DNA from: an uncultured Acidimicrobiia bacterium | GTDB lineage: Bacteria; Actinomycetota; Acidimicrobiia; Spongiisociales; ZC4RG35 | Assembly (NCBI GenBank): GCA_963744905.1 | Contig: CAVUUV010000010.1 | Span: 31,916 to 95,915, forward strand | Length of the DNA stretch: 64,000 nucleotides | Reading direction: 5' to 3' | Shown: positions 1 to 64,000 of the stretch, one piece after another | How the letters are laid out: each line of letters begins with the position of its first letter | Position numbering within the stretch: position 1 is the stretch's first letter | Notes under the pieces: model-generated | The model's input: only the letters and a program-made list of their open reading frames with translations | What the model was told of the DNA's origin: nothing | Database searches by the model: none | Translations under genes and position numbers: made by a program

Positions 1-462
1 TCAACTCGACTCTCCCGCCGCCAGATCCTCGAAGGCCCGAATAATGGCCCCGTAACCGGTGCAGCGACAGATGTTGCCCGCCAGAGCCTCCTTGATCTCC
101 AAACGGCTCGGTCCCGGATTACGCGAAAAGAGATCGGCGGCCGCCAAAACGATGCCGGGAGTGCAGAACCCGCACTGAACGGCGCCACTGCGAATCATCG
201 CCTCCTGCACCGGGTGGAGGTTTTCGGAACCGAGGCCCTCCACCGTGGTCACCTCAGACCCCTCCACGTCGGCCCCGAGCACCAGACAGGCACAGACCAG
301 GTCGCCGTCGAGGATCACCGAGCACGAGCCACATTCGCCCTGCTCACAGGCGTTCTTCGAACCGAACAGCTCCAGCTCATCCCGCAACAGATCGAGCAGG
401 CTCAGCGCCTGGTCCACCACGACGGTGGTGTCGGCCCCGTTGAGGCGGAAGGTCACCGTCAT
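1..462 (-). CDS. (2Fe-2S)-binding small subunit of a xanthine dehydrogenase/CoxS-family molybdoenzyme
   Basis: Motifs CEQGECGSC, QCGFC and GNICRCTGY; start MTVTFRLNG at 462 overlaps the stop of the FAD subunit (ATGA). Confidence 0.9.
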   Translation of the reverse strand: MTVTFRLNGADTTVVVDQALSLLDLLRDELELFGSKNACEQGECGSCSVILDGDLVCACLVLGADVEGSEVTTVEGLGSENLHPVQEAMIRSGAVQCGFCTPGIVLAAADLFSRNPGPSRLEIKEALAGNICRCTGYGAIIRAFEDLAAGESS

Positions 463-1265
463 GACGGCCCGGCGGCGAGGCATCGCTCCAGGAGGCGCCG
501 GGCCAGAACCCCGGATGCGTGACGCCGATAGGCCTCCGTGGAGCGGTGGTCGGTGATGGGGCGCACCTCCCCGGCCACGAGGCGGCCGAACTCGGCCAGG
601 GCGGCCGAAGACGGGGACCGTTCGGCGCTGATCATGGCCTCGGCCCGGCGGGCCCGCATCGGGGTGGGCGCGACCGAACCCAGCGCCACTGTTGTGGTGC
701 CATCGGAGTCCCTCGTAACCACGCAGCAAACGGTGGATATGACCATGGCGTTGCGGATCCCCACCTTGGCGAACTCCTGGCGCTCCGGCAGGCGCTCGGG
801 CAGGACGACCGCCGCGATCAGTTCGTCGGGTTGGCGATCGGTGCTCTTCACGCCGGTGAAGAACCGGTCCCAGGGGACCAGACGGGTTCCTCTGGCGGAG
901 ACCAGTTCGATCGAAGCGTCGGTGGCCGCCAGAAATGGAAGGCCGTCGCCGGCCGGGCTGGCCGTGGCGACGTTGCCGCCCAGGGTGCCGGCATTTCGTA
1001 TCTGCGGGGACCCCACGGTTCGAGCCGCCTGTGCCAGTGCCCGAGGGGCGTGACGTTCGAGACGCCGCCAGGTAACACCGGCACCGATGCGGTGCCCTTC
1101 CCATTGGCGCAGCTCGCCCACCCGGCGCAAAGCGAGGATCTGATCGGGAAAGGTGTGCCCGTAGTTGATTTCCACCATCAGGTCGGTCCCCCCGGCCAGG
1201 GGAGTGACGCCCCCCGACATCAGTTCGACTGCCTCGAGAAGGCTCCCCGGGTAGTGCGTATCCAT
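459..1265 (-). CDS. FAD-binding subunit of a xanthine dehydrogenase/CoxM-family enzyme
   Basis: AGGTDL, QIRNAGTLGGN and DHRSTEAYR motifs. Confidence 0.9.
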   Translation of the reverse strand: MDTHYPGSLLEAVELMSGGVTPLAGGTDLMVEINYGHTFPDQILALRRVGELRQWEGHRIGAGVTWRRLERHAPRALAQAARTVGSPQIRNAGTLGGNVATASPAGDGLPFLAATDASIELVSARGTRLVPWDRFFTGVKSTDRQPDELIAAVVLPERLPERQEFAKVGIRNAMVISTVCCVVTRDSDGTTTVALGSVAPTPMRARRAEAMISAERSPSSAALAEFGRLVAGEVRPITDHRSTEAYRRHASGVLARRLLERCLAAGPS

Positions 1266-1288
1266 CCGTGCAGAATCTAACCCGCCCC

Positions 1289-2647
1289 TCAGGCGAAGAG
1301 GGAGGCTGCCAGGCGGTTGTGCCGTCGTATCAGATCCTCTTCGTCCAGCCCGACGAGCCTGCCGTCGCGGACCACCGGTCGACCCCCCACCCAGGAGTGC
1401 GCCACCCGCGTCGGTGAGCAGAACACCAGGGCCGCCACAGGATCATGGCGGGCGCCGGCGTAAGCGATCCGGTCCAGGTCGAAGGCAACCACGTCGGCTG
1501 CCTTGCCGGGCACCAGCCGGCCGACGTCATCTCGTCCGAGAACGCGTGCGCCCCCCACCGTGGCCATCTCCAGCGCGGTCCGGGCCGGCATCTGCTCTCC
1601 CGTCCCGATACCGGGAGCCACCGCCAGCCGCGCCAGGAGCATCGCCTGGCGGGCCTCGGCCAGGAGATCGGAGGAGTCATTGGAGGCGGATCCGTCCACC
1701 CCCAGCCCCACCCTCACCCCTGCCTCCAGATACGAGGTGATCGGAGCGACCCCGGAGGCGAGACGCATGTTGGAGCTGGGACAATGCGCCACCCCGGTTC
1801 CGGCCCGGGCCATCGAATCGACCTCCTCGCCCGACACATGCACGGCGTGGGCGTACCAGACGTCGGGACCCTCCCAACCCAGGTCGCGTACGTAGTCCAC
1901 CGGCCGCGTTCCGAAGTTGGCGCTGCAGAACTCCTCCTCATCGGCGGTCTCGGCCAGGTGGGTGTGTAGCCGGACCCCCAGTGCCCGCGCCAGCTCGGCG
2001 GAGCGGCGCATCAGCTCCGGTGTGACCGAGAACGGTGAACATGGGGCGAGCACCACCCGGGTCATCGCCCCAGGTTCCGGGTCGTGATAGGCGTCCACGG
2101 CCCTCTGGCAGTCGTCCAGCACATCACCCTCGTCCTCGACCAGCGAATCGGGTGGCAGTCCGCCCCCCGACTCGCCCAGGCTCATCGATCCCCGGGACGC
2201 GTGGAAGCGGATCCCCACCGCAGCCGCCCCTTCGATCTGGTCGTCGATACGAGAGCCGTTTGGCCACAGGTACTGATGATCGAAGGCGGTGGTGCAGCCG
2301 CTCAGCGCCAGCTCGACCAGGCCGGTGGTGGTGGCCACCCGGACGTGATCGGGGGTCAGCCCCGCCCACACCGGGTACAGGGTGGTGAGCCAATCGAACA
2401 GGCCTGCATCCTGGGCACCGGGCAGGGCACGGGTCAGGGTCTGGAACAGATGGTGATGGGTATTGACCAGACCGGGAATCACCACGTGTCCGTTCAGGTC
2501 GACCACCTCGTCGGCACCGGCCGGAAGGTCCCGGGTCGGGCCCACCTGTTCGATCCAGCCATCGCGGGCAAAGAGGGCCCCGTCGGAGATCTCGGCGCCA
2601 TCCATCGTCACCAGGACTTCGGCGTGTCGAAGCAGCAGGGTGCCCAT
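1289..2647 (-). CDS. 8-oxoguanine deaminase-like amidohydrolase
   Basis: PGLVNTHHHLFQTLTR, HTHLAE, HCPSSN and GVDGSASND motifs; start trimmed to MGTLLLRH. Confidence 0.85.
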   Translation of the reverse strand: MGTLLLRHAEVLVTMDGAEISDGALFARDGWIEQVGPTRDLPAGADEVVDLNGHVVIPGLVNTHHHLFQTLTRALPGAQDAGLFDWLTTLYPVWAGLTPDHVRVATTTGLVELALSGCTTAFDHQYLWPNGSRIDDQIEGAAAVGIRFHASRGSMSLGESGGGLPPDSLVEDEGDVLDDCQRAVDAYHDPEPGAMTRVVLAPCSPFSVTPELMRRSAELARALGVRLHTHLAETADEEEFCSANFGTRPVDYVRDLGWEGPDVWYAHAVHVSGEEVDSMARAGTGVAHCPSSNMRLASGVAPITSYLEAGVRVGLGVDGSASNDSSDLLAEARQAMLLARLAVAPGIGTGEQMPARTALEMATVGGARVLGRDDVGRLVPGKAADVVAFDLDRIAYAGARHDPVAALVFCSPTRVAHSWVGGRPVVRDGRLVGLDEEDLIRRHNRLAASLFA

Positions 2648-2683
2648 CACGGGTGACGCTAACCGGCCTCTCGCCTCGAGCCG

Positions 2684-2728
2684 ACTCTGTGAACCTTTTC
2701 GCCGCTGTTGGCGGCGAAAAGGTTCACA
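2684..2728. repeat. Palindromic REP-like element (copy A)
   Basis: Perfect 18-bp stem TGTGAACCTTTTCGCCGC/GCGGCGAAAAGGTTCACA; related copy at 34635-34680. Confidence 0.7.
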
Positions 2729-2876
2729 AAGGACCCCTACACAGCCCGGAGCGGGCCATCGGTTAGGATTTGGGGGATGCTGAGAGTGATGCCGTTGAAG
2801 AGCCGGAGGGGGTTGTTCGCCTCTCCGTAGGCCGCTCTCTTCCTCCCTGCCCATCCTTCAGCACAGAGGAGACCCC

Positions 2877-4154
2877 ATGAGCGACCATCTCACCCGTCAC
2901 TCCAAGTTCGTCGCCCCCGTCATCGCCTTCGACACCCCCGTCGTGGCCGATCGCGCCGAGGGCATCTGGATCACAGATACAGAAGGCAAGCGCTATGCCG
3001 ACTTCGCCTGCGGCACTGCCGTCGCCAATCTGGGTCACAATCACCCCGCCGTCGTGGCAGCAGCCCATGCCCAGCTCGACAAGCTGGTCCATTCGGGCTG
3101 CGTGGTTCACTACGACGCACTCGTCGAGGCCGCCGAAAGACTGGTGGCGGTCGCCCCGCCCGGAATCGAAAAGGTCGGCTACGCCAACTCGGGATCCGAG
3201 GCAGTGGAGGCTGCGGTCAAGCTGGCCCGCTACACGACGGGACGTCAGGGCGTGATCGCCTTCCGCGGTGCCTTCCACGGCCGCACCATGGGCTCGGTGT
3301 CCTACACCACCTCCAACGCCAAGTACCGGAGCGGTTACCACCCGGTCCTGGGCTCCACCTTCATCGCCCCCTTCCCCCATCCCTACCGCTGGGGCGTGTC
3401 GGAGGAGGCGGCGGTGGAGCGCTGCCTCGACGAGCTGCGCCTCCTGTTCAAGCACGTCGTCACCCCCGATCACATCGGGGCGATGCTGATCGAGCCGATG
3501 CAGGGCGAGGGGGGCTATTACCCGGCCCCGGCCCGGTTCCTGTCCGCCCTCCGCTCGATCTGTGACGAGCACGGCATCATGCTCGTCTTCGACGAGGTCC
3601 AGACCGGCTTTGGACGCACCGCCGAGTGGTTCGCCACCGACCACTACGACGTCAATCCGGATGTGATCGCCCTGGGCAAGGGGATCGCCAACGGCCTTCC
3701 CCTGTCCGCTTACGGGGCCTCCGCAGAGGTCATCGACGCCTGGCCCGTCGGGGCTCACGGCACGACCTTTGGGGGGAACCCGGTCAGCTGCGCCGCCTCG
3801 GTGGCCGTGATCGACGTGATGGGCGATCTCCTCCCCCATGCTCGTGAACTGTCAAAGCGCGCCTTCGAGCGGCTGGGTGACCTGGCCGAACGGCATCGCA
3901 CCATCGGCGACGTGCGCGGCCTGGGGCTGATGATCGGCGTGGAACTGGTCTCGGATCCAGAGACCCGCCACCAGTCTCCAGAGGCGTTCCGGGCCGTTCA
4001 GGAGTACTGCCTCGAGAGGGAGTTGATCATCATCGACTGCGGGCCCGACGGCAACGTCATCCGGTTCATTCCCGCCCTCGTCACCACCGAAGACGAGCTC
4101 GATTGGGCCATCGGACTGATCGACGAGGGCCTGACTGCGTGGGAATCCCGCTGA
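2877..4154 (+). CDS. Class III PLP aminotransferase (GabT-like)
   Basis: NSGSEA, FHGRT, DEVQTGFGRT, LGKG and HGTTFGGNP motifs; GAGGAG RBS. Confidence 0.9.
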   Translation: MSDHLTRHSKFVAPVIAFDTPVVADRAEGIWITDTEGKRYADFACGTAVANLGHNHPAVVAAAHAQLDKLVHSGCVVHYDALVEAAERLVAVAPPGIEKVGYANSGSEAVEAAVKLARYTTGRQGVIAFRGAFHGRTMGSVSYTTSNAKYRSGYHPVLGSTFIAPFPHPYRWGVSEEAAVERCLDELRLLFKHVVTPDHIGAMLIEPMQGEGGYYPAPARFLSALRSICDEHGIMLVFDEVQTGFGRTAEWFATDHYDVNPDVIALGKGIANGLPLSAYGASAEVIDAWPVGAHGTTFGGNPVSCAASVAVIDVMGDLLPHARELSKRAFERLGDLAERHRTIGDVRGLGLMIGVELVSDPETRHQSPEAFRAVQEYCLERELIIIDCGPDGNVIRFIPALVTTEDELDWAIGLIDEGLTAWESR

Positions 4155-4207
4155 GACCCATCGCCGGCCCTCTCCCCGGGAACCCACCCGGACGTGGACA
4201 CCGTCCA

Positions 4208-5029
4208 ATGGTCGTGACCCGTCATCTCGTAGTCGCCGTCGTGGTCGCCCTGTTGCTCTCCGCCTGCGGCGGTGGGTCGGGTTTGTCCGATACCGTCCCC
4301 CCCGACCCGGAAGTGGCGGTGCTGACCGTCACCTCCGAGGGGGGATTCTCGGCCCCCGACTCGCGGGTGTCGGCCATGCCCCGCTACGTAGTGGGTGCCG
4401 ACCACACCCTCTACTTCCAGGGACCCGTGCCGGAGATCTTCCCCGGTCCGCTGCTTCCCAATATCCAGGTCGTGAAGCTGAGCGATCAGACCTGGAAGGA
4501 CATCCTGGCCGTGGTGGCAGAGCTGGGGATGCCCGACTACGTGGAGAAGCTCGACGACGAGGGCGCCGACCAGGTCGCCGACGCCGGCACCGACGTCATC
4601 ATCTACCACGATGCCAATGGGGACCACCGCCTGGCCATCTACGCCCTGGGCATCACCAATGGATCCGCCTCCCCGGATCGGCTCCTGGCCACCGACCTGA
4701 TGCAGATCCTCGACGACGCCGCCTTCAACAGCAAGAGCCAACCCTTCTCGCCCGAGACTCTGCAGGTGGCGGCAGGCGACGCCGGGCTGGATGTGGGGCC
4801 GGGGATGGCCACGGTGCAACCCTGGCCGCTCGACGTGGCCTATGCCGACATGACCGGGTGGATTGCCGGGTGGCGGTGCGTCGAGGTGGGCGGCCCCAAG
4901 GTCCCTGATCTGATGGACACCTTCGGCAATGCCAACCAGGCCACGCTTTGGGACACGGGGTCGGAACAGGTAAACCTGCGAGTCGTTCCCTTGATGCCCG
5001 GCCGGCAAGCCTGCCCGGCCAATCCCTGA
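4208..5029 (+). CDS. Putative lipoprotein
   Basis: Hydrophobic signal with lipobox LSAC; start trimmed to MVVTRH. Confidence 0.7.
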   Translation: MVVTRHLVVAVVVALLLSACGGGSGLSDTVPPDPEVAVLTVTSEGGFSAPDSRVSAMPRYVVGADHTLYFQGPVPEIFPGPLLPNIQVVKLSDQTWKDILAVVAELGMPDYVEKLDDEGADQVADAGTDVIIYHDANGDHRLAIYALGITNGSASPDRLLATDLMQILDDAAFNSKSQPFSPETLQVAAGDAGLDVGPGMATVQPWPLDVAYADMTGWIAGWRCVEVGGPKVPDLMDTFGNANQATLWDTGSEQVNLRVVPLMPGRQACPANP

Positions 5030-5050
5030 TCTCCGTACCATTGCCCGCCG

Positions 5051-5533
5051 ATGAGCGCCGTCGGTGAGTTTGTGGTCGGTCTGCTGCTCCTGTTGGGGGT
5101 GGCGGGAACCGTGCTTCCCATTCTCCCCGGCCTCGCACTGGAGCTGGGGGCGGTGTTCGTTTGGGCCTTGGTCGAGGGCACACCCCTGGCCTGGGCGATT
5201 GCCGTGGCGGCACTGGCCATTGCGGCAGCCGGCACCGTGGTCAAGTACCTGGTGCCGGGCCGGCGCCTCAAGGCGGCCGGCATCCCTCGCGTGACCCTCT
5301 ACTTCGCCGGCGGTCTGGCCATCGTCGGCTTCTTCGTCGTCCCGGTGGTGGGGGCGCCGCTGGGATTCGTGCTCGGTGTCTATCTGGCCGAACGGCGACG
5401 GGTCGGGCCAGGCCAGGCCTGGCCGTCCACCACGCGGTCGCTCCAGGCAGTCGCCCTCTCGGTCGGCATCGAGTTGGCCGCCGGGCTGCTCGTGCTCGGC
5501 CTCTGGTTGGCTGCGGTCCTGTTCTGGACCTGA
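5051..5533 (+). CDS. DUF456-like membrane protein
   Basis: GTVLPILPG, GFFVVPVVGAPLGFVLGVYLAE pattern. Confidence 0.8.
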   Translation: MSAVGEFVVGLLLLLGVAGTVLPILPGLALELGAVFVWALVEGTPLAWAIAVAALAIAAAGTVVKYLVPGRRLKAAGIPRVTLYFAGGLAIVGFFVVPVVGAPLGFVLGVYLAERRRVGPGQAWPSTTRSLQAVALSVGIELAAGLLVLGLWLAAVLFWT

Positions 5534-7483
5534 TCAGTCCTCTGAGGCCTGGGCCGACTTCCGGGCGATCTCATCCACCACGTCCTGGTTGGCCAGGGTG
5601 GTGACGTCTCCCAGATGGCGATTTTCGGAGATGTCCTTGAGCAGACGCCGCATGATCTTTCCCGAGCGGGTCTTGGGGAGATCGTCGGTGAACACAATCG
5701 AGGCCGGCTTGGCGATGGGACCGATCGAGGACGCCACATGCTGGCGCAGCTCGTCGATCAACGACTGGTCGCCCACCACCGCGCTGCGCAGGGTGACGAA
5801 GGCGGCGATGGCCTGACCGGTGAGCTCGTCCTTGCGACCGATCACCGCTGCCTCCGCCACCGAGGAATGCGACACCAGCGCCGATTCGACCTCCATGGTG
5901 GAGATGTTGTGGCCCGAGATCAGCATGACGTCGTCGACTCTGCCCAGCAGCCAGAAGTAGCCGTCCTCGTCGCGTTTGGCCCCGTCACCGGGGAAGTAGT
6001 GGCCCTCGAAACGTGACCAGTAGGTGTCGACGAAGCGCTGATCGTCGCCCCAGATCGTGCGCGCCATCGACGGCCAGGGCTCGGTGATGACCAGGAAGCC
6101 GCCCCCTCCCAGCTCCACCGAATTGCCGTCGTCGTCGACCACATCGGCCGAGATCCCCGGCAGGGGCATGGTGGCCGACCCGGGCTTGGTGGCCGTGACA
6201 CCGGGCAGAGGAGAGATCATGATGGCGCCGGTCTCGGTCTGCCACCAGGTGTCCACTATCGGGCAGCGCTCCCCGCCGATGTTCTCCTGGTACCAGATCC
6301 AGGCCTCGGGGTTGATGGGCTCGCCCACCGTCCCCAGCACTCGCAGGCTGGAAAGATCGTGACCGGCCGGATACTCGTCGCCCCATTTCATGAAGGCGCG
6401 GATGGCAGTCGGAGCCGTGTAGAAGATGGTCACGCCGTAATCGTCGACGATCTGCCACAGACGATCCTTGTCCGGGTAGTTGGGCGCCCCCTCGTACATG
6501 ACGCCGGTGGTGCGGTTGGCCAGCGGGCCGTAGACGATGTAGCTGTGACCGGTCACCCAGCCGATGTCGGCCGCGCACCAGTAGACGTCGCTGTCGGGTT
6601 TGACGTCGAACACCTGAGAATGGGTGGTCATGATCTGGGTCAGGTAGCCGCCCTGGGTGTGAACGATGCCCTTCGGCCTTCCCGTGGTCCCCGACGTGTA
6701 GAGGATGTAGAGGGGATCCTCGGCGTTGAGGTGGACCGGCTCACAGGCGGCATCCTGACCCTCGACCAGGTCGTGCCACCACACGTCGCGACCCTCCTCC
6801 ATGTGGATGTCGTTTTCTGTCCGACGCAACACGATCACCGTCTCCACATCGGGGGTGCGGGCCAGGGCCACGTCGGTGTTGGCCTTGAGCGGAACCACGT
6901 TGCCGCCCCGCCAGGCCCCATCCTGGGTGATCACCACCCGGGCATCGGCGTCGAGGATTCGGCTGGCCAGGGCGTCGGAAGAGAACCCACCGAACACGAT
7001 GGAGTGGACGATCCCGAGTCGGGCGCAGGCCAGCATGGCGATGGGAAGCTCGGGGACCATGCCCATGTAGATGGCCACCCGGTCGCCCTTGTTGAGACCG
7101 AGCGACTTGAGGGCGTTGGCGAACCGGCCCACCTCGGCGTGCAGGTCGGAGTAGGTCAGGGTGCGGGTGTCGCCGGGCTCGCCCACCCAGTGGTAGGCGA
7201 CCTGGTCGCCATGGTCGTCCAAGTGTCGATCGAGGCAGTTGTAGGACAGGTTCAACTCGCCGTCGGTGAACCACTTGTAGAAGGGAGGATTGGAGTCGTC
7301 GAGCCCGACCGTCGGTTCCTTGAACCAGGTGATCCGGCTCAGGGCCTGCTTGGTCCAGTAAGCGACTGGATCCGCCGCCGCCTCGTCATGGATTCCGGGC
7401 TTGGCATTGGCCTGAGCCGTGAACTCCGGCGAGGGCGGGAAGCTGCGATCCTCGCTGAGCAGGTTCTCGATGGCCTGGGTCAT
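5534..7483 (-). CDS. acs: Acetyl-CoA synthetase
   Basis: [31 protein letters not shown] motifs; start trimmed to MTQAIENLL. Confidence 0.95.
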
Positions 7484-7638
7484 AGGATTCCTTCCGACGC
7501 GAATTCCGTGTCGCCATCCTATGCACCTCCAGGAAACCGTGCCCTGCTCGACAGCGGCCGACCCGATCCCCCCTGCGTGATTGGACGAGATGGACGTTGG
7601 ACCGGCGTCGAGCGACCAGATCTGGCACACTCGAAACC

Positions 7639-8871
7639 ATGGGCCTGCCCGACTTCACGGCCGAAGCCACCTACCGGCTCACCCGGCTTCCCGTCGAGGC
7701 CGCCTCCACTCTCCTGCCCGAGGCCTACTACGAGCCGGGGTTCCACGAACTGGAGAGCCAACAGCTCTGGGCCACGAGCTGGGTGTGTGTGGGGGTGCTG
7801 GGGGAGATATCGGAGCCCGGTCGGGTGCTGGTCAGATCTGTGGCGGGCCGATCGGTGATCATCACCCGCAATCAGGAGGGGCGGGTCCGGGCATTCCTCA
7901 ATGTGTGCCGGCACCGGGGCACGCAACTGGTGGAAGAGGACTGCGAGATCGGCGCCCGTTTCCGCTGTCCCTACCACGCCTGGGCCTACGACCTGGACGG
8001 TACCTGCATCGGTACGCCGCTCTTCGAGGGCTCCGACATACCCGAAGACCAGCGGTCCATGTTCGACATGTCCGACGTCAAGGCCTTCGATCGCGCCGAC
8101 TACGGACTGTTCCCGGTTCGGGTCGAGACCTGGGGTTGTCTCCTGTTCGTGACCCTCTCCCGGGCCACTCCGGAGCTCGACGTCTGGCTTGGGGACCTCC
8201 CCCGGCGTCTGGGCGGCTACGACCTGGAAACGTGGCAGATCCAGGCCACCAAGGACTACGAGATCGGGGCCAACTGGAAACTGATCGCCGAGAACTTCAT
8301 GGAGTACTACCACCTGCCCTGGGTTCACCCCGAGCTGCTCAAGGTGTCCCGGGTCAAGGACCACTACCGCTACCAGGGCCCCGGCATGTACACGGGAATG
8401 ACCACCAACCCGGTCAGCCGGGATGAGAACTCGGTGTGGCTCGACCTGCCCCCCCATCCCGGCGTCGCCGGCGACGACCTGACCTCAGGCCGGTTCATGC
8501 TGATCTTCCCCAACCTGGCGCTCTCACTGCTCCCCAACCATGCCTTCGTCATGGTCCTCGCTCCGAACGGACCTGGAGAAAGCCGGGAGAGCACATTCCT
8601 GCTCACTCATCCCGACACCGTACAGGGAGAGGAGAGCCGGGGAGCCCTCGAAAACCTGCATGCGTTCTGGGACGACGTGAACCGGGAGGACATTGACATC
8701 GTCGAGCGGGTTCAACGGGGGATCTCCACGCCCGAGTACCGGGGCGGACGCATGTGCTATCGGTTCGAGGAGCCGCTGCACCGGTTCCAGAACATGGTCA
8801 TCGATCGCATGGTCGGCATCGATCGGATACCGGAAGGCGATTCGTTCGACGACATCCCCGTCTTCGGATGA
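7639..8871 (+). CDS. Rieske non-heme oxygenase alpha subunit (choline monooxygenase/betaine demethylase-like)
   Basis: CRHRG...CPYHAW Rieske motif; [13 protein letters not shown] and EDIDIVE Fe ligands. Confidence 0.85.
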
Positions 8872-9223
8872 GCGGAGTCCCAACCGTGGGGTGCGTGGGC
8901 GGACAGGTGTGCGACCGGTTGAGGGGAACCGCGGCGCGAAGTCGTCAACTGCGACGGCGACGGCCGCCAAAGAACCACCCTGCTCGACGAAAACCGTAGA
9001 GAGCCTGGCCGGCGACCGCACCCGCTCCTAAACCGGTTCCGTTTGGTCGAGCACGCTGGTGGGTAGCAAGTTCCAACACGATGCCGGCCGCTCGAGGTCC
9101 GGACGAGCCTGGAACCACGAGAGGTCTAGCAATGCACGAATCCCAGTTCTCCCTCCGGGGGCCCCTACTCGAGCGCCCCCGCCCTCACCACGTCAGCCAG
9201 GGCGCCGCGGTGGAACCCGGCCG

Positions 9224-10363
9224 ATGAGTAGCGAGCGCAAACTCGTCGACGAATCTGCGCCGGAGGAACCCACCGACGACGCTGGCTGGCGGAACTTCTC
9301 ACGCTGGCTGGCTGTGGGGGCGGCCTTTGCCACGGCTGCGGTCGGGCTCTGGGTTCTCTTCACCATTCGAGAGGTCCTGCTCGTGGTTCTGGCCGCGATG
9401 ATGTTCGCCATCGGCCTCGATCCCCTGCTGCGATGGTTCGAGTCGAAGGGCTGGAGTCGCAGCATGGGAATGGGCACCGCCGTGCTGGCGGGGGTATTGC
9501 TTCTGACCGCCGGCGCGGTCGCCTCCGGACCGTGGGTCGGCCAACAGATCTCGGAGTTGGGGCGAAACCTCCCGAGCCTGCTGGACGACCTCCAACAGAG
9601 CCTCCCCGGATGGATCACCCCGGCCAACAACGGCCTGGTCGACGCGGGAACGACCGTTTCAAACACCCTGACATCGATGGGCCCCACCATCGGATCAGCT
9701 TTCTCTCTCGTGGCCAAGCTGCTGATCGTTCTCGTGCTGGGGCCCTACCTGGCGGTCGCCCTGCCCAGTATCGTTCGGGGAGTCGCGAGGATCCTGGGAC
9801 GGGACCAGCGCGAAGACTTCATCCGCTCGCTTCGCGCCTCCACCACCCTGGTGGGTCACTACATAGTCGGAAATCTGGTGGTGAGCCTGCTGGCAGGTGC
9901 CGTGGCATTCGTGGCGTTCAGCGCCGTCGGAGTTCCGTACGCTCTTCCCCTGGCACTGTGGATAGCACTCGTCGACGCGGTGCCTGCCGTGGGTGCCACT
10001 CTCGGCGCGATTCCCGCCTTGCTGATATCGGCCACGGCCGGCCTCGGAACGGTGATCAGCGTGGCGGTGATCATCGTGGTCTACCAGCAGGTGGAGAACC
10101 ACCTGGTCATCCCGACCGTGATGAAACGGGCCGTCTCGCTCGGGCCCGCCACCGTGCTGATCGCCATCCTGGTGGGAGGGGCGCTGGCCGGCGTCATGGG
10201 AGTGATCCTCTCGGTCCCCCTCACCGCCATGCTCAAGGTGACCTTCTTCGACCGTCTCCTCCATGAGAGGATCATGCAGGTTCGCAACGCCGATGCCAAC
10301 GGTGGCGGGAAGAAGCGATGGTGGCACCCGGGAGATAGACCCGGGACCCGGGCTCTTCCCTGA
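9224..10363 (+). CDS. AI-2E family transporter
   Basis: Multiple TM helices; YQQVENHLVIP and GVILSVP motifs. Confidence 0.85.
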   Translation: MSSERKLVDESAPEEPTDDAGWRNFSRWLAVGAAFATAAVGLWVLFTIREVLLVVLAAMMFAIGLDPLLRWFESKGWSRSMGMGTAVLAGVLLLTAGAVASGPWVGQQISELGRNLPSLLDDLQQSLPGWITPANNGLVDAGTTVSNTLTSMGPTIGSAFSLVAKLLIVLVLGPYLAVALPSIVRGVARILGRDQREDFIRSLRASTTLVGHYIVGNLVVSLLAGAVAFVAFSAVGVPYALPLALWIALVDAVPAVGATLGAIPALLISATAGLGTVISVAVIIVVYQQVENHLVIPTVMKRAVSLGPATVLIAILVGGALAGVMGVILSVPLTAMLKVTFFDRLLHERIMQVRNADANGGGKKRWWHPGDRPGTRALP

Positions 10364-10397
10364 GTATCGCCACATCGGGCGTCGACCAGGCTTACGT

Positions 10398-11711
10398 CTA
10401 CCCCACCCGCACCAGGCCAAGTGGGTAGGTGGAAAGGGTTTCGGGGCCGTTCTCGGTCACCAGGACCTGCTCTTCCAGCTTGACCCCCTCGCCCCCGTCG
10501 CGGCGACCGACGAAGCTCTCCACACAAAGCACCATCCCGGGTTCGAGCACCCCGTCGTAGCCGATGTCGTCCCACTGGTCCCGGAAACAGACCCCGGGGT
10601 ACTCATCGCACAGGCCGACCCCGTGGTAGAGGATGGTGTAACGGCGGTAGGTATCGTGATCGGGGACGAATGCGTCCCAGGCGAGGTCCTTGAAGGCGGC
10701 GCCGGGTTGGAGGAGATCGGTATTGCGTCGGATCTGCTCGGCCGCCAACTCGAACACCTCGGACTGGTTGGCGTTGGGTGACCGATCTCCGCAGATCCAG
10801 GTGCGGGAGATGTCGACACACGCCCCGTAGCTCCCGATCAGATCGGTGTCGAAGGCCACCAGATCTCCCTCTTCGATGACCCGGCTGGAGCACTCCTGGT
10901 ACCAGGGGTTGGTGCGGGGCCCCGAAGTGAGAAGCCGGGTCTCGATCCATTCTCCGCCCCGGGCGATGGACTCGGCGTGGAGGTGCGACCAGAGACGCTG
11001 TTCGCTGATCCCGGGCTCCGCCCTGTCGTGCATCACCGACATGGCGGCCTCGGCGGCGGCGATGGCGCAGCGCATGGCCTTGATTTCCTCCGGGTGCTTG
11101 ATGACCCGGGCCAGCTCCATCACCTCTTCACCGTTGTGGACGCTGACCCCTCGAGCGGCCAGCGCCTCCACCCCCTCGGCGTTCATGCGGTCGCTGGCCA
11201 ATCGAAGGTTGTCGCCGCCGCTCTGGCGGACGAGATCGGCCACTTCGTCCGCCCAGCGCTGGGCCTGATCGGCGAACTTGGGTCCGGCTCCGAAGTAGTA
11301 CCAGGGAATGGCGGGCCGAACTTCATCGATCAGGGGAAGATGGTGGTTGAGGTGGGCGGCGGACGGGAACTCGAACATCACCACCGGACCCTGGGCGGGG
11401 ACGAAGCAGTAGCGGGCGGCGTTGTGGAGGACCCAGACCTGCATGTTGGTGCTGTCGGTGGCATAGCGAACGTTGAGCGGATCGAACAGCACGATCCCGG
11501 CATAGTCGAATCGAGCCAACTGTTCCCGCACCCGCTCGAGGCGATAACGCCGAATCACCTCCAGATCCGGCAACTCCAGACCCAGGGCCGCCCACTCGCT
11601 GAGAGCCGGCTCACCCGGACCGAGGACGTGCCAGTTCAGGGATGCAGCGCGGCCCTCCGGACCGATGCGGGCGCGATAGCGGTGACCCGTCACATGATCC
11701 CCGGTTCTCAT
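10398..11711 (-). CDS. dddP: DddP-like M24 metalloenzyme (candidate DMSP lyase)
   Basis: YATDSTNMQ, GGEWIETRLLTSGPRTNPWYQEC, FDTDLIGSYG.CVDISR, HGVGLCDEYP, KLEEQ as in DddP. Confidence 0.7.
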   Translation of the reverse strand: MRTGDHVTGHRYRARIGPEGRAASLNWHVLGPGEPALSEWAALGLELPDLEVIRRYRLERVREQLARFDYAGIVLFDPLNVRYATDSTNMQVWVLHNAARYCFVPAQGPVVMFEFPSAAHLNHHLPLIDEVRPAIPWYYFGAGPKFADQAQRWADEVADLVRQSGGDNLRLASDRMNAEGVEALAARGVSVHNGEEVMELARVIKHPEEIKAMRCAIAAAEAAMSVMHDRAEPGISEQRLWSHLHAESIARGGEWIETRLLTSGPRTNPWYQECSSRVIEEGDLVAFDTDLIGSYGACVDISRTWICGDRSPNANQSEVFELAAEQIRRNTDLLQPGAAFKDLAWDAFVPDHDTYRRYTILYHGVGLCDEYPGVCFRDQWDDIGYDGVLEPGMVLCVESFVGRRDGGEGVKLEEQVLVTENGPETLSTYPLGLVRVG

Positions 11712-11923
11712 CGAGTCCTCCCTACTCCTATACCCGTGGCCGTCGAGCCTAGGGCTCGTTCGAGCCCGCGCCACAGCTCCACTGTGACCATTCTCGGGCC
11801 ATCTCTCAATCCGACATAGCAACACGCCCATGCCTAGCTTCAGGTCGTGGCCTGATCGGGGGAGTCCAAAGACACCAGTTCCTCCATCAGGTTGTACATG
11901 CAAGCGACCGAAAGGAGGGTGCG

Positions 11924-12607
11924 ATGCCCGCACCCAATCGCAAACGGCTCATCGCCTTCGTGGTGGCTCTGGCGGTCTTGATCGCCACACCGCTGACGGT
12001 GGTAGCGGCCGCAGGGTTCACCGACGTGTCAGACTCCAACGTCTTCACGGCGGACATCCAATGGCTGTCCGACGCCGGTGTAACCAAGGGCTGTAACCCG
12101 CCCGCCAACACCGAATTCTGCCCGAGCGACAACGTGACGCGCGAGCAGATGGCGGCGTTCATGCACCGTTTCGCCGAGTACATGGGCGCAGCAGACGGCA
12201 CGCCGGCCCAGGCCGACAACGCCTCAACTGTCAACGGTGTCTCGGTGGAGCACTTCTTCCACCAGGCAGCGCCCAACACGACCGACGAGGTCATCGGGAC
12301 CTATGGTCCCGTCACCCTCAAGGCAAGCTGCGACGGGAGCGGCGTTCCCACCCTTCGAGCCAGCTGGGACGAGACTGTGAATCGGATGACCTTCAACGGT
12401 TCCGGCGCCGCCCTCACAGGCGACGCAACAGTCAACGCCAACCAAACGATCAGCATCGGGAGTGGCACCAACGGAACAGTTGGTACGACCGATGCGGTTG
12501 GATATGACTCCCACACCCAAACCCAGATCCAGTTCTTCTTGCGAGACGCTCCGGCTCTGGGCGACAACATGTGCTTCTTCTCGGGTTACGTGACAGTCGG
12601 CGGATGA
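11924..12607 (+). CDS. Secreted SLH-domain protein 1
   Basis: Signal peptide; FTDV...GVTKGCNPPANTEFCPSDNVTREQMAAFMHR; AGGAGG RBS. Confidence 0.85.
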   Translation: MPAPNRKRLIAFVVALAVLIATPLTVVAAAGFTDVSDSNVFTADIQWLSDAGVTKGCNPPANTEFCPSDNVTREQMAAFMHRFAEYMGAADGTPAQADNASTVNGVSVEHFFHQAAPNTTDEVIGTYGPVTLKASCDGSGVPTLRASWDETVNRMTFNGSGAALTGDATVNANQTISIGSGTNGTVGTTDAVGYDSHTQTQIQFFLRDAPALGDNMCFFSGYVTVGG

Positions 12608-12637
12608 CGACCGGCCTTTGAACCGAACAAGCACCTC

Positions 12638-12668
12638 GAGGTCCCCGGAGCTCAGCTCCGGGGACCTC
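12638..12668 (+). terminator. Hairpin after SLH gene 1
   Basis: Perfect 14-bp stem GAGGTCCCCGGAGC/GCTCCGGGGACCTC. Confidence 0.7.
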
Positions 12669-12918
12669 TCCATTGCAGCGGCAGGATTAGCCATCACAAG
12701 AAATCCAGGCAATTCCACGCATGCCGACACATAGTCAAGTAGGTTCTGTAGGACGTGTTCGGCATGGCCGAGAGTGGACCGACACGGACGTGCGGGGGAA
12801 TCGAAGCCCTCAGCGGTGAGTCTCAGATCACCGCGAGTCCGCTCCACCCAATGCCCCCTGCCGGGGACGTGAGTACAGGCGACTAAAACGGTCGCACGCC
12901 CGAATAGGAGGAGTACGG

Positions 12919-13791
12919 ATGCCCGCACCTCATCTCAAACGACGCTTGATCGCCTTCGTGGCGGCCCTGGCCATGCTGATCGTCACACCACTGGCGGTGG
13001 TGGCTTCGGACGTCTTCACCGACGTCCCCAGTACGAACACCTTCCACGACGACATCACGTGGCTGGCCAACGCCGGCGTTACGAAGGGCTGTAATCCGCC
13101 AGCCAACACCCTGTACTGCCCGTCAGACAACGTGACCCGTGAGCAGATGGCGGCCTTCATGCACCGCCTTGCCGTCAACAAGGTGGTGGATGCAGCCACC
13201 GCTCAGGAAGCAGACCACGCAGCGAGTGCGGACAGCGCAACTGACTCCAACAAGCTCGGCGGTGAAGGCCCGAGCGCATACTTGACTTATGTCAATGCCG
13301 ACGCGTGCTCATTTAGCGAGTGCACCGATTCCGCTGCGTTCGCAATAGCTTCGCAGGCGTCTGTGACCGTCAACCTGCGGGCCAGCGGCGTACTTGAAAT
13401 CGCAAGCAGCTTCACTGCATTCGGTAGTGGTGGTGGGACCAATGTCGTCCAGATGTGGGCCGCCATCGACCAGACACAGAATGGGGGCTGCGGATCATGG
13501 TTCTTTGCTCCCGGCCAAGCCGTACCCGGTTCCTTCGCGACCGAGGACAACAACAACGATGACGCCGCCTCGTTGGCGACCACAACAGCCGTAAACATCA
13601 GCGGTGGATCCCACACGATTCATCTTTGCGCAATCGGCGCCGACAATATCGATGCGACTGCTGCGTCGCTCGTGACCCAATGGTCGCAAGGTGGATCGGG
13701 GCTCGCATTGGCCTCGGCCGACTCTACCGCGACCTTCGACGCCGCGACACAAGCACGCTTCGAGGAGGACTTCGCTGGCGCCAACCAGTGA
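12919..13791 (+). CDS. Secreted SLH-domain protein 2
   Basis: Paralogous signal peptide and SLH (GVTKGCNPPANTLYCPSDNVTREQMAAFMHR); unrelated C-terminus. Confidence 0.85.
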   Translation: MPAPHLKRRLIAFVAALAMLIVTPLAVVASDVFTDVPSTNTFHDDITWLANAGVTKGCNPPANTLYCPSDNVTREQMAAFMHRLAVNKVVDAATAQEADHAASADSATDSNKLGGEGPSAYLTYVNADACSFSECTDSAAFAIASQASVTVNLRASGVLEIASSFTAFGSGGGTNVVQMWAAIDQTQNGGCGSWFFAPGQAVPGSFATEDNNNDDAASLATTTAVNISGGSHTIHLCAIGADNIDATAASLVTQWSQGGSGLALASADSTATFDAATQARFEEDFAGANQ

Positions 13792-13842
13792 GTTTCCGAC
13801 CGCTGCAGGCAGCAGAATCAAGATAGGCGAGACAGCGAGACA

Positions 13843-13875
13843 GACAGTCCCCCGGAGATGCTCCGGGGGACTGTC
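13843..13875 (+). terminator. Hairpin after SLH gene 2
   Basis: Perfect 15-bp stem GACAGTCCCCCGGAG/CTCCGGGGGACTGTC. Confidence 0.7.
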
Positions 13876-13899
13876 GTTCGGTGAGGCCGAGGCTCTCCC

Positions 13900-14025
13900 C
13901 AAGCCCTCGCCGCCGCCGGGATCACCAAAGGCTGCAACCCACCCGACAACACTAACTTCTGCCCCGAAGACCCCGTCACCCGCGGCCAAATGGCCGCCTT
14001 CCTCAACCGCGCCCTGGGGAAATGA
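13900..14025 (+). pseudogene. Orphan 3' fragment of an SLH-domain gene
   Basis: Reads QALAAAGITKGCNPPDNTNFCPEDPVTRGQMAAFLNRALGK*; in-frame TGA at 13882 and no upstream start. Confidence 0.8.
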
Positions 14026-14029
14026 CCGC

Positions 14030-15532
14030 CTAAACGGCCCCTTCGTTCTTCCGGGAGGCGCCGACGCGTGATCGCGCCGCCAGAACCCCGAGGGCGGCAC
14101 CGATTGCCAGGAGCATCACCCAGTTGCCCCAACGTACGAAGATCGTCTTGTAGCCGGGTCGGGCGTAGAGGATCCCATACAGCACCTCCTGGGTGCCGAG
14201 GCCCGTCTCCTCCCCCAACCTCCCACCATCGGTCACCAGGACCGACTTGCCGGTCACGGCGGCGTGGACCAGGTCCAGTCCGGTCTCGGCCGAGCGCATC
14301 CGGGTCATGGCGATGAACTGGTCCGAGGCCGGAGTGGTGCCGTAGCTGCCCTCGTTGGTGGCCACGACCAGGAGCCCTGCCCCGACCCTCACCTCCGATC
14401 GGATGTAGCGGGCAAAGCCTCCCTCGAATGAGATCACCGATCCGAGCCCGTAGTCACCCAGGTCGAACACCACCGGCCCCGAACCCGGGATCATGTCCCT
14501 GGGCACCTGGGCCAGGGCCGGAATCCAGTCGAAGAACGGCCGGGCCGGGATGTATTCGCCGAACGGGACCGGGTGGCGCTTGCGGTACTCGCCAACGATC
14601 TCGCCCTGAGGGCTGAACACCACGTTGGCGTTGATCCAGTGCTGCTCGTCCACCGGCCGGTCGCTTCCCACCAGCATCCAGGAGCCGATCCGGGCGGCCT
14701 GGGCACCGATGGCCTCGCCCACTTCGGGGTTGTTGATCGGATCGGCATTGGAGGCCCCGGTCGAACCCTCCGACCACACCACCAGGTCGACCGAACCCGG
14801 GGCGATCGTCTCGGTCAACGCCAGATGCTGCTGGTAGGTCTGAAAGCGCTCGTTGACACAGTGTTCGAATGGACAGGGGGTCGATCCCTGAACCAGGGCC
14901 ACCCGGACCGGGACCCCGGCGGGAAGGTCCTGGGCGGAGACACCTGCCGCCACCACCATTGCCACCAGTGCCAGAGGGACTGCCGCCACCAGCCATTCAC
15001 CCCTCCACCGCAGCGAGGCCAAACCGGCTGCCACCGCCATGACCAGAACGGTCCAGCCCGCCGTTCCGATCCAGCGGGCGGCGGCTCGAACCGCGGTGAG
15101 ATCGGACAGGGCATAGCCGAAGGCACCCCATTCGAACCCGCCCACCGGAAAGCGATAGCGCACGATCTCCACCAGTCCCCACAGACCGGCCGCCACCACC
15201 CACCACCAGCCGACCCCCACCGTGCGGGCCAGGCGAACGATCAACCCGGCGAACAGGGCCGGATACAGGGCCTGCACCACCACCAGCGGGATCACCGCCA
15301 CCAGTCCCAGGCTTCCCAACCACCAGATCAGCCCGCCATAGAAGGCCAACCCGAACAGGTACCCCGATAAAGCGCTCTTCCACGGACCCTTCTCCCGACG
15401 CAGGAAGGCCAGCCACACCATCGGGCCCACCACGATCAGCGGCCACCACCCAAAGGGCGGGAAGGCGAGCACGGCCAGACCGGCACCGATCAGGGCGGCA
15501 ACGAAGATCATGGGCCGGTAAGTGTGGCGCAT
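14030..15532 (-). CDS. lnt: Apolipoprotein N-acyltransferase
   Basis: TM N-terminus; VVWSE, YRKRHPVPFGEYIP, ISFE, TNE motifs (Ser at the usual ICFE/ICYE Cys); start 15532 or 15511. Confidence 0.85.
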   Translation of the reverse strand: MRHTYRPMIFVAALIGAGLAVLAFPPFGWWPLIVVGPMVWLAFLRREKGPWKSALSGYLFGLAFYGGLIWWLGSLGLVAVIPLVVVQALYPALFAGLIVRLARTVGVGWWWVVAAGLWGLVEIVRYRFPVGGFEWGAFGYALSDLTAVRAAARWIGTAGWTVLVMAVAAGLASLRWRGEWLVAAVPLALVAMVVAAGVSAQDLPAGVPVRVALVQGSTPCPFEHCVNERFQTYQQHLALTETIAPGSVDLVVWSEGSTGASNADPINNPEVGEAIGAQAARIGSWMLVGSDRPVDEQHWINANVVFSPQGEIVGEYRKRHPVPFGEYIPARPFFDWIPALAQVPRDMIPGSGPVVFDLGDYGLGSVISFEGGFARYIRSEVRVGAGLLVVATNEGSYGTTPASDQFIAMTRMRSAETGLDLVHAAVTGKSVLVTDGGRLGEETGLGTQEVLYGILYARPGYKTIFVRWGNWVMLLAIGAALGVLAARSRVGASRKNEGAV

Positions 15533-15577
15533 CCGGTACCGAACCTGCCACTCGAGCACCCCCATAGAGTGGAGCGC

Positions 15578-16369
15578 ATGCATCCAGATCTGCCGGTGGC
15601 CCTGGAGGCGGCGCGGGAGGGAGCCGCCGTGGTCCGGGAGGGCTTCTCGGGCGCCGCCGAGGTCCACATGAAGGGAGAGGTGAACCCGGTCACCGCCATC
15701 GACACCGACGCCGAGGATTCGGTGCGAGCCGTGCTCGGCCGGGAGAGGCCCGCCGACCAGGTCCTGGGAGAAGAAGAGGGCGGAACCGGCTGGGATGAAG
15801 GTCGAGTCTGGATCGTGGATCCACTCGATGGGACCGTCAACTTCGTCCATCACATGCCCCACGTGGCCGTGTCGGTGGCTCTGTGGGAGGACGGAGCCCC
15901 ACTGGTGGGCGTGGTGATCGACGTCATGCACGAGGAGGAATTCGCCGCAGTGGCGGGCCTGGGTTCTCTCCTCAACGGACAGCCGGTCAGGGTGTCCGGT
16001 CAGGACGACCTCGGTGAGGCGCTGGTCGTGACAGGATTTCCCTACGACCGGCGCCGGCGCGCCGACGACTATGCGACGGTGGTGGGCGCCGTCCTTGCCC
16101 GGGTGCAGGGCCTGAGGAGGTTGGGGTCCGCCGCCCTCGACTTCGCCTGGGTGGCGTGCGGCAGGTTCGACGCCTACTGGGAGTACGGGCTGGCCCCCTG
16201 GGATGCCGCCGCCGGGGTCCTCCTCGTCGAAGAGGCCGGGGGTCAGGTGGGCACGGTCACGGGCGCCAGGTTCGATCTCGACTCTCCGACGGTGGTAGCC
16301 AGCAACGGCCTCGTCCACGATGCCCTGGCCGGGGTGGTGCACGCCAGCCTGCCGGCGGATCTGCGATGA
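15578..16369 (+). CDS. suhB: Inositol monophosphatase family protein
   Basis: GEE, WIVDPLDGTVNF, GSAALD, WDAAAG motifs. Confidence 0.85.
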   Translation: MHPDLPVALEAAREGAAVVREGFSGAAEVHMKGEVNPVTAIDTDAEDSVRAVLGRERPADQVLGEEEGGTGWDEGRVWIVDPLDGTVNFVHHMPHVAVSVALWEDGAPLVGVVIDVMHEEEFAAVAGLGSLLNGQPVRVSGQDDLGEALVVTGFPYDRRRRADDYATVVGAVLARVQGLRRLGSAALDFAWVACGRFDAYWEYGLAPWDAAAGVLLVEEAGGQVGTVTGARFDLDSPTVVASNGLVHDALAGVVHASLPADLR

Positions 16370-17868
16370 CCCCCCACGCCCTCACCGCGGCCAGGGTGCT
16401 GGGCAGTTCCAGGCAGGGGGACTCGGTGGTGATCCAGGGGGGAAGGGTGGTGGAGGTCACCCATCGTTCCCGTCTGGGAGACATGGAATCGGTCGACTTG
16501 GCCGGGGCCACCATCGTTCCCGCCTTCGTCGACTCCCACATCCACCCGATCGGCTATGCCGCCCTGCTGGAGGGAACATCGCTCAAGGAGGCCTCGGATT
16601 TCGAGGACCTGACCGACCGCCTCCGCTCGGCGCGGGAGCGGATCCCCTCCGGCGGGGCCGTGGTGGCCCAGCGCCTGGATGACTCCCGTCTCGGGCGACT
16701 CCCCACCCGGGCGGACCTGGATCGAGCCGTTCCCGACCGCCCCCTCCTCGCCTATCGCTACTGCGGGCACATCGCAGTGGCCAACACCGCAGCACTGGAC
16801 CTGGCAGGTATCGGGCCCCACACGGCCGACCCCCGCGGGGGAAGCCTGGACCGGGATGACTCTGGAACCCCCACCGGAATTCTTCGGGAGACGGCGGTCG
16901 GATTGGTGGCGGAAGCCATCGACCCACTGCTTCCACCTCCGGAAGCAGAGGCGATCCTCAGGGCGATGAACGCCCTGGTCGCCACCGGGATGAGGCGGAT
17001 CGGAGCCATAGTCGCGGCGGGAGGGCCGCTCTGGTGTGGAGTCGGCAATGAGCTGGAAGCGTTGTGCGATCTGGCCGACGACCTACCCCTGGACGTGGAC
17101 GTGCTGGTCATCGCCGACACCCCCGAACAGCTCGATGGAGCCGCCGACAGGATCGTCTCAGCCGGAGGCCGGCTTCGTTTCAGGGGCTGGAAGGCGTTCG
17201 CCGACGGCAGCCTGGGGGGCCACACGGCGGCGATGTGGGAGCCCTTCGATGACGTCGACACCACCGGCACCCTGCGTCTCGACCCCGACGAGGCTGTGGC
17301 CATGGCCCGTCACGTGCTGGACCTGGGCGCCGAATCGGCCATCCACGCCATCGGTGACCGGGCCGTCGACGTGTGCCTGGACGTGTACCAGGAGCTGGTC
17401 GGAGAGGGATTCGATCCCACCCGAATGCGAATCGAGCACGCCTCGGTCGCCTCGGATGCGGCCATCGAGCGCATGGCGGACCTGGGAGTGGTGGCCTCGG
17501 TCCAGCCCGCCTTCCTCACCTCGGAGGCGGACTGGCTCCGTTCCCGGCTTGGAGAGAGAGCCCCCTACCGTTTCGCCACCATGCAGCGGGCCGGGGTGAG
17601 AATGATCGGCGGCTCGGATTGTCCGGTGGAGCGACCCGACCCGCTGGTCGGTATCGGTGCCGCCGTCAACCGGGAGGGCCTGAGTGACGATGAGCACCTC
17701 GACGTCGCCACCGCCCTGTCGCTGTTCGCCGCCCACGACCTGTCACCGGGCTCCCCCGCCGACCTGGTCGTCCTCGATGCCTCCCCCGACGACCCCTCCG
17801 CCACCATCCTCGCCGTCTACCACGACGGCCGGCCCCGCCAACTGACCCCGTTGCCCTGGCCGGGCTGA
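16366..17868 (+). CDS. Amidohydrolase (YtcJ-like)
   Basis: DSHIH, KAFADGSLG, HAIGDRA, RIEHAS, GSDCPV motifs; ATGA overlap with suhB. Confidence 0.85.
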   Translation: MTPHALTAARVLGSSRQGDSVVIQGGRVVEVTHRSRLGDMESVDLAGATIVPAFVDSHIHPIGYAALLEGTSLKEASDFEDLTDRLRSARERIPSGGAVVAQRLDDSRLGRLPTRADLDRAVPDRPLLAYRYCGHIAVANTAALDLAGIGPHTADPRGGSLDRDDSGTPTGILRETAVGLVAEAIDPLLPPPEAEAILRAMNALVATGMRRIGAIVAAGGPLWCGVGNELEALCDLADDLPLDVDVLVIADTPEQLDGAADRIVSAGGRLRFRGWKAFADGSLGGHTAAMWEPFDDVDTTGTLRLDPDEAVAMARHVLDLGAESAIHAIGDRAVDVCLDVYQELVGEGFDPTRMRIEHASVASDAAIERMADLGVVASVQPAFLTSEADWLRSRLGERAPYRFATMQRAGVRMIGGSDCPVERPDPLVGIGAAVNREGLSDDEHLDVATALSLFAAHDLSPGSPADLVVLDASPDDPSATILAVYHDGRPRQLTPLPWPG

Positions 17869-17941
17869 TTCGGCGTTTTTATCAGCGAAACGGGCCCCTG
17901 GAGGTCCCGTTTTGTAGGGGAGAATGCTGCGCCGGCTGTCG

Positions 17942-18172
17942 CTAGGAGCGCAGATGAGGGGCGATGTCGCTCTCGTAGTCGGCGTGACGCCCCAGCTCCT
18001 TCTTGGAAAAGATCCGCTCACCGTCGACCTCCACCTCGAAGACCCCGCCCGACGAGGGGATGAGATCCACCCGAAACGCTTGACCGAACTCGTCGAATAT
18101 CGCCTCCGCCGTGCTCACGGCACGGCTGGTGTAGTTTCAGGACCGGCAGAATTCGATGGTGATGGCTCGCAT
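17942..18172 (-). CDS. Rdx-family (SelW/SelT/SelH-like) selenoprotein, 76 aa, Sec12
   Basis: Manual translation MRAITIEFCRS-U-NYTSRAV...LIPSSGGVFEVEVDGERIFSKKELGRH...; in-frame TGA at 18137-18139 forms CxxU. Confidence 0.88.
18108..18126 (-). promoter_or_regulatory. Candidate bacterial SECIS hairpin
   Basis: GCCGUGC-CGUGA-GCACGGC stem-loop starting 10 nt after the UGA; G in the apical loop. Confidence 0.65.
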
Positions 18173-18228
18173 GGCCCGACCAGGGTACCCGGGTTGCACT
18201 AACCGCCCCCACCCAGGATCCTTACGAG

Positions 18229-20181
18229 ATGCACTTCGCCTCCACCGCCGAAGAGGTCGCCGCCATCACCGATGAGGCGCTGACCCAATCCGACACACTC
18301 ATCGACCAAGTGGTCAACGCACCGGACCGCACCTGGGACACGACGATGCGACCCCTCGACGACGTGGCCGGCCTCCTCGGCCGCGCCTTCGGCCGAGCCG
18401 CCTTCATGGGGTACGTACACACCGACGAGACGGTCCGGACCGCCGGACGTCAGGCCGAGGCCCGCATGCAGCAGTGGGCCGTGGAATTGATCTTCCGCGA
18501 CGACCTGTATCGAGCCGTGAGCGACTACGCCGCCACGGACGAGGCCGCTTCCCTGGAGGGAGAGCGGGCCAGATTCCTCGACTTTTCCCGCCGCGACCTG
18601 CGCAGGGCCGGTCATGAGCTCGATCCCGAGACCCGGGCAGAAGTGAAACGGCTCACTCAGAGACTGGTCGAGCTCGGGGTCGCATTCGAGTCGAACATCG
18701 CCGAGTTCGAGGACGGTCTCACCCTGACTCGTGAGGACCTGGCAGGACTGCCCGATTCCTACATCGAGGGCCTGGCGCCCGGTGAGGAAGAGGGAACCCT
18801 CGAAGTGACCATGGCCTACCCCGACGTAGTCCCCTTCCTGGACCAGGCCGAGCGACGCGATCTGCGCCAGGAGCTCGCCTTCAAGTTCAACAACCGGGCC
18901 ATGCCGGAAAACCGTGAGATCCTGGCCGAGGCGGTGGCCCTCCGGGCCCGCATCGCCGAACTGTTCGGTCAGGCTTCATGGGCCCATCACCAGCTCGAGG
19001 AGCAAATGGCCCGCCACCCCGAAGCGGTTGAGACCTTCTACGACAAACTCGTCCCACCCCTTACCGCCGCCGGCCGCGACGAGATCGCCGTCATGACGAA
19101 GATGCTGGCCGCCGACACCGGGGATCCCGACGCCGTGCTTCAGCCCTGGGACTGGCGCTTCTATCACACCAAGCTTCGACGGGAGAGACACGGAGTCGAC
19201 CCCAACGAGGTAGCCGAGTATTTCCCTCTCGAATCCGTCCTGGCCGGCCTGTTCGACATCACCGGAGACGTGTTCGGGCTGGCCTATGAGCCGGCTCAGG
19301 TGGAGGCCTGGCATCCCGACGTCCGCTCGTTCCACGTCCGCGACCGCGCCGATGGCCGATTCATCGCCACCTTCCACATGGACCTCTTTCCCCGGGAAGG
19401 CAAGTTCAGCCACGCCGCCGCCTTCCCCCTGGTGCCGGGAAGGCGCAACTCCGACGGCTCCTACCAAAACCCGGTGTCGGCCATCGTCGCCAACTTCACC
19501 AAGCCGTCGAAGGACCGTCCCTCACTTCTGAAACACGACGAGGTCGAGACCCTCTTCCACGAGTTCGGGCATATCCTCCACCAGGTCTTGACCACGGCGG
19601 ACCTGGTCAGGTTCTCGGGCTCCTCCACGGAAAGGGACTTCGTCGAGGCGCCGTCACAGATCATGGAACACTGGACCTGGCGTCCCGACGTCCTGGCCAC
19701 GTTCGCTCACCACTATCAGACCGGCGAGCCCTTCCCGGAGGACCTGTTGGCGGCGATGGTGGCAGCGCGAAACCTCAACATCGCACTCCTCACCCTGCGC
19801 CAACTCCAGTTCGGCAAACTCGATCTGGCCCTTCATGGTCCCGGAGCCGCCCGAGCCGACCTGGACCAGATCCACCGCTCCACAACCGAGGTAGCGCTGC
19901 TGCCGTTGCACGAAGGCACCTTCTTCCCCGCCAGCTTCGGCCACCTGCTGAGCGGATACGACGCCGGCTACTACGGGTACCTGTGGTCGGAGGTCTACGG
20001 CGACGACATGTTCAGCCGCTTCGAGCTGGAAGGGGTGACCGACCCCGCCGTGGGAGCCGAATACCGGACCAAGATCCTCGAAGCGGGAGGAACCCGCGAC
20101 GGCATGGACCTGCTGCGTGACTTCCTGGGCCGCGAGCCATCGAACGAGGCCTTCCTCCGCAAGCTGGGCCTGGCCGACTGA
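18229..20181 (+). CDS. M3 family metallopeptidase (thimet oligopeptidase-like)
   Basis: DLFPREGKFSHAA, FHEFGH, DFVEAPSQ, YDAGYYGYLW motifs. Confidence 0.92.
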   Translation: MHFASTAEEVAAITDEALTQSDTLIDQVVNAPDRTWDTTMRPLDDVAGLLGRAFGRAAFMGYVHTDETVRTAGRQAEARMQQWAVELIFRDDLYRAVSDYAATDEAASLEGERARFLDFSRRDLRRAGHELDPETRAEVKRLTQRLVELGVAFESNIAEFEDGLTLTREDLAGLPDSYIEGLAPGEEEGTLEVTMAYPDVVPFLDQAERRDLRQELAFKFNNRAMPENREILAEAVALRARIAELFGQASWAHHQLEEQMARHPEAVETFYDKLVPPLTAAGRDEIAVMTKMLAADTGDPDAVLQPWDWRFYHTKLRRERHGVDPNEVAEYFPLESVLAGLFDITGDVFGLAYEPAQVEAWHPDVRSFHVRDRADGRFIATFHMDLFPREGKFSHAAAFPLVPGRRNSDGSYQNPVSAIVANFTKPSKDRPSLLKHDEVETLFHEFGHILHQVLTTADLVRFSGSSTERDFVEAPSQIMEHWTWRPDVLATFAHHYQTGEPFPEDLLAAMVAARNLNIALLTLRQLQFGKLDLALHGPGAARADLDQIHRSTTEVALLPLHEGTFFPASFGHLLSGYDAGYYGYLWSEVYGDDMFSRFELEGVTDPAVGAEYRTKILEAGGTRDGMDLLRDFLGREPSNEAFLRKLGLAD

Positions 20182-20448
20182 CCATCCGGGAACCAACCTC
20201 GCCGTTCTCACGTATGGAATAGGTGAGAAGCCACCTGTTGGTCGGGAACCGCCCGGGACGACGGGGCGTCTCAAAAGTGCAGAGCCTCTTTAGGGAGGCT
20301 TTACCCCCTGGAAGGCAGGTTGGGAAGACCAGACCGATCGGTCGGCAAGAAAACGGCCACGGCTGGACGGTTCCCGGTTTGAGATCTTCCGGGAATTACC
20401 AGAAGGCCCGGGGCGTTCGTACAAACGGTCCGGGAGAAAGGAGGGCCC

Positions 20449-20643
20449 GTGAGTGAAACCCTGAAAGGCAAGGCCATCAAGGGCATCACACGTGCGTCCC
20501 GCCGATACGGAGAGGGGCGGGTTTGTGCTGATCCGAGTTGCGACACCAAGTTGAGCATGTACAACAAGCGCGACTATTGTCACGTGCACGCACCGGTGAA
20601 ATTCCCTAGGGTGCGCGGTAGGATCGTTCCTGAGGGGACGTGA
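20449..20643 (+). CDS. Small basic putative Zn-binding protein
   Basis: AAGGAGG RBS before GTG; C-x4-C...C-x2-H pattern. Confidence 0.65.
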   Translation: MSETLKGKAIKGITRASRRYGEGRVCADPSCDTKLSMYNKRDYCHVHAPVKFPRVRGRIVPEGT

Positions 20644-20665
20644 CAACGGAAGAAACACCAGATTT

Positions 20666-20751
20666 GGGCGTCGCGGTTTCAGGTTCTCTCCCCCTCCCCC
20701 GACATCGCGACGCTCATTGAGGAGGCCCCGGTCCCCCCGGCCGGGGTCTCC
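20666..20751 (+). ncRNA. Two hairpins with C-rich loops (6C-like RNA or structured 3' UTR)
   Basis: GCGTCGCG/CGCGACGC stem around TTCTCTCCCCCTCCCCC; second stem GGAGGCCCCGGT/GCCGGGGTCTCC with a C6 run. Confidence 0.4.
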
Positions 20752-20818
20752 GTTATGGCCGGGTCCACCAATCCGGGTGCTCCCCGACAGTCCCATCCTC
20801 TTCTGACAAAATCCCCTT

Positions 20819-20847
20819 TACCCCTCCCCCTGTGGGGTAGGTATACT
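20819..20847 (+). promoter_or_regulatory. CsoR-type operator overlapping the promoter
   Basis: TACCCC-N9-GGGGTA then -10 TATACT 7 nt before the csoR GTG (probably leaderless). Confidence 0.6.
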
Positions 20848-20854
20848 GGGGGAC

Positions 20855-21157
20855 GTGAAGCCTGAGCACAAGAGATCAGCCGTCAACCGACTCAAGACGG
20901 TGCGGGGCCACCTCGACGCCGTGCTGGGGATGGTCGAACAGGAGCGCTACTGCCCCGACATCATGAAACAGGTGTCGGCCGTTCAGTCCTCGCTGGAGCG
21001 GGTCAACCGCATCCTGTTGCAAAACCACCTCGAGACCTGTGTCACCGAGGCGGTAGCCGAAGGACGCACCGCCCAGATCGTCGACGAGTTGATGGAGACC
21101 ATGAAATACACCGCTTCCGTGACCGGGCCCTCCCCGGCACCCCTGGAGGACACATGA
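20855..21157 (+). CDS. csoR: Copper-sensing repressor CsoR
   Basis: RLKTVRGHL...YCPDI..Q...NHLETC motif. Confidence 0.9.
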   Translation: MKPEHKRSAVNRLKTVRGHLDAVLGMVEQERYCPDIMKQVSAVQSSLERVNRILLQNHLETCVTEAVAEGRTAQIVDELMETMKYTASVTGPSPAPLEDT

Positions 21158-21372
21158 GCACCACCACAATCCTGAGAGTCCCCGAGATTTCCTGCGATCA
21201 CTGCAAGCACAGCATCGAAGGCGCCGTCGGCGCCTTGACCGGCGTGGAGTCGGTCAACGTGGAGATCGAGCCCAAGACCGTGCATTTGACCTACGACGAG
21301 TCCGCCCTGGGGCTCGAGACGGTCAAGGCGGCCATCGAGGCGGTCGGATACGAGGTGCCCGATCAGTCCTGA
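21154..21372 (+). CDS. copZ: Copper chaperone CopZ
   Basis: HMA motif ISCDHC, ends AVGYEV. Confidence 0.85.
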
Positions 21373-23545
21373 GACCACCACCGAGGCTCCCGGGCCCGAC
21401 ACGACCCTCACCTTCGATGTGGAGGGAATGACCTGCGCCTCGTGCGCAAGCCGGATCGAACGGGTCCTCGACCGCCAGGAGGGAGTCGAGGCTGCGGCCG
21501 TCAACCTGGCCGGGCGCTCCGCCACCGTCCGGGTCGGAGAGGTGGTCGATCCCGACGCCCTGGCCGACGCTGTCCGCAAGATCGGTTACGAGCTGACCGT
21601 CCGGACCGAGGACCAGGAGCGGCGCAACCTGACCGACTCCTACCAGGTGGAGGCCCGTACCCAGTGGAAGCGTTTCGGGGGGGCGGCCGCCCTGACCCTT
21701 CCTCTGATGGGCCTGGCGATGCTCGGACCCGACGTGCTGTGGGCTCATCTCGTGGAATGGGCCCTGGCCACGCCGATCGTCTTCTGGGCCGGAGCTCAAT
21801 TCCACACCAAGGCCTGGAAACAGCTCCTGGCCCGCACCGCCACCATGGACACCCTCATCTCGATGGGCTCGCTGGTGGCCTACTTCTACTCGATCTGGGC
21901 CATCGCCACCGGTGTACCGGTCTTCTTCGAGACGTCGGGGATGATCATCACCCTCATCACCCTGGGACGGGCTCTCGAGGCGCGATCCAAGGGACGGGCC
22001 TCGCTGGCCATCCAGAAACTGGCCGAACTGGGCGCCCGACGCGCCACCCTCCTCACCGATACCGGTGAACGCGAGGTAGACGTCGAGTCGCTGGTGCCGG
22101 GAGACATCCTTCTGATCCGCCCGGGCGAGAAGATCCCCACCGACGGCGTCATCACCGAGGGGCGAAGCTCAGTGGATGAGTCGATGCTGACGGGGGAATC
22201 GGTGCCCGTCGACCGTGCGGAAGGCGACGAGGTGATCGGAGGAACGGTCAACCAACAGGGTCGCCTCGTCATGCGCGCCACCCGGGTTGGCGCCGACACC
22301 GCCCTGGCCCAGATCGTACGACTTGTCGAGGACGCCCAGGCCACCAAGGCGCCCGTACAGAGGCTGGCCGACCGTATTTCGGCGGTATTCGTGCCCACCG
22401 TCATGGGCATCGCCGTGGTGACGACGCTGATCTGGCTGGCGTTGGGCAGTTCCCCTTCCGAGGCGGTGCGTGCCGCGGTGGCCGTGCTCATCATTGCCTG
22501 CCCTTGCGCCCTGGGGCTGGCCACTCCCACCGCCATCATGGTGGGCAGTGGTCGCGGCGCAGAGCTCGGGATCCTGTTCAAGGACGCCGGCGTATTCGAG
22601 CGGGCCCATCAGGTCGACATGGTCCTCTTCGACAAGACCGGAACCCTCACCACCGGGGTCATGGAGCTGACCGATGTGGAGACCGATCTCGATCGCCACC
22701 GCTTTCTGTACCTGGTGGGGTCGGTCGAGGCGATGTCGGGCCATCCGATCGGTCGGGCCGTGGCAGACGGGGCCGAGGACGAAGGAGTCGCCCTGACCCG
22801 ATCCGTCCAGGTGGAGTCGATGGCCGGGATGGGGGTCGTCGGAAATGTCGATGGCGTCGAGGTCGTGGTGGGCAAGGCCAAGCTGGCCGCCGATCGCGGC
22901 CTCGGTGTCTCCGATCGCTGGGCAGATCGCCTGGCCGCCCTGGAGGCACTCGGCAAGACCGCCTTCGTGGCCGGATGGGAGGGCGAAGCGAAAGGAGTGG
23001 TGGCCGTGGCCGACACGGTTCGCCCGGAGGCTGCCGCCACGATCCGCCGCCTGACCGAGCGAGGTGTCCGGACGGGGATGATCACCGGCGACAACCATCG
23101 GACGGCAGGGGCTATCGCCGACCAGCTCGGCCTGAGCTCGGTCCTGGCCGAGGTGCTACCCGGGGACAAATCGGACGAGGTGCGGCGTATCCAAAGCCAG
23201 GGCGCCACGGTCGCTTTCGTTGGCGACGGCGTCAACGACGCCCCCGCCCTGACCGCTGCCGACCTGGGCATAGCCGTCGGCTCGGGTTCGGATGTGGCCG
23301 TAGAGGCAGGCGGTGTGGTCCTCATGTCGTCCGACTCCCGGCTGGTACCGGTGGCCCTCGATCTGGCCCGTCACACCTTCAAGACGATACGCCAGAACCT
23401 GTTCTGGGCCTTCGGCTACAACGTGGCCGCAATCCCCCTGGCCGCCACCGGCATCCTCAACCCGATGATCGCTGCCGCCGCCATGGCCTTCTCCTCGGTC
23501 TCGGTCGTCACCAACAGCCTGCGACTGCGTCGGTTCGGTTCCTGA
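21362..23545 (+). CDS. copA: Cu(I)-translocating P1B ATPase (start uncertain)
   Basis: GMTCASC, TGES, CPC, DKTGT, GDGVND, YN and MAFSS motifs; first canonical start (GTG 21419) lies inside the HMA domain. Confidence 0.9.
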
Positions 23546-23557
23546 TCTCGCCCGGGC

Positions 23558-24109
23558 TCAAACGACCAGCGGCAGCCAGCGGGCCACGGCGCGGTGCAAC
23601 TCCTCGGGGGTGCCCGAATTGTCGATCACCACGGTTGCCAGGGCGAGCCACTCGGATCGGGTGGGCTGGTTGGCCATGCGTGCATCGATAGCCTCGTCGG
23701 CCCAGCCCCGCTCACGCAGCCTCTCCCTCCTCACCTCATCGGGGGCATCGACGACCAGGGTGGGCAGGTCGCCGGCCAAAGGGATCGGCACCGATAGCTC
23801 CAGAACCCCGCGGGTGGTGGCGACCATACGATGACGGAGCTCGTCCGATATGAGCGGGTGGGTGATGGCCTCCAGCTCCTTGAGCTGGGGCGAGTCGGCA
23901 AAGACGATCGAGCCGAGGATGCGCCGATCTATGTGACCGTCAACGATCGCCTCTGGCCAGCGGGCTGCGACCGCCGCCCGGGCAGGGCCCGCCAGGACGT
24001 CGTGGCCCACCAGGTCCGCGTCGATGGTCGCCAGGCCCGAAGCGGCCGCCAGCCGGGTCACGGTGCTCTTTCCCGAACCGATCCCTCCGGTCACTACCCA
24101 CCAGCTCAT
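23558..24109 (-). CDS. coaE: Dephospho-CoA kinase
   Basis: VTGGIGSGKST, IDAD, LEAITHP, IDNSG motifs. Confidence 0.9.
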   Translation of the reverse strand: MSWWVVTGGIGSGKSTVTRLAAASGLATIDADLVGHDVLAGPARAAVAARWPEAIVDGHIDRRILGSIVFADSPQLKELEAITHPLISDELRHRMVATTRGVLELSVPIPLAGDLPTLVVDAPDEVRRERLRERGWADEAIDARMANQPTRSEWLALATVVIDNSGTPEELHRAVARWLPLVV

Positions 24110-24213
24110 GGGAGGCAACTCTAGAGCTGACGCTCCCCGGGCGCAGAAGCCAGGGTGCCTCCATGCGTCGCTCAAATCGAGTCGGGTTGCACGGCCACCA
24201 CTAAGGTCCCCGC

Positions 24214-25050
24214 ATGCTGTTCGCTCTCCAGGATGAGACCCAGGCCCTGGAGACTCTGGGACGCCTCACCCTCCAGGACTGGCTGATTGCCGGAGGCCTG
24301 GTCATCGCCTCGGTGATCCTCGCCCGGGTGCTGGCCAGGCTCTTGCGGAAGGTGCTCGGCGCCACCCCCGTTTCCGAGAATGGGGCCCACCTCATCGGGC
24401 GCTTCGTCGCCTATGTGATCGTGATCGTGGGCGTGGTCTATGCCCTGAACACGGTCAATGTTCCCATCGGCCCCCTGCTGGGTGCCCTGGGAGTGGCGGG
24501 CCTCGCCCTGGCGTTCGCTCTCCAGGATCTGGCCGAGAACCTGATCGCCGGGGTCACCATGCAGATCCGCCAGCCCATCAAGCGGGGCGACGAGATCAAG
24601 ACCAACGACTACGAGGGAACCGTGCTCGACATCACCCTGCGGACGGTGATCATCGACACGTTCGACGGAGAACGGGTTCACCTCCCCAACGCCATGGTGT
24701 GGAAGAACCCGATACTCGACGCCACTCAGCGCAACACTCGTCGCACCACTCTCATGGTCGGAGTGGCCTACGACACCGACCTGGACCGAGCCAAAGAGGT
24801 CCTGGAGGAGTCGGTCAAGGCAACCGATGGGGTTCTGGAGCACCCGGCTCCGCTCGCCCTCGTCACCGAGTTCGGCGACTCGTCGATCAACTTCGCCGTC
24901 CGCTACTGGCATCGACCCCGCATGGCCAATCTGTGGCGGGTTCGTGACGAGGTGGCACGGCAGATCAAGCGCAGCCTCGACCAGGCGGGAATCGAGATTC
25001 CCTTCCCGCAACGGGTGGTGCATCTACCCCCGAATGAGGAGGAGACCTGA
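24214..25050 (+). CDS. mscS: Small-conductance mechanosensitive channel
   Basis: GLALAFALQD, VGVAYDTDL, IEIPFPQR motifs. Confidence 0.88.
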   Translation: MLFALQDETQALETLGRLTLQDWLIAGGLVIASVILARVLARLLRKVLGATPVSENGAHLIGRFVAYVIVIVGVVYALNTVNVPIGPLLGALGVAGLALAFALQDLAENLIAGVTMQIRQPIKRGDEIKTNDYEGTVLDITLRTVIIDTFDGERVHLPNAMVWKNPILDATQRNTRRTTLMVGVAYDTDLDRAKEVLEESVKATDGVLEHPAPLALVTEFGDSSINFAVRYWHRPRMANLWRVRDEVARQIKRSLDQAGIEIPFPQRVVHLPPNEEET

Positions 25051-25090
25051 CCCATTGGATAGGCCAACACCGGGTGTAGGTTGTTAGGAA

Positions 25091-25918
25091 ATGGCGACAC
25101 TGGAATGGCTGAAGCGACCCATATTGCGTGAGCCCATCGCCCTTCTCGCCTTCACTGGCTGGGGAGATGCCGGGGAGTCGTCGACCGATGCCGCTCGCTT
25201 TCTGGTCGCCTCGCATGACGCAGAGACGATCGGGCGATTCGACAGCGACTCGTTCTTCGACTTCCAGGTCAACCGGCCCGTGGTGTCTCTCGACGAGTCC
25301 GGGGTTCGCTCTATCACCTGGCCCACGACCGAGATCCTGGTGGTCCGTCTCGACGAGCGGGACGTCGTCGTGGTCCTGGGCGAGGAACCCAATTACAACT
25401 GGAAGCGATTCGTGGCCGAACTGGGCGACGCCCTGGTCGAGTTGGGGGTGAAGACGGCAGTAACGCTGGGAGCATTCGCCGGGCAGGTGGCCCACACGGT
25501 GCCGGTGCCGGTTGTGGGCTCGGCTTCCTCGTCGGGAACCATCACCGCCCACGGCCTCCTTCCCAGCCGTTATGTCGGGCCGACCGGAATAGTGGGGGTA
25601 CTCAACAGCACCCTGGCCACCCGCCAGATCCAGGTCATCAGCCTGTGGGCGGCGGTCCCCCACTATCTGTCCAACCAGGCCTACCCGCCCGGTGTGGAAG
25701 CCCTGCTGAGAAAGGCCGGCGAGATCGTCGGCTTCGATCTCGAGATGGATGATCTGACAGAGCGCTCCGAGGAGTTCCGCTCGAACGTCGATGCCGCCGT
25801 GCACGAATCCGATGAGCTGGCCGATTACGTGCGCCAGCTGGAGACCGAGGGCATGGAGGACGAAGAAGACGGAGACGAGCTGGTCGAAGAGATCGAAAGA
25901 TACCTGCGCGACACCTGA
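25091..25918 (+). CDS. PAC2 family proteasome assembly chaperone-like protein
   Basis: AFTGWGDAG, DFQVNRP, GEEPNYNW, LWAAVPHY motifs. Confidence 0.85.
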   Translation: MATLEWLKRPILREPIALLAFTGWGDAGESSTDAARFLVASHDAETIGRFDSDSFFDFQVNRPVVSLDESGVRSITWPTTEILVVRLDERDVVVVLGEEPNYNWKRFVAELGDALVELGVKTAVTLGAFAGQVAHTVPVPVVGSASSSGTITAHGLLPSRYVGPTGIVGVLNSTLATRQIQVISLWAAVPHYLSNQAYPPGVEALLRKAGEIVGFDLEMDDLTERSEEFRSNVDAAVHESDELADYVRQLETEGMEDEEDGDELVEEIERYLRDT

Positions 25919-25921
25919 ACC

Positions 25922-26653
25922 TCAGCTACCGGATCTACCCTCCCCGGCCGCGAAGCGAGCCGCTCCCCGTCTCGCCACTTCCAGCACCTGACGTCCTCGC
26001 TCGGCTTCGCCCTTCAATCCGGCGGCGAGGTCCAGACCCATCCCCTCGTAGAGCGCCCTGCGGTCAGAGAGCATCGTCTCCTGGGGTGATGCGGCGATCA
26101 GATGGGCCAGCTCCAGGGCCGACTCCACAGCCTGGCCGTCGGGGACGAGACGGTTCACCAGCCCGATCTCTTGGGCTTCTCGCCCCGTCACCGGGCGACC
26201 GGTCAGGATCATGTCGAGGGCCCTTCCCTGGCCGATGATCCGGGCCAGACGCTGCGTTCCCCCGTCGACGAGGGGCACCCCGAAGCGACGCTCGAAGCAA
26301 CCGAAGACCGCCCCCTCGCCCGCCACCCGCAGGTCGGCCCATAGCGCCAGCTCCAGCCCACCGGCCACCGCATATCCTTCGATGGCGGCAATCACCGGCT
26401 TGTCGAGGGTGGTCCGGGTGGGCCCCAGCCAGCCGTCTTCGTCCTCCACCAGGTCGAACGAGACCAGGTCGGCTCCGGCGCAGAAGCTGCCGCCGGCACC
26501 GGTCAGGATCGCCACTCGCTCCTCGCCCTGTTCGAACTCGGAGAATGCGACCCGAAGGGCATCCGCCGTCGCCTGGTCGATCGCATTGCGACGGGACGGT
26601 CTATCGATCGTCACCACCACAACCGTTCCGTCGGTGCGACTGCGCACGGTCAT
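25922..26653 (-). CDS. Enoyl-CoA hydratase/crotonase family protein
   Basis: FCAGADL, KPVIAAIEGYAVAGGLELAL motifs. Confidence 0.9.
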   Translation of the reverse strand: MTVRSRTDGTVVVVTIDRPSRRNAIDQATADALRVAFSEFEQGEERVAILTGAGGSFCAGADLVSFDLVEDEDGWLGPTRTTLDKPVIAAIEGYAVAGGLELALWADLRVAGEGAVFGCFERRFGVPLVDGGTQRLARIIGQGRALDMILTGRPVTGREAQEIGLVNRLVPDGQAVESALELAHLIAASPQETMLSDRRALYEGMGLDLAAGLKGEAERGRQVLEVARRGAARFAAGEGRSGS

Positions 26654-26703
26654 CGAGCGATCCTACAACTGAGAAGGCCGACCCGAGGGGGCCGGCCTGG
26701 TGA

Positions 26704-26793
26704 TCATTTGCGCTTGTGCCGATTGGCCTTGATGCGCTTGCGGTACTTGTGCTTGGACATCTTCTTACGACGTTTCTTGACCAAAGAACCCAT
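26704..26793 (-). CDS. bS22-like (AURKAIP1/COX24 domain) small ribosomal protein, 29 aa
   Basis: Manual translation MGSLVKKRRKKMSKHKYRKRIKANRHKRK*. Confidence 0.85.
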   Translation of the reverse strand: MGSLVKKRRKKMSKHKYRKRIKANRHKRK

Positions 26794-26853
26794 AGAACAC
26801 TCCAGAGATCGGGGAACCTGTACTCCTTAGCTTCGTGGGCCTGACGGACAAGG

Positions 26854-27726
26854 TCAAGCCGACAGGACCAGGCCCTCGGTGGCAACCTCCGGGGTGAAGA
26901 CCCTGATCCCGGGCACGGTCAGGGCGTCCGTCACGCGGCTCTCCTCACCCGATTCGACGATTGCGATCACCGAAGGCCCAGAGCCCGACCAGGCGGCATG
27001 GAGTGCCCCCGCACTCCGAGCCCGCTGCACCAACCGGGCCGTCTCGGGATGGACCTGTGAGCGAGGGCCTTCGTGAATCTCGTCCCCGTGGGCGGCGGCC
27101 AGTAGCTGTGCATCGCCCGTGATCAGGCCCGCCACCAGCGCCGCGATCCGGGATCCGGTGCGAATGGCGACATCGCGCTTCACAGAGCCGGGAACGGCGC
27201 GGCGGGCCTCGGCGGTGAAGAACACCTCGGCCGGAACGGCGACGACGGGTTGCAGACCGGGATGGATGGGAAGCCGACGGGGCCGCCCCTCCGCCGGGAC
27301 GAGGACCAGACCCCCATAGACGGCGGCAGCGGCATTGTCCGGGTGACCCTCCATCGAGGCGGTCAACTCGAACACGTGGTCGGGGTCGGCTCCCTCCCCC
27401 ATCGCCAGAAGGGCGGCGGCGGAGCCGGCGGCGATGGCGGCAGCCGATGATCCCAGGCCCCTCCCGATGGGTATCTCGTTGTCGACTTTCATCGCCACCG
27501 GGTGGTCCTCCCCGAGCGCCCTCCTGGCGGCAGCCAGCACGGCGTCATCGGAGTCTGAATCTGGTTGCTGGCCTTCACCGTGGTCGATCGACCATTCGTC
27601 GGCGGGCTCGGCCATCACCCGGCAGCGCAGGCCGAGGGCGAGGGCGATGACGTCGAAGCCGGGACCGAGGTTGGCCGAGGACGCTGGAGCCGACGCCTCA
27701 GCCACAACGGCCTCGATCGCCGCCAT
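26854..27726 (-). CDS. thrB: Homoserine kinase
   Basis: PASSANLGPGFD, IPIGRGLGSS, EGHPDN, SGSGP motifs. Confidence 0.92.
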   Translation of the reverse strand: MAAIEAVVAEASAPASSANLGPGFDVIALALGLRCRVMAEPADEWSIDHGEGQQPDSDSDDAVLAAARRALGEDHPVAMKVDNEIPIGRGLGSSAAAIAAGSAAALLAMGEGADPDHVFELTASMEGHPDNAAAAVYGGLVLVPAEGRPRRLPIHPGLQPVVAVPAEVFFTAEARRAVPGSVKRDVAIRTGSRIAALVAGLITGDAQLLAAAHGDEIHEGPRSQVHPETARLVQRARSAGALHAAWSGSGPSVIAIVESGEESRVTDALTVPGIRVFTPEVATEGLVLSA

Positions 27727-27764
27727 AACACCTACATCGGAAAGAGCCCATGTCGGGCGCCAGA

Positions 27765-28571
27765 CTATCCGGGGAGCAGGCTGCGACCCAATGAGGATCG
27801 GGCTCCGTGCACCCGGCCCAGGGCATAGAGGCCGGCGCCCATACCTGCCACCGCCGCTCCCGAGGCGAGAGCGGTGGCGGTGATTTTGACCTTGCGAGCG
27901 AAGTGAACCACCGGCCAGTTGGAAATACGGGCCATGCGCCGCAGAGCGGCGTCGGGGTTGACCGCCACCGGGTGCCCCACCATTTCCAGCAATGGGAGAT
28001 CGCTCTCGGAATCCGAATAGGCGTAACACAGACGCAGGTCATAGCCCTTTTCCTGGGCCAGCTTGCGGACTCGCTCGGCCTTTCCCTCCCCGTAGCAGAA
28101 CTCGGAGAGGAGCCTCCCCGTGTAGGCACCGTCCACTACCTCGGCCTCGGTGGCGATGGCCCCGGTCATACCCAGGGCACCGGCCAGGGGCCCGACGATC
28201 TCGATGGGAGAAGCCGAGACGATGTAGGTGTCGCGCCCTGCCTCGTGGTGACGCTCGACGACAGCGCGTGTCTCCGGGCGGACGCTCTTGAGGAGACGGG
28301 GGAGGATGTCGTCGTTGAGGGAGGTGACGTCTTCACGCCGTCTTCCCTGAACCGCCTCCAGGATGCGATCCCGCACCATGTCCGACTGGTCGTCGCTGCC
28401 CCCGGTGAGACGGAAGTTGATGGCGGTGGTGGCATCACCGAGGATGTCAGAGGTAGGGATCAGCTTGCGGCGCCAGGCCACCAGCCCGAACACGAAGGTG
28501 GAGGCCCCAGCGATGAGGGTCCGGTCGAGGTCGAAGAATGCCGCGGCCTCTCTGGCGTCGTCGTAAGTCAC
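27765..28571 (-). CDS. HAD-IB family hydrolase
   Basis: FFDLDRT, VSAS, GEGKA, AYSDSESD motifs. Confidence 0.88.
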   Translation of the reverse strand: MTYDDAREAAAFFDLDRTLIAGASTFVFGLVAWRRKLIPTSDILGDATTAINFRLTGGSDDQSDMVRDRILEAVQGRRREDVTSLNDDILPRLLKSVRPETRAVVERHHEAGRDTYIVSASPIEIVGPLAGALGMTGAIATEAEVVDGAYTGRLLSEFCYGEGKAERVRKLAQEKGYDLRLCYAYSDSESDLPLLEMVGHPVAVNPDAALRRMARISNWPVVHFARKVKITATALASGAAVAGMGAGLYALGRVHGARSSLGRSLLPG

Positions 28572-28593
28572 CCCCAGAATGGTAAGCCCCCCG

Positions 28594-28670
28594 TTCTTTG
28601 GACGGCCACCGTCGCTATGCGTTCGTGACGGTCTAGAGAACGGTGGAGGCGTTCCTCATGGTCCAGAGAA
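28594..28670. repeat. 77-bp dispersed element (copy 1)
   Basis: Ends TTCTTTGGAC...GTCCAGAGAA; same length as and similar to 49529-49605. Confidence 0.75.
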
Positions 28671-28697
28671 GATCCGCCCCGGGCTACCGTCAGCACG

Positions 28698-28916
28698 ATG
28701 ATCGACATCCTCGGGCTCGACACGATCTTCGCCGAGATGGTGCTCGGGCTCGGCCTTGCCCTGATCATCGGCAACGGCCTCGCCTGGTGGAAACACCGCC
28801 GGGGGGAGAGACCGAAGGGGGTGGAGGGCGACTTCCGCCCGGGGAGGGTCTGGTTTCTCATGACCGTCGGTGTGCTCATGACGATCTGGGGGACGGCTTC
28901 GGTCCTGGCGGGCTGA
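28698..28916 (+). CDS. Small two-TM membrane protein
   Basis: Two hydrophobic helices; GC3-rich codons. Confidence 0.65.
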   Translation: MIDILGLDTIFAEMVLGLGLALIIGNGLAWWKHRRGERPKGVEGDFRPGRVWFLMTVGVLMTIWGTASVLAG

Positions 28917-28949
28917 GCGGGCCAGACCGGGGCTGGAAAAGGCCTGCCT

Positions 28950-29117
28950 CTAGGAGCCCGTTGAACAATGCATGTCACCCATCTTGACGACCATGCATCA
29001 CCACCCACTGCGTTCTCGGCCCCGCCATTCCGGCACAAGGAGTGGCGAAACCTCGGCCTTGCGGCTGGCGCGCCTGGCCGCCAATCCGAGCAACGGCATT
29101 ATCCAACAGGCTCCTAG
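28950..29117. mobile_element. MITE family 1, copy 1
   Basis: CTAG-flanked 160-bp core; 18-bp imperfect TIR GAGCCYGTTGRAYAATGC; near-identical copies at 54168 and 58505. Confidence 0.85.
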
Positions 29118-30313
29118 CCGGCGATGCGGTACAGGAAGGCCGCCATCTCGCCACGGGTCACTTTGGCCCCAGGGCAGAAGGAGTCGGGACCGCACCCCTG
29201 CGTTATCCCGGCCGCGGCAATGGCATTGATGTCGCTCTCGTAGACACTGCCGTTGTCATCGCTGAAGTAATCGATCGTGGCCACGGGCAAGCCCAGGGCA
29301 CGTCGAATGAATGCCGCCATCTGCCCCCGGGTCACCGACTTCTCGGGACAGTACTCGTTGTTGGTAGGCGGATTACAGCCCCTGGTTATCCCATCCGCCG
29401 CAATCGCGTTGATGTCTCCCTCGAATATCGACGAGTTGTCGTCGACGAAGTAGTCCTCACTGGCAGAATTCAGGTCAAGAACCCGGTTGAAGAAGGCCGC
29501 CATCTGACCTCTGGTGACGGGATCTCCGGGGCAGTAGAAATACTTGGAGCAACCGCTCGTGTACTCGTTGTCGACCATCCACTGGACGGCATCGACGAAG
29601 GTGTGGTCGGCGGGCACGTCGGCAAAGGGACCATCGCTGCCGTAAACCGGGCTCTCGTTGGAGGCATACACATGGACCGGCATCCCCATGAACATGTAGT
29701 GGTTTATGTAGTCGCTGTCCCAAATGGTGAGCCGAACACAGCCATGAGAGGCCGGATAGGGAGGCACCGAGGTCGAGCCGTGGATGGCGATGCCACCGTT
29801 GAAGAACCAGGGGTTCAACATCTCACCCAGATAGGAGGTGTACCACCCGTACTCACGGCGGAACACCTTGTAGTCCCCGGTAGGAGTGACGGCGCGAACC
29901 GGGTTACCGGAGTAGTTGAGGAAGATCTCGCCGCTCCCCGACGAAATCGGGAAGGTGGCCTTCAGCTTCCCGTCGACGAATAGGTGGGCGGTCTGCTTGG
30001 CCAGATTGATCTCAACCCGGTCTGGTTCGTCGAATCTTGTGTAGGGAGCCTGATAGATCATCAGGTCATCCCAGAGCGAGTCGCTCCACGAATAGGAGCG
30101 AGCCACCCCGATCTCCTTGCGAAACGCCATCACCGCGTTTTGCGTCTTCGCCCCGTACTTGCCGTCGATCGGGCCCCGATAAAGACCCTTGTCTGCCAGG
30201 GCCCTCTGCAGGCTGGTGGTGCTCACCGCGGCCTGTGCCGGCTGGGTGGGAAGCGTCGGCACCAGGGACAGGGCGACGAGGAGCATCAGGATGGGTAGGA
30301 GGAAGCGCCGCAT
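29114..30313 (-). CDS. L,D-transpeptidase with PG-binding domain and C-terminal SLH repeats
   Basis: Signal peptide; IDGKYGAKT; AIHG...SHGCVRL; three TRG(Q/E)MAAF repeats. Confidence 0.88.
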   Translation of the reverse strand: MRRFLLPILMLLVALSLVPTLPTQPAQAAVSTTSLQRALADKGLYRGPIDGKYGAKTQNAVMAFRKEIGVARSYSWSDSLWDDLMIYQAPYTRFDEPDRVEINLAKQTAHLFVDGKLKATFPISSGSGEIFLNYSGNPVRAVTPTGDYKVFRREYGWYTSYLGEMLNPWFFNGGIAIHGSTSVPPYPASHGCVRLTIWDSDYINHYMFMGMPVHVYASNESPVYGSDGPFADVPADHTFVDAVQWMVDNEYTSGCSKYFYCPGDPVTRGQMAAFFNRVLDLNSASEDYFVDDNSSIFEGDINAIAADGITRGCNPPTNNEYCPEKSVTRGQMAAFIRRALGLPVATIDYFSDDNGSVYESDINAIAAAGITQGCGPDSFCPGAKVTRGEMAAFLYRIAG

Positions 30314-30597
30314 TACCGCTCAGGCTAGGGGACCCTGTGCCCTGCCACAAAGCGATATCTGGGGCTCAAACCGGGACCCTCCGGAGGCTGGAGACCGAAG
30401 CCCCGTCGTAACCGTATCTCCGTCTTGATTTCTGGATCGAGACCTGAGCGGATCGGTTCTGGCACACAGGTTCGGGCATTGTCGCCTCGGCTTCACGATC
30501 GATCTTTGCGCACGGGACGGTCAGGGTGGCGCGGGACGCAAGAGCGGTGCATATGCTCGGGGAGTGACTGAACTGTGGGTATTGGCGGCTCGACCCG

Positions 30598-31461
30598 ATG
30601 CGGATTGAAACGCGACGGCGGTTTCGCCAGGTCGACGTGTTTGGAAGCGGTCCGATCTCGGGAAACCCTTTGGCCGTGGTGGTGGACGCTGACGGTTTGA
30701 GCACCGAGGACATGCTGGGGCTGACTCGGTGGATGAACCTGTCGGAATCCACCTTCCTCCTGCCCCCGATCAGTCCCGAGGCCGACTACCGGGTGCGAAT
30801 ATTCACGCTGGCGGGCGAGCTCACCTTCGCCGGCCATCCCACCCTGGGCTCATGTCATTCGTGGCTGGCGGCCGGTGGCGAGCCGGGCCGAGGCGACGTG
30901 ATAGTTCAGGAGTGTGGTGCCGGCCTCATACGTATCAAGCGGGACGGCGAATCCCTTGCCTTCGCCGCCCCTCCTCTCGAGCGTGAGGGTCCAATCGAAG
31001 AAGAGCTGCTGGCCGAGATCGTGGCCGTCCTCGACATCGACCGGACCGCCGTCGTGGACGCGGCCTGGGTGGATAACGGGCCCGGATGGGTAGGAGTGCT
31101 TCTCGATGACGCCGAAGCCGTGCTGGCCATCGACCCTCACGACGAACTAGTCCCGGATGGGGCCAGTCTGGACATCGGCGTGGTCGGCCCTCATTCTGCA
31201 GACTCCGAGTTTGCCTTCGAGGTCCGGGCCTTCTTTTCGGACGACCACGGCAACCTAAGAGAGGATCCGGTCACGGGCAGTCTCAACGCCTCGCTGGGCC
31301 AGTGGCTCTTGGGCAGCGAGCGGGCCGCGGCGCCCTACCTGGCGAGACAGGGAACCCGTCTGGGGCGGTCCGGGCGTATTCTGGTCGACCAGGATGAAGA
31401 GGGGACGATCTGGGTCGGGGGCGCCACGGTCACGGTTGTAGATGGAACCATCGCCCTCTGA
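30598..31461 (+). CDS. PhzF family epimerase/isomerase
   Basis: QVDVF, GNPLAVV, NLSEST, FAGHPT, EDPVTGS motifs. Confidence 0.9.
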   Translation: MRIETRRRFRQVDVFGSGPISGNPLAVVVDADGLSTEDMLGLTRWMNLSESTFLLPPISPEADYRVRIFTLAGELTFAGHPTLGSCHSWLAAGGEPGRGDVIVQECGAGLIRIKRDGESLAFAAPPLEREGPIEEELLAEIVAVLDIDRTAVVDAAWVDNGPGWVGVLLDDAEAVLAIDPHDELVPDGASLDIGVVGPHSADSEFAFEVRAFFSDDHGNLREDPVTGSLNASLGQWLLGSERAAAPYLARQGTRLGRSGRILVDQDEEGTIWVGGATVTVVDGTIAL

Positions 31462-31539
31462 TCGAGGCCCCGAGCAACCTCTCTGCGTCGCATTCCGGCC
31501 TTCCCACACCGGGTACGAGCCTGTATCCTCGGCCTGCCG

Positions 31540-31613
31540 GCGGGTGTAGTTCAATGGTAGAACACGAGCTTCCCAAGCTCGGGACGCGGGTTCGATTCCC
31601 GTCACCCGCTCCA
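31540..31613 (+). tRNA. tRNA-Gly(CCC)
   Basis: Cloverleaf GCGGGTG...CACCCGC-TCCA; anticodon arm CGAGC-TTCCCAA-GCTCG; GGTTCGATTCC T-loop. Confidence 0.95.
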
Positions 31614-31663
31614 TCTATCAATATCTACACCTCGCCCGCTCCACCAACATCCAACCCCCGCAC

Positions 31664-31720
31664 ACACGAGACTCCACCCAACGGCTCCGGACGCAGGTTC
31701 CATTCCCATCACCCGCTCCA
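31664..31720 (+). pseudogene. Degenerate copy of tRNA-Gly 3' part (att-like scar)
   Basis: 31689-31720 matches the last 32 nt of the tRNA with 3 mismatches; weaker match back to ACACGAG. Confidence 0.75.
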
Positions 31721-31762
31721 CCCACCATCTAACGAGAATAGGCTGGTGAACCAGACGAAATT

Positions 31763-31799
31763 GCCCGCCTCTTTGGCCCTTCGGGGCCGGGAGGCGGGT
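31763..31799 (+). terminator. GC-rich hairpin with UUCG tetraloop
   Basis: GCCCGCCTCTTTGGCCC-TTCG-GGGCCGGGAGGCGGGT. Confidence 0.55.
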
Positions 31800-32166
31800 A
31801 TGTCTAGTTGGGTGTGTCTCCGTCAACCCTGGCGGTAGTTGGAGGCACACTCAACGGGTGTCGCCTGGCCATGCAGGTACCTCGTCTCCATATCAGTGCA
31901 TCATCGCCACAGGGTCAGAACCCCGGCGCCCTGGGCTGCGCAGGTCGGCGTCACGCTTCTCTCGTCGAAACCTCGTCACAAGGCCGTCGTAGCGGCCGAT
32001 CTCGTCCACCGAGACCAGGTGAAGAAGTCTGAAATCGCGCGCAACGTTGAGCGGCCAAGATCCGGCAAGTAGACGAACCAAGATTCGACATCGGACGCTA
32101 TCGGGACCTCCCGAAGCCAGCGTTCTCCCAGGTCAGCGAGTTTCGTTAGCTCCCGTCCCACCCAGG

Positions 32167-33405
32167 TCAGGACGCCGCCTCCAGTTCACCGTCGCTCGTG
32201 ATCGGGGCTTGATTCTCGACAACTTCCTCTACCTGCAGGACCATGGCGGCCGAGGCGGCGAGACCGGCGGCGAGGACGAGGCCGAAGGCGGCGTAGCCGG
32301 GGCCGGCAATGACGGCACCGCCGATGAGGCCGCCCAGGAGATAACCCATCTGGGTGAGCCCGGTCCGGGTAGCCATCATCGCCCCGGGATGATTTGGGAG
32401 CTGACTCAAACCCAGGGCGGCCGAGGTCGGGGTACGAACTCCCGCCACCAGCCCGATCAACCCGCACAGGCCGGCCGCCCAGGCCAACCGGTTGGCCCCG
32501 CCCAAGAGGAAGGCGAGAAGAATGGCCGTTCCCACTGCCGAGGTTGCCACGACATGGCGCCTCTGGAAGCGCTGGGACAGGGAACCGCTGCGGGTGGCCG
32601 AGATCATGTAGGTGGCGGGACCTATGGCCAGCAGCCAACCGACCTGGGTCTCGCCTGCGCCCAGCTTCTGGATGAAGAAGGCGCCGTTGAAGGTGAGGAA
32701 GGCCGTCCAGGCTGTGTAGGCGATCAGCTCGGCTGCTATCCACCTCCTCGCCGTGGGGACCGAGAGCACCGTACGTAGCCGTACCGATCGGTTGGCCTGC
32801 TCTACAGGTGATGCGGTCGGCACCAGGGCCAGAGCGATCAGGGCCAGTGCCGCCGGGACGGCCAGTGCCCAGCGCCAGGAGAAGTGCTCGGTGATGAATC
32901 CCACCACGGGATTCACCGCGATCCATGCCCCGGCGTTGGCTGCTGCCAGATACCCCATCGTCCGACCTCTGTCTTCAGAGGGAAAGGCCGCCACCCCTGC
33001 AAAGCCGGCCGAGAGCAGGCAAGCGAATCCGAATCCAATCACGGCATGCGCCACCAGGAAAAGGGGAAGGACCGGAGCCGCCGCCACGGCAATGCACCCG
33101 ACAACGGCGCTTACGGCGCCTACACCGAGCAACCTGGGCACGCCGATGCGGTCGATCCGGGAAGTGGCCAGAACCGCTACCACGATGGCCATGGCAGCGG
33201 TGACGGTTCGTGCCTGAGCCACGGCGCTGACCGAGGTGCCCAGGTCGTGCGCCATGGCCACCATCGTCGGCGCCAGCACGGCCAACAGAGCCTGGGAGGC
33301 TCCGGTGCCGACAACCAGTGGGGTGAGTCGTCCTCGCTTTCCGCCAGGGCCATCGCTCGACTCGAGATGGGATTCGGTCTGGTTTCGATTTGATTCGGTG
33401 GCCAT
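32167..33405 (-). CDS. MFS transporter
   Basis: About 12 TM helices; IDRIG and RGRTMG loops; start uncertain. Confidence 0.8.
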   Translation of the reverse strand: MATESNRNQTESHLESSDGPGGKRGRLTPLVVGTGASQALLAVLAPTMVAMAHDLGTSVSAVAQARTVTAAMAIVVAVLATSRIDRIGVPRLLGVGAVSAVVGCIAVAAAPVLPLFLVAHAVIGFGFACLLSAGFAGVAAFPSEDRGRTMGYLAAANAGAWIAVNPVVGFITEHFSWRWALAVPAALALIALALVPTASPVEQANRSVRLRTVLSVPTARRWIAAELIAYTAWTAFLTFNGAFFIQKLGAGETQVGWLLAIGPATYMISATRSGSLSQRFQRRHVVATSAVGTAILLAFLLGGANRLAWAAGLCGLIGLVAGVRTPTSAALGLSQLPNHPGAMMATRTGLTQMGYLLGGLIGGAVIAGPGYAAFGLVLAAGLAASAAMVLQVEEVVENQAPITSDGELEAAS

Positions 33406-33487
33406 GGCAGCCAACGTACGGAAGGGTGCAATTGCTGCCTTCGGTGGCACTACGCATTCAGCCCGGCGAGGAGTTGGGGGTTACCAC

Positions 33488-33539
33488 ACAACGTCTGTTC
33501 AGGCCGGGTCGAGACAACGCCTGTTCAGGCCGGGTCGAG
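33488..33539. repeat. 26-bp tandem duplication
   Basis: ACAACG(T/C)CTGTTCAGGCCGGGTCGAG x2, spanning the stop of the hydrolase-LuxR gene. Confidence 0.85.
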
Positions 33540-34586
33540 CTCGCTGAGCAGGGCGGCCGCACCGGCCCGGGCCGACTTGCCGGAGAGCCCCAACTTGGCG
33601 TAGATGTTGGACAGGTGCCTCTCCACCGTCCTCGGGCTGAGATAGAGCCTCCCTGCCACCTGGGCATTGCTGAGGCCTCGGGCCACGAGCCTTAGCACCT
33701 CCAGTTCTCGGGGACTCAGGTCCTCGACGATCGGCGACGGAGCAGGTGCTTCGCCCAGGAAACGGCGGAGCCCGGAGGTGAAAGTGGCCCAGGCCGGCTC
33801 ATCCGGCAACAGGACGTGGTTGCGGCTCTCCAGCGGGAGGAGCCGGGCCTCTGGTATCTCGGCGGCGATCAACCGGCCCTCCTCGAAGGGAACTGCCACC
33901 TCATCCCGCGAGTGAGCGACCAGGGTGGGCGTGTGGCACCGGGCCAGTAGATCCGTGATGTCCACTTCGCCCCATACCGAGCGAAGCCGAACCGCCATTT
34001 CGGGGGTGGTCGAGATGCGCATCAGCTCGTCGAACCAGTCCTTCTGCTCCTCGGTCGCCCCGGGCACGAAAAGGGTGGTGAACACCCGGCGGAACTTGGG
34101 GTCGGATTCTCCCCACCCGACTCTGACGATGGACTGAAGTAGCTCCGCCTCGGCTCGTTGCTCGTCACTGAGACCGCGGCGATGGCGGCCCCGGGCATAG
34201 GCACCGCACAGGATGAGCCGGCTAACCCGGTCGGGGTGCTCCACGGCATAGCGGATGGCGGCGGTACCGCCCTGGGAGATCCCCAGCAGTGTGAAGCGAT
34301 CCAGCTCCGCACTGTCGATGACCGTTTCGAGATCACCGACGAAAGCGTCGAAGCTCAACTCGGCCGGGTCCCGGTCGGAGAGCCCGCAGCCGCGTTCGTC
34401 GTAGCGGATCACCCGATGTCCTCGGCCCAGCTCATCCCACCAGTGCCGCCACAGCGGACTCTGCCAGTCGAATTCCAGGTGCGTGACCCAGTTCGCCACC
34501 TTGACGATCGGGGGTCCCTTGCCGAAGGTGGCATAGGCAAGACGCACTCCGTCGGGCGCCGTGCAGAAACGAATCTGCTGCTCCAT
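33525..34586 (-). CDS. Alpha/beta hydrolase-LuxR HTH fusion regulator
   Basis: YDERGCGLSD, GISQGG, NH; C-terminal LSPRELEVL..GLSN..SPRTVERHLSNIYAKLG. Confidence 0.9.
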   Translation of the reverse strand: MEQQIRFCTAPDGVRLAYATFGKGPPIVKVANWVTHLEFDWQSPLWRHWWDELGRGHRVIRYDERGCGLSDRDPAELSFDAFVGDLETVIDSAELDRFTLLGISQGGTAAIRYAVEHPDRVSRLILCGAYARGRHRRGLSDEQRAEAELLQSIVRVGWGESDPKFRRVFTTLFVPGATEEQKDWFDELMRISTTPEMAVRLRSVWGEVDITDLLARCHTPTLVAHSRDEVAVPFEEGRLIAAEIPEARLLPLESRNHVLLPDEPAWATFTSGLRRFLGEAPAPSPIVEDLSPRELEVLRLVARGLSNAQVAGRLYLSPRTVERHLSNIYAKLGLSGKSARAGAAALLSELDPA

Positions 34587-34634
34587 CGAGCCCCAGGCTA
34601 AGGAGTACTGAGGCTGGACGACGCAAAGGGCTTC

Positions 34635-34680
34635 ACTCTGTGAACATTCGTCGCGGCGTTAGCCGCGAAAAGGTTCACAG
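34635..34680. repeat. Palindromic REP-like element (copy B)
   Basis: ACTCTGTGAAC...GCGAAAAGGTTCACA shared with 2684-2728. Confidence 0.7.
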
Positions 34681-34732
34681 ACAGGGAGATCCTCCGACGA
34701 GGGTGGACCCGTCGACGATGGAAGGAGAGGCA

Positions 34733-36289
34733 ATGTCGGGAGGGGTGGAGATAGAAATCAGCCGCAAGCCGATGACCATTGACGAGGTGAGCTCGGTTGC
34801 CGAGGGGTCGCCGGTGCGACTGTCCGGGGAAGTCGTCGAACTGATCCTCCACAGCCGTCGAGTACTGGACGAGGCGATCGAGCGGGGCGACGCCATCTAC
34901 GGCGCTACCACCGGACTGGGTCACGCCCGCAACCACCAGCTCTCCGCCGGGGAGATGGAACTGATCCAGGCCACCTATGCGGAGATGCATGTGGGAGCCA
35001 TGGGTGGACAACTCCCGGTGGACCGGGTCCGCGCAGCGATGGTGGTCCGCCTGAACGGCTTCGCCCGAGGCGGGTCGGGGATCTCCCTGCCGGTGGCCGA
35101 GACTCTGGCCGCGTTTCTCAACCACGGCATCCACCCTCTCATCCCGGAACACGGCTCGGTGGGAGCGGGCGATCTGAGTCAGCTGGCGGTGCTCGCTCGT
35201 GCCCTCATCGGGAGGGGGCAGGTGGCGATGGCCGATGCCCGGCGACCCGCCGCCGAGGCCCTGGCCGGCCTCGGTCTGGCTCCGGTCGCGTTCAAACCCA
35301 AGGACGCCCTCACCGTCTTCTCCTCCAACGCCGTTGCGGTGGGCCACGCTGCTCTCCTGGTGACCCGGCTCGAGCAGCTGATGGACCTGGCCGATCTGGT
35401 GGCGGCCCTGGCGATGGAAGCCGTGTCGGCCAACACCTCGATCATCGATCCGGCAGTGGCCGTTGCCAGGGCGAGCAGCGGCCAGGAGGCCACCTCGGCC
35501 AACCTACGCGCCGCCCTGTCGGGTAGCACCCGGGTCGGGACCGGTCCGGGCGTCTCGGTCCAGGACCCACTCAGCTTCAGGGTGATTCCCCAGGTGCACG
35601 GTGCCCTGCGCGACATCGTCGACGGCTTCACCGATGCAGTGCTCTCCGAACTCAATGCGACTGCCGACAACCCCATGGTCGACCTGGCCACGGGACGTGT
35701 CTTGTCGAACGGGAACTTCCATCCGATGAACCTGGCCCTTGCCGCCGACTCGGTTCGGGTCGCTCTGGCCCATGTCGGGATGCTGTGCGACAGGAGAATG
35801 GGGCAACTCTGGGACAACCTGGTCAGTTCGATCCTGCCCCAGGAGGGCAAAGCAGATGTCGCCGCCCTCGCCCAGGGCGGGCGACCCGAGATGGCCGGGC
35901 TGGGGCTTCGCTATCCGGCCGCCAGCCGCTACACGCGCCTGCGCCATCTGGCCAACCCGATCACCCTGGACGTGCCGGTCCTGGATCTGTCGGTGGAAGA
36001 CCACGCCACCAACGCCCCCGAGGCTCTGGACCTGGTGGAGGAGGCGATAGACCTGGTCGAAGATCTGCTGGCGGTCGAGTTGCTGCTGGCCATTCCGACC
36101 CTCGGCCATCCCATACCCCTCGCCGATCTGGGCGAGGGCACCCGTTCTCTGGCGGACGGAGTGGTGAAGACTCTGGCCGGGCTGCCCTCCGATACCCAAC
36201 CCGACGCGGTGCACGGTCTGGTTCGGAAAGCCATGAAGCAGGGGTCCCCCGGATTCCGGGAGGCGACCGGCCGCTCCCACCGGAGCTAA
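34733..36289 (+). CDS. HAL/PAL-family ammonia-lyase homolog lacking the ASG (MIO) triad
   Basis: IYGATTGLG, GSVGAGDL, QDPLSFR, DNP, NGNFH, EDH motifs. Confidence 0.85.
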   Translation: MSGGVEIEISRKPMTIDEVSSVAEGSPVRLSGEVVELILHSRRVLDEAIERGDAIYGATTGLGHARNHQLSAGEMELIQATYAEMHVGAMGGQLPVDRVRAAMVVRLNGFARGGSGISLPVAETLAAFLNHGIHPLIPEHGSVGAGDLSQLAVLARALIGRGQVAMADARRPAAEALAGLGLAPVAFKPKDALTVFSSNAVAVGHAALLVTRLEQLMDLADLVAALAMEAVSANTSIIDPAVAVARASSGQEATSANLRAALSGSTRVGTGPGVSVQDPLSFRVIPQVHGALRDIVDGFTDAVLSELNATADNPMVDLATGRVLSNGNFHPMNLALAADSVRVALAHVGMLCDRRMGQLWDNLVSSILPQEGKADVAALAQGGRPEMAGLGLRYPAASRYTRLRHLANPITLDVPVLDLSVEDHATNAPEALDLVEEAIDLVEDLLAVELLLAIPTLGHPIPLADLGEGTRSLADGVVKTLAGLPSDTQPDAVHGLVRKAMKQGSPGFREATGRSHRS

Positions 36290-36318
36290 CCGTCGGTGAC
36301 GGGCACAATGGGCCACCG

Positions 36319-38101
36319 ATGGGTTGGCGGGACGACGAGCTTCAGACGATAACCGTTGACGACGCACCGGAGCCCGGTGGCGGAGACTCCGCTCGCCGAC
36401 CTTCGCTGTGGCTGGTGGGCACGCTGCTGTTGGGGGCGGTTCTCGCCATGGTGGGGGTGTCACGACGCGGCCCACCTCCCCCGACCACCGTTCCCCCGGT
36501 TCCCGAGATCGAAACTACGACCACGACCACCACCCTCCCGGCCCCCGACACGGCCTTCGACAGCGAGTCGGCCCTGACCTGGTCTCCGGCGTCGGGACTG
36601 ACCGACGTCACCCACCTCCGTTCAGTGACCCAACTCGGGCAGGCCTGGTATCTGGCGGCCGACACCGACAACGGCTCGGCTCTCTACACGTCGCCGACGG
36701 GGATTAGATGGGAACACCTGCCCGTCCCTGCCGGGCCGGGGGGGGAAGAGGCGGACCTGGGCTATCTGGTGCGGGTAGGAACGAAACTGGCCGCGGTAGG
36801 CAGCTTCGTGCGTCAAGATGGCAACCAAATCGGAGCGGTGTGGTGGTCACCGGATGGGAGTGAGTGGAACATGGATCCGCTGCCTGTCACAGAGCCCGCC
36901 GACGTCCCGCCCGGCACCCGAAGCACGGTGTACGTGACCGGGGCGGCCCGGGCCGGCGGCAACCTGGTGGTGACGGCAGGCGTGGTCTTCACCACCGTTC
37001 CCCGGCCGCTCACCAGCACCGGGGCGGGAGGAGCGGCTCCGAGCTGGGTGCCACCGGAGTGGGATGCCGCGGTGCAGTCATCGGAGGATCTACCGCTGAG
37101 CCTGTCATCGGAAGGGGTCGCCCTGGTGGTGGGGCCCTTCGTGGCCGATTTTCGGACATGGCAACAGCTCGGGTTCACCTACTACCGGAGCTCCACATAC
37201 GAGATGTGGGTGGGATACCCACCAGATCCGATGAATCCTGTCCCCAGTCCGGGAACCGGGATTCCGCCCCTTGGGAGCGCGCCCCGACAACGGCGATGGA
37301 TACGGCCTGACCTCCAGGTCCCGTCTGATGACATCATCCGACGGCACCCGGTGGGCACTGACCGACTCCCGCTCAGACGTGCAATCCGTGGCTCCCTGGC
37401 AGCGCGGCTGGGTCCGCAGCCTCGGCGATCAGATCGACTACTCGCCGGACGCCGATTGGGAAACCATCACGCCGGACAGTTTCCTGGGGCGGGACTGGCA
37501 TGTGGAGAACATCGAGTCCTCAGACCTGGGAATCGCCGGGCTGGCCATCGGGTTCGGGCCTGCGACCGAACCCGGCCGGGCGGACGTCTTGCGACAGGAG
37601 ACGGACGACGACGGGTCCGTCCTCTACACGCTCGATCCCGGCGCCGGGATGCTGTCGGTCCCCACGACGGAGGGAGGCGAGGTCAACTTCGACCTGAACC
37701 GGGGTGATATGTTCTACGTCTCGGCGAGTGGCGAATCCACCCTGATCCCGACCTCGTATGCCCAGCCGCCCGACACGCCGAACGGCTCGGTGTCTCTGCG
37801 GGGTACCGACCTCGTCTTCGGCGACGGAGAAGGCCACGAACTGGGGAGCATGCCGGTCAGCCGGTGGACCATCGCCTGGGAGGCTCTCATGTCCGGGCAT
37901 ACATTCAGGCCGGACATGGCTTTAGTCCACTCGCCCGACGGAGTGCGCTGGTCGGCACGTCGAGGGAGCGGGATCGCCGGATCGCTGGCTGAGGGCATCG
38001 ACTCGTTCGTCCTGGCCGACAGATTCGTTCTGGTGAGGCTGATCGGCGAAGACGCCCCGCCGGTGTGGGTGGGCTCGGGGCGCCCCCACTTCGGCGGGTA
38101 G
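36319..38101 (+). CDS. Membrane-anchored hypothetical protein with S.DG..W repeats (frameshift near 37270)
   Basis: N-terminal TM plus Thr/Pro linker; [14 protein letters not shown] in frame 1 and SSDGTRW, SPDGVRW in frame 2. Confidence 0.65.
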
Positions 38102-38111
38102 GATCCCCGCC

Positions 38112-38672
38112 GTGATCTTCTCCGACCACTCGATCCGGGAGGCCATCGCCGAGGGGCGGATCGCCATCGACCCGTTCGAGTCGTCCTTCGTACAACCGTC
38201 CAGTGTCGACCTGAGAGTCGACAGCGGCTTTCGGGTTTTCCAGAACCATCGCCACCCTTCCATCGATCCCCGCTCGCCCCAGGAAGACCTCACCAGGCTG
38301 GTCGAGGTGGGGAACGAGCCGTTCATGCTCCATCCCGGCGAGTTCGTGCTCGGCGCAACCCTGGAGAAGGTCCGACTGGGAGTCGACGTCGTCGCTCGCC
38401 TGGAGGGGAAATCCTCCCTGGGACGACTGGGGCTGTTGATCCACTCCACAGCCGGGTTCATCGATCCTGGCTTCGAAGGAGCCATCACCCTGGAGCTGTC
38501 CAACGTCGCCACATTGCCCATCGCCATCTATCCGGGGATGAAAATCGGTCAGATCAGCTTCTATCAGATGACAACGCCAGCCGATCATCCCTACGGGTCT
38601 CCCGAGCTGGGCTCCAAGTATCAGGGCCAGAGCGGACCCACTCCCAGCAGAGCCCACCGCGACTTTCCCTAA
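38112..38672 (+). CDS. dcd: dCTP deaminase
   Basis: [31 protein letters not shown] motifs. Confidence 0.95.
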
Positions 38673-38696
38673 AGAAGTCAAAGTGGGCGCCGATAA
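38670..38696 (+). promoter_or_regulatory. Sigma28 (FliA/WhiG)-type promoter
   Basis: Exact TAAA-N15-GCCGATAA. Confidence 0.65.
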
Positions 38697-38702
38697 GGTC
38701 AA

Positions 38703-38820
38703 CGACAAACCACGGACCCACGTTGATCCTCCTTCCTCGGAGTCCCTTCCTCCTCCGATGCTCCCCCTTCAGGATCCGTGGAGAGTGAGAGGCCCCGGCG
38801 TAACGCCGGGGCCTCTACAT
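38703..38820 (+). ncRNA. Candidate C/U-rich small RNA
   Basis: Lies between the sigma28-type promoter and a 13-bp hairpin; nested stems with CCTCC/CCTTCC motifs; no credible ORF. Confidence 0.5.
38788..38816. terminator. Hairpin terminator between convergent units
   Basis: AGAGGCCCCGGCG-TAA-CGCCGGGGCCTCT. Confidence 0.75.
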
Positions 38821-38883
38821 TTGTCTTCACCTCGCTCGATCTCTGCCCGGAGCCCGGCCCCGCGACCAGACCGGCCGTCATGA

Positions 38884-39525
38884 TCACTCGAGTCTCTCCC
38901 GAGGAGCCTTGCGCAGCTTGAATTCCCCGGGACGGGGACCGGGAGAGAACACCGCTGGAGACGTTGGCGTCGGCCCGGATTCGGCCTGGGTTACCCCGGA
39001 CCCGGGAACGTCGGCCCGGGGATCCTTGACACGGGCCGGGGACGGTCGTGGCGGTGATTCGAGGTCGGCAGCCTCGCTGTCGCCGAGCGAGGTCAGAAGG
39101 TGGTTGAGGCCGGCACAGACGTCTTCGAACCGCCGTGAACCGATCGCCTCTCCCCAGGCGGCCTCCAGGTCGGCCACCGCTTGTCCGGCTGCGTCGAGGA
39201 GCTCCCGTCCCCGCCGGGTCGGAAAGATGAGCTTGGCCCGCCCGTCCGATGGGTCCGGTCGCCGTTCCAGGTACCCGGTGTCCTCCAGTTGATCCACCAG
39301 CTCCGAGCAGGCTGCAAGGCTCAGGTTGGCGCGATCGGCCAAATCCGTGAGACGGATCCCGTTGATGCCGATATTCCCCCAGATCTGGAGGTGAGCGGGC
39401 CGAACGTCGAGGAATTCGGTTTCCTCGGCTCGCTGCATGAGAAAGGAGCGGAACTCGTGCAGGAGCCGCCCCAGCAGCTGACCAATCGCCAATCGATGCT
39501 CGGGCAATCCTCTTGACAGGGCCAT
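38884..39525 (-). CDS. MarR family transcriptional regulator
   Basis: GIRLTDLA...LVDQLEDTGYLERRPDPSDGRAKLI. Confidence 0.88.
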   Translation of the reverse strand: MALSRGLPEHRLAIGQLLGRLLHEFRSFLMQRAEETEFLDVRPAHLQIWGNIGINGIRLTDLADRANLSLAACSELVDQLEDTGYLERRPDPSDGRAKLIFPTRRGRELLDAAGQAVADLEAAWGEAIGSRRFEDVCAGLNHLLTSLGDSEAADLESPPRPSPARVKDPRADVPGSGVTQAESGPTPTSPAVFSPGPRPGEFKLRKAPRERLE

Positions 39526-39548
39526 TGCCCATCATAATACTACGGAAC

Positions 39549-39570
39549 CCGAAGCTTCGGATACCGAAGC
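39549..39570. promoter_or_regulatory. Overlapping palindromes, candidate MarR operator
   Basis: CCGAAGCTTCGG and GCTTCGG-ATA-CCGAAGC in the short divergent gap. Confidence 0.5.
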
Positions 39571-39591
39571 ACCTTGGACTGGAAGGTACGT

Positions 39592-40425
39592 ATGCAACAA
39601 CTTTCGGACAGGACGATCGCTACTCAGCTGGGCCCGATTCACGTCCGTGTGGGAGGCGACGGATCGCCCGTGCTGCTGTGGCACAGCCTCTACGTGGACG
39701 GCCACTCTTGGGACCGAACCCTGGACGATCTCACCGGCGATCGCACCGTGATCGTCGTCGACGGGCCCGGCGCCGGTCAGAGCCCCGGTCCCGGTCGCGT
39801 CTTCACGCTGGCGGAATGTGCCGCGGCCGGAGTGACGGTTCTCGACCAGTTGGGCATCGAAGGGGTCGACTGGGTCGGCAACGCCTGGGGAGGGCACGTG
39901 GGGATCCTCTTCGCCTCGACCTGTCCCGATCGTCTGCGATCGCTGGTAGCCATCGCCTCTCCTCTCGAACCCATCAGTCGATCGATGCGACGAACCGTCA
40001 CCCCCCTGGTCAGGCTGTACCGCCTGATCGGGCCGACCCCGGTGGCGGGAAAGATCGCCGAGGCCCTCCTCTCCTCGGGGACTCGATCCTCCGACCTCGA
40101 GGCCACCCGCTCGATCAAGGAACACCTGGGCCGGGTTCCGCGCCGTACCGCCCAGATGACCATGCAGTCCGTCATGTTGAACCGGAGTGATCTCACCGAC
40201 ATGGCCCGGTCTCTCGTCCAGCCCGTGCTGTTGGTGGCCGGCGACGACGATCCGATGTGGACGGCCGAAGACTGCCGTCGGGAGGCCGAACAGCTCAGCG
40301 ACGGGCACAGCGCCGTCATCCCCCACTCACGCCACCTTCCCCCGCTCGAAGCTCCAGAAGAAACCGTGGCCACCCTCCGAAGCTGGTGGAGGACCCTCGA
40401 CGCACGCGCACGGCCATCCCCCTAG
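39592..40425 (+). CDS. Alpha/beta hydrolase-fold protein (GNAWGG elbow)
   Basis: LLWHS, DGPGAG, GNAWGG, GDDD, RHL motifs. Confidence 0.8.
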   Translation: MQQLSDRTIATQLGPIHVRVGGDGSPVLLWHSLYVDGHSWDRTLDDLTGDRTVIVVDGPGAGQSPGPGRVFTLAECAAAGVTVLDQLGIEGVDWVGNAWGGHVGILFASTCPDRLRSLVAIASPLEPISRSMRRTVTPLVRLYRLIGPTPVAGKIAEALLSSGTRSSDLEATRSIKEHLGRVPRRTAQMTMQSVMLNRSDLTDMARSLVQPVLLVAGDDDPMWTAEDCRREAEQLSDGHSAVIPHSRHLPPLEAPEETVATLRSWWRTLDARARPSP

Positions 40426-40434
40426 ACCCGCCAG

Positions 40435-43065
40435 TCAGGTGACGTCCCGTCCCAGGTCGGCGAAGCGTGTGAACTCGGGCAGGAAGGTCATGCGCACGGT
40501 TCCCGTGGCACCAGCCCGGTGCTTGGCAACGATCACCTCGGCCAGGCCCTTGTTCTCCTGGTTCTCGGGGTGGTAGTACTCATCTCGGTAGATGAACATC
40601 ACGACGTCGGCATCCTGTTCCAGCGAGTTGTGGGCGACTATCCCGTTGGCAACGAAGTTGTGGGTGTCTTCCACCGTGGCGTCAAAGGTGGGCATCTCAC
40701 CCATTGGCACGATCTCCACGACTTGATCCCACAGGACATCCGACGTGGCGAGATCGGTCAGCTGCGCATCGTTGAGTATCTCGCCGATCTTCAACAAGCG
40801 AGGACGGGAGAACCTTCGCGGCCTTCTCTTCGTTCCGAGCAGGTATGATCCGCAGTAGCGCTCACCTAGTTCGGCCGCGAGTTGGCGGTGGGTAATACCG
40901 GCCTGACCGGCAGACCGTTTGACTCTCTCGGCAACCTCCCACGGGACCAGATCGACGTTCGGATTCGGCTTGATTCCCTGTTGGACCTCGAGTGCCTCCT
41001 GGACCACGTCGCCACGCCTTCCATGGGATCCCACCAACTCGAGGAACCGGACGGTGTCGTCTCGGCCGCTGATGCGGACGTGCCAGGAGTCACGGTATCC
41101 ACGTTTCCGCGCCCGGGAGACGCGAGAGCGGATATCAAGGCGAAGGAGCAAACGCTGAACGTCAGCTGCAAGGCGGCGACTTGTACTGGCAAAGTAGATG
41201 CGAGTATGCGGACCGCGACCGTTGCGCGTGATGGTTATGGAGCCGTCGGTGGACCACAGATGGTGAAGGAAGAGAGCGATCTGGCCCTCATTCAGGCCCT
41301 GAATTGCTTCCGGGACGAACTTGTCGTGGGCCCGCGAACCCCAAAGACCCAACGGCTCCAACCAGTTGCAGATCGGATGATGCCTGTTGTGAGTCAAATG
41401 ATACGGAGCAGCAAGGTGCAACTGCCACGTCCGCCCATATCGGCGTTCATTGATCGCGACTCCAAATCGTCTGGTCGCCGACTTGGCGACCGCCTCTCGA
41501 TTGGCGGGATCCGCCGTTGCGTAGCGAACTGTGGGACCTATCGAACCGTCGCCGATGAGGTGAGCCAGCAGTATGAGCTCATCGACGTCCCAGGTCGCAC
41601 CCGCCGTCGGCTCCGGGATCCGGCGCGGGACCGCCAAATGGTCGCCCTTCTCTAGTTGGTCGAGGCGGAGCCATCCGTTGAGAGTCAAGAACTTGTGATT
41701 GGCAGTGGCATCTACCTCGTGACCCGAGGCAAGTCTCAGGCGATACACAGGCTTGATGCCGGACGGGAATGCTTTCACCAGTCGTCGAGCAGCAAGTCGC
41801 CACCGTGAGTCGACGGACCACACCAACGGCCGCTCCTGAGACAGCACCAGCTCGCCGAGGGTTACCTCGGCGCCGGTGTCGGCTCGCAAGAGGCGCGTGC
41901 TGGCCGGCATGCAACCACTTTCACGTAGGTCAGAGAGGCGGGGACGCTTGTCCTCACGGCTCTCCAGGGACCGATTCAGCTGAGAGAGGCCCACGACCGG
42001 CACATCCAGTTCTCGGGCCAGGTTCTTGAGGTTCCGACTGATCTCGGCGATCTCCTGCTGTCGATTCTCTCGCGACGCTCCTTGCATCAACTGCAGGTAA
42101 TCGACCGCCACCATCGAGAGCCCCGACTTGCGCTTGAGCCTGCGGCACTTGGCCCGAATGTCGGTGATGGTCACCACGGGTGAATCGTCGATGAAGATCG
42201 GCGCCTTGTACATCCGTGAGGCGGCATCCACCACCCGCTGCCAGAGCGGTCCCAGCTGTCCGGATCGCAGCTTCATCGAATCCACCCGGCCCACTGAGGA
42301 GAGGATGCGCTGGACCAACTCCTCCTTGGACATCTCCAGACTGAACAGCGCCACTGGCCTCCCCTGGGCGGCGGCATTGGTGGCGATGTTCAACATCAAT
42401 GCGCTCTTCCCCATCGCCGGCCTGGCGGCGATGATGATCAGGTTGGCGTTCTGCAGGCCGGCCAGCTTCTTGTCCAGGTCGCGGAACCCGGTCGCCAACC
42501 CGGTGATCTCCGAGCCCTGCGCCTCCAGGGTCTCGATCTGTTCCAGCACCTGGGAGAAGAGTGGGCCGACCTCCAACAGGCTCTGGGAGGCCCGCTTCTC
42601 TGCCACACCCAGCACCGTCTGCTCGGCCCGATCCATGACCGAGTGGATCTCGTCGTCGAGGTCGAAGGCGATGGTGGCCACGGTGCCGCCCGCTCTGATC
42701 AGATCCCGCCGGCGGGCGGCGTCCTCGACGATGTCGGCGTAGTGGATCACGTTGGAGGTGACGGGCACCACGTCGACCAGACGGGTCAGGTAGCTGACCC
42801 CGCCCACCTTGTCCAGCTCTCCCGAGCGGCGCAGATCCTCTGAGAGAGTCACGGCGTCTATGGCCTGGTTGGCGTCGTAGAGACGGCGCATCGCCTCGAA
42901 GATCGACTGATGGGCCGGGACGTAGAAGTCGTCGCCGCCGAGACGGTCCATCACCTCGTTGGCCGCTTCCACCGACAACAGCACGGCCCCCAGGACCGAC
43001 TCTTCGGCTTCCCGGCTGTGGGGCGGGACCCGGGCCGCCGAGCGAGGGGCGCTGTCTCCGTTCAA
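40435..43065 (-). CDS. dnaB: Replicative DNA helicase with intein
   Basis: PPHSREAE, AARPAMGKS, VDYLQLM, SQLNR, RESG|intein|SLEQDAD. Confidence 0.95.
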   Translation of the reverse strand: MNGDSAPRSAARVPPHSREAEESVLGAVLLSVEAANEVMDRLGGDDFYVPAHQSIFEAMRRLYDANQAIDAVTLSEDLRRSGELDKVGGVSYLTRLVDVVPVTSNVIHYADIVEDAARRRDLIRAGGTVATIAFDLDDEIHSVMDRAEQTVLGVAEKRASQSLLEVGPLFSQVLEQIETLEAQGSEITGLATGFRDLDKKLAGLQNANLIIIAARPAMGKSALMLNIATNAAAQGRPVALFSLEMSKEELVQRILSSVGRVDSMKLRSGQLGPLWQRVVDAASRMYKAPIFIDDSPVVTITDIRAKCRRLKRKSGLSMVAVDYLQLMQGASRENRQQEIAEISRNLKNLARELDVPVVGLSQLNRSLESREDKRPRLSDLRESGCMPASTRLLRADTGAEVTLGELVLSQERPLVWSVDSRWRLAARRLVKAFPSGIKPVYRLRLASGHEVDATANHKFLTLNGWLRLDQLEKGDHLAVPRRIPEPTAGATWDVDELILLAHLIGDGSIGPTVRYATADPANREAVAKSATRRFGVAINERRYGRTWQLHLAAPYHLTHNRHHPICNWLEPLGLWGSRAHDKFVPEAIQGLNEGQIALFLHHLWSTDGSITITRNGRGPHTRIYFASTSRRLAADVQRLLLRLDIRSRVSRARKRGYRDSWHVRISGRDDTVRFLELVGSHGRRGDVVQEALEVQQGIKPNPNVDLVPWEVAERVKRSAGQAGITHRQLAAELGERYCGSYLLGTKRRPRRFSRPRLLKIGEILNDAQLTDLATSDVLWDQVVEIVPMGEMPTFDATVEDTHNFVANGIVAHNSLEQDADVVMFIYRDEYYHPENQENKGLAEVIVAKHRAGATGTVRMTFLPEFTRFADLGRDVT
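40627..41913 (-). mobile_element. DnaB intein with LAGLIDADG-type endonuclease (429 aa)
   Basis: Begins CMPAS, block B TANH, LAHLIGDG and LWSTDG, ends HN before Ser+1; GC lower than the exteins. Confidence 0.93.
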
Positions 43066-43203
43066 CTCTGGTCATCCATTTCGTTGTCGTTCTTACACGC
43101 CGGGTACGACGCGCAATGCCGCCGAAGGGCGACCAGGGGAAGCGCGAGCAAACCTACCTCACCGAGGTGGGGTCGGGAAAACCACTTTGGCCCAAACGTG
43201 AGA

Positions 43204-43224
43204 AACCGCCCCCGTCGGGGCGGT
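43204..43224 (-). terminator. Hairpin after rplI
   Basis: AACCGCCCC-GTC-GGGGCGGTT. Confidence 0.6.
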
Positions 43225-43245
43225 TCCTGGCACGGTCCGGGCCGG

Positions 43246-43692
43246 TCAGGCCGGGATCACGTCGAGGGTGATGGGGAACTCGACCTCGTTGTGGAGCTTG
43301 ATCTGCACCTCGTGCAGGCCGATCTCGCGGATCGGGGCGGGGAGAACGATGTTCCTGCGATCCACCTCGACTCCGGTGAATTTGCGGATTCCTTCCACCA
43401 CGTCGGGCACGCTGATCGACCCGTACAACCGGCCTTCGTCGCCGGTCTGGGCAGCCAGCACCACCCGGGTTCCGACCAACTGGGTGGCGATCCGCTCCGC
43501 CTCTTCCTTGGCCTGGCGCTCGGCGTCTTCCCGGGCCCGGCGCAACTCCTCGGCGGTGCGGATGGCGCCCTCCGTCGCCTTGACGGCCTTCTTCTTGGGC
43601 AGCAGGAAATTGCGGGCATAGCCGTCGGAGACGTCAACCACCTCGCCCTTGCGGCCCAGGTCGATCACGTCGGAGGTGAGGATGAGCCTCAT
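43246..43692 (-). CDS. rplI: 50S ribosomal protein L9
   Basis: [28 protein letters not shown]. Confidence 0.95.
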
Positions 43693-43961
43693 CGCCCACC
43701 CACATAGGGGAGCAGGGCCATCTCGCGGGCGTTACGAATCGCCAGCGCCACCTGACGCTGGTGGTGGGGGCAGTTGCCGGTAACCCGCCGGGAGCGGATC
43801 TTGGCCCGATCGGACATGAACTTGCGTAGCAGGGCCACGTCCTTCCAGTCGATCTTGGTCTGGGGCTCCTTGCAGAACTGGCACACCCGCTTCTTCATGC
43901 GCCTCATGTCGGCCGGGCCGCGCCGGCGCCTGCTGCGGTCCTGTGACTTCTTCTTCGCCAT
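43689..43961 (-). CDS. rpsR: 30S ribosomal protein S18 (Zn-binding type)
   Basis: CQFC...IDWKD...[12 protein letters not shown]...AREMALLPY. Confidence 0.95.
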
Positions 43962-43979
43962 TTACGTCCTCCTAGATGA

Positions 43980-44441
43980 TCAGAACGGCGCCTCGTCGGG
44001 GCCGTAGTCCTCGCGGGCCACCGGGCCGGGAGGCACCGAACCCTTGGTGTTGCTTCCGCCGCTGTTGCCACCGTCCCAGTCGCCGCGAGTCGTCTTGTTG
44101 ACCGAAGCGGTCGCCCACCTCAGGCTGGGGCCTATCTCGTCGATGGATATCTCGACCACCGAGCGGCGGTCGCCCTGCTCGGTTTCCCAGGAGCGCTGCT
44201 CCAGACGACCGGTGATGATGACCCGGGCGCCCTTCTGGAGGGACTCGGCCACCGACTCGGCCTGCTCACGCCACACCGTCCCGCTGAAGAAGCTCGTGTC
44301 TTCCTGCCACTCCCCGCTTTGACGGTCTCGCCAGCGGCGGTTGACGGCCACCCGAAGTTTGGCCATCGCCACGCCCGAGGGTGTGAAGCGCAGCTCGGGG
44401 TCGTCTACCAGGTTTCCTACCAGGGTCACGTTGTTGGACAT
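43980..44441 (-). CDS. ssb: Single-stranded DNA-binding protein
   Basis: VGNLVDDPELRFTPSG; acidic tail DEAPF. Confidence 0.95.
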   Translation of the reverse strand: MSNNVTLVGNLVDDPELRFTPSGVAMAKLRVAVNRRWRDRQSGEWQEDTSFFSGTVWREQAESVAESLQKGARVIITGRLEQRSWETEQGDRRSVVEISIDEIGPSLRWATASVNKTTRGDWDGGNSGGSNTKGSVPPGPVAREDYGPDEAPF

Positions 44442-44511
44442 CTCAATATCTCCTTCCCAGGACGGTCGCCCCCGACTATGCCGGAGGCCAATGACACCGT
44501 CCAGTGGGTCA

Positions 44512-44799
44512 TCAGTCGTCCGTGCGAAGGATCTTGTGACGCACGACGTCGTCGGCCAGTGTGAGTACCCGATCGAGATCGTCCACCGGTTCGGTGGGGG
44601 ACTCGAACGTGACCACCGAGTAGTAGCCCTCATTGGCGTGGTTGATCTCGTAGGCAAAGCGGCGCTTGCCCCACATGTCGGAGGAGGTGATCGTCGCCCC
44701 CCGACTGGTGAGGAAGGTCTCGACCTCCTTCACCTTGGCCTGGACGTCGCTCTCGGCCAGCTCGGGCCGATGGATCGTCATGACTTCATAACCGCGCAT
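44512..44799 (-). CDS. rpsF: 30S ribosomal protein S6
   Basis: MRGYEVM, WGKRRFAYEI, VVRHK. Confidence 0.95.
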   Translation of the reverse strand: MRGYEVMTIHRPELAESDVQAKVKEVETFLTSRGATITSSDMWGKRRFAYEINHANEGYYSVVTFESPTEPVDDLDRVLTLADDVVRHKILRTDD

Positions 44800-44807
44800 C
44801 GTCTGTC

Positions 44808-44884
44808 ACCTCCTGTGGACATCCGCTCAGGGAGGCCCCACTCGGTGCGCCGACATCCGCCGAACCGGTGGAGCAGGGGTCTCA
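44808..44884 (-). promoter_or_regulatory. Possible S6:S18 autoregulatory leader
   Basis: CCCUGCUC...GAGC...CCA-CAGGAGG arrangement able to sequester the SD upstream of rpsF. Confidence 0.4.
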
Positions 44885-44958
44885 CGGTGCCGGCCGCGCG
44901 AGGACGGCACCGGAACGACAAGTCTAAGCCGGTCGGGCGGTGAGGGCGAAGCGGGGCG

Positions 44959-45450
44959 TCACGGAATGATGAGGCGCGAGTCGGGGCTCAGCTCGACCGA
45001 CCCGGCCGGCACCTCCAGGGCGTAGGCGGAAGGTCGGTCGATGGTGTAGCCGGGACAGGGCTCGGCCGAACAGGGAGTCATCTCCAGCATCCCCACCCCG
45101 ACGCCGTCCTGGTCGAAAAAGACTATGTCCAACGGGATCAGCGTGTGACGCATCGTGAAGGTGTGGGTGGCCATTCCTCCCAGATCGAACAGCATGCCGT
45201 CCAGATCACCGAGATCCTCCACCTGCATCAGACCCCTGGTCCGGGTGGCATATGTGTCCGCCCAGGCCACCGTCAGCGAGCGCCCGTCGACGACGATGGT
45301 CCGCACCTCCGGGTCGACCAGATCGCCTGTGTTCCCACCGGCCGGGCCGGTTGGCCTCGGTACGGGCACCCGGACCACGGAGGCGGTCGACGAGCCCGGC
45401 GCCAAGGAATCGCCGCCGGGCGCTGCGGCGCACCCGGCGGCGAGGATCAC
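44959..45450 (-). CDS. DUF192 family protein (probable lipoprotein)
   Basis: RTRGLM, DGMLF, TLIPLDIVFFD, ALEVPAG; start uncertain. Confidence 0.85.
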   Translation of the reverse strand: MILAAGCAAAPGGDSLAPGSSTASVVRVPVPRPTGPAGGNTGDLVDPEVRTIVVDGRSLTVAWADTYATRTRGLMQVEDLGDLDGMLFDLGGMATHTFTMRHTLIPLDIVFFDQDGVGVGMLEMTPCSAEPCPGYTIDRPSAYALEVPAGSVELSPDSRLIIP

Positions 45451-45458
45451 GATGGCTA

Positions 45459-46319
45459 TCAGACGGACGGCGCCCCGGTTGACGGCGATACCTCCAGTTC
45501 TGCGGCCACCTCGTCCGAGAGGTGGTAGGTCTCTTCCGGTCCGGGGAACGCACCGCTCTTCACGTCCGCCACGTATGCCTCCAGCGCCGCAACGGCGCGT
45601 TCGGCGAAGTTCTCGTAACGACGCACGAACTTGGGATAGCGACCGAAACCCAACCCCAACAGGTCGGTGTAGACCAGCACCTGCCCGTCGGTGTGGGGGC
45701 CGGCGCCGATGCCGATGGTCGGCACCGACACCTGCTCGGTTACCCGCCGGGCGACCAGATCGGGGATGCCTTCCAGAACGATGGCGAAGACCCCCGCCGA
45801 CTCCAGCTCCTTGGCCTCCTGAACCAGGCGGCGTGCCGTCTCCAGTTCCCTCCCCTGGACCTTGTAGCCGCCCATGGCGTGAACCGACTGCGGCGTCAGC
45901 CCCAGATGACCCAGCACCGGAATCTCGGCACCGACGATGGCCTCGATCATCGGCACCCGCCGGGTGCCGCCCTCGAGTTTGACCGCTTCGGCATGGCCCT
46001 CCTGCACCAGGCGCCCGGCGTTGCGCAGGGTGTCCTCGGTCGAGATGTGGTAGCTGAGCCAGGGCATGTCCACCACCAGCAGCGAGTCGGGCTCGGCCCG
46101 GGCCACCGCCTGGGCGTGGAGGACCATGATGTCGATGGTCATGCCCAGGGTGTCGTCCATGCCATGGATGACGTTGGCGGCGGAATCGCCCACCAGGATC
46201 ATCTCTACTCCGGCTTCGGAAGCGACCCGGGCGGACGGGTAGTCGTAGGCGGTGACCATGGTCAGCTTGGGGCCACCTTTGCGGCTGCGCACCCAGGGGA
46301 CGGTGATCTTGTCACCCAT
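45459..46319 (-). CDS. panB: 3-methyl-2-oxobutanoate hydroxymethyltransferase
   Basis: TAYD, LVGDS, VKLEGG, GHLGLTPQ, TIGIGAG motifs. Confidence 0.95.
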   Translation of the reverse strand: MGDKITVPWVRSRKGGPKLTMVTAYDYPSARVASEAGVEMILVGDSAANVIHGMDDTLGMTIDIMVLHAQAVARAEPDSLLVVDMPWLSYHISTEDTLRNAGRLVQEGHAEAVKLEGGTRRVPMIEAIVGAEIPVLGHLGLTPQSVHAMGGYKVQGRELETARRLVQEAKELESAGVFAIVLEGIPDLVARRVTEQVSVPTIGIGAGPHTDGQVLVYTDLLGLGFGRYPKFVRRYENFAERAVAALEAYVADVKSGAFPGPEETYHLSDEVAAELEVSPSTGAPSV

Positions 46320-46638
46320 CGGAGACTCCTCTCTCCCCACCACGTCGGGTTGGGGGATGTAGTCGGCTATGTCGACCGTCGGGATGGACCTCGGCCGCCG
46401 CGGCGGGTCGCCCGTGCCCTGGGGACGGTGGTTTCGAGGGAATTCTAGCGTGCTTGCCAGAGCATCCTCGGGGCAGAGCCATCTTCATCGGCCTCGCCGT
46501 TCTCCCCGGGTGACCGCGAAACGCCCCATCGAGTCGCCCAGTATCCACCGCCGCTCTGATCGTGAAAGTTCCTGCCGGTAGGTCGCCTGCCAGCGATGAC
46601 CGTCAAACGCTGGTGCAGTTCGCTCCGTGGGAAAGAAT

Positions 46639-46671
46639 GGACCCGGTGGCTCCCCCTATGCCACCGGGTCC
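46639..46671 (-). terminator. Hairpin after secreted hypothetical gene
   Basis: 12-bp stem GGACCCGGTGGC/GCCACCGGGTCC. Confidence 0.6.
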
Positions 46672-46702
46672 TCGGCTCTCATTCCACGGGACGAGACACA
46701 AC

Positions 46703-47350
46703 TCAGCCAGCTGTGAGCGTGCCCATCTCGATGAGGCACGCCGGTGGGCTCCCCTCCGGCGCATAGCAACGGCTGTTCACGTGGAAGTGCCACGAATACG
46801 AATAGGGATTGCCGTCGCGGTCGGTCAGGCTGGCGGTCCCCCAGTCACCGAAGGCATTGCTTCTAGTGCCCGAGAAGTCGACATCGTTGTCGTTCGAGTG
46901 GAACGACGTGGTCCCCGATGCGAGGAATGCTCCATCGTCGTCGGTATCGGTGCACGGCCCTACCAGAGGCCTGTTCTCTGGAGAGTCGAGCGTCCAGATC
47001 TCGATCCCGAGGGCCTTCTCGTTGATGTGACCGACGAGGGCGCCCTGGCCCGTGTCCTTGAGGAGAACGGTCACCGCTTCGTCACCCGGATAGTCGGGTG
47101 GTGGCTCGGGCGGATCACCAACCATCCCGCCCTGAAGCCAGGCGATGACTGCGTTCTCGAAGGCGAACACCTCCGGCGTGCAGTAGCTGTCTCGGTCATA
47201 GTTGACAAAGACCGCGATTCCGTTGTCGAGATCGGGCCAGCCGTATGTCAGCGGAAGCTCGACCCTTTCGGCTTGAGTGGCCACGGCCGGCACGGCCATC
47301 ACCGCTGTCAATAGTGCGACAAGTATCGCCACAAGTACTCGACGATGCAT
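46703..47350 (-). CDS. Secreted hypothetical protein
   Basis: GGAGG RBS; signal peptide MHRRVLVAILVALL...PAVA; four Cys. Confidence 0.7.
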   Translation of the reverse strand: MHRRVLVAILVALLTAVMAVPAVATQAERVELPLTYGWPDLDNGIAVFVNYDRDSYCTPEVFAFENAVIAWLQGGMVGDPPEPPPDYPGDEAVTVLLKDTGQGALVGHINEKALGIEIWTLDSPENRPLVGPCTDTDDDGAFLASGTTSFHSNDNDVDFSGTRSNAFGDWGTASLTDRDGNPYSYSWHFHVNSRCYAPEGSPPACLIEMGTLTAG

Positions 47351-47465
47351 CCTATCCTCCTCTACGCCCCCGGGGTCGTTGGTCAAAAGCTAGCAATTGG
47401 AACGGTTGGCCGCGGGAGGAGTTGAGGGCTCTGGCTTTCGACTGGCCGGGGATTTGAGGGCCCGG

Positions 47466-48240
47466 CTAACCCGAAGCCTTCTCCAGCACCCGGCGCGCCC
47501 AAGCGATATCGGCCGCCTGCTCGTCGGCATCACCGGGGGTCTCGACGATGATCGGGCAATCGACCTCCGCCACAACGGCAGCCAGGTCCGAGGGGATTCA
47601 TCTCTCCCCGACCCAGGTTGGCATGACGGTCTCGTCGTGAGTCGAACGGGTCGCGGGAGTCATTGAGATGGACCAGGTCGATGCGCCCCGTGGCTTCCAT
47701 GACCCTCTCCACCAGGCCGTCCATCGGCTCTCCCCCGGCCCAGGCGTGGCAGGTGTCCAGCACGAAACCGACTCCGTAGCCTCCAATCTCCTCCCACAGG
47801 CCTGTCAGCTCCTCGATCCTCCGGGCCACCGCCTTGTCTCCACCGGCAGTGTTCTCGATCAGGATCGGGACTTCGGAGTCGACCTGATCGAGCGCCTTGG
47901 CCCAGCGGGTATAACCCTCCGACACTTCTCCCTCCCCGGTGACATGGCCTCCGTGAACCACGACTCCGGCAGCGGCGACGGTGGCGGCTGCGTCGCAGGT
48001 GTCCTGGAGGATCTTGCGGCTGGGGATCCGGACCCGGTTGTTGTCGGCGCAGAGGTTGATGAGATAGGGGGCGTGGACGTAGATGGGGACCTCGGCCGTC
48101 GCCAGCTCGATGGCGTCGAGGCGAGGAGCGGGCTTCTTCCACGACTGGGGGTTGGAGAGGAAGATCTGGACGACCTCGGCTCCCCTCTCCTCTGCCTCCT
48201 GTAGCGGACGGCGACTGGGTGTGTGCGCTCCGACGATCAT
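47466..48240 (-). CDS. nfo: Endonuclease IV (frameshift near 47593)
   Basis: HAPYLIN, VHGG, IENTAG, DTCH, HLNDS, DRHAN; IIVETP tail lies in the +1 frame. Confidence 0.85.
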
Positions 48241-48923
48241 GCGTCTCTCTCACCCAGACGGACCATGGTGACCGCCTGATCGGCGACGGCTGTGGCCACC
48301 CGGGCGGCATTGTGTTCCCATTCCTTGGTGAAGAGGGCAACGGTGGTGTCGTCCAACCGGCGCCCTGCCCAAATACTGTCGGGCAGCAGTGATCCATCGG
48401 CGACCTGGATGATCAGGACCTCGAGCTCGTCTCCGTCGTCCTCGAGGGTCCCGGCGTCGAGGTCACGCAGGGAGATCCAGGGGAGGGTGACCGGAGGGCG
48501 GAACGGGCCCCCCATCCGCACGTGCAGGCCCGTGTCGTCGGTGGTCAGCACCGGGGCCGGCATGAACAGCTCCTTGAGCCCCCACAGCACCACCGCCCCG
48601 CCCACGACGATGAGGGCCCAGGCCCAGATGTAGTCGCGGGGCTCCAGCGTTTGCGGGTCGGAGGTGAAGATCCGATCGGTCAGCCAGGCCACGATCCTCT
48701 GGCGGGAGACGAAGTCGATCCCGACCACGATCGCCGGGATCCCCGCCAGGGAGATCAGCCAGGTGCGGAGGGTGGAGCGCCCGACCTCGTACGGTTCCAG
48801 TATCGGGGCCGCGGGCCCCGGCGGCCCGATGACCTCCGTTGACGTCTCGGATGGAGGCAGGTCGGCATGGGAGCCGGGCCGCAAATGGGCACCCCGACCC
48901 TGGGCGGTGTCGTCGGACGTCAT
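48237..48923 (-). CDS. Hypothetical membrane protein
   Basis: Two TM segments; 4-nt overlaps with pyrE and nfo. Confidence 0.7.
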
Positions 48924-49459
48924 TGGCCTACTCCCAGATCGGAGGGTATGGCCAGGGCCCGATAGGGAAGGTCGCGCCGTGCCATCTCTGCTCCCACGGT
49001 ACCGTCGCTGCGATCGAACAGGGCGATGGCCTGGACCACCACCAAACCATGGTCCACCGCCACATCGATCGCTTCGAAGAAGGCCCCTCCGGTCGTGGTG
49101 GTGTCTTCCAGCACCGCCACCGCAGTGCCGGAGGGGACCGGGCCCACCAGACGTCCTCCGGTCCCGTGGTCCTTGGCCGCCTTGCGGATCGAGAAGGCAT
49201 CGACGGCTCCCCCCGAGCACACGGCGGCGGCGATGGCGATCGGGTCGGCCCCCATCGTCATGCCACCCACCGCCCGGACATCGTGGTCCAGCACGGCCAG
49301 CACCGCCTCGCCGACCAGGCGGGCCCCCTCACCCGAGAAGGTGGTCTGGCGAGCGTCCAGATACCAGTCGGCTCGCCGACCAGAGGCGAGGGTGAAGGGG
49401 CCGTCGGTGCGTAGTGAGTGCGAGCGCAGATGATCGAGCAAGTCGGTGGGGTACGCCAT
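48920..49459 (-). CDS. pyrE: Orotate phosphoribosyltransferase
   Basis: FTLASG, GADP, RKAAKDHG, LEDTTTTGG. Confidence 0.92.
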   Translation of the reverse strand: MAYPTDLLDHLRSHSLRTDGPFTLASGRRADWYLDARQTTFSGEGARLVGEAVLAVLDHDVRAVGGMTMGADPIAIAAAVCSGGAVDAFSIRKAAKDHGTGGRLVGPVPSGTAVAVLEDTTTTGGAFFEAIDVAVDHGLVVVQAIALFDRSDGTVGAEMARRDLPYRALAIPSDLGVGQ

Positions 49460-49528
49460 CGATCGGGATGGTATCGACCCCACCCGCCAAGCCAGCCCTT
49501 CTTTGGAGGAGGGCAAACGCTCCACAGC

Positions 49529-49605
49529 TTCTTTGGACGGTGGCCATCGCTATGCGTTCCTGACGGTCCAAAGAACGATGGGGGCGTTCCTCACCGTCCA
49601 AAGAA
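49529..49605. repeat. 77-bp dispersed element (copy 2)
   Basis: Perfect terminal inverted TTCTTTGGACGGTG/CACCGTCCAAAGAA; homologous to 28594-28670. Confidence 0.75.
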
Positions 49606-49629
49606 GCGGGCGCTCTAACGTCACCGGGA

Positions 49630-51423
49630 ATGGAGCCGCTCCGGATCGCCAACTGCTCGGGGTTCTTCGGGGACCGCCTCTCCGCGGCGGCGGAGATGGT
49701 CAACGGAGGGCCGATCGATTACCTGACCGGTGACTACCTGGCCGAGTTGACCATGGCCTTGCTGTGGCGCACCCGCTCCCGCCATCCCGAGGCGGGCTAC
49801 GCCCGAACCTTCCTCACCCAGATGAAACAGGTCATGGCGACCTGCCTCGAACGGGGGATACGGGTGGTAGTCAACGCCGGGGGCCTCAACCCGACCGGTC
49901 TGGCCGACGCCCTGGAGGCTTTGGCCGCCGACCTGGGAGTCGATCCGGTGGTGGCGGCGGTGGACGGCGACGACCTGATGGACCGCCTCGACCGGGTTCC
50001 GCTGGCCTCATTCGTCGACGACTCGCCGCTGTCTCAGACCGGTGTAACCCCGGTGACGGCCAACGCCTATATGGGGTGCTGGGGCATCGTCGAGGCCCTG
50101 GCCCGGGGCGCCGACATCGTGGTGACGGGACGGGTGACCGACGCCGCCCTGGTCATGGGGCCCGCCGCCCATCACTTCGGGTGGGGACGCGACGACTGGG
50201 ACCGGCTGGCCGGGGCGCTGGTGGCGGGCCACGTGATCGAATGTGGTGCCCAGGCCACCGGAGGAAACTACTCGTTCTTCGAGGAGGTCCCCGGGCTGGA
50301 GCACGTCGGCTTCCCGCTGGTCGAGATGGATCCCGACGGCAGCTTCGTGGTCACCAAGCACTCCGGCACGGGCGGCATGGTCACGGAGGGGACGGTCACG
50401 GCTCAGTTGCTCTACGAGGTGGGCGGCCATCGCTACGCCAATCCCGACGTGACGGCCCGCTTCGACACGATCGGTTTGGAGCAAACCGGTCATGACCGGG
50501 TCCGGGTGAGCGGGGTGATCGGCCAGCCCCCGCCGTCACAGCTCAAGGTGGCGGTGAATTACATGGGTGGCTATCGCAACCAGGTCAGCTTCGTTCTCAC
50601 CGGCCTCGACATCGAGGCCAAGGCGGCGGCGGCGGAGACGGCCCTGTGGCAGGCGCTGGGAGGGAGGGACTCCGTCGAGGAAGCCGACGTCGAACTGGTG
50701 CGTTGGGACCGCCCCGACCCGACCAGCAACGATCTGGCCATGGCCCACCTCCGGGTCACGGTGAAGGATCGAGATCCGGAGAAGGTCGGACGCCGATTCT
50801 CGGGGGCGGCCGTGGAACTGGCCCTGGCCAACTACCCGGGATTCTTCGCCACCACGCCGCCCGGCGACGCCTCGCCCTATGCGGTGTACTGGCCCGCCAC
50901 GGTCGATCGGATGCTGGTTCCGGCCCGGGTCCATGTCGGCGGAGAAGTTACCGAGGTGTCGAGCGGCGCTCCCGCCACCAGCGACGACCTGGGCGACGTG
51001 GGGGTGGCGGTTCCACCTCCTCCGCCGTCGACCGAGACGGTGAGAGCCCCCCTGGGGCGGGTGGCCGGAGCGAGGTCGGGCGACAAGGGCGGCGACGCCA
51101 ACGTGGGGATCTGGGTGGAGGATCACGCTGCCTTCGCCTGGCTGAACCACCTCCTCAGCGAGCAAGGATTCCGCCGGCTGGTGCCCGAAGCGGAGTCTCT
51201 GGCCATCGAGCGACACGTATTCCCCAACCTTTCGGCGGTCAATTTCGTCGTCAAGGGCCTCCTGGGGCAGGGAGTCGCCGCCTCCACCCGGCTCGACCCA
51301 CAGGCCAAGTCGCTGGGCGAATACGTCCGGGCCAGGTTGGTGGACGTGCCGGCCGCCTATTTGGGTCGCCCGGATGGTGCAGGGAACGGTGAGGGTGGCG
51401 GTAGCATCCTGCCTGGGAAATGA
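49630..51423 (+). CDS. AtuA (acyclic terpene utilization) family protein
   Basis: IANCSGFFGDR, DYLAELTM, GHVIECG, ARSGDKGG, DPQAKSLGE. Confidence 0.88.
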   Translation: MEPLRIANCSGFFGDRLSAAAEMVNGGPIDYLTGDYLAELTMALLWRTRSRHPEAGYARTFLTQMKQVMATCLERGIRVVVNAGGLNPTGLADALEALAADLGVDPVVAAVDGDDLMDRLDRVPLASFVDDSPLSQTGVTPVTANAYMGCWGIVEALARGADIVVTGRVTDAALVMGPAAHHFGWGRDDWDRLAGALVAGHVIECGAQATGGNYSFFEEVPGLEHVGFPLVEMDPDGSFVVTKHSGTGGMVTEGTVTAQLLYEVGGHRYANPDVTARFDTIGLEQTGHDRVRVSGVIGQPPPSQLKVAVNYMGGYRNQVSFVLTGLDIEAKAAAAETALWQALGGRDSVEEADVELVRWDRPDPTSNDLAMAHLRVTVKDRDPEKVGRRFSGAAVELALANYPGFFATTPPGDASPYAVYWPATVDRMLVPARVHVGGEVTEVSSGAPATSDDLGDVGVAVPPPPPSTETVRAPLGRVAGARSGDKGGDANVGIWVEDHAAFAWLNHLLSEQGFRRLVPEAESLAIERHVFPNLSAVNFVVKGLLGQGVAASTRLDPQAKSLGEYVRARLVDVPAAYLGRPDGAGNGEGGGSILPGK

Positions 51424-52193
51424 CACGACCGAGCAGCCTTCTCTACAAGCTGTACGAGGACCGTCTGGTCCGCTCCCTGGACAAGGACCGGCTCCCTCAC
51501 CATCTGGGCATCGTCCTCGACGGCCACCGCCGCTACGCCCGTCATCAGGGGCTGGCCAGCTACACCGACTCCTATCGGGCCGGGATGCGCCGCTTCGAGG
51601 ATTTCCTGGGCTGGGCCCAGGAGCTCGACATCCCCGCCGTCACCGCCTGGGTGCTGTCCCGGGAGAACCTGGAGCGAGCCCGGGAGGAGCTGGAGCCCTA
51701 CTTCGAGGTGCTGATCGAGTTGTTCGGCCGTCTTCGCACCCTTCCCGCCTGCCAGGACATGACCATCCGCTTCATCGGTTCGCTCGACCTGCTCCCCGAC
51801 GAACTGGTCCTGGCGGCCAAGGACGCCGAATCGGCCCGCACCGACGGTTCCCGCCATCTCAACATCGCCATGGGCTACGGGGGCCGCCAGGAGATCGTCG
51901 ACGCCGCCCGAGACCTGGTCTCGGACCTGGCCCGCTCCGGAGTGGACGCTTCCGAGATGGCGGCCCGCATCGACGCCGACGCCCTGGCCCGCCACATGTA
52001 CTCGGCCGACCTCCCCGATCCGGATCTCCTGATCCGCACCTCGGGCGAATCGCGGTTGTCGGGGTTCTTGCTGTGGCAATCCGCCTACGCCGAGTTCGTG
52101 TTCGTCGACGTCTACTGGCCCGCATTCCGCCGGGTGGACTTCCTGCGCGCCATCCGCGACTTCAACCGCCGCGATCGGCGCTTCGGCCGCTGA
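51420..52193 (+). CDS. cis-prenyltransferase (UppS family, short-chain Z-FPP synthase-like)
   Basis: HLGIVLDGHRRYA, YGGRQEI, IRTSGESRLSGFLLWQ, RRFGR. Confidence 0.88.
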   Translation: MTRPSSLLYKLYEDRLVRSLDKDRLPHHLGIVLDGHRRYARHQGLASYTDSYRAGMRRFEDFLGWAQELDIPAVTAWVLSRENLERAREELEPYFEVLIELFGRLRTLPACQDMTIRFIGSLDLLPDELVLAAKDAESARTDGSRHLNIAMGYGGRQEIVDAARDLVSDLARSGVDASEMAARIDADALARHMYSADLPDPDLLIRTSGESRLSGFLLWQSAYAEFVFVDVYWPAFRRVDFLRAIRDFNRRDRRFGR

Positions 52194-52205
52194 GGCCGTT
52201 TCCGT

Positions 52206-53222
52206 CTACAGGTGGGGGGCGACTTCCTCCGCCAGGCGCTGCATCAGCTCGACCTGATCCGCATAGGGGAGGGTGGCGAAGTAGCTGCGGGCCACGAACT
52301 CCACCGGCAGCGGGGCCCGGCGGCGGATCTCCTGCAAGGTGGAGACGATCTGGTCGGGTGTTCCGACCACCGTGGACCGACCGAACAGCCGATCCCGCTT
52401 GTCCTCGGTCAGCTCCGGCGCCGCCGGAGGCGGGCCGGGGCGGTCGGCGGAGTCCTCCATGTCCGAGTACTTCCACATCATGTGCCACAGGTGGGGCGTG
52501 TAACGCTGCCAGGCATCGTCGACCGAGTCCCCGGGAAGCATGACCGAGTAGTGGACGATGCGTAGCTCGGCCGGGTCCCGGTCGACGCGCTCGCATTCGT
52601 CCACCACCCACTCCAGCATTCGCAGGAACTTCTCGGTGGGCACGTTGGCGAAGAGCCCATCGGCCAGGCGGGCAGCACGGCGAATGGCCGCCTCGGCTCC
52701 TCCCCCGATCAGGATGGGTATCCGCGCCGACGGTGTGGGCCGGACCGCCAGTCGGGGGAGGTCGTACACCGATCCCGAGTGCTCGAAGACCTCACCACTC
52801 CATGCCCGGTGAAGGATGGTGAGGGTCTCCTCCATCGCCCGCCCTCGCTTGCTCATCTCCGCCCCCAGGCCCTCGAACTCGGCTGCGGACCAGCCCAGGC
52901 CCAGACCCAGGGTGAGGCGACCCTTGCTGAGGAGGCTGGCGGTGGCGGCGTCCTCGGCCAGGCGGAGAGGATGGTGAAGTGGAGCCAGGATGACGCCGGT
53001 GCCGACTTCGATCGTGGACGTGGCGGCGGCGATGGCGCCGCTCACCACCAGCAGGGACGGCATGTAGCCGTCATCGACGAAATGGTGCTCGGTGGTCCAA
53101 ATCGACGAAAGTCCGAGTCGCTCCGCCTCCACCGCTAACCGTATCGTTTCGTCGTAGGCACGGGACCAATCGGTCTCGCCGGGACGCAGCTGGGCACTCA
53201 ACAGACCGAACCCGAGGCTCAT
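52206..53222 (-). CDS. LLM-class flavin-dependent oxidoreductase
   Basis: WTTEHHF, HPLRLAEDAAT, GRLTLGLGLGW, IRRAARLADG. Confidence 0.88.
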   Translation of the reverse strand: MSLGFGLLSAQLRPGETDWSRAYDETIRLAVEAERLGLSSIWTTEHHFVDDGYMPSLLVVSGAIAAATSTIEVGTGVILAPLHHPLRLAEDAATASLLSKGRLTLGLGLGWSAAEFEGLGAEMSKRGRAMEETLTILHRAWSGEVFEHSGSVYDLPRLAVRPTPSARIPILIGGGAEAAIRRAARLADGLFANVPTEKFLRMLEWVVDECERVDRDPAELRIVHYSVMLPGDSVDDAWQRYTPHLWHMMWKYSDMEDSADRPGPPPAAPELTEDKRDRLFGRSTVVGTPDQIVSTLQEIRRRAPLPVEFVARSYFATLPYADQVELMQRLAEEVAPHL

Positions 53223-53253
53223 GGTGGTGGTTCCTTTCGACGGGGGGCTGAGA

Positions 53254-53585
53254 CTAAGTACTCCGCGTCGCAATTACGGTCGCATGTTTCGGCGAGTCGG
53301 CGGCGTCGATGGCAAGGACGCAGTCCGCAGGCGCACCCGCAGCGGTGCGTCAAGGACGAGGACACAGCAAGCGGCGTAGCCGGCCGCTGAAACGTCAGCG
53401 TAATTACGGGGCGGGGTACTAACTCCGCGTCGCAATTACGGTCGCATGTTTCGGCGAGTCGGCGGCGTCGATGGCAAGGACGCAGTCCGCAGGCGCACCC
53501 GCAGCGGTGCGTCAAGGACGAGGACACAGCAAGCGGCGTAGCCGGCCGTTGAAACGTCAGCGTAATTACGGGGCGGGGTGCTAAG
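53254..53585. mobile_element. MITE family 2, head-to-tail tandem dimer (162-bp period)
   Basis: Two near-identical units; TIR ACTCCGCGTCGCAATTACG vs ACCCCGCCCCGTAATTACG; CTAA at all junctions. Confidence 0.8.
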
Positions 53586-53669
53586 CCAGAAGGTCCCGGA
53601 CTCGCTCGATCGAGAGGCACCCATCCTCGAATCCCGCCAGGAGTAGAGTTGCCAGGCGTGGAGGCTGCA

Positions 53670-54056
53670 ATGAAGCGACTCCAATGGATGCAGACCGAAC
53701 ACGGCTGGCGCTGCGATGCGTATCAGATCGAGCTCCTTGCCCCCGGCTTCTGGGTACTGAGTCAACACAGCGGTCGCTCCCCGTGGCCCGAGGTAATCGC
53801 CAGCGGGGGTTCGTTGAAAGGCCTGAAGAGGCGGGCGTGGCGCTTAGAGGCCAGACTCCGGGGACGGCGTCGCCTGGTCTCGTACCTGGCGTGGCTGGCG
53901 GCCAGCGTGATTTTGGCCGCGGCGGTGCACGGTATTCAGACCCTGTTCGTCATGGCGATCGTGGTCGTCTTCCTCCTGACCCTGCGCGTGATCGGCTTCT
54001 GGGTTGGCCTGACGACCGGTCGAGGCTGGAACCGCCTGGCCGATACCTATCAGTAG
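53670..54056 (+). CDS. Hypothetical membrane protein
   Basis: GGAGG RBS; two C-terminal TM helices. Confidence 0.6.
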   Translation: MKRLQWMQTEHGWRCDAYQIELLAPGFWVLSQHSGRSPWPEVIASGGSLKGLKRRAWRLEARLRGRRRLVSYLAWLAASVILAAAVHGIQTLFVMAIVVVFLLTLRVIGFWVGLTTGRGWNRLADTYQ

Positions 54057-54167
54057 ACGGAGCCTGCGAAATCAGACGAGGCAGTTCTGCAGGCGGTGAT
54101 AGAAGCGATCTCCACCGCCACTGCTTCCGGACCGAGGCGGCGGACGGGTCCCGGCGCTGGGTCCGAA

Positions 54168-54334
54168 CTAGGAGCCCGTTGAACAATGCATGTCACCCAT
54201 CTCGCGACCATGCATCACCACCCACTGCGTTCTCGGCCCCGCCATTCCGGCACAAGGAGTGGCGAAACCTCGGCCTTGCGGCTGGCGCGCCTGGCCGCCA
54301 ATCCGAGCAACGGCATTATCCAACAGGCTCCTAG
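54168..54334. mobile_element. MITE family 1, copy 2
   Basis: CTAG-flanked; near-identical to 28950-29117. Confidence 0.85.
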
Positions 54335-54386
54335 GTCGCCCGGAGGGTGGCGGGTTGTCAGACCGGTTGCGTAGTCTGTTGGCCAG

Positions 54387-55040
54387 ATGGAACGCATCAC
54401 ATGGGGTCGAATGCAGAACCCGCTCCGTGGCATTCTCCACGGTTCGGCTGCCGTGGTGGCCACCGGAGGCCTGGCCTACCTGGTCACGCGAGCCTGGGGC
54501 CGGATCGCCATCCTCTCGGCCGTTCTCCTCTACGGGCTGGCTCTCGTCACCATGTACACGGTCTCTGCTCTCTACCACTCGGTGCCCTGGACACAACGCT
54601 GGAAAGCCCGAATGCAGCGGGTCGACCATTCGCTTATCTTCCTGGTCGTGGCCGGGACCTTCACCCCCTTCGCCCTGACCGCGCTGGGCGGCATCCGCCA
54701 ACTGGTCGCTCTCACTCTGGTGTGGGCAATCGCGGTGACGGGGATCGTCCTCAAGTTCGCCCTCCCGGACCCCAGGACCTGGCTGTCGGTCACCCTGCAG
54801 ATGGCCATGGGCTGGTCTGCTCTGATCTGGCTGCCCTGGATACTGGCCAGTATGGGATGGGGTGCGGTGATCCTGATCATGGCGGGCGGCCTGTGCTACA
54901 CGATCGGGACCATCGTCTACGCCACCAAACGGCCCCGGCTCTTTCCCAGGATCTTCAGCTACCACGAGCTGTTCCACATCCTGGTCATCGCCGGATCGAG
55001 CCTTCATTTCTGGGCCATCGCCCGATACGTGATCGTCTAG
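54387..55040 (+). CDS. Hemolysin III/PAQR family membrane protein
   Basis: SALYH, RVDHSLIF..AGTFTP, YHELFHILV. Confidence 0.9.
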   Translation: MERITWGRMQNPLRGILHGSAAVVATGGLAYLVTRAWGRIAILSAVLLYGLALVTMYTVSALYHSVPWTQRWKARMQRVDHSLIFLVVAGTFTPFALTALGGIRQLVALTLVWAIAVTGIVLKFALPDPRTWLSVTLQMAMGWSALIWLPWILASMGWGAVILIMAGGLCYTIGTIVYATKRPRLFPRIFSYHELFHILVIAGSSLHFWAIARYVIV

Positions 55041-55082
55041 GATTCCCACGTCGTCGAATCCGGTTCGAATAGCCTCCGCCCG

Positions 55083-55938
55083 GTGCGAGAAGGAAGGGCG
55101 GCGACGTTGGTGGTGGCGGCCGCCGTCCTGTGGGGAACCACGGGCACCGCCCAGGCCCTCGGTCAGGCGGAGAGCTCTCCGCTCAGCGTCGGGGCGCTGC
55201 GGATGGCGATCGGGGCCGCCGGGTTGCTGGCCGTCTCGTGGCATCGGCTCAGCCGTCCGCCCCCGGGATGGTTGGTGCTCTCCGCCGTCTGTATGGCGGG
55301 CTACCAGGTGTGCTTCTTCTCGAGCGTGGCCCGGATCGGTGTGGCCCTGGGCACCGTAGTGGCGCTGGGTAGCGCCCCCGTCATGGCCGGCGCTGTTGGG
55401 CCGGGTTATCCGCCGGGAGGTACTGGGCCTGCGCTGGCTCCTGGCCACGGCTTCGGCGGTGATCGGAGTGGCCCTGATCGCCGCCGCCCCCAGCGATGGT
55501 GACCCTCTCGGGCTGACCCTGGCCCTGGGCGCCGGGTTGGCCTATGCGGTCTATGCCCTCAGCTCGAAGTACCTGGTGGAGAGACTCCACCCCACCGCCG
55601 CCATGGCCCTGACATTTGCCGGCGCGGCCGTGTTGCTCGCACCCCTGCTGGCGGGCGCCGACCTGGACTGGCTGTCCCGAGTTCGGGGCGTGGCTGCGGC
55701 CGTCTGGCTGGGTCTGGGCGCCACCACCCTGGCATACATCGCTTTCGCCCGCGGCCTCCAGGGGACCCGGGTGGGCAACGCCGCCACCCTCACCCTGGCC
55801 GAGCCCGCCACGGCCGCTGTGCTCGGTTTCGCCGTGCTGGGCGAGCGGCCTGGATGGGAGGGATGGCTGGGAGTGACGCTGGTGATGGGAGCGGTGTGGA
55901 TACTGGCCAGGTGGCGGACGGCGAGCGTCAGCCCCTGA
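55083..55938 (+). CDS. EamA/DMT transporter (frameshift near 55395)
   Basis: LWGTTGTAQA and GSAPV in frame 1; TLAEP and LGER in the +1 frame. Confidence 0.8.
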
Positions 55939-57376
55939 CCAGCCACGAGGTCTCGGCGCACAGGGCCTCGATCCCTTCGATGGAGGCGGGAACGTGGCTG
56001 CTCAGGTTTTCGTGGCCGTCCTCGGTGATGAGTAGGTCGTCTTCGATACGGATGCCCAGCCCCAGGAACTCCTCGGGCACATTCCATTCGACCTGTTCTG
56101 CCTGCTCGAGGGTCTCGGTCTGGCGCTTGCGGGCCGCCTCTCCTTCCAGCACCCGCTCCAGGGTCCACTGGTCCTGGTCGTACTCGAGCAGGGGAAACGA
56201 CCTGGCGGGACGGGAAGCGTCGACGTAGAGACCGGGTTCGACCGTGAAGGCCATGCCCGGTTCCAGCTTGCGGCTCGAGCCACCCAGGCGGTAGGCGCCC
56301 CGGTCGTGAACGTCGAGTCCCAGCCAGTGGCTGGTGCCGTGGAAGAAGAACTGGCGGTAGTGATGCATGGCCAATGAGTCCTCCACCCCCCGGGGCAGGA
56401 ACCCCAGTTCGGAAAGGCCCTCGGTCAGGATCCTGGTGGCGGCGTGGTGGACCGCCCCGATCGTCGACGCCGGACGGGCCGCCTCGAACCCGGCTTGCTG
56501 GGCGGCCAGCACCACCTCATACAGGGCGCGCTGGGGGGCGGTGAACTCTCCCGAGGCCGGGAAGGTGCGGGTGATGTCGGATGAGTAATGGTCGATCTCG
56601 GCCGCAGCGTCGATCAGCATCAGGTCCCCCTCCTCGATCCGTCGATCGTTCTCCACATAGTGGAGGATGCAGTTGTTGGGGCCCGAGGCCACGATCGAGG
56701 GATAACCGTTGCGGGGCGATCCTCCCTCACGCCACACGTACTCCATGGCCGCCTGCACCTGATACTCGTACAGGTCGGGACGGGCGAACCGCATCGCTTC
56801 CCGGTGACCCTCGGCCGAGAGCAGACAGGCCGCCCGCAACGACTCGATCTCCGTTTCGGACTTGACCAGACGTAACTCCCCCAGCGCCACCGACACGTCC
56901 TTGACCGTGTCGGGGGCCGCCTGGCCGGAGCGGTCCCGATAGGCCCGGGCCCGGGCCAGCAGCCCGGTCATGCGCGAATCGTGGCCGGCGTCACCCATTC
57001 GATACCACAGCACCGACCGGCCCAGCATGAGGCGAGTCAACACCTCGTCCAGCTCGGAGATCTCATAGGCGGCGTCGGCCTCGTGCTGGGCGCGGGCCCC
57101 TTCCACTCCGGCCCGGTAACCGTTCCATGCCTCCATCTCGGGATCACGGGGACGTACGAACAGGGTGTAATCGCCGTCGGGATGCCCGGGGGCGATCACG
57201 CACACCGCGTCCGGTTCCTCGAACCCGGTCAGGTAGACGAAGTTGGAGTCCTGGCGGAAGCGGTGGTTGACGTCATCGTTGCGAATGGTCTCGGCGGCGG
57301 CGGGTATCACGGCAATACCCTCGGTGCCGACGATCTCGGCCAGGCGGGAACGGTGGGTTTGGAATCTGTCGACCAT
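55928..57376 (-). CDS. pepP: Xaa-Pro aminopeptidase
   Basis: FRQDSNF.YLTG, SDITRT, HWLGLDVHD, TVEPG, GIRIEDD. Confidence 0.92.
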   Translation of the reverse strand: MVDRFQTHRSRLAEIVGTEGIAVIPAAAETIRNDDVNHRFRQDSNFVYLTGFEEPDAVCVIAPGHPDGDYTLFVRPRDPEMEAWNGYRAGVEGARAQHEADAAYEISELDEVLTRLMLGRSVLWYRMGDAGHDSRMTGLLARARAYRDRSGQAAPDTVKDVSVALGELRLVKSETEIESLRAACLLSAEGHREAMRFARPDLYEYQVQAAMEYVWREGGSPRNGYPSIVASGPNNCILHYVENDRRIEEGDLMLIDAAAEIDHYSSDITRTFPASGEFTAPQRALYEVVLAAQQAGFEAARPASTIGAVHHAATRILTEGLSELGFLPRGVEDSLAMHHYRQFFFHGTSHWLGLDVHDRGAYRLGGSSRKLEPGMAFTVEPGLYVDASRPARSFPLLEYDQDQWTLERVLEGEAARKRQTETLEQAEQVEWNVPEEFLGLGIRIEDDLLITEDGHENLSSHVPASIEGIEALCAETSWLVRG

Positions 57377-57388
57377 ATGCGCCTCAAG

Positions 57389-58297
57389 TTACCCGGGTAC
57401 CCACAGGTCTACTACCAGAGGGAAGTGGTCCGATCCCAGGGCGGGCCCGAGACGGCGATCGGCAACGGCCAGGCCGTCGGAGTAGAGAAGGTGGTCGATG
57501 GGCACCCGGAGGGCGAAGAACCAGGTGGTGGGGAAGCTGGCCTCGATTCCGAAACCGGCCTGTGAGTTGTGGAGCCCGGTCGACGCAACCAGGCGACGGA
57601 ATGGGTAGGACCAGGGAGTGGCATTGAAATCACCGGTGACGACGTGTGGCCCCTCCTGGCGCCCGGCCCATTCTGCCGCAAACGCCAGTTGAGCGTTACG
57701 GAGCGCGGCCCGCTCGGCATTGGTGGGCGAGAGGGCATGAACACCGAGGATGGCCACTTCGTCGTGGATCACCTCGACCGCCCGGGCCCCGCCGGTCGTG
57801 AATCCGAAGCTGGTCACCTTGTCCCCGGGGCGCGTCAGGACCAACGTGCCGAAGATCAACTCCTGGCTGCGGGATTTGGTGATCTCATATCCCAGGTCGG
57901 CACTCTCGATCGCCACCTCCCAGGGCAGGGACGCCTCGTGCAGGAAGACGACGTCTGGGTTCTCCTGGCGGATGAAGGAGATGAGGGCGGCGAACTCCTC
58001 GTTGGAGTCGTACAGGTTGAACGACATGACCCGAATCGGCTCCTCGGGCGGGATCGTGACTCCGTGCCCGATGAAGAGGGGCACGATCACGACCAGGTTC
58101 ACCACCGCCCCGAGGGCGGCCACCAGCGCCGTCTTCCGCCATGCGCGCACGATCAGCAGCGCCGCCAGGGCGATCAGGGCGACCGCATACTGGACCCTGA
58201 AGTTGGCCGCCACGTCGAGCACCCAGGACCATTTCCCGAAGAAGGCGGCCACGGTGACCACGGCCAGCGCTACCGCGGGTACGGCCACGACGATCAT
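57389..58297 (-). CDS. Endonuclease/exonuclease/phosphatase family membrane protein
   Basis: VMSFN, GDFNATPWS, IDH, GSDH; N-terminal TMs. Confidence 0.85.
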   Translation of the reverse strand: MIVVAVPAVALAVVTVAAFFGKWSWVLDVAANFRVQYAVALIALAALLIVRAWRKTALVAALGAVVNLVVIVPLFIGHGVTIPPEEPIRVMSFNLYDSNEEFAALISFIRQENPDVVFLHEASLPWEVAIESADLGYEITKSRSQELIFGTLVLTRPGDKVTSFGFTTGGARAVEVIHDEVAILGVHALSPTNAERAALRNAQLAFAAEWAGRQEGPHVVTGDFNATPWSYPFRRLVASTGLHNSQAGFGIEASFPTTWFFALRVPIDHLLYSDGLAVADRRLGPALGSDHFPLVVDLWVPG

Positions 58298-58345
58298 GAG
58301 GGGTCAGGGTAGGAGTGGTTGCCCGGGTGTGATTCGAGCCTCCAG

Positions 58346-58504
58346 TGGTGTGTCGCTCAATCAGGGGAACGGTGTCTCCGAGTCATCGGCGTTCTCTGGC
58401 AAGGAGAGGGCGCAGTCGCAGCCGGGGCGCTGCGGCGAGCACTTCGACACAGCCAGGGGCGTCGGGGGCCGGAGAGACCGCGCCATCATTTGGGCGACGC
58501 ACCA
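58346..58504. mobile_element. MITE family 3 (single copy, abuts family 1 copy 3)
   Basis: TIR TGGTGTGTCGCTCAA vs TGGTGCGTCGCCCAA; flanks CCAG/CTAG; 159 bp. Confidence 0.65.
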
Positions 58505-58672
58505 CTAGGAGCCTGTTGGATAATGCCGTTGCTCGGATTGGCGGCCAGGCGCGCCAGCCGCAAGGCCGAGGTTTCGCCACTCCTTGTGCCGGAATGGCGG
58601 GGCCGAGAACGCAGTGGGTGGTGATGTATGGTCGTCAAGATGGGTGACATGCATTGTTCAACGGGCTCCTAG
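58505..58672. mobile_element. MITE family 1, copy 3 (inverted)
   Basis: Reverse complement of 28950-29117; CTAG flanks. Confidence 0.85.
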
Positions 58673-59535
58673 GACATCCAGTCGGCGATGGCCCGGCCGA
58701 TCTCGGGCCCGGAGTCCTCCTGGATGAAGTGGATCCCGGGAACGGTGATCTCGGTTTGGTTGGGCCAGGTGCGACAGAACTCGCGCTGGCGGCCGGTGAG
58801 TATCGAGCCCGGGTCGGCGTTGATGAACAGCTTGGGGATCTGGCTGGAGGCCAGCCATTCACCGTAGCCATGGACGATCTCGGCCACGGCGGCGGGCTCG
58901 CCGTCGATGGGGATCTCCCGCGGCCAGGTCAGGGTGGGGCGCCGGTCCTCGCCCTGGTTGCGGTAGGGCCGGCGATACTCGTCCATCACCTCCTCGGGCA
59001 GGGGCTGGAGCACCGAAGCCGGAAGTATCCGCTCGACGAAGACGTTCTTGTTGAGGATGATCTCCTCGCCTGCCTCCGAGCGCATCCCCTGGAAGATACG
59101 GCGCGAGGCTTCGGGCCAGTCGTCCCAGGTCACCGGCATCACCATCGTCTCCATGTAGACGATGCCCTTGACCGACTCGGGATGGCGGTGGGCCCAATCG
59201 AAGGCGAGGGCCCCGCCCCAGTCGTGGCCGACCAGGGTGACGTTCTGGTTCACCTCCAGCACCTCCAGCAGCGCATCGAGGTAGGTGCGGTGATCGATGA
59301 AGCGGTAGGAGCGGGGGCCGGTCCCCACCTTCTCGGAATCGCCCATTCCGATCAGGTCGGGGGCGATGCAGCGGCCCCTCTCGACCACCTCGGGGATCAC
59401 GTTGCGCCACAGGAACGACGAGGTGGGGTTGCCATGCAAGAACACGATCGGGTCCCCCGAACCCTGTTCCACGTAGGCCATCTCGGCTCCGAGGACGCGG
59501 GCGCGCTTGTGGGGCAGGGGCTTCCGCTTGAACAT
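58669..59535 (-). CDS. dhaA: Haloalkane dehalogenase (HLD-II type)
   Basis: LHGNPTSS, PDLIGMG, HDWG, YME, WPREIP, HFIQED. Confidence 0.88.
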   Translation of the reverse strand: MFKRKPLPHKRARVLGAEMAYVEQGSGDPIVFLHGNPTSSFLWRNVIPEVVERGRCIAPDLIGMGDSEKVGTGPRSYRFIDHRTYLDALLEVLEVNQNVTLVGHDWGGALAFDWAHRHPESVKGIVYMETMVMPVTWDDWPEASRRIFQGMRSEAGEEIILNKNVFVERILPASVLQPLPEEVMDEYRRPYRNQGEDRRPTLTWPREIPIDGEPAAVAEIVHGYGEWLASSQIPKLFINADPGSILTGRQREFCRTWPNQTEITVPGIHFIQEDSGPEIGRAIADWMS

Positions 59536-59559
59536 GGCGCCAGCATATCTTCGCTTCGC

Positions 59560-60202
59560 TCAGGCCAGTTCGAGGCCGTGGCGCTCGCACCGCCGCGATG
59601 CACATGTCTACCACGTACTGCTCGTACTTCTCTCGAGACCAGCCCCGTTCAACCACCAGCAGCAAGTAGGTCTCTTCGCTGTTGATCGCTTCGAGCTCGT
59701 CGATCAGTTGGTCGTAGGCTTCCCCGGCCAGCTCCCGCCCCAGAATCACCTCCGCCCCCCGTCGCATCTGACGGTGGCGCCATTCCACCATCGAGCCCAC
59801 CCACTCCTCGAGGCGCGGATCGCTCAAGGCGGCCGACCGGATCATCCGGGCGATCAACGCCAGCCCTTGCTCCTTGCCCACCGCACTGAGGTGAACACTC
59901 CTCCGCAGGCGTTCCAACGGCTCCGCTATCTCCCGGAGCTGGTCCAGATGCGTCTCGTGGCCCTCGTCCTGGTCGGTCCCGCCCCAATAGACGTGGCCGG
60001 CCACCGCGGTCACGATCGAAATCTTGTCCCCAAACGCCGCATAGACCGTTCGTTCCGCCACGCCCGCTTCCTCTGCGATGGCCCGGATCGTGGTCTCCGA
60101 ATAGCCACCGGTCACGAAGAGCCTGTGGGCGGCACCGATGATGGCCAGCCGGGTCTGGAGGGCCTGTTGTTCCCTCAGTGGTGATGAGTACTCCCTGGGC
60201 AT
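59560..60202 (-). CDS. TetR family regulator (apparent frameshift near 59587)
   Basis: HTH GYSETTIRAIAEEAGVAERTVYAAFGDK; plausible end ERHGLELA* in the +1 frame. Confidence 0.8.
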
Positions 60203-60220
60203 GCGTCCTCCAAGATACCC

Positions 60221-60260
60221 GTTGCAGTATCACTGTAGTCGTTGTAGGGTAACTGCATCG
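60221..60260. promoter_or_regulatory. Candidate TetR operator pair
   Basis: Two imperfect palindromes TGCAGT-ATC-ACTGTA and TGTAGG-GTA-ACTGCA, 20-bp period. Confidence 0.5.
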
Positions 60261-60283
60261 TAAGCGACAACGGAGGTATAGAG

Positions 60284-61006
60284 GTGCGATTCGATCTTCA
60301 GAGACTCGGAGGCCTATGCGCCATCCTCTACGCGGCCTTGGTGGTGGTAGCGCTCGGCATTCTCAGCGGGACCGGCTTCTCCAACGCCAAGACTGCCGAT
60401 GAGTTCCTGCCGATACTGGCGGGGAACAAGGGCGCAGCCGCCCTCGCCTCTGCGCTATTCGTGATCATGCCCCTCTTGTTGGCGGTTGCGGGCATGGCTT
60501 TCTTCAGGATGGTCCGGGGGGGTGACTCGATGGCCTGGGTAGCGCTTTTCGGCTTCGTCGGGGGTGGATTGGTCATCGTCTACCGGGGCTTCACCTGGAT
60601 GGCGATGACGCTGCAGCTGGCGCCGGCCTACGCCCATGCCGCTGCGGCCCAGAAAGCGGCATTGGCCGCAATGGCAGACACGCTCCGCGTCTTCTCCATG
60701 GGAGCAGACATGACGGGCGGTGTCCTGATCGGCGGAGTCGGCGTGCTGATCTACTCGGTGTTGATGCGGCGTCAGGGCCTGGGTCCTCGCTGGCTGACCT
60801 GGCTGGGGATGTTCGCCGCCTTCGTCGGTGGTTGGCTGACCCTACTGACCGGCGTGTCGCCGACCGCGGCGACCGTAAGCAGCGTCGGGAACCTGGGATT
60901 CTTCGTGTGGGTGGCTGCCGTGGGCATCATCGCCTGGCGGACCCCGCCTCCCGCATGGAAGACGGCGGACTCACAGCTGGGCGCCAGCTCGAAGCGAGTC
61001 CGATAG
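60284..61006 (+). CDS. DUF4386-like membrane protein
   Basis: About six TM helices, PRWLTWLG motif; GGAGG RBS. Confidence 0.7.
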   Translation: MRFDLQRLGGLCAILYAALVVVALGILSGTGFSNAKTADEFLPILAGNKGAAALASALFVIMPLLLAVAGMAFFRMVRGGDSMAWVALFGFVGGGLVIVYRGFTWMAMTLQLAPAYAHAAAAQKAALAAMADTLRVFSMGADMTGGVLIGGVGVLIYSVLMRRQGLGPRWLTWLGMFAAFVGGWLTLLTGVSPTAATVSSVGNLGFFVWVAAVGIIAWRTPPPAWKTADSQLGASSKRVR

Positions 61007-61015
61007 GAGTCGGAG

Positions 61016-61600
61016 CTGACACCAGACGACAGGCATCGCCCGGCTCCGGGCACGGTTTTCGAGAATCCGTCCGAGCTCACCGAGGTTCTGACAACGCCTG
61101 AGGAAACCGGAGACCGATACCAGGTGCGCCTGACCATTGGCCCGAACGGCGGCCCGGGCATCAGAGGTCTAGGTCCCCATCTGCACCCAGGTCTCATCGA
61201 GATTCTGCACTGCGTGTCCGGCACGATGCGGGCACGAGTCGGACGCCGGGTCGCCACACTCCCGCCGGGTGAACGTCTGGAGGTGCCGGCCGGTGTGGTG
61301 CACGGGTTCAAGAACACAGGAAACACGCCTCTGACAGTCAAAGTCGACATCGTGTTCACCCCGCCGGGTCCTCGACCTGAGGCAGATTTGATGGCGATAG
61401 GTTGGGCAATGTCCGGGTTCGTCCAGGCGGGAGAAGTCAGTCGGTGGACCGGATACCCCCCACTCCTCCACCTGGCGGTGATCGAAGACGCCCACCCGCA
61501 GGCAATGCGACAGGCGGGGCTGGTCGGGCGGATCATGCCCTCCTTGGCTTACCTCGGCCGACTGCGCGGATACCTGCCCTCCGCTGTCGAGGGGGCCTAG
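61016..61600 (+). CDS. Cupin domain protein (probable non-canonical CTG start)
   Basis: PHLHP..IE...G and VPAGVVHGF cupin motifs; family-like N-terminus PGTVFENP...TPEETG lies upstream of the first GTG (61124). Confidence 0.75.
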   Translation: MTPDDRHRPAPGTVFENPSELTEVLTTPEETGDRYQVRLTIGPNGGPGIRGLGPHLHPGLIEILHCVSGTMRARVGRRVATLPPGERLEVPAGVVHGFKNTGNTPLTVKVDIVFTPPGPRPEADLMAIGWAMSGFVQAGEVSRWTGYPPLLHLAVIEDAHPQAMRQAGLVGRIMPSLAYLGRLRGYLPSAVEGA

Positions 61601-61616
61601 CGCCGTCCCCGAGACC

Positions 61617-62999
61617 TCAGAGTGGGGCGCCGGGAGAGAGGGGCGAGCACGAATTTGCTCTCGCAACGCGGCCACCTGGCGGCGGACCGAGTCCGGACCG
61701 CCGCCGCCCGGGGAACGGCGACGTTGGACCGAGGATCTCCGGGTCGACCAATTCCATGTCCTCGGGTCGAAAGGCCGGATGGGCCCCGGCGAGCTCCTCC
61801 CCGGTCGCCGAATCCAGCGATCGGCCGCCGGCGACCAGACGACCCACCAGCGTCCCCACAGCATGATGGGCCTGGCGGAAGGGGACACCACGGCCCACCA
61901 GAGCCTCGGCCAGGTCGAGGGCGGTGGTCCACGACCCGGGGGCGGGCGGATGGAAGTCGGCGTCGGCCAGCATCGCCCCCAGCGCCTCGATGGTCCCCGC
62001 CAGCGTGTCGTCGAGGTCGAACACGTGGCGCTTGTCCTCTTGTAGGTCCCGGTTGTAGGCCAGCGGAAGGCCCTTTTGGAGTGCCAGGAGCGACGTGAGG
62101 GAGCCGATGGCCCCGGCCGCCCGCCCCCGGGCCAGTTCGGCCAGGTCGGGGTTCTTCTTCTGTGGCAGCGCCGACGAGCCGGTGGTATGAGCATCCGAGA
62201 ACGTCACCCACCCGAACTCGGCCGTCGACCACAGGATCAGCTCCTCGGCCAGCCGCGACAGACCCACCATCGCCTGGGCGCAACAGAAGCCGTACTCGGC
62301 CACGAAGTCGCGGGCGCCCACTGCATCCAGGCTGTTGGCGAAATGGTTGTTCCAGCCCAGTTGGGTGGCAGTGAACCCGGGGTCGAGGGGCAACGACGAG
62401 CCCCCCGACGCCCCCGCCCCCAGGGGCGAGACGGCTATGCGACGACGGGCGTCGGCCAACCGGTCGGCGTCTCGTAGAAGCCACCAGGCGTAGGCGGCAA
62501 GATGATGGCCCAACGAAATCGCCTGGGCCTGCTGGAGGTGGGTGTAGGAAGGAACCACGTCGTCGGCGTGGCGCTCGGCCAGGTCCGCCAGCAAACCGAC
62601 CAGGGCCAGAAGGTCGGCCTGGCGGTTGGTGGCCGCCTCGTCCAGGTAGAGACGCAGATCCAACGACACCTGGTCGTTGCGGGAGCGGCCGGTGTGCAGC
62701 TTGCCCCCCAGCTCCCCCACCAGCTCGATCAGACGCCGCTCCACGGCGCTGTGCACGTCCTCGTCGCTGTCGAGAAACTGGAACTTCCCGTCGGACGCCT
62801 CATCGGCGATCTGGTTCAGGCCCCGGGTGAGCTGGCCCGCTTCGGCGGCGGGGATGATCCCGGTATGAGCCAGCATGGCGACGTGGGCCAGCGAGCCCCT
62901 GACGTCGACGGCCAGGAGACGGTGATCCTCGGTGGTGGCGCTGTAGCGCCACAGGACCGGGTCGGGGTCATGGTCGAAGCGGCCGCTCCACATGGTCAC
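61617..62999 (-). CDS. argH: Argininosuccinate lyase (frameshift near 61740)
   Basis: MWSGRF, EDVHS, GRSRNDQ, TGSSALPQKKNPD, YNRDLQEDK; SVQRRRSPGG tail in the +1 frame. Confidence 0.92.
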   Translation of the reverse strand: MTMWSGRFDHDPDPVLWRYSATTEDHRLLAVDVRGSLAHVAMLAHTGIIPAAEAGQLTRGLNQIADEASDGKFQFLDSDEDVHSAVERRLIELVGELGGKLHTGRSRNDQVSLDLRLYLDEAATNRQADLLALVGLLADLAERHADDVVPSYTHLQQAQAISLGHHLAAYAWWLLRDADRLADARRRIAVSPLGAGASGGSSLPLDPGFTATQLGWNNHFANSLDAVGARDFVAEYGFCCAQAMVGLSRLAEELILWSTAEFGWVTFSDAHTTGSSALPQKKNPDLAELARGRAAGAIGSLTSLLALQKGLPLAYNRDLQEDKRHVFDLDDTLAGTIEALGAMLADADFHPPAPGSWTTALDLAEALVGRGVPFRQAHHAVGTLVGRLVAGGRSLDSATGEELAGAHPAFRPEDMELVDPEILGPTSPFPGRRRSGLGPPPGGRVARANSCSPLSPGAPL

Positions 63000-63009
63000 G
63001 GGCGGTCGC

Positions 63010-64000
63010 TCACTCCCCCTCCCCCAACAGCTCCTCACCCAGCTTGCGGAGGCGAAGGGCGTTGAGGCGGATGAAGCCGGCCGCGTCGGCCTGGTCGTAC
63101 ACGTCGTCTTCCTCGAAGGTGACAGTGGCGTGATCGTAGAGGTCGTAGTGCTCCGAGCGGCGACCCTCGATCCAGACTCCACCCTTGTACAGCTTGAGAC
63201 GGGCCTGACCGTTGACCCGGCGCTGGATGTCGTCCATGAAGGCCTGCAGGGCGCGCCGCTCGGGTGAGAACCAGAAACCGTTGTAGACCATCTCGGCATA
63301 GCGAGGGACCAGCTCGTCGCGCAGATGGGTGACTTCCCGATCCAGGGTTATCGACTCCACTGCCCGATGGGCGTGATAGAGCAGCGTCCCCCCCGGGGTC
63401 TCGTAGACCCCGCGGCTCTTCATCCCCACGAAGCGGTTCTCGACGATGTCGATACGGCCCACGCCGTGACGGCCGGCGATCTCGTTGGCCCGGGTGAGAA
63501 GCGCGACCGGCTCCAGCTTCTCGCCGTTTATGGCTACCGGCGATCCCGCCTCGAAGCCGACCGTGACGATCTCGGGCTCGTCGGGGGCTTCCTCGGGATC
63601 GGTCGTACGCCGGAACATGCCCCTGGGAGGTGCCTCCCAGGGATCCTCGAGCACCCCTCCCTCATAGGAGATGTGCATGAGGTTGGCGTCCATCGAGTAG
63701 GGCTTCTCGGGCGTGACGGGAACGGGAATGCCCCGGGACTCCGCATAGGCGACGCAATCGGCCCGGCCCTTCAGGTCCCACTCCCGCCAGGGGGCGATGA
63801 CCCTGATGTCGGGATCGATTGCGTAGGCCGACAACTCGAAACGCACCTGGTCGTTGCCCTTGCCGGTGGCACCATGGGCAATGGCGTCCGCCCCGACCGC
63901 TTTGGCGGTGCGCATCAGCCCCCGGGTGATGATGGGGCGGGCCAGCGACGTGCCCAACAGGTAGTAGCCCTCATAGATGGCGGAGGCTCTCAGAGCGGGA
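63010..64000 (-). CDS. argG: Argininosuccinate synthase (5' end outside window)
   Basis: [36 protein letters not shown]. Confidence 0.95.

Follow-up and report, generated by a model that had tools for sequence, protein, structure and literature searches.

The window analysed here, a stretch of 64,000 nucleotides, carries on its minus strand a short reading frame that opens with ATG at 18170-18172, meets a TGA at 18137-18139 and closes with TAG at 17942-17944. When the TGA is written as U, the product has 76 residues and reads MRAITIEFCRS-U-NYTSRAV...GGVFEVEVDGERIFSKK...HLRS, or in full MRAITIEFCRS-U-NYTSRAVSTAEAIFDEFGQAFRVDLIPSSGGVFEVEVDGERIFSKKELGRHADYESDIAPHLRS. The features assigned to this frame, all on the minus strand, are given below together with the evidence on which each is based.

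17942..18172, minus strand: complete coding sequence of a SelW-like/Rdx-family selenoprotein, 76 residues plus TAG, ATG start (Pfam, NCBIfam, fold)
18137..18139, minus strand: in-frame TGA, residue U12, taken as selenocysteine (conservation, pairing with Cys, metagenome contigs)
18137..18148, minus strand: redox motif C9-R-S-U12 (CxxU) (invariance in alignment A3, position in the model)
18032..18049, minus strand: GGVFEV motif of the Rdx family, residues 42-47 (alignment A3)
17942..18118, minus strand: 58-aa frame with GTG start, the product of translation table 11 (list of open reading frames); an annotation artefact and no separate gene
18106..18129, minus strand: SECIS-like hairpin, whole element (fold, covariation, synonymous recoding)
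18120-18126, 18115-18119 and 18108-18114, minus strand: 5' arm, loop CGUGA and 3' arm of the hairpin (fold)
18128-18129 with 18106-18107, minus strand: outer C-G pairs of the hairpin, with a bulged A at 18127 (fold)

Translation with TGA as U returned exactly the coordinates and the 76-residue read-through peptide of a preliminary description of this DNA, which had proposed a selenoprotein gene missed by the list of open reading frames. The full-length gene is indeed absent from that list, but it was not wholly missed, since its 3' fragment (17942-18118, 58 aa, GTG start) is included. The N-terminal Met lies at the same place in close relatives, and this conservation supports the ATG as the start. 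No Shine-Dalgarno sequence is evident by eye before the ATG, a promoter scan found no sigma-70-type promoter, and a search of public runs listed no RNA runs containing the stretch.

The gene is solitary, with an Amidohydro_3 gene converging on it and ending at 17868. On the other side, an M3 oligopeptidase gene runs divergently from a start at 18229, which is 56 nt from the ATG of the selenoprotein gene; the peptidase matches its Pfam model end to end. Both neighbours recur in the loci of relatives (the amidohydrolase in 14 of 29, the M3 peptidase in 10 of 29); because both are encoded on the opposite strand, they offer no clue to function. Two terminator-like hairpins, scored on the plus strand only, are found between the amidohydrolase and selenoprotein genes, at 17859-17874 and 17892-17907. 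The latter is palindromic and lies 35 nt beyond the selenoprotein stop, so that it could serve both directions; its T-run on the minus strand is short.

Family, fold and redox motif

Profile searches, run with C substituted for U, place the 76-residue protein in the Rdx family. The Pfam model PF10262 (Rdx) matches residues 4-66, spanning the TGA, with an E-value of 3.7e-18 and 65.9 bits against a cut-off of 22.6, and the NCBIfam model TIGR02174 (CXXU_selWTH) matches with 56.2 bits against a cut-off of 34.2. By contrast, the equivalog model NF041051 (SelTWH_Campy) gives 75.7 bits, under its cut-off of 88, and the protein is therefore assigned to the same superfamily but not to that equivalog. 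In alignment A3, C9 and position 12 are invariant; within the GGVFEV motif, G43 is invariant, and F45 and V47 are kept by 90% or more of the sequences. The Rdx assignment of the preliminary description, made from a CxxU motif and a G.FEV motif, is thus upheld by two profiles over their cut-offs and by the presence of both C9-R-S-U12 and GGVFEV.

An AlphaFold2 model built from a 50-row alignment reaches a pLDDT of 96.1 and shows the topology strand, helix, three strands, then helices, with C9-x-x-U12 lying after strand 1 (residues 2-9) and before helix 1 (residues 15-32). Compared by Foldseek, this predicted model superposes on 2fa8 (TM 0.89, rmsd 1.2 A), on 2obk and 2p0g (TM 0.90), on MIEN1/C17orf37 (2ljk, TM 0.78) and on mouse SelW (2npb, TM 0.71), with thioredoxins more distant. 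Sequence matches to 2fa8, 3dex, 2ojl, 2oka, 2p0g, 2obk and MIEN1 2ljk range in E-value from 2.5e-8 to 6.9e-5. The predicted thioredoxin-like fold matches that of solved SelW-related proteins, among them Agrobacterium Atu0228 (2fa8) and proteins from Vibrio cholerae (2p0g), Pseudomonas (2obk, 2oka) and Streptomyces (SAV_2001, 3dex), to which the model compares with TM 0.81-0.90 and rmsd 1.1-2.4 A. Unlike the protein described here, the members of this solved set are of the Cys type (CxxC, according to the homologue tally given below) and have chains of 100-108 aa in the PDB sequence file, with 25-35% identity. Mammalian selenoprotein W (2npb) and MIEN1/C17orf37 (2ljk) likewise share the thioredoxin-like Rdx fold, with a CxxU or CxxC motif at the start of helix 1.

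From this fold and motif, the protein is rather likely to be a thiol/selenol oxidoreductase that works through a C9-U12 selenenylsulfide. The redox role is put no higher than this because the accessible part of PMC1088965 calls the function of bacterial SelW-like proteins unclear.

Conservation of the UGA codon and of the hairpin that follows it

Among 61 genomes of the order, the genome under study included, 32 have a match to the protein, in a total of 34 match rows. Exactly one in-frame TGA is found in the matches of 31 genomes (31 of the 34 rows), and the three remaining rows, free of stops, correspond to a distinct CxxC paralogue that is present in the genome under study too. Thirty loci (L019-L048) were read, from this genome and 29 relatives, the match in genome G027 being counted from the table only. 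In all 30, the TGA occupies the fourth position of C-x-x-U and is followed by (N/G/K/D)-Y-x-x-R-A-V, and the 11 codons upstream of the TGA are kept as protein (IEF/YC..U). A pattern scan of one genome per species gave 553 relatives, of which the best 80 loci were examined, and the TGA stands at the CxxU codon in every one of these best 80 of 553 (75 by pattern, 5 by eye). The hosts of these best 80 of 553 are mostly Acidimicrobiia; the others include Thermoflexus and further Chloroflexota, Gemmatimonadota, and Melghirimyces and Kroppenstedtia of the Thermoactinomycetaceae. Cys at the Sec codon was found in none of the 110 loci (30 of the order plus the best 80 of 553, with some genomes in both sets).

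At the protein level, a representative library of 1.84 billion proteins gave 262 matches at E <=0.001, and 149 of the best 150 of these 262 were tallied, the remaining one having already come from the word-indexed search described below. Residues 9-12 are covered by 123 of the 149 (best 150 of 262), with Cys at position 9 in 120 of 123. At position 12, the same 123 homologues (from the best 150 of 262) have Cys in 86, Trp in 24, Gly in 7, Ala in 4 and Ser in 2. The Cys/Sec pairing that the preliminary description had proposed to look for in homologues is therefore present, U aligning with Cys in 86 of the 123 homologues that are full-length over the motif (best 150 of 262). The Trp rows include the closest full-length matches among the best 150 of 262 and have flanks that likewise read NY..RAV; judging from these sequences, they may well be UGA codons rendered as Trp by gene callers, and the Gly rows are probably UGA translated by gene callers under another code. 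A word-indexed protein search returned mainly proteins of 55-58 aa with about 72% query coverage, the nearest homologues in the public protein sets, which have the same truncation as the table 11 frame; several of them carry the source name 'selenoprotein W-related protein'. Longer proteins (106-144 aa) with CxxG, CxxA or CxxS also occur among the homologues and may form a separate subfamily.

The Cys-form Rdx paralogue of the genome under study is encoded on contig 3, at 592326-592556 of the plus strand (locus L129, 227-457). It has 76 aa and a CVPC motif, and GAAAGGAG lies a few bases upstream of its ATG. The same type of paralogue is found in genomes G001 and G004. As it accompanies the UGA gene, the genome has both Sec and Cys members of the family.

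The codon was also followed in public metagenomes. The stretch is found in contigs of six runs; the four examined all belong to one study, and one of them is possibly the source of the assembly. According to the preliminary description, a TGC or TGT at this codon in reads would refute a selenoprotein. In the assembled contigs of the four runs from this study, which as assemblies can drop rare variants, no letter other than those of TGA was found at 18137-18139. A 321-nt piece from a second sample covers 17900-18220 without difference, and four diverged contigs, which show 8-12 differences within 79-111 nt, span at least 18084-18158. The strain-level variants of the related contigs, spread over 18098-18128, cluster in the hairpin. 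The change 18111 G>A turns a G-C pair of the core stem into a G-U pair, as in most relatives, with pairing kept, while 18115 T>C changes the last base of the loop, 18127 T>C the bulged A and 18128 G>C or G>T an outer pair; the remaining variants lie 3' of the stem.

Folding bore out the hairpin that had been proposed, with 7 bp and a start 10 nt past the UGA: the core stem GCCGUGC/GCACGGC has 7 bp and closes the loop CGUGA, and its first paired base lies 10 nt after the UGA. A 66-nt stretch compared with dinucleotide shuffles of this G+C-rich DNA gave z +0.26, 120 of 200 shuffles being at least as stable. Since this test was not significant, recoding and covariation controls were used instead. 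For the former, the 15 codons after the UGA were replaced synonymously 200 times per locus, with the codon usage of each locus. The 48 nt from the UGA of the gene itself fold at -15.3 kcal/mol against -10.4 +/- 2.9 kcal/mol for the recodings, a modest difference (z -1.68, with 6% as stable). The recoding z averages -1.21 across 96 distinct related loci; it is below 0 in 85 of the 96, and for 26 of the 96 no more than 5% of the recoded sequences are as stable. These results are support rather than proof, because the related loci are not independent of each other.

For the covariation score, the 30 loci (from the genome under study and 29 relatives) were aligned over 51 columns. The core stem is kept in 30 of 30, standard pairing is found at the six inner pairs in 29-30 of the 30 sequences, and compensatory changes occur at three pairs: 24-34 (U-A in 25, C-G in 5), 20-38 (G-C in 13, A-U in 7, unpaired in 10) and 23-35 (G-U in 24, G-C in 6). 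The covariation score of 0.170, against 0.128 +/- 0.010 in shuffles, was reached by none of 500 shuffles, and pairing is seen in 70.3% of cells, a share that drops to 24.7-42.8% if the 3' partner is shifted by 1-3 columns. Conservation is poor in the outer five pairs (unpaired in 16-22 of 30). Positions 2-3 of the loop are always G-U (CGUGA, GGUCG, GGUUC), a conservation that is not independent of the protein because the same bases open a conserved Val codon. The conservation of the stem is likewise partly driven by the protein, as it sits in the codons of the R-A-V-x-(M/T)-A segment. Gemmatimonadota and Thermoflexus have another local peptide and another stem sequence, and a hairpin with a G-U-containing loop is still found just after the UGA. 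At the corresponding place in Cys paralogues, of which there are three sequences only, too few to serve as a control, two have no hairpin and one has a different hairpin of 5 bp.

The G-U of the apical loop has a role in SelB binding in E. coli and Moorella. An Rfam scan of 17900-18250 at E <=10 gave no bacterial SECIS match, the only hit being a chance match to an sRNA at 13.9 bits against a threshold of 50. In the accessible parts of PMC1088965 and PMC1794560, bacterial SECIS elements are described as having a small apical loop with a G, and the element described here, a stem-loop that follows the UGA directly on its 3' side and whose small apical loop contains G, agrees with the description in PMC1088965. 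Its identification as a SECIS-like element is supported by the conservation of the hairpin.

Selenocysteine machinery and the reading of UGA

The assembly under study (3.58 Mb in 10 contigs, 95% complete) encodes the whole machinery needed. The preliminary description had stated that the organism decodes selenocysteine and had proposed a search for selA, selB, selC and selD; all four were found over their cut-offs in this one genome, and the statement is supported. selA (415.4 bits), selB (309.7 bits) and selD (391.9 bits) each match over the cut-off, and selB, encoded on the same strand as selA, begins 26 nt past the match of the latter (contig 6, 29345-32384), the two looking like an operon. 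selD and the gene for tRNA-Sec lie about 170 kb apart on contig 3. The tRNA scores 73.5 bits against a gathering score of 47, and ARAGORN calls it tRNA-SeC with anticodon TCA (UCA). The selD match has no in-frame stop, and a regular expression for the SelD active-site motif found no match in it. In addition, a molybdopterin formate-dehydrogenase-like gene of the FdhA type, on the plus strand of contig 3 at about 909 kb (locus L133, TGA at 1612-1614), has one in-frame TGA in the motif CNRT-U-HAPS, the classic Sec motif. A hairpin follows 12 nt past that UGA, with a 7-bp stem CGUCACC/GGUGACG and loop GGUCU, and this gene is likely to encode a second selenoprotein of the genome. Elsewhere TGA is the main stop of the window: it terminates 14 of the 19 long high-GC3 frames, including both neighbours of the selenoprotein gene, and the codon has therefore undergone no general reassignment.

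The Sec trait is near-universal around this organism. selA is over its cut-off in 54 of the 61 sampled genomes of the order, and it is found in 103 of 151 genomes of an even sample of the phylum, with a range per family from 0 of 9 to 10 of 10. The trait had been called patchily distributed in Actinomycetota, which holds at the level of families, the trait being common in both the phylum and the order. selA exceeds its cut-off in each of the 31 genomes with the UGA form, and the gene is found in none of the 7 genomes without selA, these genomes being kin and not independent. Some genomes flagged as unpublished are counted in these tallies (G039 among the matches and loci of the order, G034 and G050 in the selA count of the order, six in the sample of the phylum), and none of the tallies hinges on them.

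It is very probable that the locus is a monocistronic gene for a 76-residue SelW-like/Rdx protein of the thioredoxin fold, whose 12th codon, UGA, is decoded as selenocysteine. Under this reading, the hairpin that starts 10 nt past the UGA in the mRNA, with its 7-bp G+C-rich stem and 5-nt loop with G-U, would be the bacterial SECIS. Sec-tRNA(Sec) would be made by SelA with selenophosphate from SelD, and the organism's own SelB, carrying Sec-tRNA(Sec), would bind the hairpin, a step taken from the established bacterial pathway. SelB would thereby bring Sec-tRNA(Sec) to the ribosome at this UGA, and other UGA codons would stay stops. Both the insertion of Sec at U12 and the binding of the hairpin by SelB are putative. 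The redox centre C9-x-x-U12, placed where helix 1 begins, would then probably cycle between a selenolate-thiol and a selenenylsulfide form.

Three other explanations of the TGA have to be weighed. If it were a true stop, either the locus would be a pseudogene or its sole product would be that of the 58-aa frame with the GTG start at 18118. Table 11 does yield this frame, and public gene callers give the same products of 55-58 aa, but the 11 codons before the TGA are kept as protein in 30 of 30 loci and the Pfam model matches from residue 4. Moreover, a decaying pseudogene would not retain the TGA in 31 genomes and 80 further loci (best 80 of 553), and the 58-aa piece contains neither strand 1 of the predicted fold nor its redox motif. 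A true stop is accordingly considered very improbable. A dedicated tRNA-Sec(UCA) and the presence of selA, selB and selD in the genome speak against a reading of the UGA as Trp or Gly, through a changed code or general read-through, and so do the 14 of 19 long frames of the window that end in TGA, including that of the M3 peptidase matching Pfam end to end. Although homologues have W in 24 of 123 cases and G in 7 of 123 (best 150 of 262), these residues may reflect pipelines using codes 4 or 25, and the codon pairs with the catalytic Cys, not Trp, in 86 of the 123 (best 150 of 262), so that a reading as Trp or Gly is given even less weight than a true stop. The smallest probability of all is left to an assembly or sequencing error with a true codon TGC or TGT, in favour of which nothing was found, given the same TGA in independent genomes and no other letter at 18137-18139 in the contigs of four runs (one study, one run possibly the source).

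Relation to known systems

Decoding of the UGA as selenocysteine being the preferred reading, the locus is a genuine SelW-like selenoprotein gene with a SECIS in a selenium-using soil bacterium of the Acidimicrobiia. In the SECIS of the E. coli fdhF type, which is bound by SelB, a hairpin lies about 10-12 nt after the UGA and has a small apical loop exposing G-U. The hairpin described here has the same layout, and so does that of the FdhA-like gene of the same genome. Unlike in the fdhF-type element, the stem sequence here is a different one, no bulged U was identified, and SelB binding is putative.

SelW-like proteins with a CxxU motif are an established family of bacterial selenoproteins (PMC1088965 on the Sargasso Sea selenoproteome, PMC1794560 on the evolution of Sec in bacteria; Genome Biol 2005, 2006; Zhang and Gladyshev groups), as far as the available parts of these papers go. 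Because family, motif and type of SECIS have already been known since 2005-2006, the present case is a correct annotation rescue and brings little that is new in kind. The gene resembles the bacterial SelW-like selenoproteins of the accessible literature in its size (about 75 aa), in its CxxU motif and in a UGA with, immediately behind it, a stem-loop whose small apical loop contains G. The accessible part of PMC1794560 reports very few or no Cys homologues of SelW-like proteins in Sec-containing organisms, and the present gene is alike in its scarcity of Cys orthologues (0 of 110 loci). Its host belongs to the Acidimicrobiia, whereas the 'Actinobacteria' named in the accessible part of PMC1794560 are Symbiobacterium and Rubrobacter. 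SelW is not named in the accessible parts of the papers found on Acidimicrobiia selenoproteins; the species lists of the 2005-2006 papers might already include Acidimicrobiia. Unlike eukaryotic SelW, for which the available text of PMC1088965 describes a SECIS of another type in the 3'-UTR, the gene has its element inside the coding region, after the UGA.

With the frame restored, the catalytic half of the protein is regained and the organism can be recognised as a user of selenium. Most public homologues share the same table 11 truncation error, and the Sec form is near-exclusive in a SelW-like clade that extends across several phyla. An abundant uncultured order of soil and sediment actinobacteria appears to be selenium-dependent, and conserved cases of this kind offer a good starting point for working out what bacterial SelW-like proteins do physiologically. 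Taken jointly, the observations allow a broader proposal, which is offered tentatively and is on balance doubtful. The gene may belong to an obligate-Sec SelW-like clade comprising Acidimicrobiia, Thermoflexus-type Chloroflexota, Gemmatimonadota and Thermoactinomycetaceae, in which the stem is coded in the R-A-V-x-M-A segment; together with FdhA, it would perhaps largely explain the retention of the Sec machinery by nearly every genome of the order (54 of 61). In public protein sets, the clade would be mostly hidden as stumps of 55-58 aa or as CxxW mistranslations. Within this obligate-Sec proposal, the constraints on RNA and protein would be coupled, because the SECIS stem is written into the R-A-V-x-M-A codons at the start of helix 1.

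A parallel may exist in another order of the Acidimicrobiia, the Actinomarinales, for which the accessible part of a 2026 preprint reports universal Sec machinery (bioRxiv 10.64898/2026.04.03.716425). In the same part of bioRxiv 10.64898/2026.04.03.716425, the most abundant selenoprotein family of Actinomarina is given as uncharacterised, of 78 aa and without a UniRef hit; by its size, this could be the SelW-like family described here.

Follow-up and report, generated by a model that had tools for sequence, protein, structure and literature searches.

The dcd Locus and Its Downstream Gap

The window considered here, a stretch of 64,000 nucleotides of genomic DNA from an uncultured Acidimicrobiia bacterium, contains a gene for dCTP deaminase (dcd) followed by a gap in which an earlier note had seen no credible gene. 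This description holds, as the only ORF in the gap has no Pfam family and the next credible gene is a convergent MarR-family ORF (Table 1). As read from the sequence, the dcd stop codon TAA (38670-38672) lies inside the -35 element of a WhiG/sigma28-type promoter, and this promoter is followed by a structured RNA element and by an intrinsic terminator. The features that had been listed for the gap, namely the promoter, an outer and an inner stem, three pyrimidine tracts and a terminator hairpin of 13 base pairs, could each be placed in the sequence exactly as described.

A terminator scan found none between dcd and the RNA element, and a single plus-strand terminator-like site in 38000-39700; because of this, transcripts of dcd should read into the RNA and use the same terminator. 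The arrangement is that of an sRNA embedded in a 3′ end and having its own promoter: the -35 element and the dcd stop codon share bases, and the terminator is common to dcd and the RNA, the promoter being located further downstream in some relatives.

Table 1. Coordinates of the dcd-adjacent RNA, its neighbors and two further genes. Positions are those of the window, except where genome (G000) and contig are given.
Feature	Position	Strand	Details and basis
dcd (dCTP deaminase) ORF	38112-38672	+	ORF list; Pfam DCD, E 6.1e-49
Promoter -35 element, CTAAAG	38669-38674	+	Core TAAA at 38670-38673; WhiG/sigma28-type; sequence
ORF in gap	38683-38883		66 aa, GTG start; no Pfam family
Promoter -10 element, GCCGATAA	38689-38696	+	15 nt past the -35 core; sequence
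Predicted RNA 5′ end, ACAA(A/C)C block	38705-38710	+	Conserved block; start inferred, not mapped
Outer stem, 5′ arm, CCACGGA	38710-38716	+	MFE fold; covariation
Pyrimidine tract 1, GAUCCUCCUUCC	38725-38736	+	Includes CCTCCTTCC at 38728-38736; unpaired in MFE fold
Central hairpin	38737-38758	+	TCGGAG (38737-38742) with CTCCGA (38753-38758); MFE fold
Central hairpin loop, TCCCTTCCTC (RNA UCCCUUCCUC)	38743-38752	+	Part of tract 2
Pyrimidine tract 2, CCCTTCCTCCTCC	38744-38756	+	Sequence
Pyrimidine tract 3, CTCCCCCTTC (RNA CUCCCCCUUC)	38761-38770	+	Unpaired in MFE fold
Outer stem, 3′ arm, TCCGTGG (UCCGUGG)	38775-38781	+	MFE fold; covariation
Intrinsic terminator	38788-38828	+	Hairpin 38788-38816 and tail ACAUUUGUCUUC; terminator scan
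MarR-family ORF, next credible gene	38884-39525	-	Convergent; Pfam
WhiG orthologue	G000:C5:153038-153706		TIGR02479, 271.5 bits (cut-off 189.6)
Lipoprotein gene	G000:C3:990501-991016	-	

Architecture of the RNA and Its Conservation

The plus strand folds with -56.8 kcal/mol, against -38.8 ± 3.75 kcal/mol in 200 shuffles, none of which was as stable (z = -4.8), and for the minus strand a z of -2.9 was obtained. The terminator hairpin has 11 G-C pairs among its 13 pairs and a loop of 3 nucleotides, and is followed by a weak U tract. In the architecture proposed here, the outer stem would close a large loop presenting three pyrimidine-rich, G-poor segments, two of them unpaired strands and one the central hairpin's loop, each with CCUCC or CUCC motifs like those of the 16S rRNA 3′ tail.

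The fold is conserved in relatives, a point on which the earlier note had made its proposal depend: the helices covary and the central hairpin is kept in an alignment of 31 sequences. In this alignment, 95.9% of the cells at paired positions hold a standard pair, as compared with 68.4% in shuffles (none of the 500 reached the observed value) and with 31-54% when the partners are slid by 1-3 columns. Compensatory changes are found in 7/7 pairs of the outer helix and in 12/12 modelled pairs of the terminator, counts that lean towards the modelled structure since the sequences had been aligned by fitting them to the model. The central hairpin UCGGAG/CUCCGA is paired in 100% of the cells, four of its pairs being invariant and two varying on one side only, with no covariation. 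The sequences of the outer stem are diverse among homologues, e.g., CCACGGA/UCCGUGG, AACCGCCUGC/GCGGGCGGUU and CCACCUACC/GGUAGGUGG. Between the stems, the interior is on average 84% pyrimidine and 8% G, and at least one CCUCC occurs in each of the 31 homologues. Folded separately, most of the 31 sequences give the same architecture in their minimum free energy (MFE) structures, those of six loci (L043, L044, L051, L059, L065, and L106) being different. With regard to the alignments themselves, the outer stem was misplaced in the MAFFT alignments A1 and A3, and with A1 as input RNAalifold gave the inner hairpin and the terminator only; the structural work is thus based on a structure given by hand on alignment A2 and then on model-based alignments.

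Distribution Among Relatives

A BLAST search of 61 relatives with positions 38660-38840 found the RNA part in six of them, belonging to five genera (G001, G002, G004, G005, G026, and G012; E 1.6e-48 to 4.7e-7). Using Dcd as a tblastn query, the element was found directly after dcd in 10 loci, and it adjoins dcd in most loci. A covariance model of the kind that had been suggested, from dcd-downstream regions, was built from seven sequences with a hand-given structure (model R1); it begins 3 nt past the -10 element, includes no promoter and recovers the conserved element in relatives. Of 30 best-match loci in the family, 24 show the layout of a central hairpin with pyrimidine-rich surroundings, four match at the terminator only, and the remaining two are CU-rich RNAs of another kind. 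At E <= 1e-3, R1 matches 66 of 151 genomes, many of them terminator-only, and the count of a second model is therefore used in its place. This model, R2, was built from 31 true sequences of the RNA only and applied at E <= 1e-6. It matches 39 of the 151 genomes, always exactly once, and 16 of the 38 genera, sampled from this Acidimicrobiia family; one of the 39 (G063) is another CU-rich RNA lacking both dcd and the promoter.

In a sample of the order, R2 matches 10 of 151 genomes, seven of them from the family itself (this genome, G000, included), and in a sample of the class 7 of 151, five of them from the family; the matches outside the family are all weak. When 185,579 species genomes were scanned with a pattern, 28 loci were returned, among which 12 are full-length R1 matches, all titled Acidimicrobiia or Acidimicrobiaceae, and the same scan of metagenome contigs returned 40 loci, 10 of them full-length. 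The pattern matches in Streptomyces axinellae and in other non-Acidimicrobiia genomes gave no full-length model match, two of these loci, L073 and L091, having weak full-span matches only (E 0.004 and 0.007), and were taken as chance. Regarding the weak matches of R2 outside the family, L146 was dismissed as a false positive, and L145 as a C-rich element that follows a coding gene and has no sigma28 motif. The locus L144, also outside the family, has a CU-rich RNA near dcd, divergently oriented and with an imperfect promoter, which may be a distant relative. All these counts describe samples, from which a missing match does not allow absence to be concluded. The BLAST, R1 and WhiG tallies, and probably those of R2, include genomes that are flagged as unpublished (G034, G039, G050, G135, G162, G173, and G174), and none of the sequences aligned or quoted comes from them.

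A WhiG-Type Promoter Conserved With the RNA

The exact TAAA-N15-GCCGATAA motif from which the earlier note had started is present at 38670-38696, with its -35 element overlapping the dcd stop codon. It is matched once in the window, while 0 of 100 shuffles give any match, and once on both strands of the genome of 3,576,160 bp (65.8% G+C), in which GCCGATAA alone occurs 45 times. With T(A/C)AA at -35, GCCGATAA at -10 and 15-16 nt between them, the motif has the composition of a WhiG/FliA promoter, and it agrees with the published WhiG2 consensus T(A/C)AA-N16-GCCGATAA (Denis et al. 2026).

The promoter is conserved in relatives. In the 24 loci picked by the RNA-only covariance model, T(A/C)AA-N15/16-NYCGAYR is found in 24/24, with its end 2-14 nt upstream of the modelled RNA, and an information profile of 34 orthologous loci displays the two promoter elements as conserved blocks. 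At -35, C is found in 32/34, T in 34/34, followed by C or A and then by A,A in 34/34; at -10, CGA is found in 34/34 and is preceded by C in 32, with G in 29 and T in 30, whereas the spacer, of 15 or 16 nt, carries approximately 0 bits per position. Ten of these 34 promoters come from loci chosen by a regular expression that itself requires the promoter, so that only the 24 model-chosen loci are unbiased. The promoters of the 24 loci can be summarized as CT(A/C)AA-N15/16-GCCGATRR at a fixed distance from the RNA. Most of the 34 loci show another conserved block, ACAA(A/C)C, which begins 7-8 nt past the -10 element and at which the RNA is predicted to start. The promoter accompanies the RNA whether it is 12, 32, 86, or ~850 nt from the dcd stop codon, with distances of 12-86 nt in four loci and of ~850 nt in three genomes of genus g5 (L050, L051, and L054), and it is found in 9 of 9 evaluable metagenome copies.

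When the genome is ranked with a position matrix made from the orthologous promoters, the site of the sRNA comes first with 24.6 bits, being itself part of the matrix. The next-best sites precede genes for a HEAT-repeat protein, a membrane protein, a VanY peptidase and a Flp pilin (PF04964, 34.6 bits). The site of the HEAT gene is kept in 4/4 orthologues found (five genomes searched) and that of the VanY gene in 2/3 orthologues, which, as judged from these matches, indicates that the consensus is in use at other genes of the family. In the genera g13, g27, g30, and g32, a different C-rich element without a sigma28 motif occupies the locus, and WhiG control is thus no fixed property of it.

The conserved sRNA gene with its conserved WhiG-type promoter is real. 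The element is non-coding, structured and conserved with covariation, and is equipped with its own predicted promoter and intrinsic terminator, which together give it, as far as sequence can tell, the makeup of an sRNA unit.

WhiG and RsiG

WhiG is a sigma28-family factor that is placed, in Actinomycetota, under the control of c-di-GMP via the anti-sigma factor RsiG. The search for a sigma28-family gene, which had been proposed as a check, found one: the WhiG orthologue is the sole match of its own genome above the TIGR02479 cut-off (Table 1), six more matches being at 90-128 bits, and its gene stands in the order dprA-whiG-rpsB-tsf. The dual designation FliA/WhiG given previously stands for the sigma28 family and its consensus but not for the flagellar FliA type. 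The closest solved relatives of the protein are 6pfv and 6pfj (285.7 bits), E. coli FliA reaching 155.6 bits; moreover, neither flagellin (PF00669) nor FlhA (PF00771) has a match in this genome, which is 95% complete, and the sigma factor is therefore considered to be of the WhiG type. Both 6pfv and 6pfj are RsiG-WhiG structures from Streptomyces (PMC7005675).

The published c-di-GMP motif of RsiG, E(X)3S(X)2R(X)3[Q/H](X)3D (PMC8325347), was sought in the genome and found in five segments, only one of which has two motifs. This twin-motif RsiG candidate is an open frame on contig C7 of G000, from nt 263761. Twin-motif RsiG was reported in 3/4 Acidimicrobiales species (PMC8325347).

WhiG is present in 136 of the 151 family genomes, and the 39 RNA-positive genomes include none of the 14 family genomes that lack it, a co-occurrence that carries little weight as evidence, given that nearly all genomes of the family have WhiG, that only 39 have the RNA, and that the genomes are related and not independent. 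Some relatives have a second FliA/WhiG-like paralogue, at ~187 bits.

Pairing Potential and Proposed Mode of Action

Tract 1 resembles the 3′ tail of the organism's own 16S rRNA, GGAUCACCUCCUUUCU (16S end read in L159). In an exact-seed scan, used as a crude stand-in for target prediction, 191 non-self sites with exact complementarity of at least 11 nt to the RNA were found in the genome, many of which are expected anyway because complementarity to Shine-Dalgarno (SD) sequences is generic. The longest site, of 15 nt (CATCGGAGGAGGAAG), lies upstream of a gene for a lipoprotein of 171 aa (Table 1), at a distance of 6 nt from its ATG, and the RNA segment CUUCCUCCUCCGAUG is the putative pairing segment toward this and other mRNAs with a strong SD. 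The site is identical in G001, and in G005 it has changed jointly with the RNA (CGAUCGG in the mRNA against CCGAUCG in the RNA). G026, G004, G012 and representatives of four distant genera, seven genomes in all, no longer have the extended pairing and retain an ordinary SD. As a target for the whole family, the lipoprotein mRNA was consequently rejected beyond genera g1 and g4, with generic SD complementarity only elsewhere. Since RNAduplex over mRNA windows of 90 nt over-extended the pairings, ribosome-binding sites were read directly instead.

Taken together, positions 38669-38828 of the plus strand are probably a single-copy sRNA gene of ~120 nt, extending roughly from 38705 to 38825, with a WhiG promoter and a product that acts in trans by anti-SD pairing. 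From the sequence evidence we infer WhiG dependence in vivo, the ends of the transcript, its targets and its mode of action. The RNA would be transcribed from its own WhiG promoter overlapping the dcd stop codon and would end at the intrinsic terminator, which would also serve dcd read-through transcripts. Once WhiG is freed, the RNA would accumulate, and its tracts could pair with the G-rich, GGAGG-type SD regions of mRNAs, which would block the entry of ribosomes. An anti-SD mode of this kind is plausible and fits the invariant hairpin, but no conserved specific target was found among the pairings predicted.

In other Actinomycetota, RsiG armed with c-di-GMP frees WhiG as the level of c-di-GMP falls. 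It can be speculated, although we consider it rather doubtful, that in non-sporulating Acidimicrobiia without detected flagellar genes the main output of the c-di-GMP/RsiG/WhiG pathway is a riboregulator, driven by the best WhiG promoter in the genome, and not proteins, its three mimics of the 16S tail competing with ribosomes for SD sequences. If true, this would tie the level of a second messenger to a genome-wide shift of translation from SD-led to leaderless mRNAs. If it is WhiG-dependent, the dcd-adjacent RNA would be the first direct sRNA member of a WhiG regulon and would add a post-transcriptional arm to c-di-GMP signaling in Actinomycetota. RNA regulation in the Acidimicrobiia would also become accessible through it for the first time, in a widespread and mostly uncultured class.

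Alternative Explanations

A real, WhiG-driven RNA might act otherwise than by pairing with ribosome-binding sites, its three pyrimidine tracts titrating a G-rich RNA or a protein, for instance a pyrimidine-binding one like ribosomal protein S1. What is conserved in the flanking tracts is their composition (84% pyrimidine) and not their sequence, a pattern that fits a low-specificity ligand, and no target has extended complementarity across the family. Yet the central hairpin is invariant, stem included, which suggests sequence-specific pairing, and the analysis identified no candidate protein partner; furthermore, the known C-rich RNAs 6C (PMC6486639) and NfeR1/alpha-r14 are reported to pair with mRNAs. 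Titration therefore appears unlikely, and anti-SD pairing is retained as the preferred mode. It is also conceivable, at a markedly lower probability, that the structure is nothing other than the dcd 3′ UTR with its terminator, the sigma28-like motif being no working promoter and any sRNA arising by processing. The lack of a terminator between dcd and the element and the position of the element directly after dcd in most loci are as expected from a 3′ UTR. Such an origin does not, however, account for promoter blocks and spacing kept in 24/24 unbiased loci around a freely varying spacer, for a motif that moves with the RNA and not with the dcd stop codon (12-86 nt or ~850 nt away), or for an exact consensus that is found only here in the genome.

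The promoter might also be real and be read by a sigma factor other than WhiG, either one of similar specificity or the housekeeping one. The genome has several sigma-70-family genes, including six more TIGR02479 matches at 90-128 bits, and the paralogue of ~187 bits in some relatives could also be invoked; nevertheless, only one match exceeds the FliA/WhiG cut-off in the organism's own genome, the motif equals the published WhiG2 consensus, unlike sigma-70 hexamers, and a sigma-70 scan was empty at the promoter site, so that WhiG is preferred and another reader of the promoter is judged very improbable. Finally, as an ORF with a GTG start in the gap is present in the ORF list, the region could be supposed to encode a small protein of 66 aa. 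This ORF belongs to no Pfam family and crosses the terminator hairpin, while homologues differ by indels whose lengths are not divisible by three and conserve base pairing, not codons; hardly any credence can thus be given to a coding function, against that of an sRNA gene.

Relation to Known Small RNAs and WhiG Regulons

The RNA had been called undescribed, and this still applies within the databases and literature searched. In the covariance search that had been recommended, nothing in the window scores at the gathering threshold of an Rfam family, and more sensitive scans, which covered the locus and related elements, gave no family either; a literature search, in which small RNAs of Acidimicrobiia were included, found no description of the dcd-adjacent RNA. 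The best Rfam match to 38708-38818 is RF02344 (ar14), below threshold with 29.8 bits (E 0.0018) against a gathering score of 58.8, and its alignment has non-canonical pairs in the first two stems. This family, alpha-r14/NfeR1 (the "cuckoo" family of alpha-proteobacteria and rhizobia), likewise consists of RNAs of ~120 nt with three exposed CCUCC-type anti-SD motifs and a terminator. The motifs of alpha-r14 are displayed by three hairpins with CCUCCUCCC loops, whereas the dcd-adjacent RNA has one hairpin loop and two strands inside an outer stem. The two RNAs also belong to different phyla, and we know of no sigma28 promoter for alpha-r14.

The 6C or B11 RNA, presumably Rfam RF01066, comprises two hairpins with C-rich loops, and to our knowledge no sigma28-type promoter has been reported for it. 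It is not among the 11 Rfam matches at E <= 10 in 38300-39300, nor does it reach the gathering score in the window. As another C-rich sRNA of high-GC Gram-positives, from Actinomycetota, 6C is reported to bind mRNAs via its C-rich loops (PMC6486639). Its architecture and genomic context are unlike those of the dcd-adjacent RNA. Among sRNAs dependent on sigma28, FliX, MotR, UhpU, and FlgO are known from E. coli. Sigma28-dependent sRNAs of E. coli are reported to be UTR-derived and transcribed from sigma28 promoters (PMC10578931). They belong to a proteobacterial flagellar regulon and have no sequence relation to the dcd-adjacent RNA, which is found in a genome with a WhiG orthologue and in which flagellin and FlhA were not found.

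In Streptomyces coelicolor, the expression of the sRNA scr1906 needs whiG; however, its authors found no WhiG-type promoter upstream of it and proposed an indirect effect (PMC2602773), unlike the dcd-adjacent RNA with its exact and conserved WhiG consensus. The WhiG regulons known so far share this consensus, but their published targets, including those of a phylum-wide prediction, are all protein genes. The targets whiH, whiI, and vnz15005 of S. venezuelae WhiG are of this kind (PMC7005675). Both published scans for WhiG promoters demanded a start codon within 200 bp downstream (Denis et al. 2026; PMC8325347), and because of this demand an sRNA target would have been invisible to them. The terms sRNA, small RNA, Acidimicrobi, and dcd are all missing from the main text of one of these papers (Denis et al. 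2026). In Rubrobacter, the WhiG regulon consists of type IV pilus and c-di-GMP genes, and the Flp pilin gene behind a candidate WhiG promoter in the present genome echoes this link to pili (PMC8325347).

A second C-rich RNA candidate

Besides the WhiG-driven RNA, the small RNA that follows dcd (dCTP deaminase gene), the window holds a second C-rich RNA candidate, which lies directly 3' of a conserved 64-aa ORF ending in ..CHVHAPVKFPRVRGRIVPEGT and has an MFE z of -2.6. This layout of ORF, hairpin, and terminator recurs in about 10 genomes of the family (loci L098, L107-L109, L112, L116-L118, L120, and L125). The candidate has no match in Rfam and carries no sigma28 motif, and a Pfam search with the 64-aa ORF returned no family. 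Elsewhere in the window, the DnaB helicase gene is split by an intein that contains a LAGLIDADG endonuclease domain, and a 640-aa ORF was likewise assigned to no family by a Pfam search.

Table. Locations of features in the window, in the source genome (G000), and in a compared genome (G063).
Feature	Location	Strand	Description
64-aa ORF plus second C-rich RNA candidate	window 20449-20770	+	long hairpin with loop UUCUCUCCCCCUCCCCC, then terminator
64-aa ORF	window 20449-20643	+	
640-aa ORF	window 35785-37707	+	
DnaB helicase gene	window 40435-43065	-	
196-aa open segment	G000:C7 from nt 263761, outside window	+	motif E(X)3S(X)2R(X)3[Q/H](X)3D in two copies
WhiG-type promoter candidate	G000:C3:222035, outside window	+	ahead of HEAT-repeat protein gene
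WhiG-type promoter candidate	G000:C3:642212, outside window	-	ahead of VanY-like peptidase gene
WhiG-type promoter candidate	G000:C5:517092, outside window	+	ahead of Flp/Fap pilin gene
CU-rich RNA L049	G063:C35:19095-19225		

Further elements in other genomes

In four genera of the family (g32, g27, g30, and g13; loci L148-L151), the WhiG-driven RNA is absent and a different conserved element, preceded by the conserved block TAGCGCGTTTGCGTATAGTTCGAAAT, is found just downstream of dcd instead. It includes GAGUCCCCCUC, GCUUCACGGGCAAGUGACA, and ACCCCUCC, in that order, together with a terminator; it is without a sigma28 motif and may be a diverged homologue with a swapped promoter. Downstream of dcd in G010 (L152), GAGCGGGTGAAGGGAATCGAACCCTCGCCCCGAGCTTG occurs three times as direct repeats, which look like copies of a tRNA 3' half. 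CU-rich RNAs composed of a hairpin plus terminator and bearing CCUCC motifs were also observed at L049, L144 (G186), and L119 (G125), where the position is not after dcd and the sigma28 promoter is either absent or imperfect.

Further candidates related to WhiG

The 196-aa open segment, with motif copies at residues 57 and 159, is by its sequence a candidate twin-motif RsiG, the anti-sigma factor of WhiG. Among the WhiG-type promoter candidates of the source genome, the site ahead of the VanY-like peptidase gene is present in two of three orthologues and that of the HEAT-repeat gene in all four, 6-16 nt upstream of the estimated start.

Follow-up and report, generated by a model that had tools for sequence, protein, structure and literature searches.

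A strand-specific structured core shared by diverged MITE families of an Acidimicrobiia bacterium

Introduction

MITEs are usually pictured as a pair of ends bound by transposase, the stretch in between being mere filler. The elements described here resemble IS630/Tc1-mariner MITEs in their length of ~160 bp, their TIRs and the TA found on both sides in a CTAG context, and also in having many copies whose presence or absence varies between congeners. They differ in that one interior module is found across different TIRs and also in TNA families (F1, and family B of genome G062), and in their strand-specific fold, an orientation that follows replication, and a majority of carriers in which no IS630 transposase is detectable.

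ERIC and Correia/NEMIS elements are structured-RNA MITEs akin to bcr1. For the latter, a mobile repeat of the Bacillus cereus group, the published account describes a fold of one strand that is kept by compensatory changes (PMC3184786). Such MITEs share with the present elements a size of ~100–170 bp, mobility and a maintained fold; here, in contrast, purine–purine loops are conserved across TIR classes and across the phylum, and there is a replication bias and no transcription bias.

A likeness in behaviour only is seen with integron attC sites, which are imperfect palindromes in which one strand folds to the active form and structure is conserved over sequence; their polarity matches that of the present elements. 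These sites have a tyrosine integrase, R/L boxes (GTTRRRY) and extrahelical bases, whereas the elements in this study have TIRs and duplications typical of DDE transposition. At the ends of IS200/IS605 elements, in their palindromic derivatives and in REP/RAYT systems, mobility is signalled by ssDNA hairpins, with activity linked to ssDNA at the fork, but these systems lack TIRs and target duplication and need a Y1 HUH transposase. To our knowledge, control through hairpin ssDNA has so far been described for HUH transposons and integron cassettes only, and we know of no DDE transposase of the IS630 type that acts on hairpin ssDNA.

Here we analyse three MITE families, F1, F2 and F3, which occur in a stretch of 64,000 nucleotides from an uncultured Acidimicrobiia bacterium (the whole stretch is referred to as the window).

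Results

A sequence-only reading of the window had picked out a motif pair, GCAAGG followed by RACRCAG, at 53312, 58399 and 58560. The pair is real, as GCAAGG-N36-48-RACRCAG has six matches in the window against 0.08 expected, and none of 100 shuffled controls reached six. Matches are located at 53312, 53474, 58399 and 58560 on the plus strand and at 29008–29062 and 54225–54279 on the minus strand; the loci listed in that reading stand, while it had missed the second copy of F1, which forms a tandem dimer, and two more F3 copies in the window. The whole genome contains 62 matches to the motif pair, 60 of them inside the three repeat (MITE) families (49 F3-type, 10 F1-type, 1 F2).

F1 is present as a head-to-tail dimer at 53258–53581 on the plus strand (copies 53258–53419 and 53423–53581), with the TIR GTACTCCGCGTCGCAATTACG and with TAA as its flanks at 53255–53257 and 53582–53584. 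The core of the first copy (53312–53367, plus strand) runs from GCAAGG to GACACAG around a central 8-bp hairpin and scores 84.9 bits with model R1, a model whose training set included this sequence; the second core lies at 53474–53529 on the same strand. F2 occupies 58345–58505 on the plus strand (TIR GTGGTGTGTCGCTCAAT, core 58399–58452, plus), with CA, a decayed TA, on its left and a TA on its right (58506–58507) that is common to F2 and the adjoining F3 element. The latter, at 58508–58669 on the plus strand, has the TIR GGAGCCTGTTGGATAATGC and TA at 58506–58507 and 58670–58671, and its core (58560–58614, plus) retains the outer loop GC-AA-G / C-GCA-G plus the tandem GA/GA beside the stem, with a different inner hairpin in place of the canonical one. 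Further F3 copies with flanking TA are found on the minus strand at 28948–29116 (core 29008–29062) and 54166–54333 (core 54225–54279), the folding strand of the 54166–54333 copy being, in that orientation, the G-rich strand.

The three families had been read as unrelated and without overall similarity, which did not hold up. F1 and F2 align along their full length (global alignment, 108 of 171 positions identical, z 9.3), and F3, which resembles neither F1 nor F2 in direct comparison (z 0.8, −0.7), is tied in through element L083 of genome G019, which is homologous to F3 in both arms (z 11.2) and has the canonical core in common with F1 (z 7.4). F1, F2 and F3 are diverged members of one superfamily of ~160–165-bp MITEs, which have TIRs, move by cut and paste and duplicate TA or TNA at the target. 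Element length is 161–165 bp, TIRs are present in all full copies (9 F1, 4 F2, 52 F3), and the differences between families are confined to the terminal ~22–25 nt. The insertion at CTA(G/A) noted earlier was recovered in more specific form: within C-TA-G, F2 and F3 are bordered by TA on each side (C-TA ... TA-G is read at most of the 52 F3 copies), and the F1 site is C-TNA-G, where the 3-bp duplication is exact at four of seven loci (TAA/TAA twice, TTA/TTA twice) and off by one transition at the other three.

The elements are mobile, on the basis of filled and empty sites in G000 and G001. A site termed D is empty (CTAG) in G000 and filled in G001 with TA on both sides, and the F1 dimer, F3 and the F2 and F3 pair of the window are missing at the orthologous G001 sites. 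Across several genomes the same core recurs inside elements with six or more types of TIR and with two types of duplication. Two families in G062 with different ends and duplications, TA versus TNA (TGA/TGA and TAA/TAA in family B, the TNA type), agree at 51 of 55 core positions, and at just 25/54 and 32/57 positions of the arms. Mini-F2 derivatives of ~79 bp, from which the central ~85 nt of F2 (about 58376–58464) and hence the core are absent, exist in several copies, and joints skipping 84–86 nt were seen in three sequencing runs (X1–X3). The core is therefore dispensable for some transposition, or else these minis recur by deletion.

In the element's own genome all 64 matches to R1 at E ≤ 7.2e-5 fall in F1, F2 or F3, and there is therefore no single-copy source gene. 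Of 151 genomes from the class, 20 contain the core according to this model, as do 11 of 151 from the phylum. A scan of a contig collection gave 27 stretches, of which ~12 are true elements; Acidimicrobiia MAGs account for most of these and a Solirubrobacteraceae MAG for one. This figure is an undercount with most copies missed, since the scan used a first gap of 8–14 and the main class has 7; the remaining stretches were chance matches inside genes. Plasmid and phage collections held no match to the F1 core region. The sequence-only reading gave no named family for the module, and this agrees with the Rfam scans: Rfam 15 at gathering score returned only tRNA for the whole window, and the top hits in E-value scans of the two element regions reached 19.3 and 14.4 bits, well short of the gathering scores. 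Searches of the literature likewise found no description of these elements.

The predicted fold of each element is a rod of ~160 nt that has a hairpin at its centre and an outer internal loop common to all, so that the rod with one and the same asymmetric loop, as first proposed, is seen in each family. With RNA parameters, fold energies are −89.6, −104.1 and −100.6 kcal/mol for the GCAAGG strand versus −62.6, −70.5 and −62.1 kcal/mol for the other, with z-scores of −7 to −8.5 against −1.4 to −4.2 on the opposite strand; the GCAAGG strand is the more stable in 35 of 35 elements with RNA parameters and again in 35 of 35 with DNA parameters. G-T pairs do fall on the GCAAGG strand as had been noted, which across these 35 elements carries 289 G-T/U pairs versus 15 A-C 1×1 mismatches.

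Within the rod lies a module of ~55 nt with the layout P1 - [AA / RCA] - G:C - [GA/GA] - C:G - ... - C:G - [GAA/GA] - 8-bp hairpin, whose conserved purine–purine internal loops are the most constrained part of the rod; the canonical core also has four RGGAC repeats. Covariation was assessed on an alignment of 38 matches fitted to the model, 31 of them outside its training set. In this alignment 92.9% of cells pair and double changes occur at 13 of 15 pairs. The suggested check for covariation returned compensatory changes, with 73 double-change cells versus 14.4 in shuffles (0 of 500 as high). Non-Watson–Crick GA/GA segments are replaced by Watson–Crick helices in other families, and across the classes of the phylum the loops stay in place and in register even as compensatory substitutions alter the helices. 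In 26 of 37 rows the central hairpin has a conserved G-U as its second pair, which is a typical RNA feature and counts against a reading as ssDNA. The fold is strand-specific and its helices covary, and the earlier proposal of selection on a single-stranded structure is borne out by the one-sided G-T/U pairs, the compensatory helix changes and the occurrence of the same core amid differing TIRs.

In the active F3 family (51/52 copies) variability is 0.64% in the core, 0.8–0.9% in the TIRs and 1.3–2.1% in the arms, so the constraint on this core equals that on the TIRs. The G062 families vary alike in all parts (~2–7% by region), and this even decay of copies indicates that per-locus purifying selection is absent.

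Several identities for the module were considered and rejected. In a kink-turn, tandem G.A/A.G pairs come after a 3-nt bulge and the opposite strand has GA immediately beside the C-stem. When the module was compared by eye with this consensus, the 5' strand fits (GGC-AAG-GA), but the 3' strand has RCA and not GA beside P1 in nearly all rows. A 6S-like RNA has a different layout and Rfam gave no match; a short ORF downstream of the SD-like purine runs lacks conservation from family to family; and for an iteron-plus-hairpin rolling-circle origin, the loop is unconserved and an HUH gene is absent. Promoter-like and terminator-like sites were not found within the elements.

In 50 of the 65 copies in G000 the GCAAGG strand is the locally C-rich one (p 1.6e-5), a preference shared by the families (F1 9/9, F2 4/4, F3 37/52). 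The same holds for 21 of 21 copies in G062, where the strand switches at skew switches and dnaA is located at the negative-to-positive one; the preferred orientation was also seen in 10/12 copies in G033 and in 4/7 in G040. When F3 copies were split by age, 6 of the 12 youngest and 31 of the 40 older ones had the preferred orientation (small numbers), and preferred versus opposite counts were 50 vs 15 for full copies and 8 vs 9 for partial or deleted ones (Fisher 0.033). The orientation bias is replication-linked and grows with copy age, deleted copies are over-represented among those in the opposite orientation, and the folded strand appears to matter to these mobile elements. An asymmetric hairpin alone is sufficient for such a bias, which leaves the retention of the fold unexplained. 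Given the excess of C>T on the leading strand, a mutation bias tied to replication would yield A-C rather than G-T on the GCAAGG strand of copies in the preferred orientation, and was rejected as the origin of the G-T pairs. Carriers also have homologues of NucS, an enzyme whose preference is for G/T. No transcription bias was detected among F3 copies in co-directional contexts (12 sense vs 15 antisense), and the preferred orientation places the folding strand antisense to the genes of the leading strand (56% of genes). F3 lies between convergent genes in 20 cases and divergent genes in five, and many copies abut TAG stop codons. A search of sequencing runs yielded 19 DNA runs and a single RNA run, the latter with 4% of the words.

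Candidate mobilisers are few. G000 holds an IS630-family transposase (NF033545, 261.6 bits) on an IS in two copies, whose ends are only partly F3-like with TAG...CCTGT in common, and in the class sample an IS630 transposase above the curated cut-off was present in three of 20 core-positive genomes. Duplication length is linked to IS group, 3-bp TNA corresponding to the IS5 / PIF-Harbinger type. PF13358 (DDE_3, over the cut-off), PF13586, PF13359 and PF01797 gave zero hits in G062, G033, G029 and G156, and PF13586 and PF13359 were found in 0/5 carrier genomes. PF01609 was found solely in an IS with ends unlike those of the elements, and the G062 IS carrying it was rejected as mobiliser since its ends are unrelated. 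An identity of the IS200/IS605 or REP/RAYT type was rejected as well, because TIRs and duplications are present and Y1_Tnp (PF01797) occurs in 0/5 carriers. The core-less mini-F2 copies, the 4/7 in G040 and the finding of a mobiliser gene in few carriers count against an ssDNA signal.

Discussion

In these MITEs the filler is the most conserved part and is common to families that differ in their ends and in the lengths of their duplications, and it folds on one strand only and links what becomes of a copy to replication direction. The reading that we favour, although we would place it a little below even, is that the module is a single-strand hairpin signal needed for propagation, likeliest as ssDNA at replication forks. 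Only the GCAAGG strand has retained the capacity to form the long rod. The module would be exposed as ssDNA at the fork, the conserved loops may form a recognition platform for the mobilising transposase or for a hairpin-binding host factor, and the copies that survive would increasingly be those whose folding strand lies on the leading-strand template. We infer that ssDNA rather than RNA is the relevant molecule, that the loops bind protein and that the signal acts in transposition. Among the functions offered as examples by the sequence-only reading, a mobility signal in ssDNA fits better, because orientation tracks replication and not transcription and the F3 core is constrained like the TIRs, and a processing RNA fits less well. 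If the module is an ssDNA signal for mobility or persistence, TIR elements would join HUH transposons and integrons in having hairpin control coupled to replication; should it be an RNA, Actinomycetota have a widespread structured RNA that is so far undescribed. A covariance model and a clear strand are supplied under either reading. A wider version of the idea, which is speculative and on balance improbable, is that this is a portable module of ~55 nt passed between, or retained by, TA and TNA MITE families with different transposases across Actinomycetota, which would couple DDE transposition or excision to the fork as a strand-specific ssDNA signal.

It is also conceivable, if rather unlikely, that the module works as RNA, with read-through or own transcripts of the GCAAGG strand folding and the purine-rich loops binding a host protein or directing processing, so that such families were better tolerated and spread; it might stabilise 3' ends, serve as a substrate of the RNase III type or act as a sponge for protein. 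G-U is near-neutral in RNA and a one-sided count such as 289 versus 15 is the classic RNA signature, to which the strand difference in fold z-scores and the conserved G-U within the central hairpin can be added. Copies are probably co-transcribed, because many abut TAG stops and lie between convergent genes, and the bcr1 account offers a precedent of a MITE that is transcribed with its fold kept by compensatory changes (PMC3184786). An RNA role is, however, harder to reconcile with the lack of an orientation preference relative to flanking genes, with a folding strand that in the preferred orientation is antisense to leading-strand genes, with the lack of promoter-like or terminator-like sites inside the elements and of a match in Rfam, and with the even decay of G062 copies without per-locus purifying selection.

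Two further explanations were considered. In Correia elements, an IHF site is said to bend the element and bring its ends together. By analogy, the core could be bound as duplex DNA by an architectural or regulatory protein, the site being an 8-N4-6-8 inverted repeat with GGAC repeats on its flanks at which a mid-element bend joins the ends. Its central position, a hairpin palindrome of operator-like size and the four RGGAC repeats all suit such a site, as do MITEs with central host-factor sites described in reviews (PMC2229807). We consider this very doubtful, since a duplex site gives no reason for all arm differences being G-T rather than A-C on one strand, for helix covariation amid sequence change or for GA/GA being replaceable by any Watson–Crick helix, and it does not predict the replication-linked orientation bias. 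That bias could instead be a mere side effect of palindrome instability in elements whose interior has no function of its own, having come down from a single ancestral MITE, with recent spread and recombination between families maintaining the similarity. F1, F2 and their relatives are indeed homologous, the near-identical core of the two G062 families could reflect recent exchange, decay after insertion is even in G062 and core-less minis still occur in several copies. A functionless interior nevertheless has little probability in our judgement: the loops and register are kept across the classes of the phylum despite compensatory helix change, 289 versus 15 is not expected without selection and the replication-linked mutation bias has the opposite sign, and the core of the active F3 family is as invariant as its TIRs.

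A structured core in three MITE families

Against an expectation of 0.08, the window contains six copies of the motif pair GCAAGG-N36-48-RACRCAG, a count reached in 0/100 shuffled sequences. Our pattern search confirmed the three positions picked out by the sequence-only reading (53312, 58399 and 58560), and added a second F1 core at 53474 and minus-strand F3 cores at 29008-29062 and 54225-54279. The whole 3.58-Mb source genome (G000) contains 62 matches, 60 of them inside three repeat families, F1, F2 and F3. These are MITEs, present as 9, 4 and 52 full copies respectively, with partial copies in addition. Using a covariance model of the core (R1), 64/64 matches at E <= 7.2e-5 belonged to these families; two of three weaker matches (E 0.02-0.9) were degenerate copies, and this search of the source genome found no single-copy source of the core.

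The canonical core reads TGGC-AA-G-GA-C-GCA-G-GA-C-GAA-[8-bp hairpin, loop 4-6]-GA-G-GA-C-GA-G-GA-C-GCA-GCCA, a layout of purine-purine 2x2 or 3x2 loops between isolated G:C pairs. Conservation is highest in two loops, the outer one (C-AAG-G / RAC-RCA-G) and the one adjoining the hairpin. In some families a 5–8-bp helix of Watson-Crick pairs takes the place of C-GCA-G/C-GA-G, its two strands having changed in a compensatory way (CCGCT/AGCGG, CTGCT/GGCAG, CGCCGACC/GGTCGGCG), and one GA/GA has turned Watson-Crick in F1 and in element L053. These replacements support the pairing register of the core.

The three families had been taken to be unrelated, which proved mistaken. An end-to-end alignment of F1 with F2 gives 108/171 identical positions (z 9.3). 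Compared directly, F3 shows no similarity to F1 or F2 (z 0.8 and -0.7), and is linked through an element of another genome, G019, which is homologous to F3 in both arms (z 11.2) and carries the canonical core common with F1 (z 7.4). Pattern and model searches of other genomes show that F1, F2, F3 and their relatives form one superfamily of ~160–165-nt rods, in which the terminal ~22–25 nt are variable (at least six TIR types) and ~26 nt outward of GCAAGG, on either side, are conserved. Two families in genome G062, with different TIRs and TA versus TNA duplications, have 51/55 core positions in common but only 25/54 and 32/57 arm positions.

Covariation, strand asymmetry and selection

In a motif-selected alignment (47 rows, the invariance of GCAAGG and RACRCAG being by construction), 93.1% of cells pair and 52 show double changes, against 14.5 in shuffles. 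A second alignment of 38 R1 matches, 31 of them outside the training set, was fitted to R1 and hence leans towards the model; here 92.9% of cells pair, with double changes in 13/15 pairs and in 73 cells (14.4 in shuffles, 0/500). Exact motifs were retained in 33/38 (GCAAGG), 36/38 (CAAGG) and 32/38 (RACRCAG) rows, and the spaced pair in 26/38. When the GCAAGG strand is folded, 289 G-T/U pairs form against 15 A-C 1x1 mismatches across 35 elements drawn from several genomes, and this strand is the stabler in 35/35 under RNA parameters and in 35/35 under DNA parameters (mean -49.5 vs -38.8 kcal/mol). Differences between left and right F3 TIRs, read off the copies, are likewise of G-T type. The asymmetry and covariation support the earlier suggestion of a selected single-stranded structure.

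Within each G062 family, TIRs, arms and core are equally variable (~2–7% depending on the region). The source genome's active F3 family has a variability of 0.64% in the core, 0.8–0.9% in TIRs and 1.3–2.1% in arms (51/52 copies, one very divergent copy omitted). Taken together, selection seems to act on the ability to propagate, not on every inserted copy.

Orientation and replication

Of the 65 full copies in the source genome, 50 have their GCAAGG strand on the strand that is locally richer in C (p 1.6e-5; F1 9/9, F2 4/4, F3 37/52); counted as independent loci, the figure is 40/53. Gene strand bias is only 56%. All 21/21 matches listed on two G062 contigs follow the skew, the strand flipping at skew switches, and the preferred orientation is found in 10/12 copies in G033 (8/8 where |skew| > 0.01) and 4/7 in G040. 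As dnaA in G062 (C1:450434-451780) sits at a negative-to-positive skew switch, the leading strand is the G-rich one, which puts the folding strand on the leading-strand template. The source genome's dnaA (C10:121298-122629) is ~25 kb past the window's end, which places the window near the replication origin, on the side with a C-rich plus strand.

We tentatively prefer ssDNA as the active molecule. That it is instead RNA appears somewhat less likely; in the source genome F3 shows no orientation bias relative to flanking genes (12 sense vs 15 antisense, with 20 convergent and 5 divergent). We read the orientation data as elements inserting in random orientation and later being lost in an orientation-dependent way, where the lagging-strand template is able to fold into the stable hairpin. 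Preferred orientation was seen in 6/12 of the youngest F3 copies (0–1 differences from consensus) and 31/40 older ones, and in 50 full copies against 15 in the wrong orientation, versus 8 against 9 for partial or internally deleted copies (Fisher 0.033). Three of four core-less ~79-bp F2 derivatives are in the 'wrong' orientation. Such mini forms are missing ~85 nt from the middle of the element, with short CGAG repeats bounding the gap, and the same skips of 84–86 nt occur in contigs from three sequencing runs.

NucS/EndoMS cuts G/T, G/G and T/T mismatches, so the G-T-rich hairpin, unlike its A-C-rich complement, could be imagined as a NucS substrate, an idea only. Homologues occur in three carriers (G000:C3:957167-957517, G062:C1:478999-479361 and G033:C10:99580-99942).

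Distribution and relation to known elements

R1 matched 20/151 genomes of a class sample (at least 11 families) and 11/151 of a phylum sample, where matches outside the class retained GCAAGG and AAC/GAC-GCN-G. Unpublished genomes are counted in the pattern-search tally (G027, G038) and the phylum tally (G178, G222, G289); none of their sequences is drawn on in this account. Named records with the canonical core were mainly Acidimicrobiia MAGs plus one Solirubrobacteraceae MAG, an incomplete list as a wrongly set gap weakened the scan. Three equal-scoring matches spaced 108–127 nt apart (G059:C3:751264-751574) suggest core-like units repeated in tandem, too tightly for full elements.

An Rfam search gave no match, in keeping with the earlier statement that no named family was known, nor did plasmid and phage collections searched with the F1 core region, and the literature searched held no description of such elements. 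MITEs with a conserved fold are a known kind, bcr1 being an example (PMC3184786). As far as our searches go, what is new is a purine-loop module common to different TIR and duplication classes, its phylum-wide spread and the replication-linked orientation.

Insertion sites and transposases

F2 and F3 copies in the source genome are flanked by C-TA ... TA-G and F1 by C-TNA ... TNA-G, with identical triplets at 4/7 loci. In a congener (G001), the window's F1 dimer, F3 copy and F2+F3 pair are all missing from the orthologous region; conversely, an F2-like element in that region lies at a CTAG, with TA on either side, that is empty in the source genome.

The source genome carries two IS630-family copies (NF033545, 261.6 bits vs cut-off 100) at C2:88729-92121 and C7:117118-120510, whose ends have TAG...CCTGT in common with F3. 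An F3 MITE adjoins one end of each via a shared CTAG, in opposite orientations. Across the class sample, IS630 exceeded the cut-off in 12/151 genomes, yet in only 3 of the 20 core-carrying ones, many of the genomes searched being draft MAGs in which IS copies are possibly unassembled. PF13358, PF13586, PF13359 and PF01797 were not found in G062, G033, G029 and G156. A PF01609 IS of G062 was rejected as the mobiliser, its ends being unrelated.

Element ends regenerate CTAG, so insertions accumulate side by side; F2-F3, F3-F3 and F1-F1 pairs also adjoin. At two loci (window 53258-53581 and G000:C2:332642-332965), F1 copies are joined head to tail through an identical unusual junction in which the second copy is without its first three bases: either the dimer moved whole or it arose identically twice. 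Many F3 copies begin or finish exactly at the TAG stop codon of an adjacent gene, the CTAG target often lying at gene ends in this 66% GC genome.

The window also holds a 242-nt direct repeat unrelated to the MITEs (11944-12185 and 12942-13183, 74% identity, 998 nt apart) and a tRNA gene at 31540-31610 (Rfam RF00005, 73 bits).
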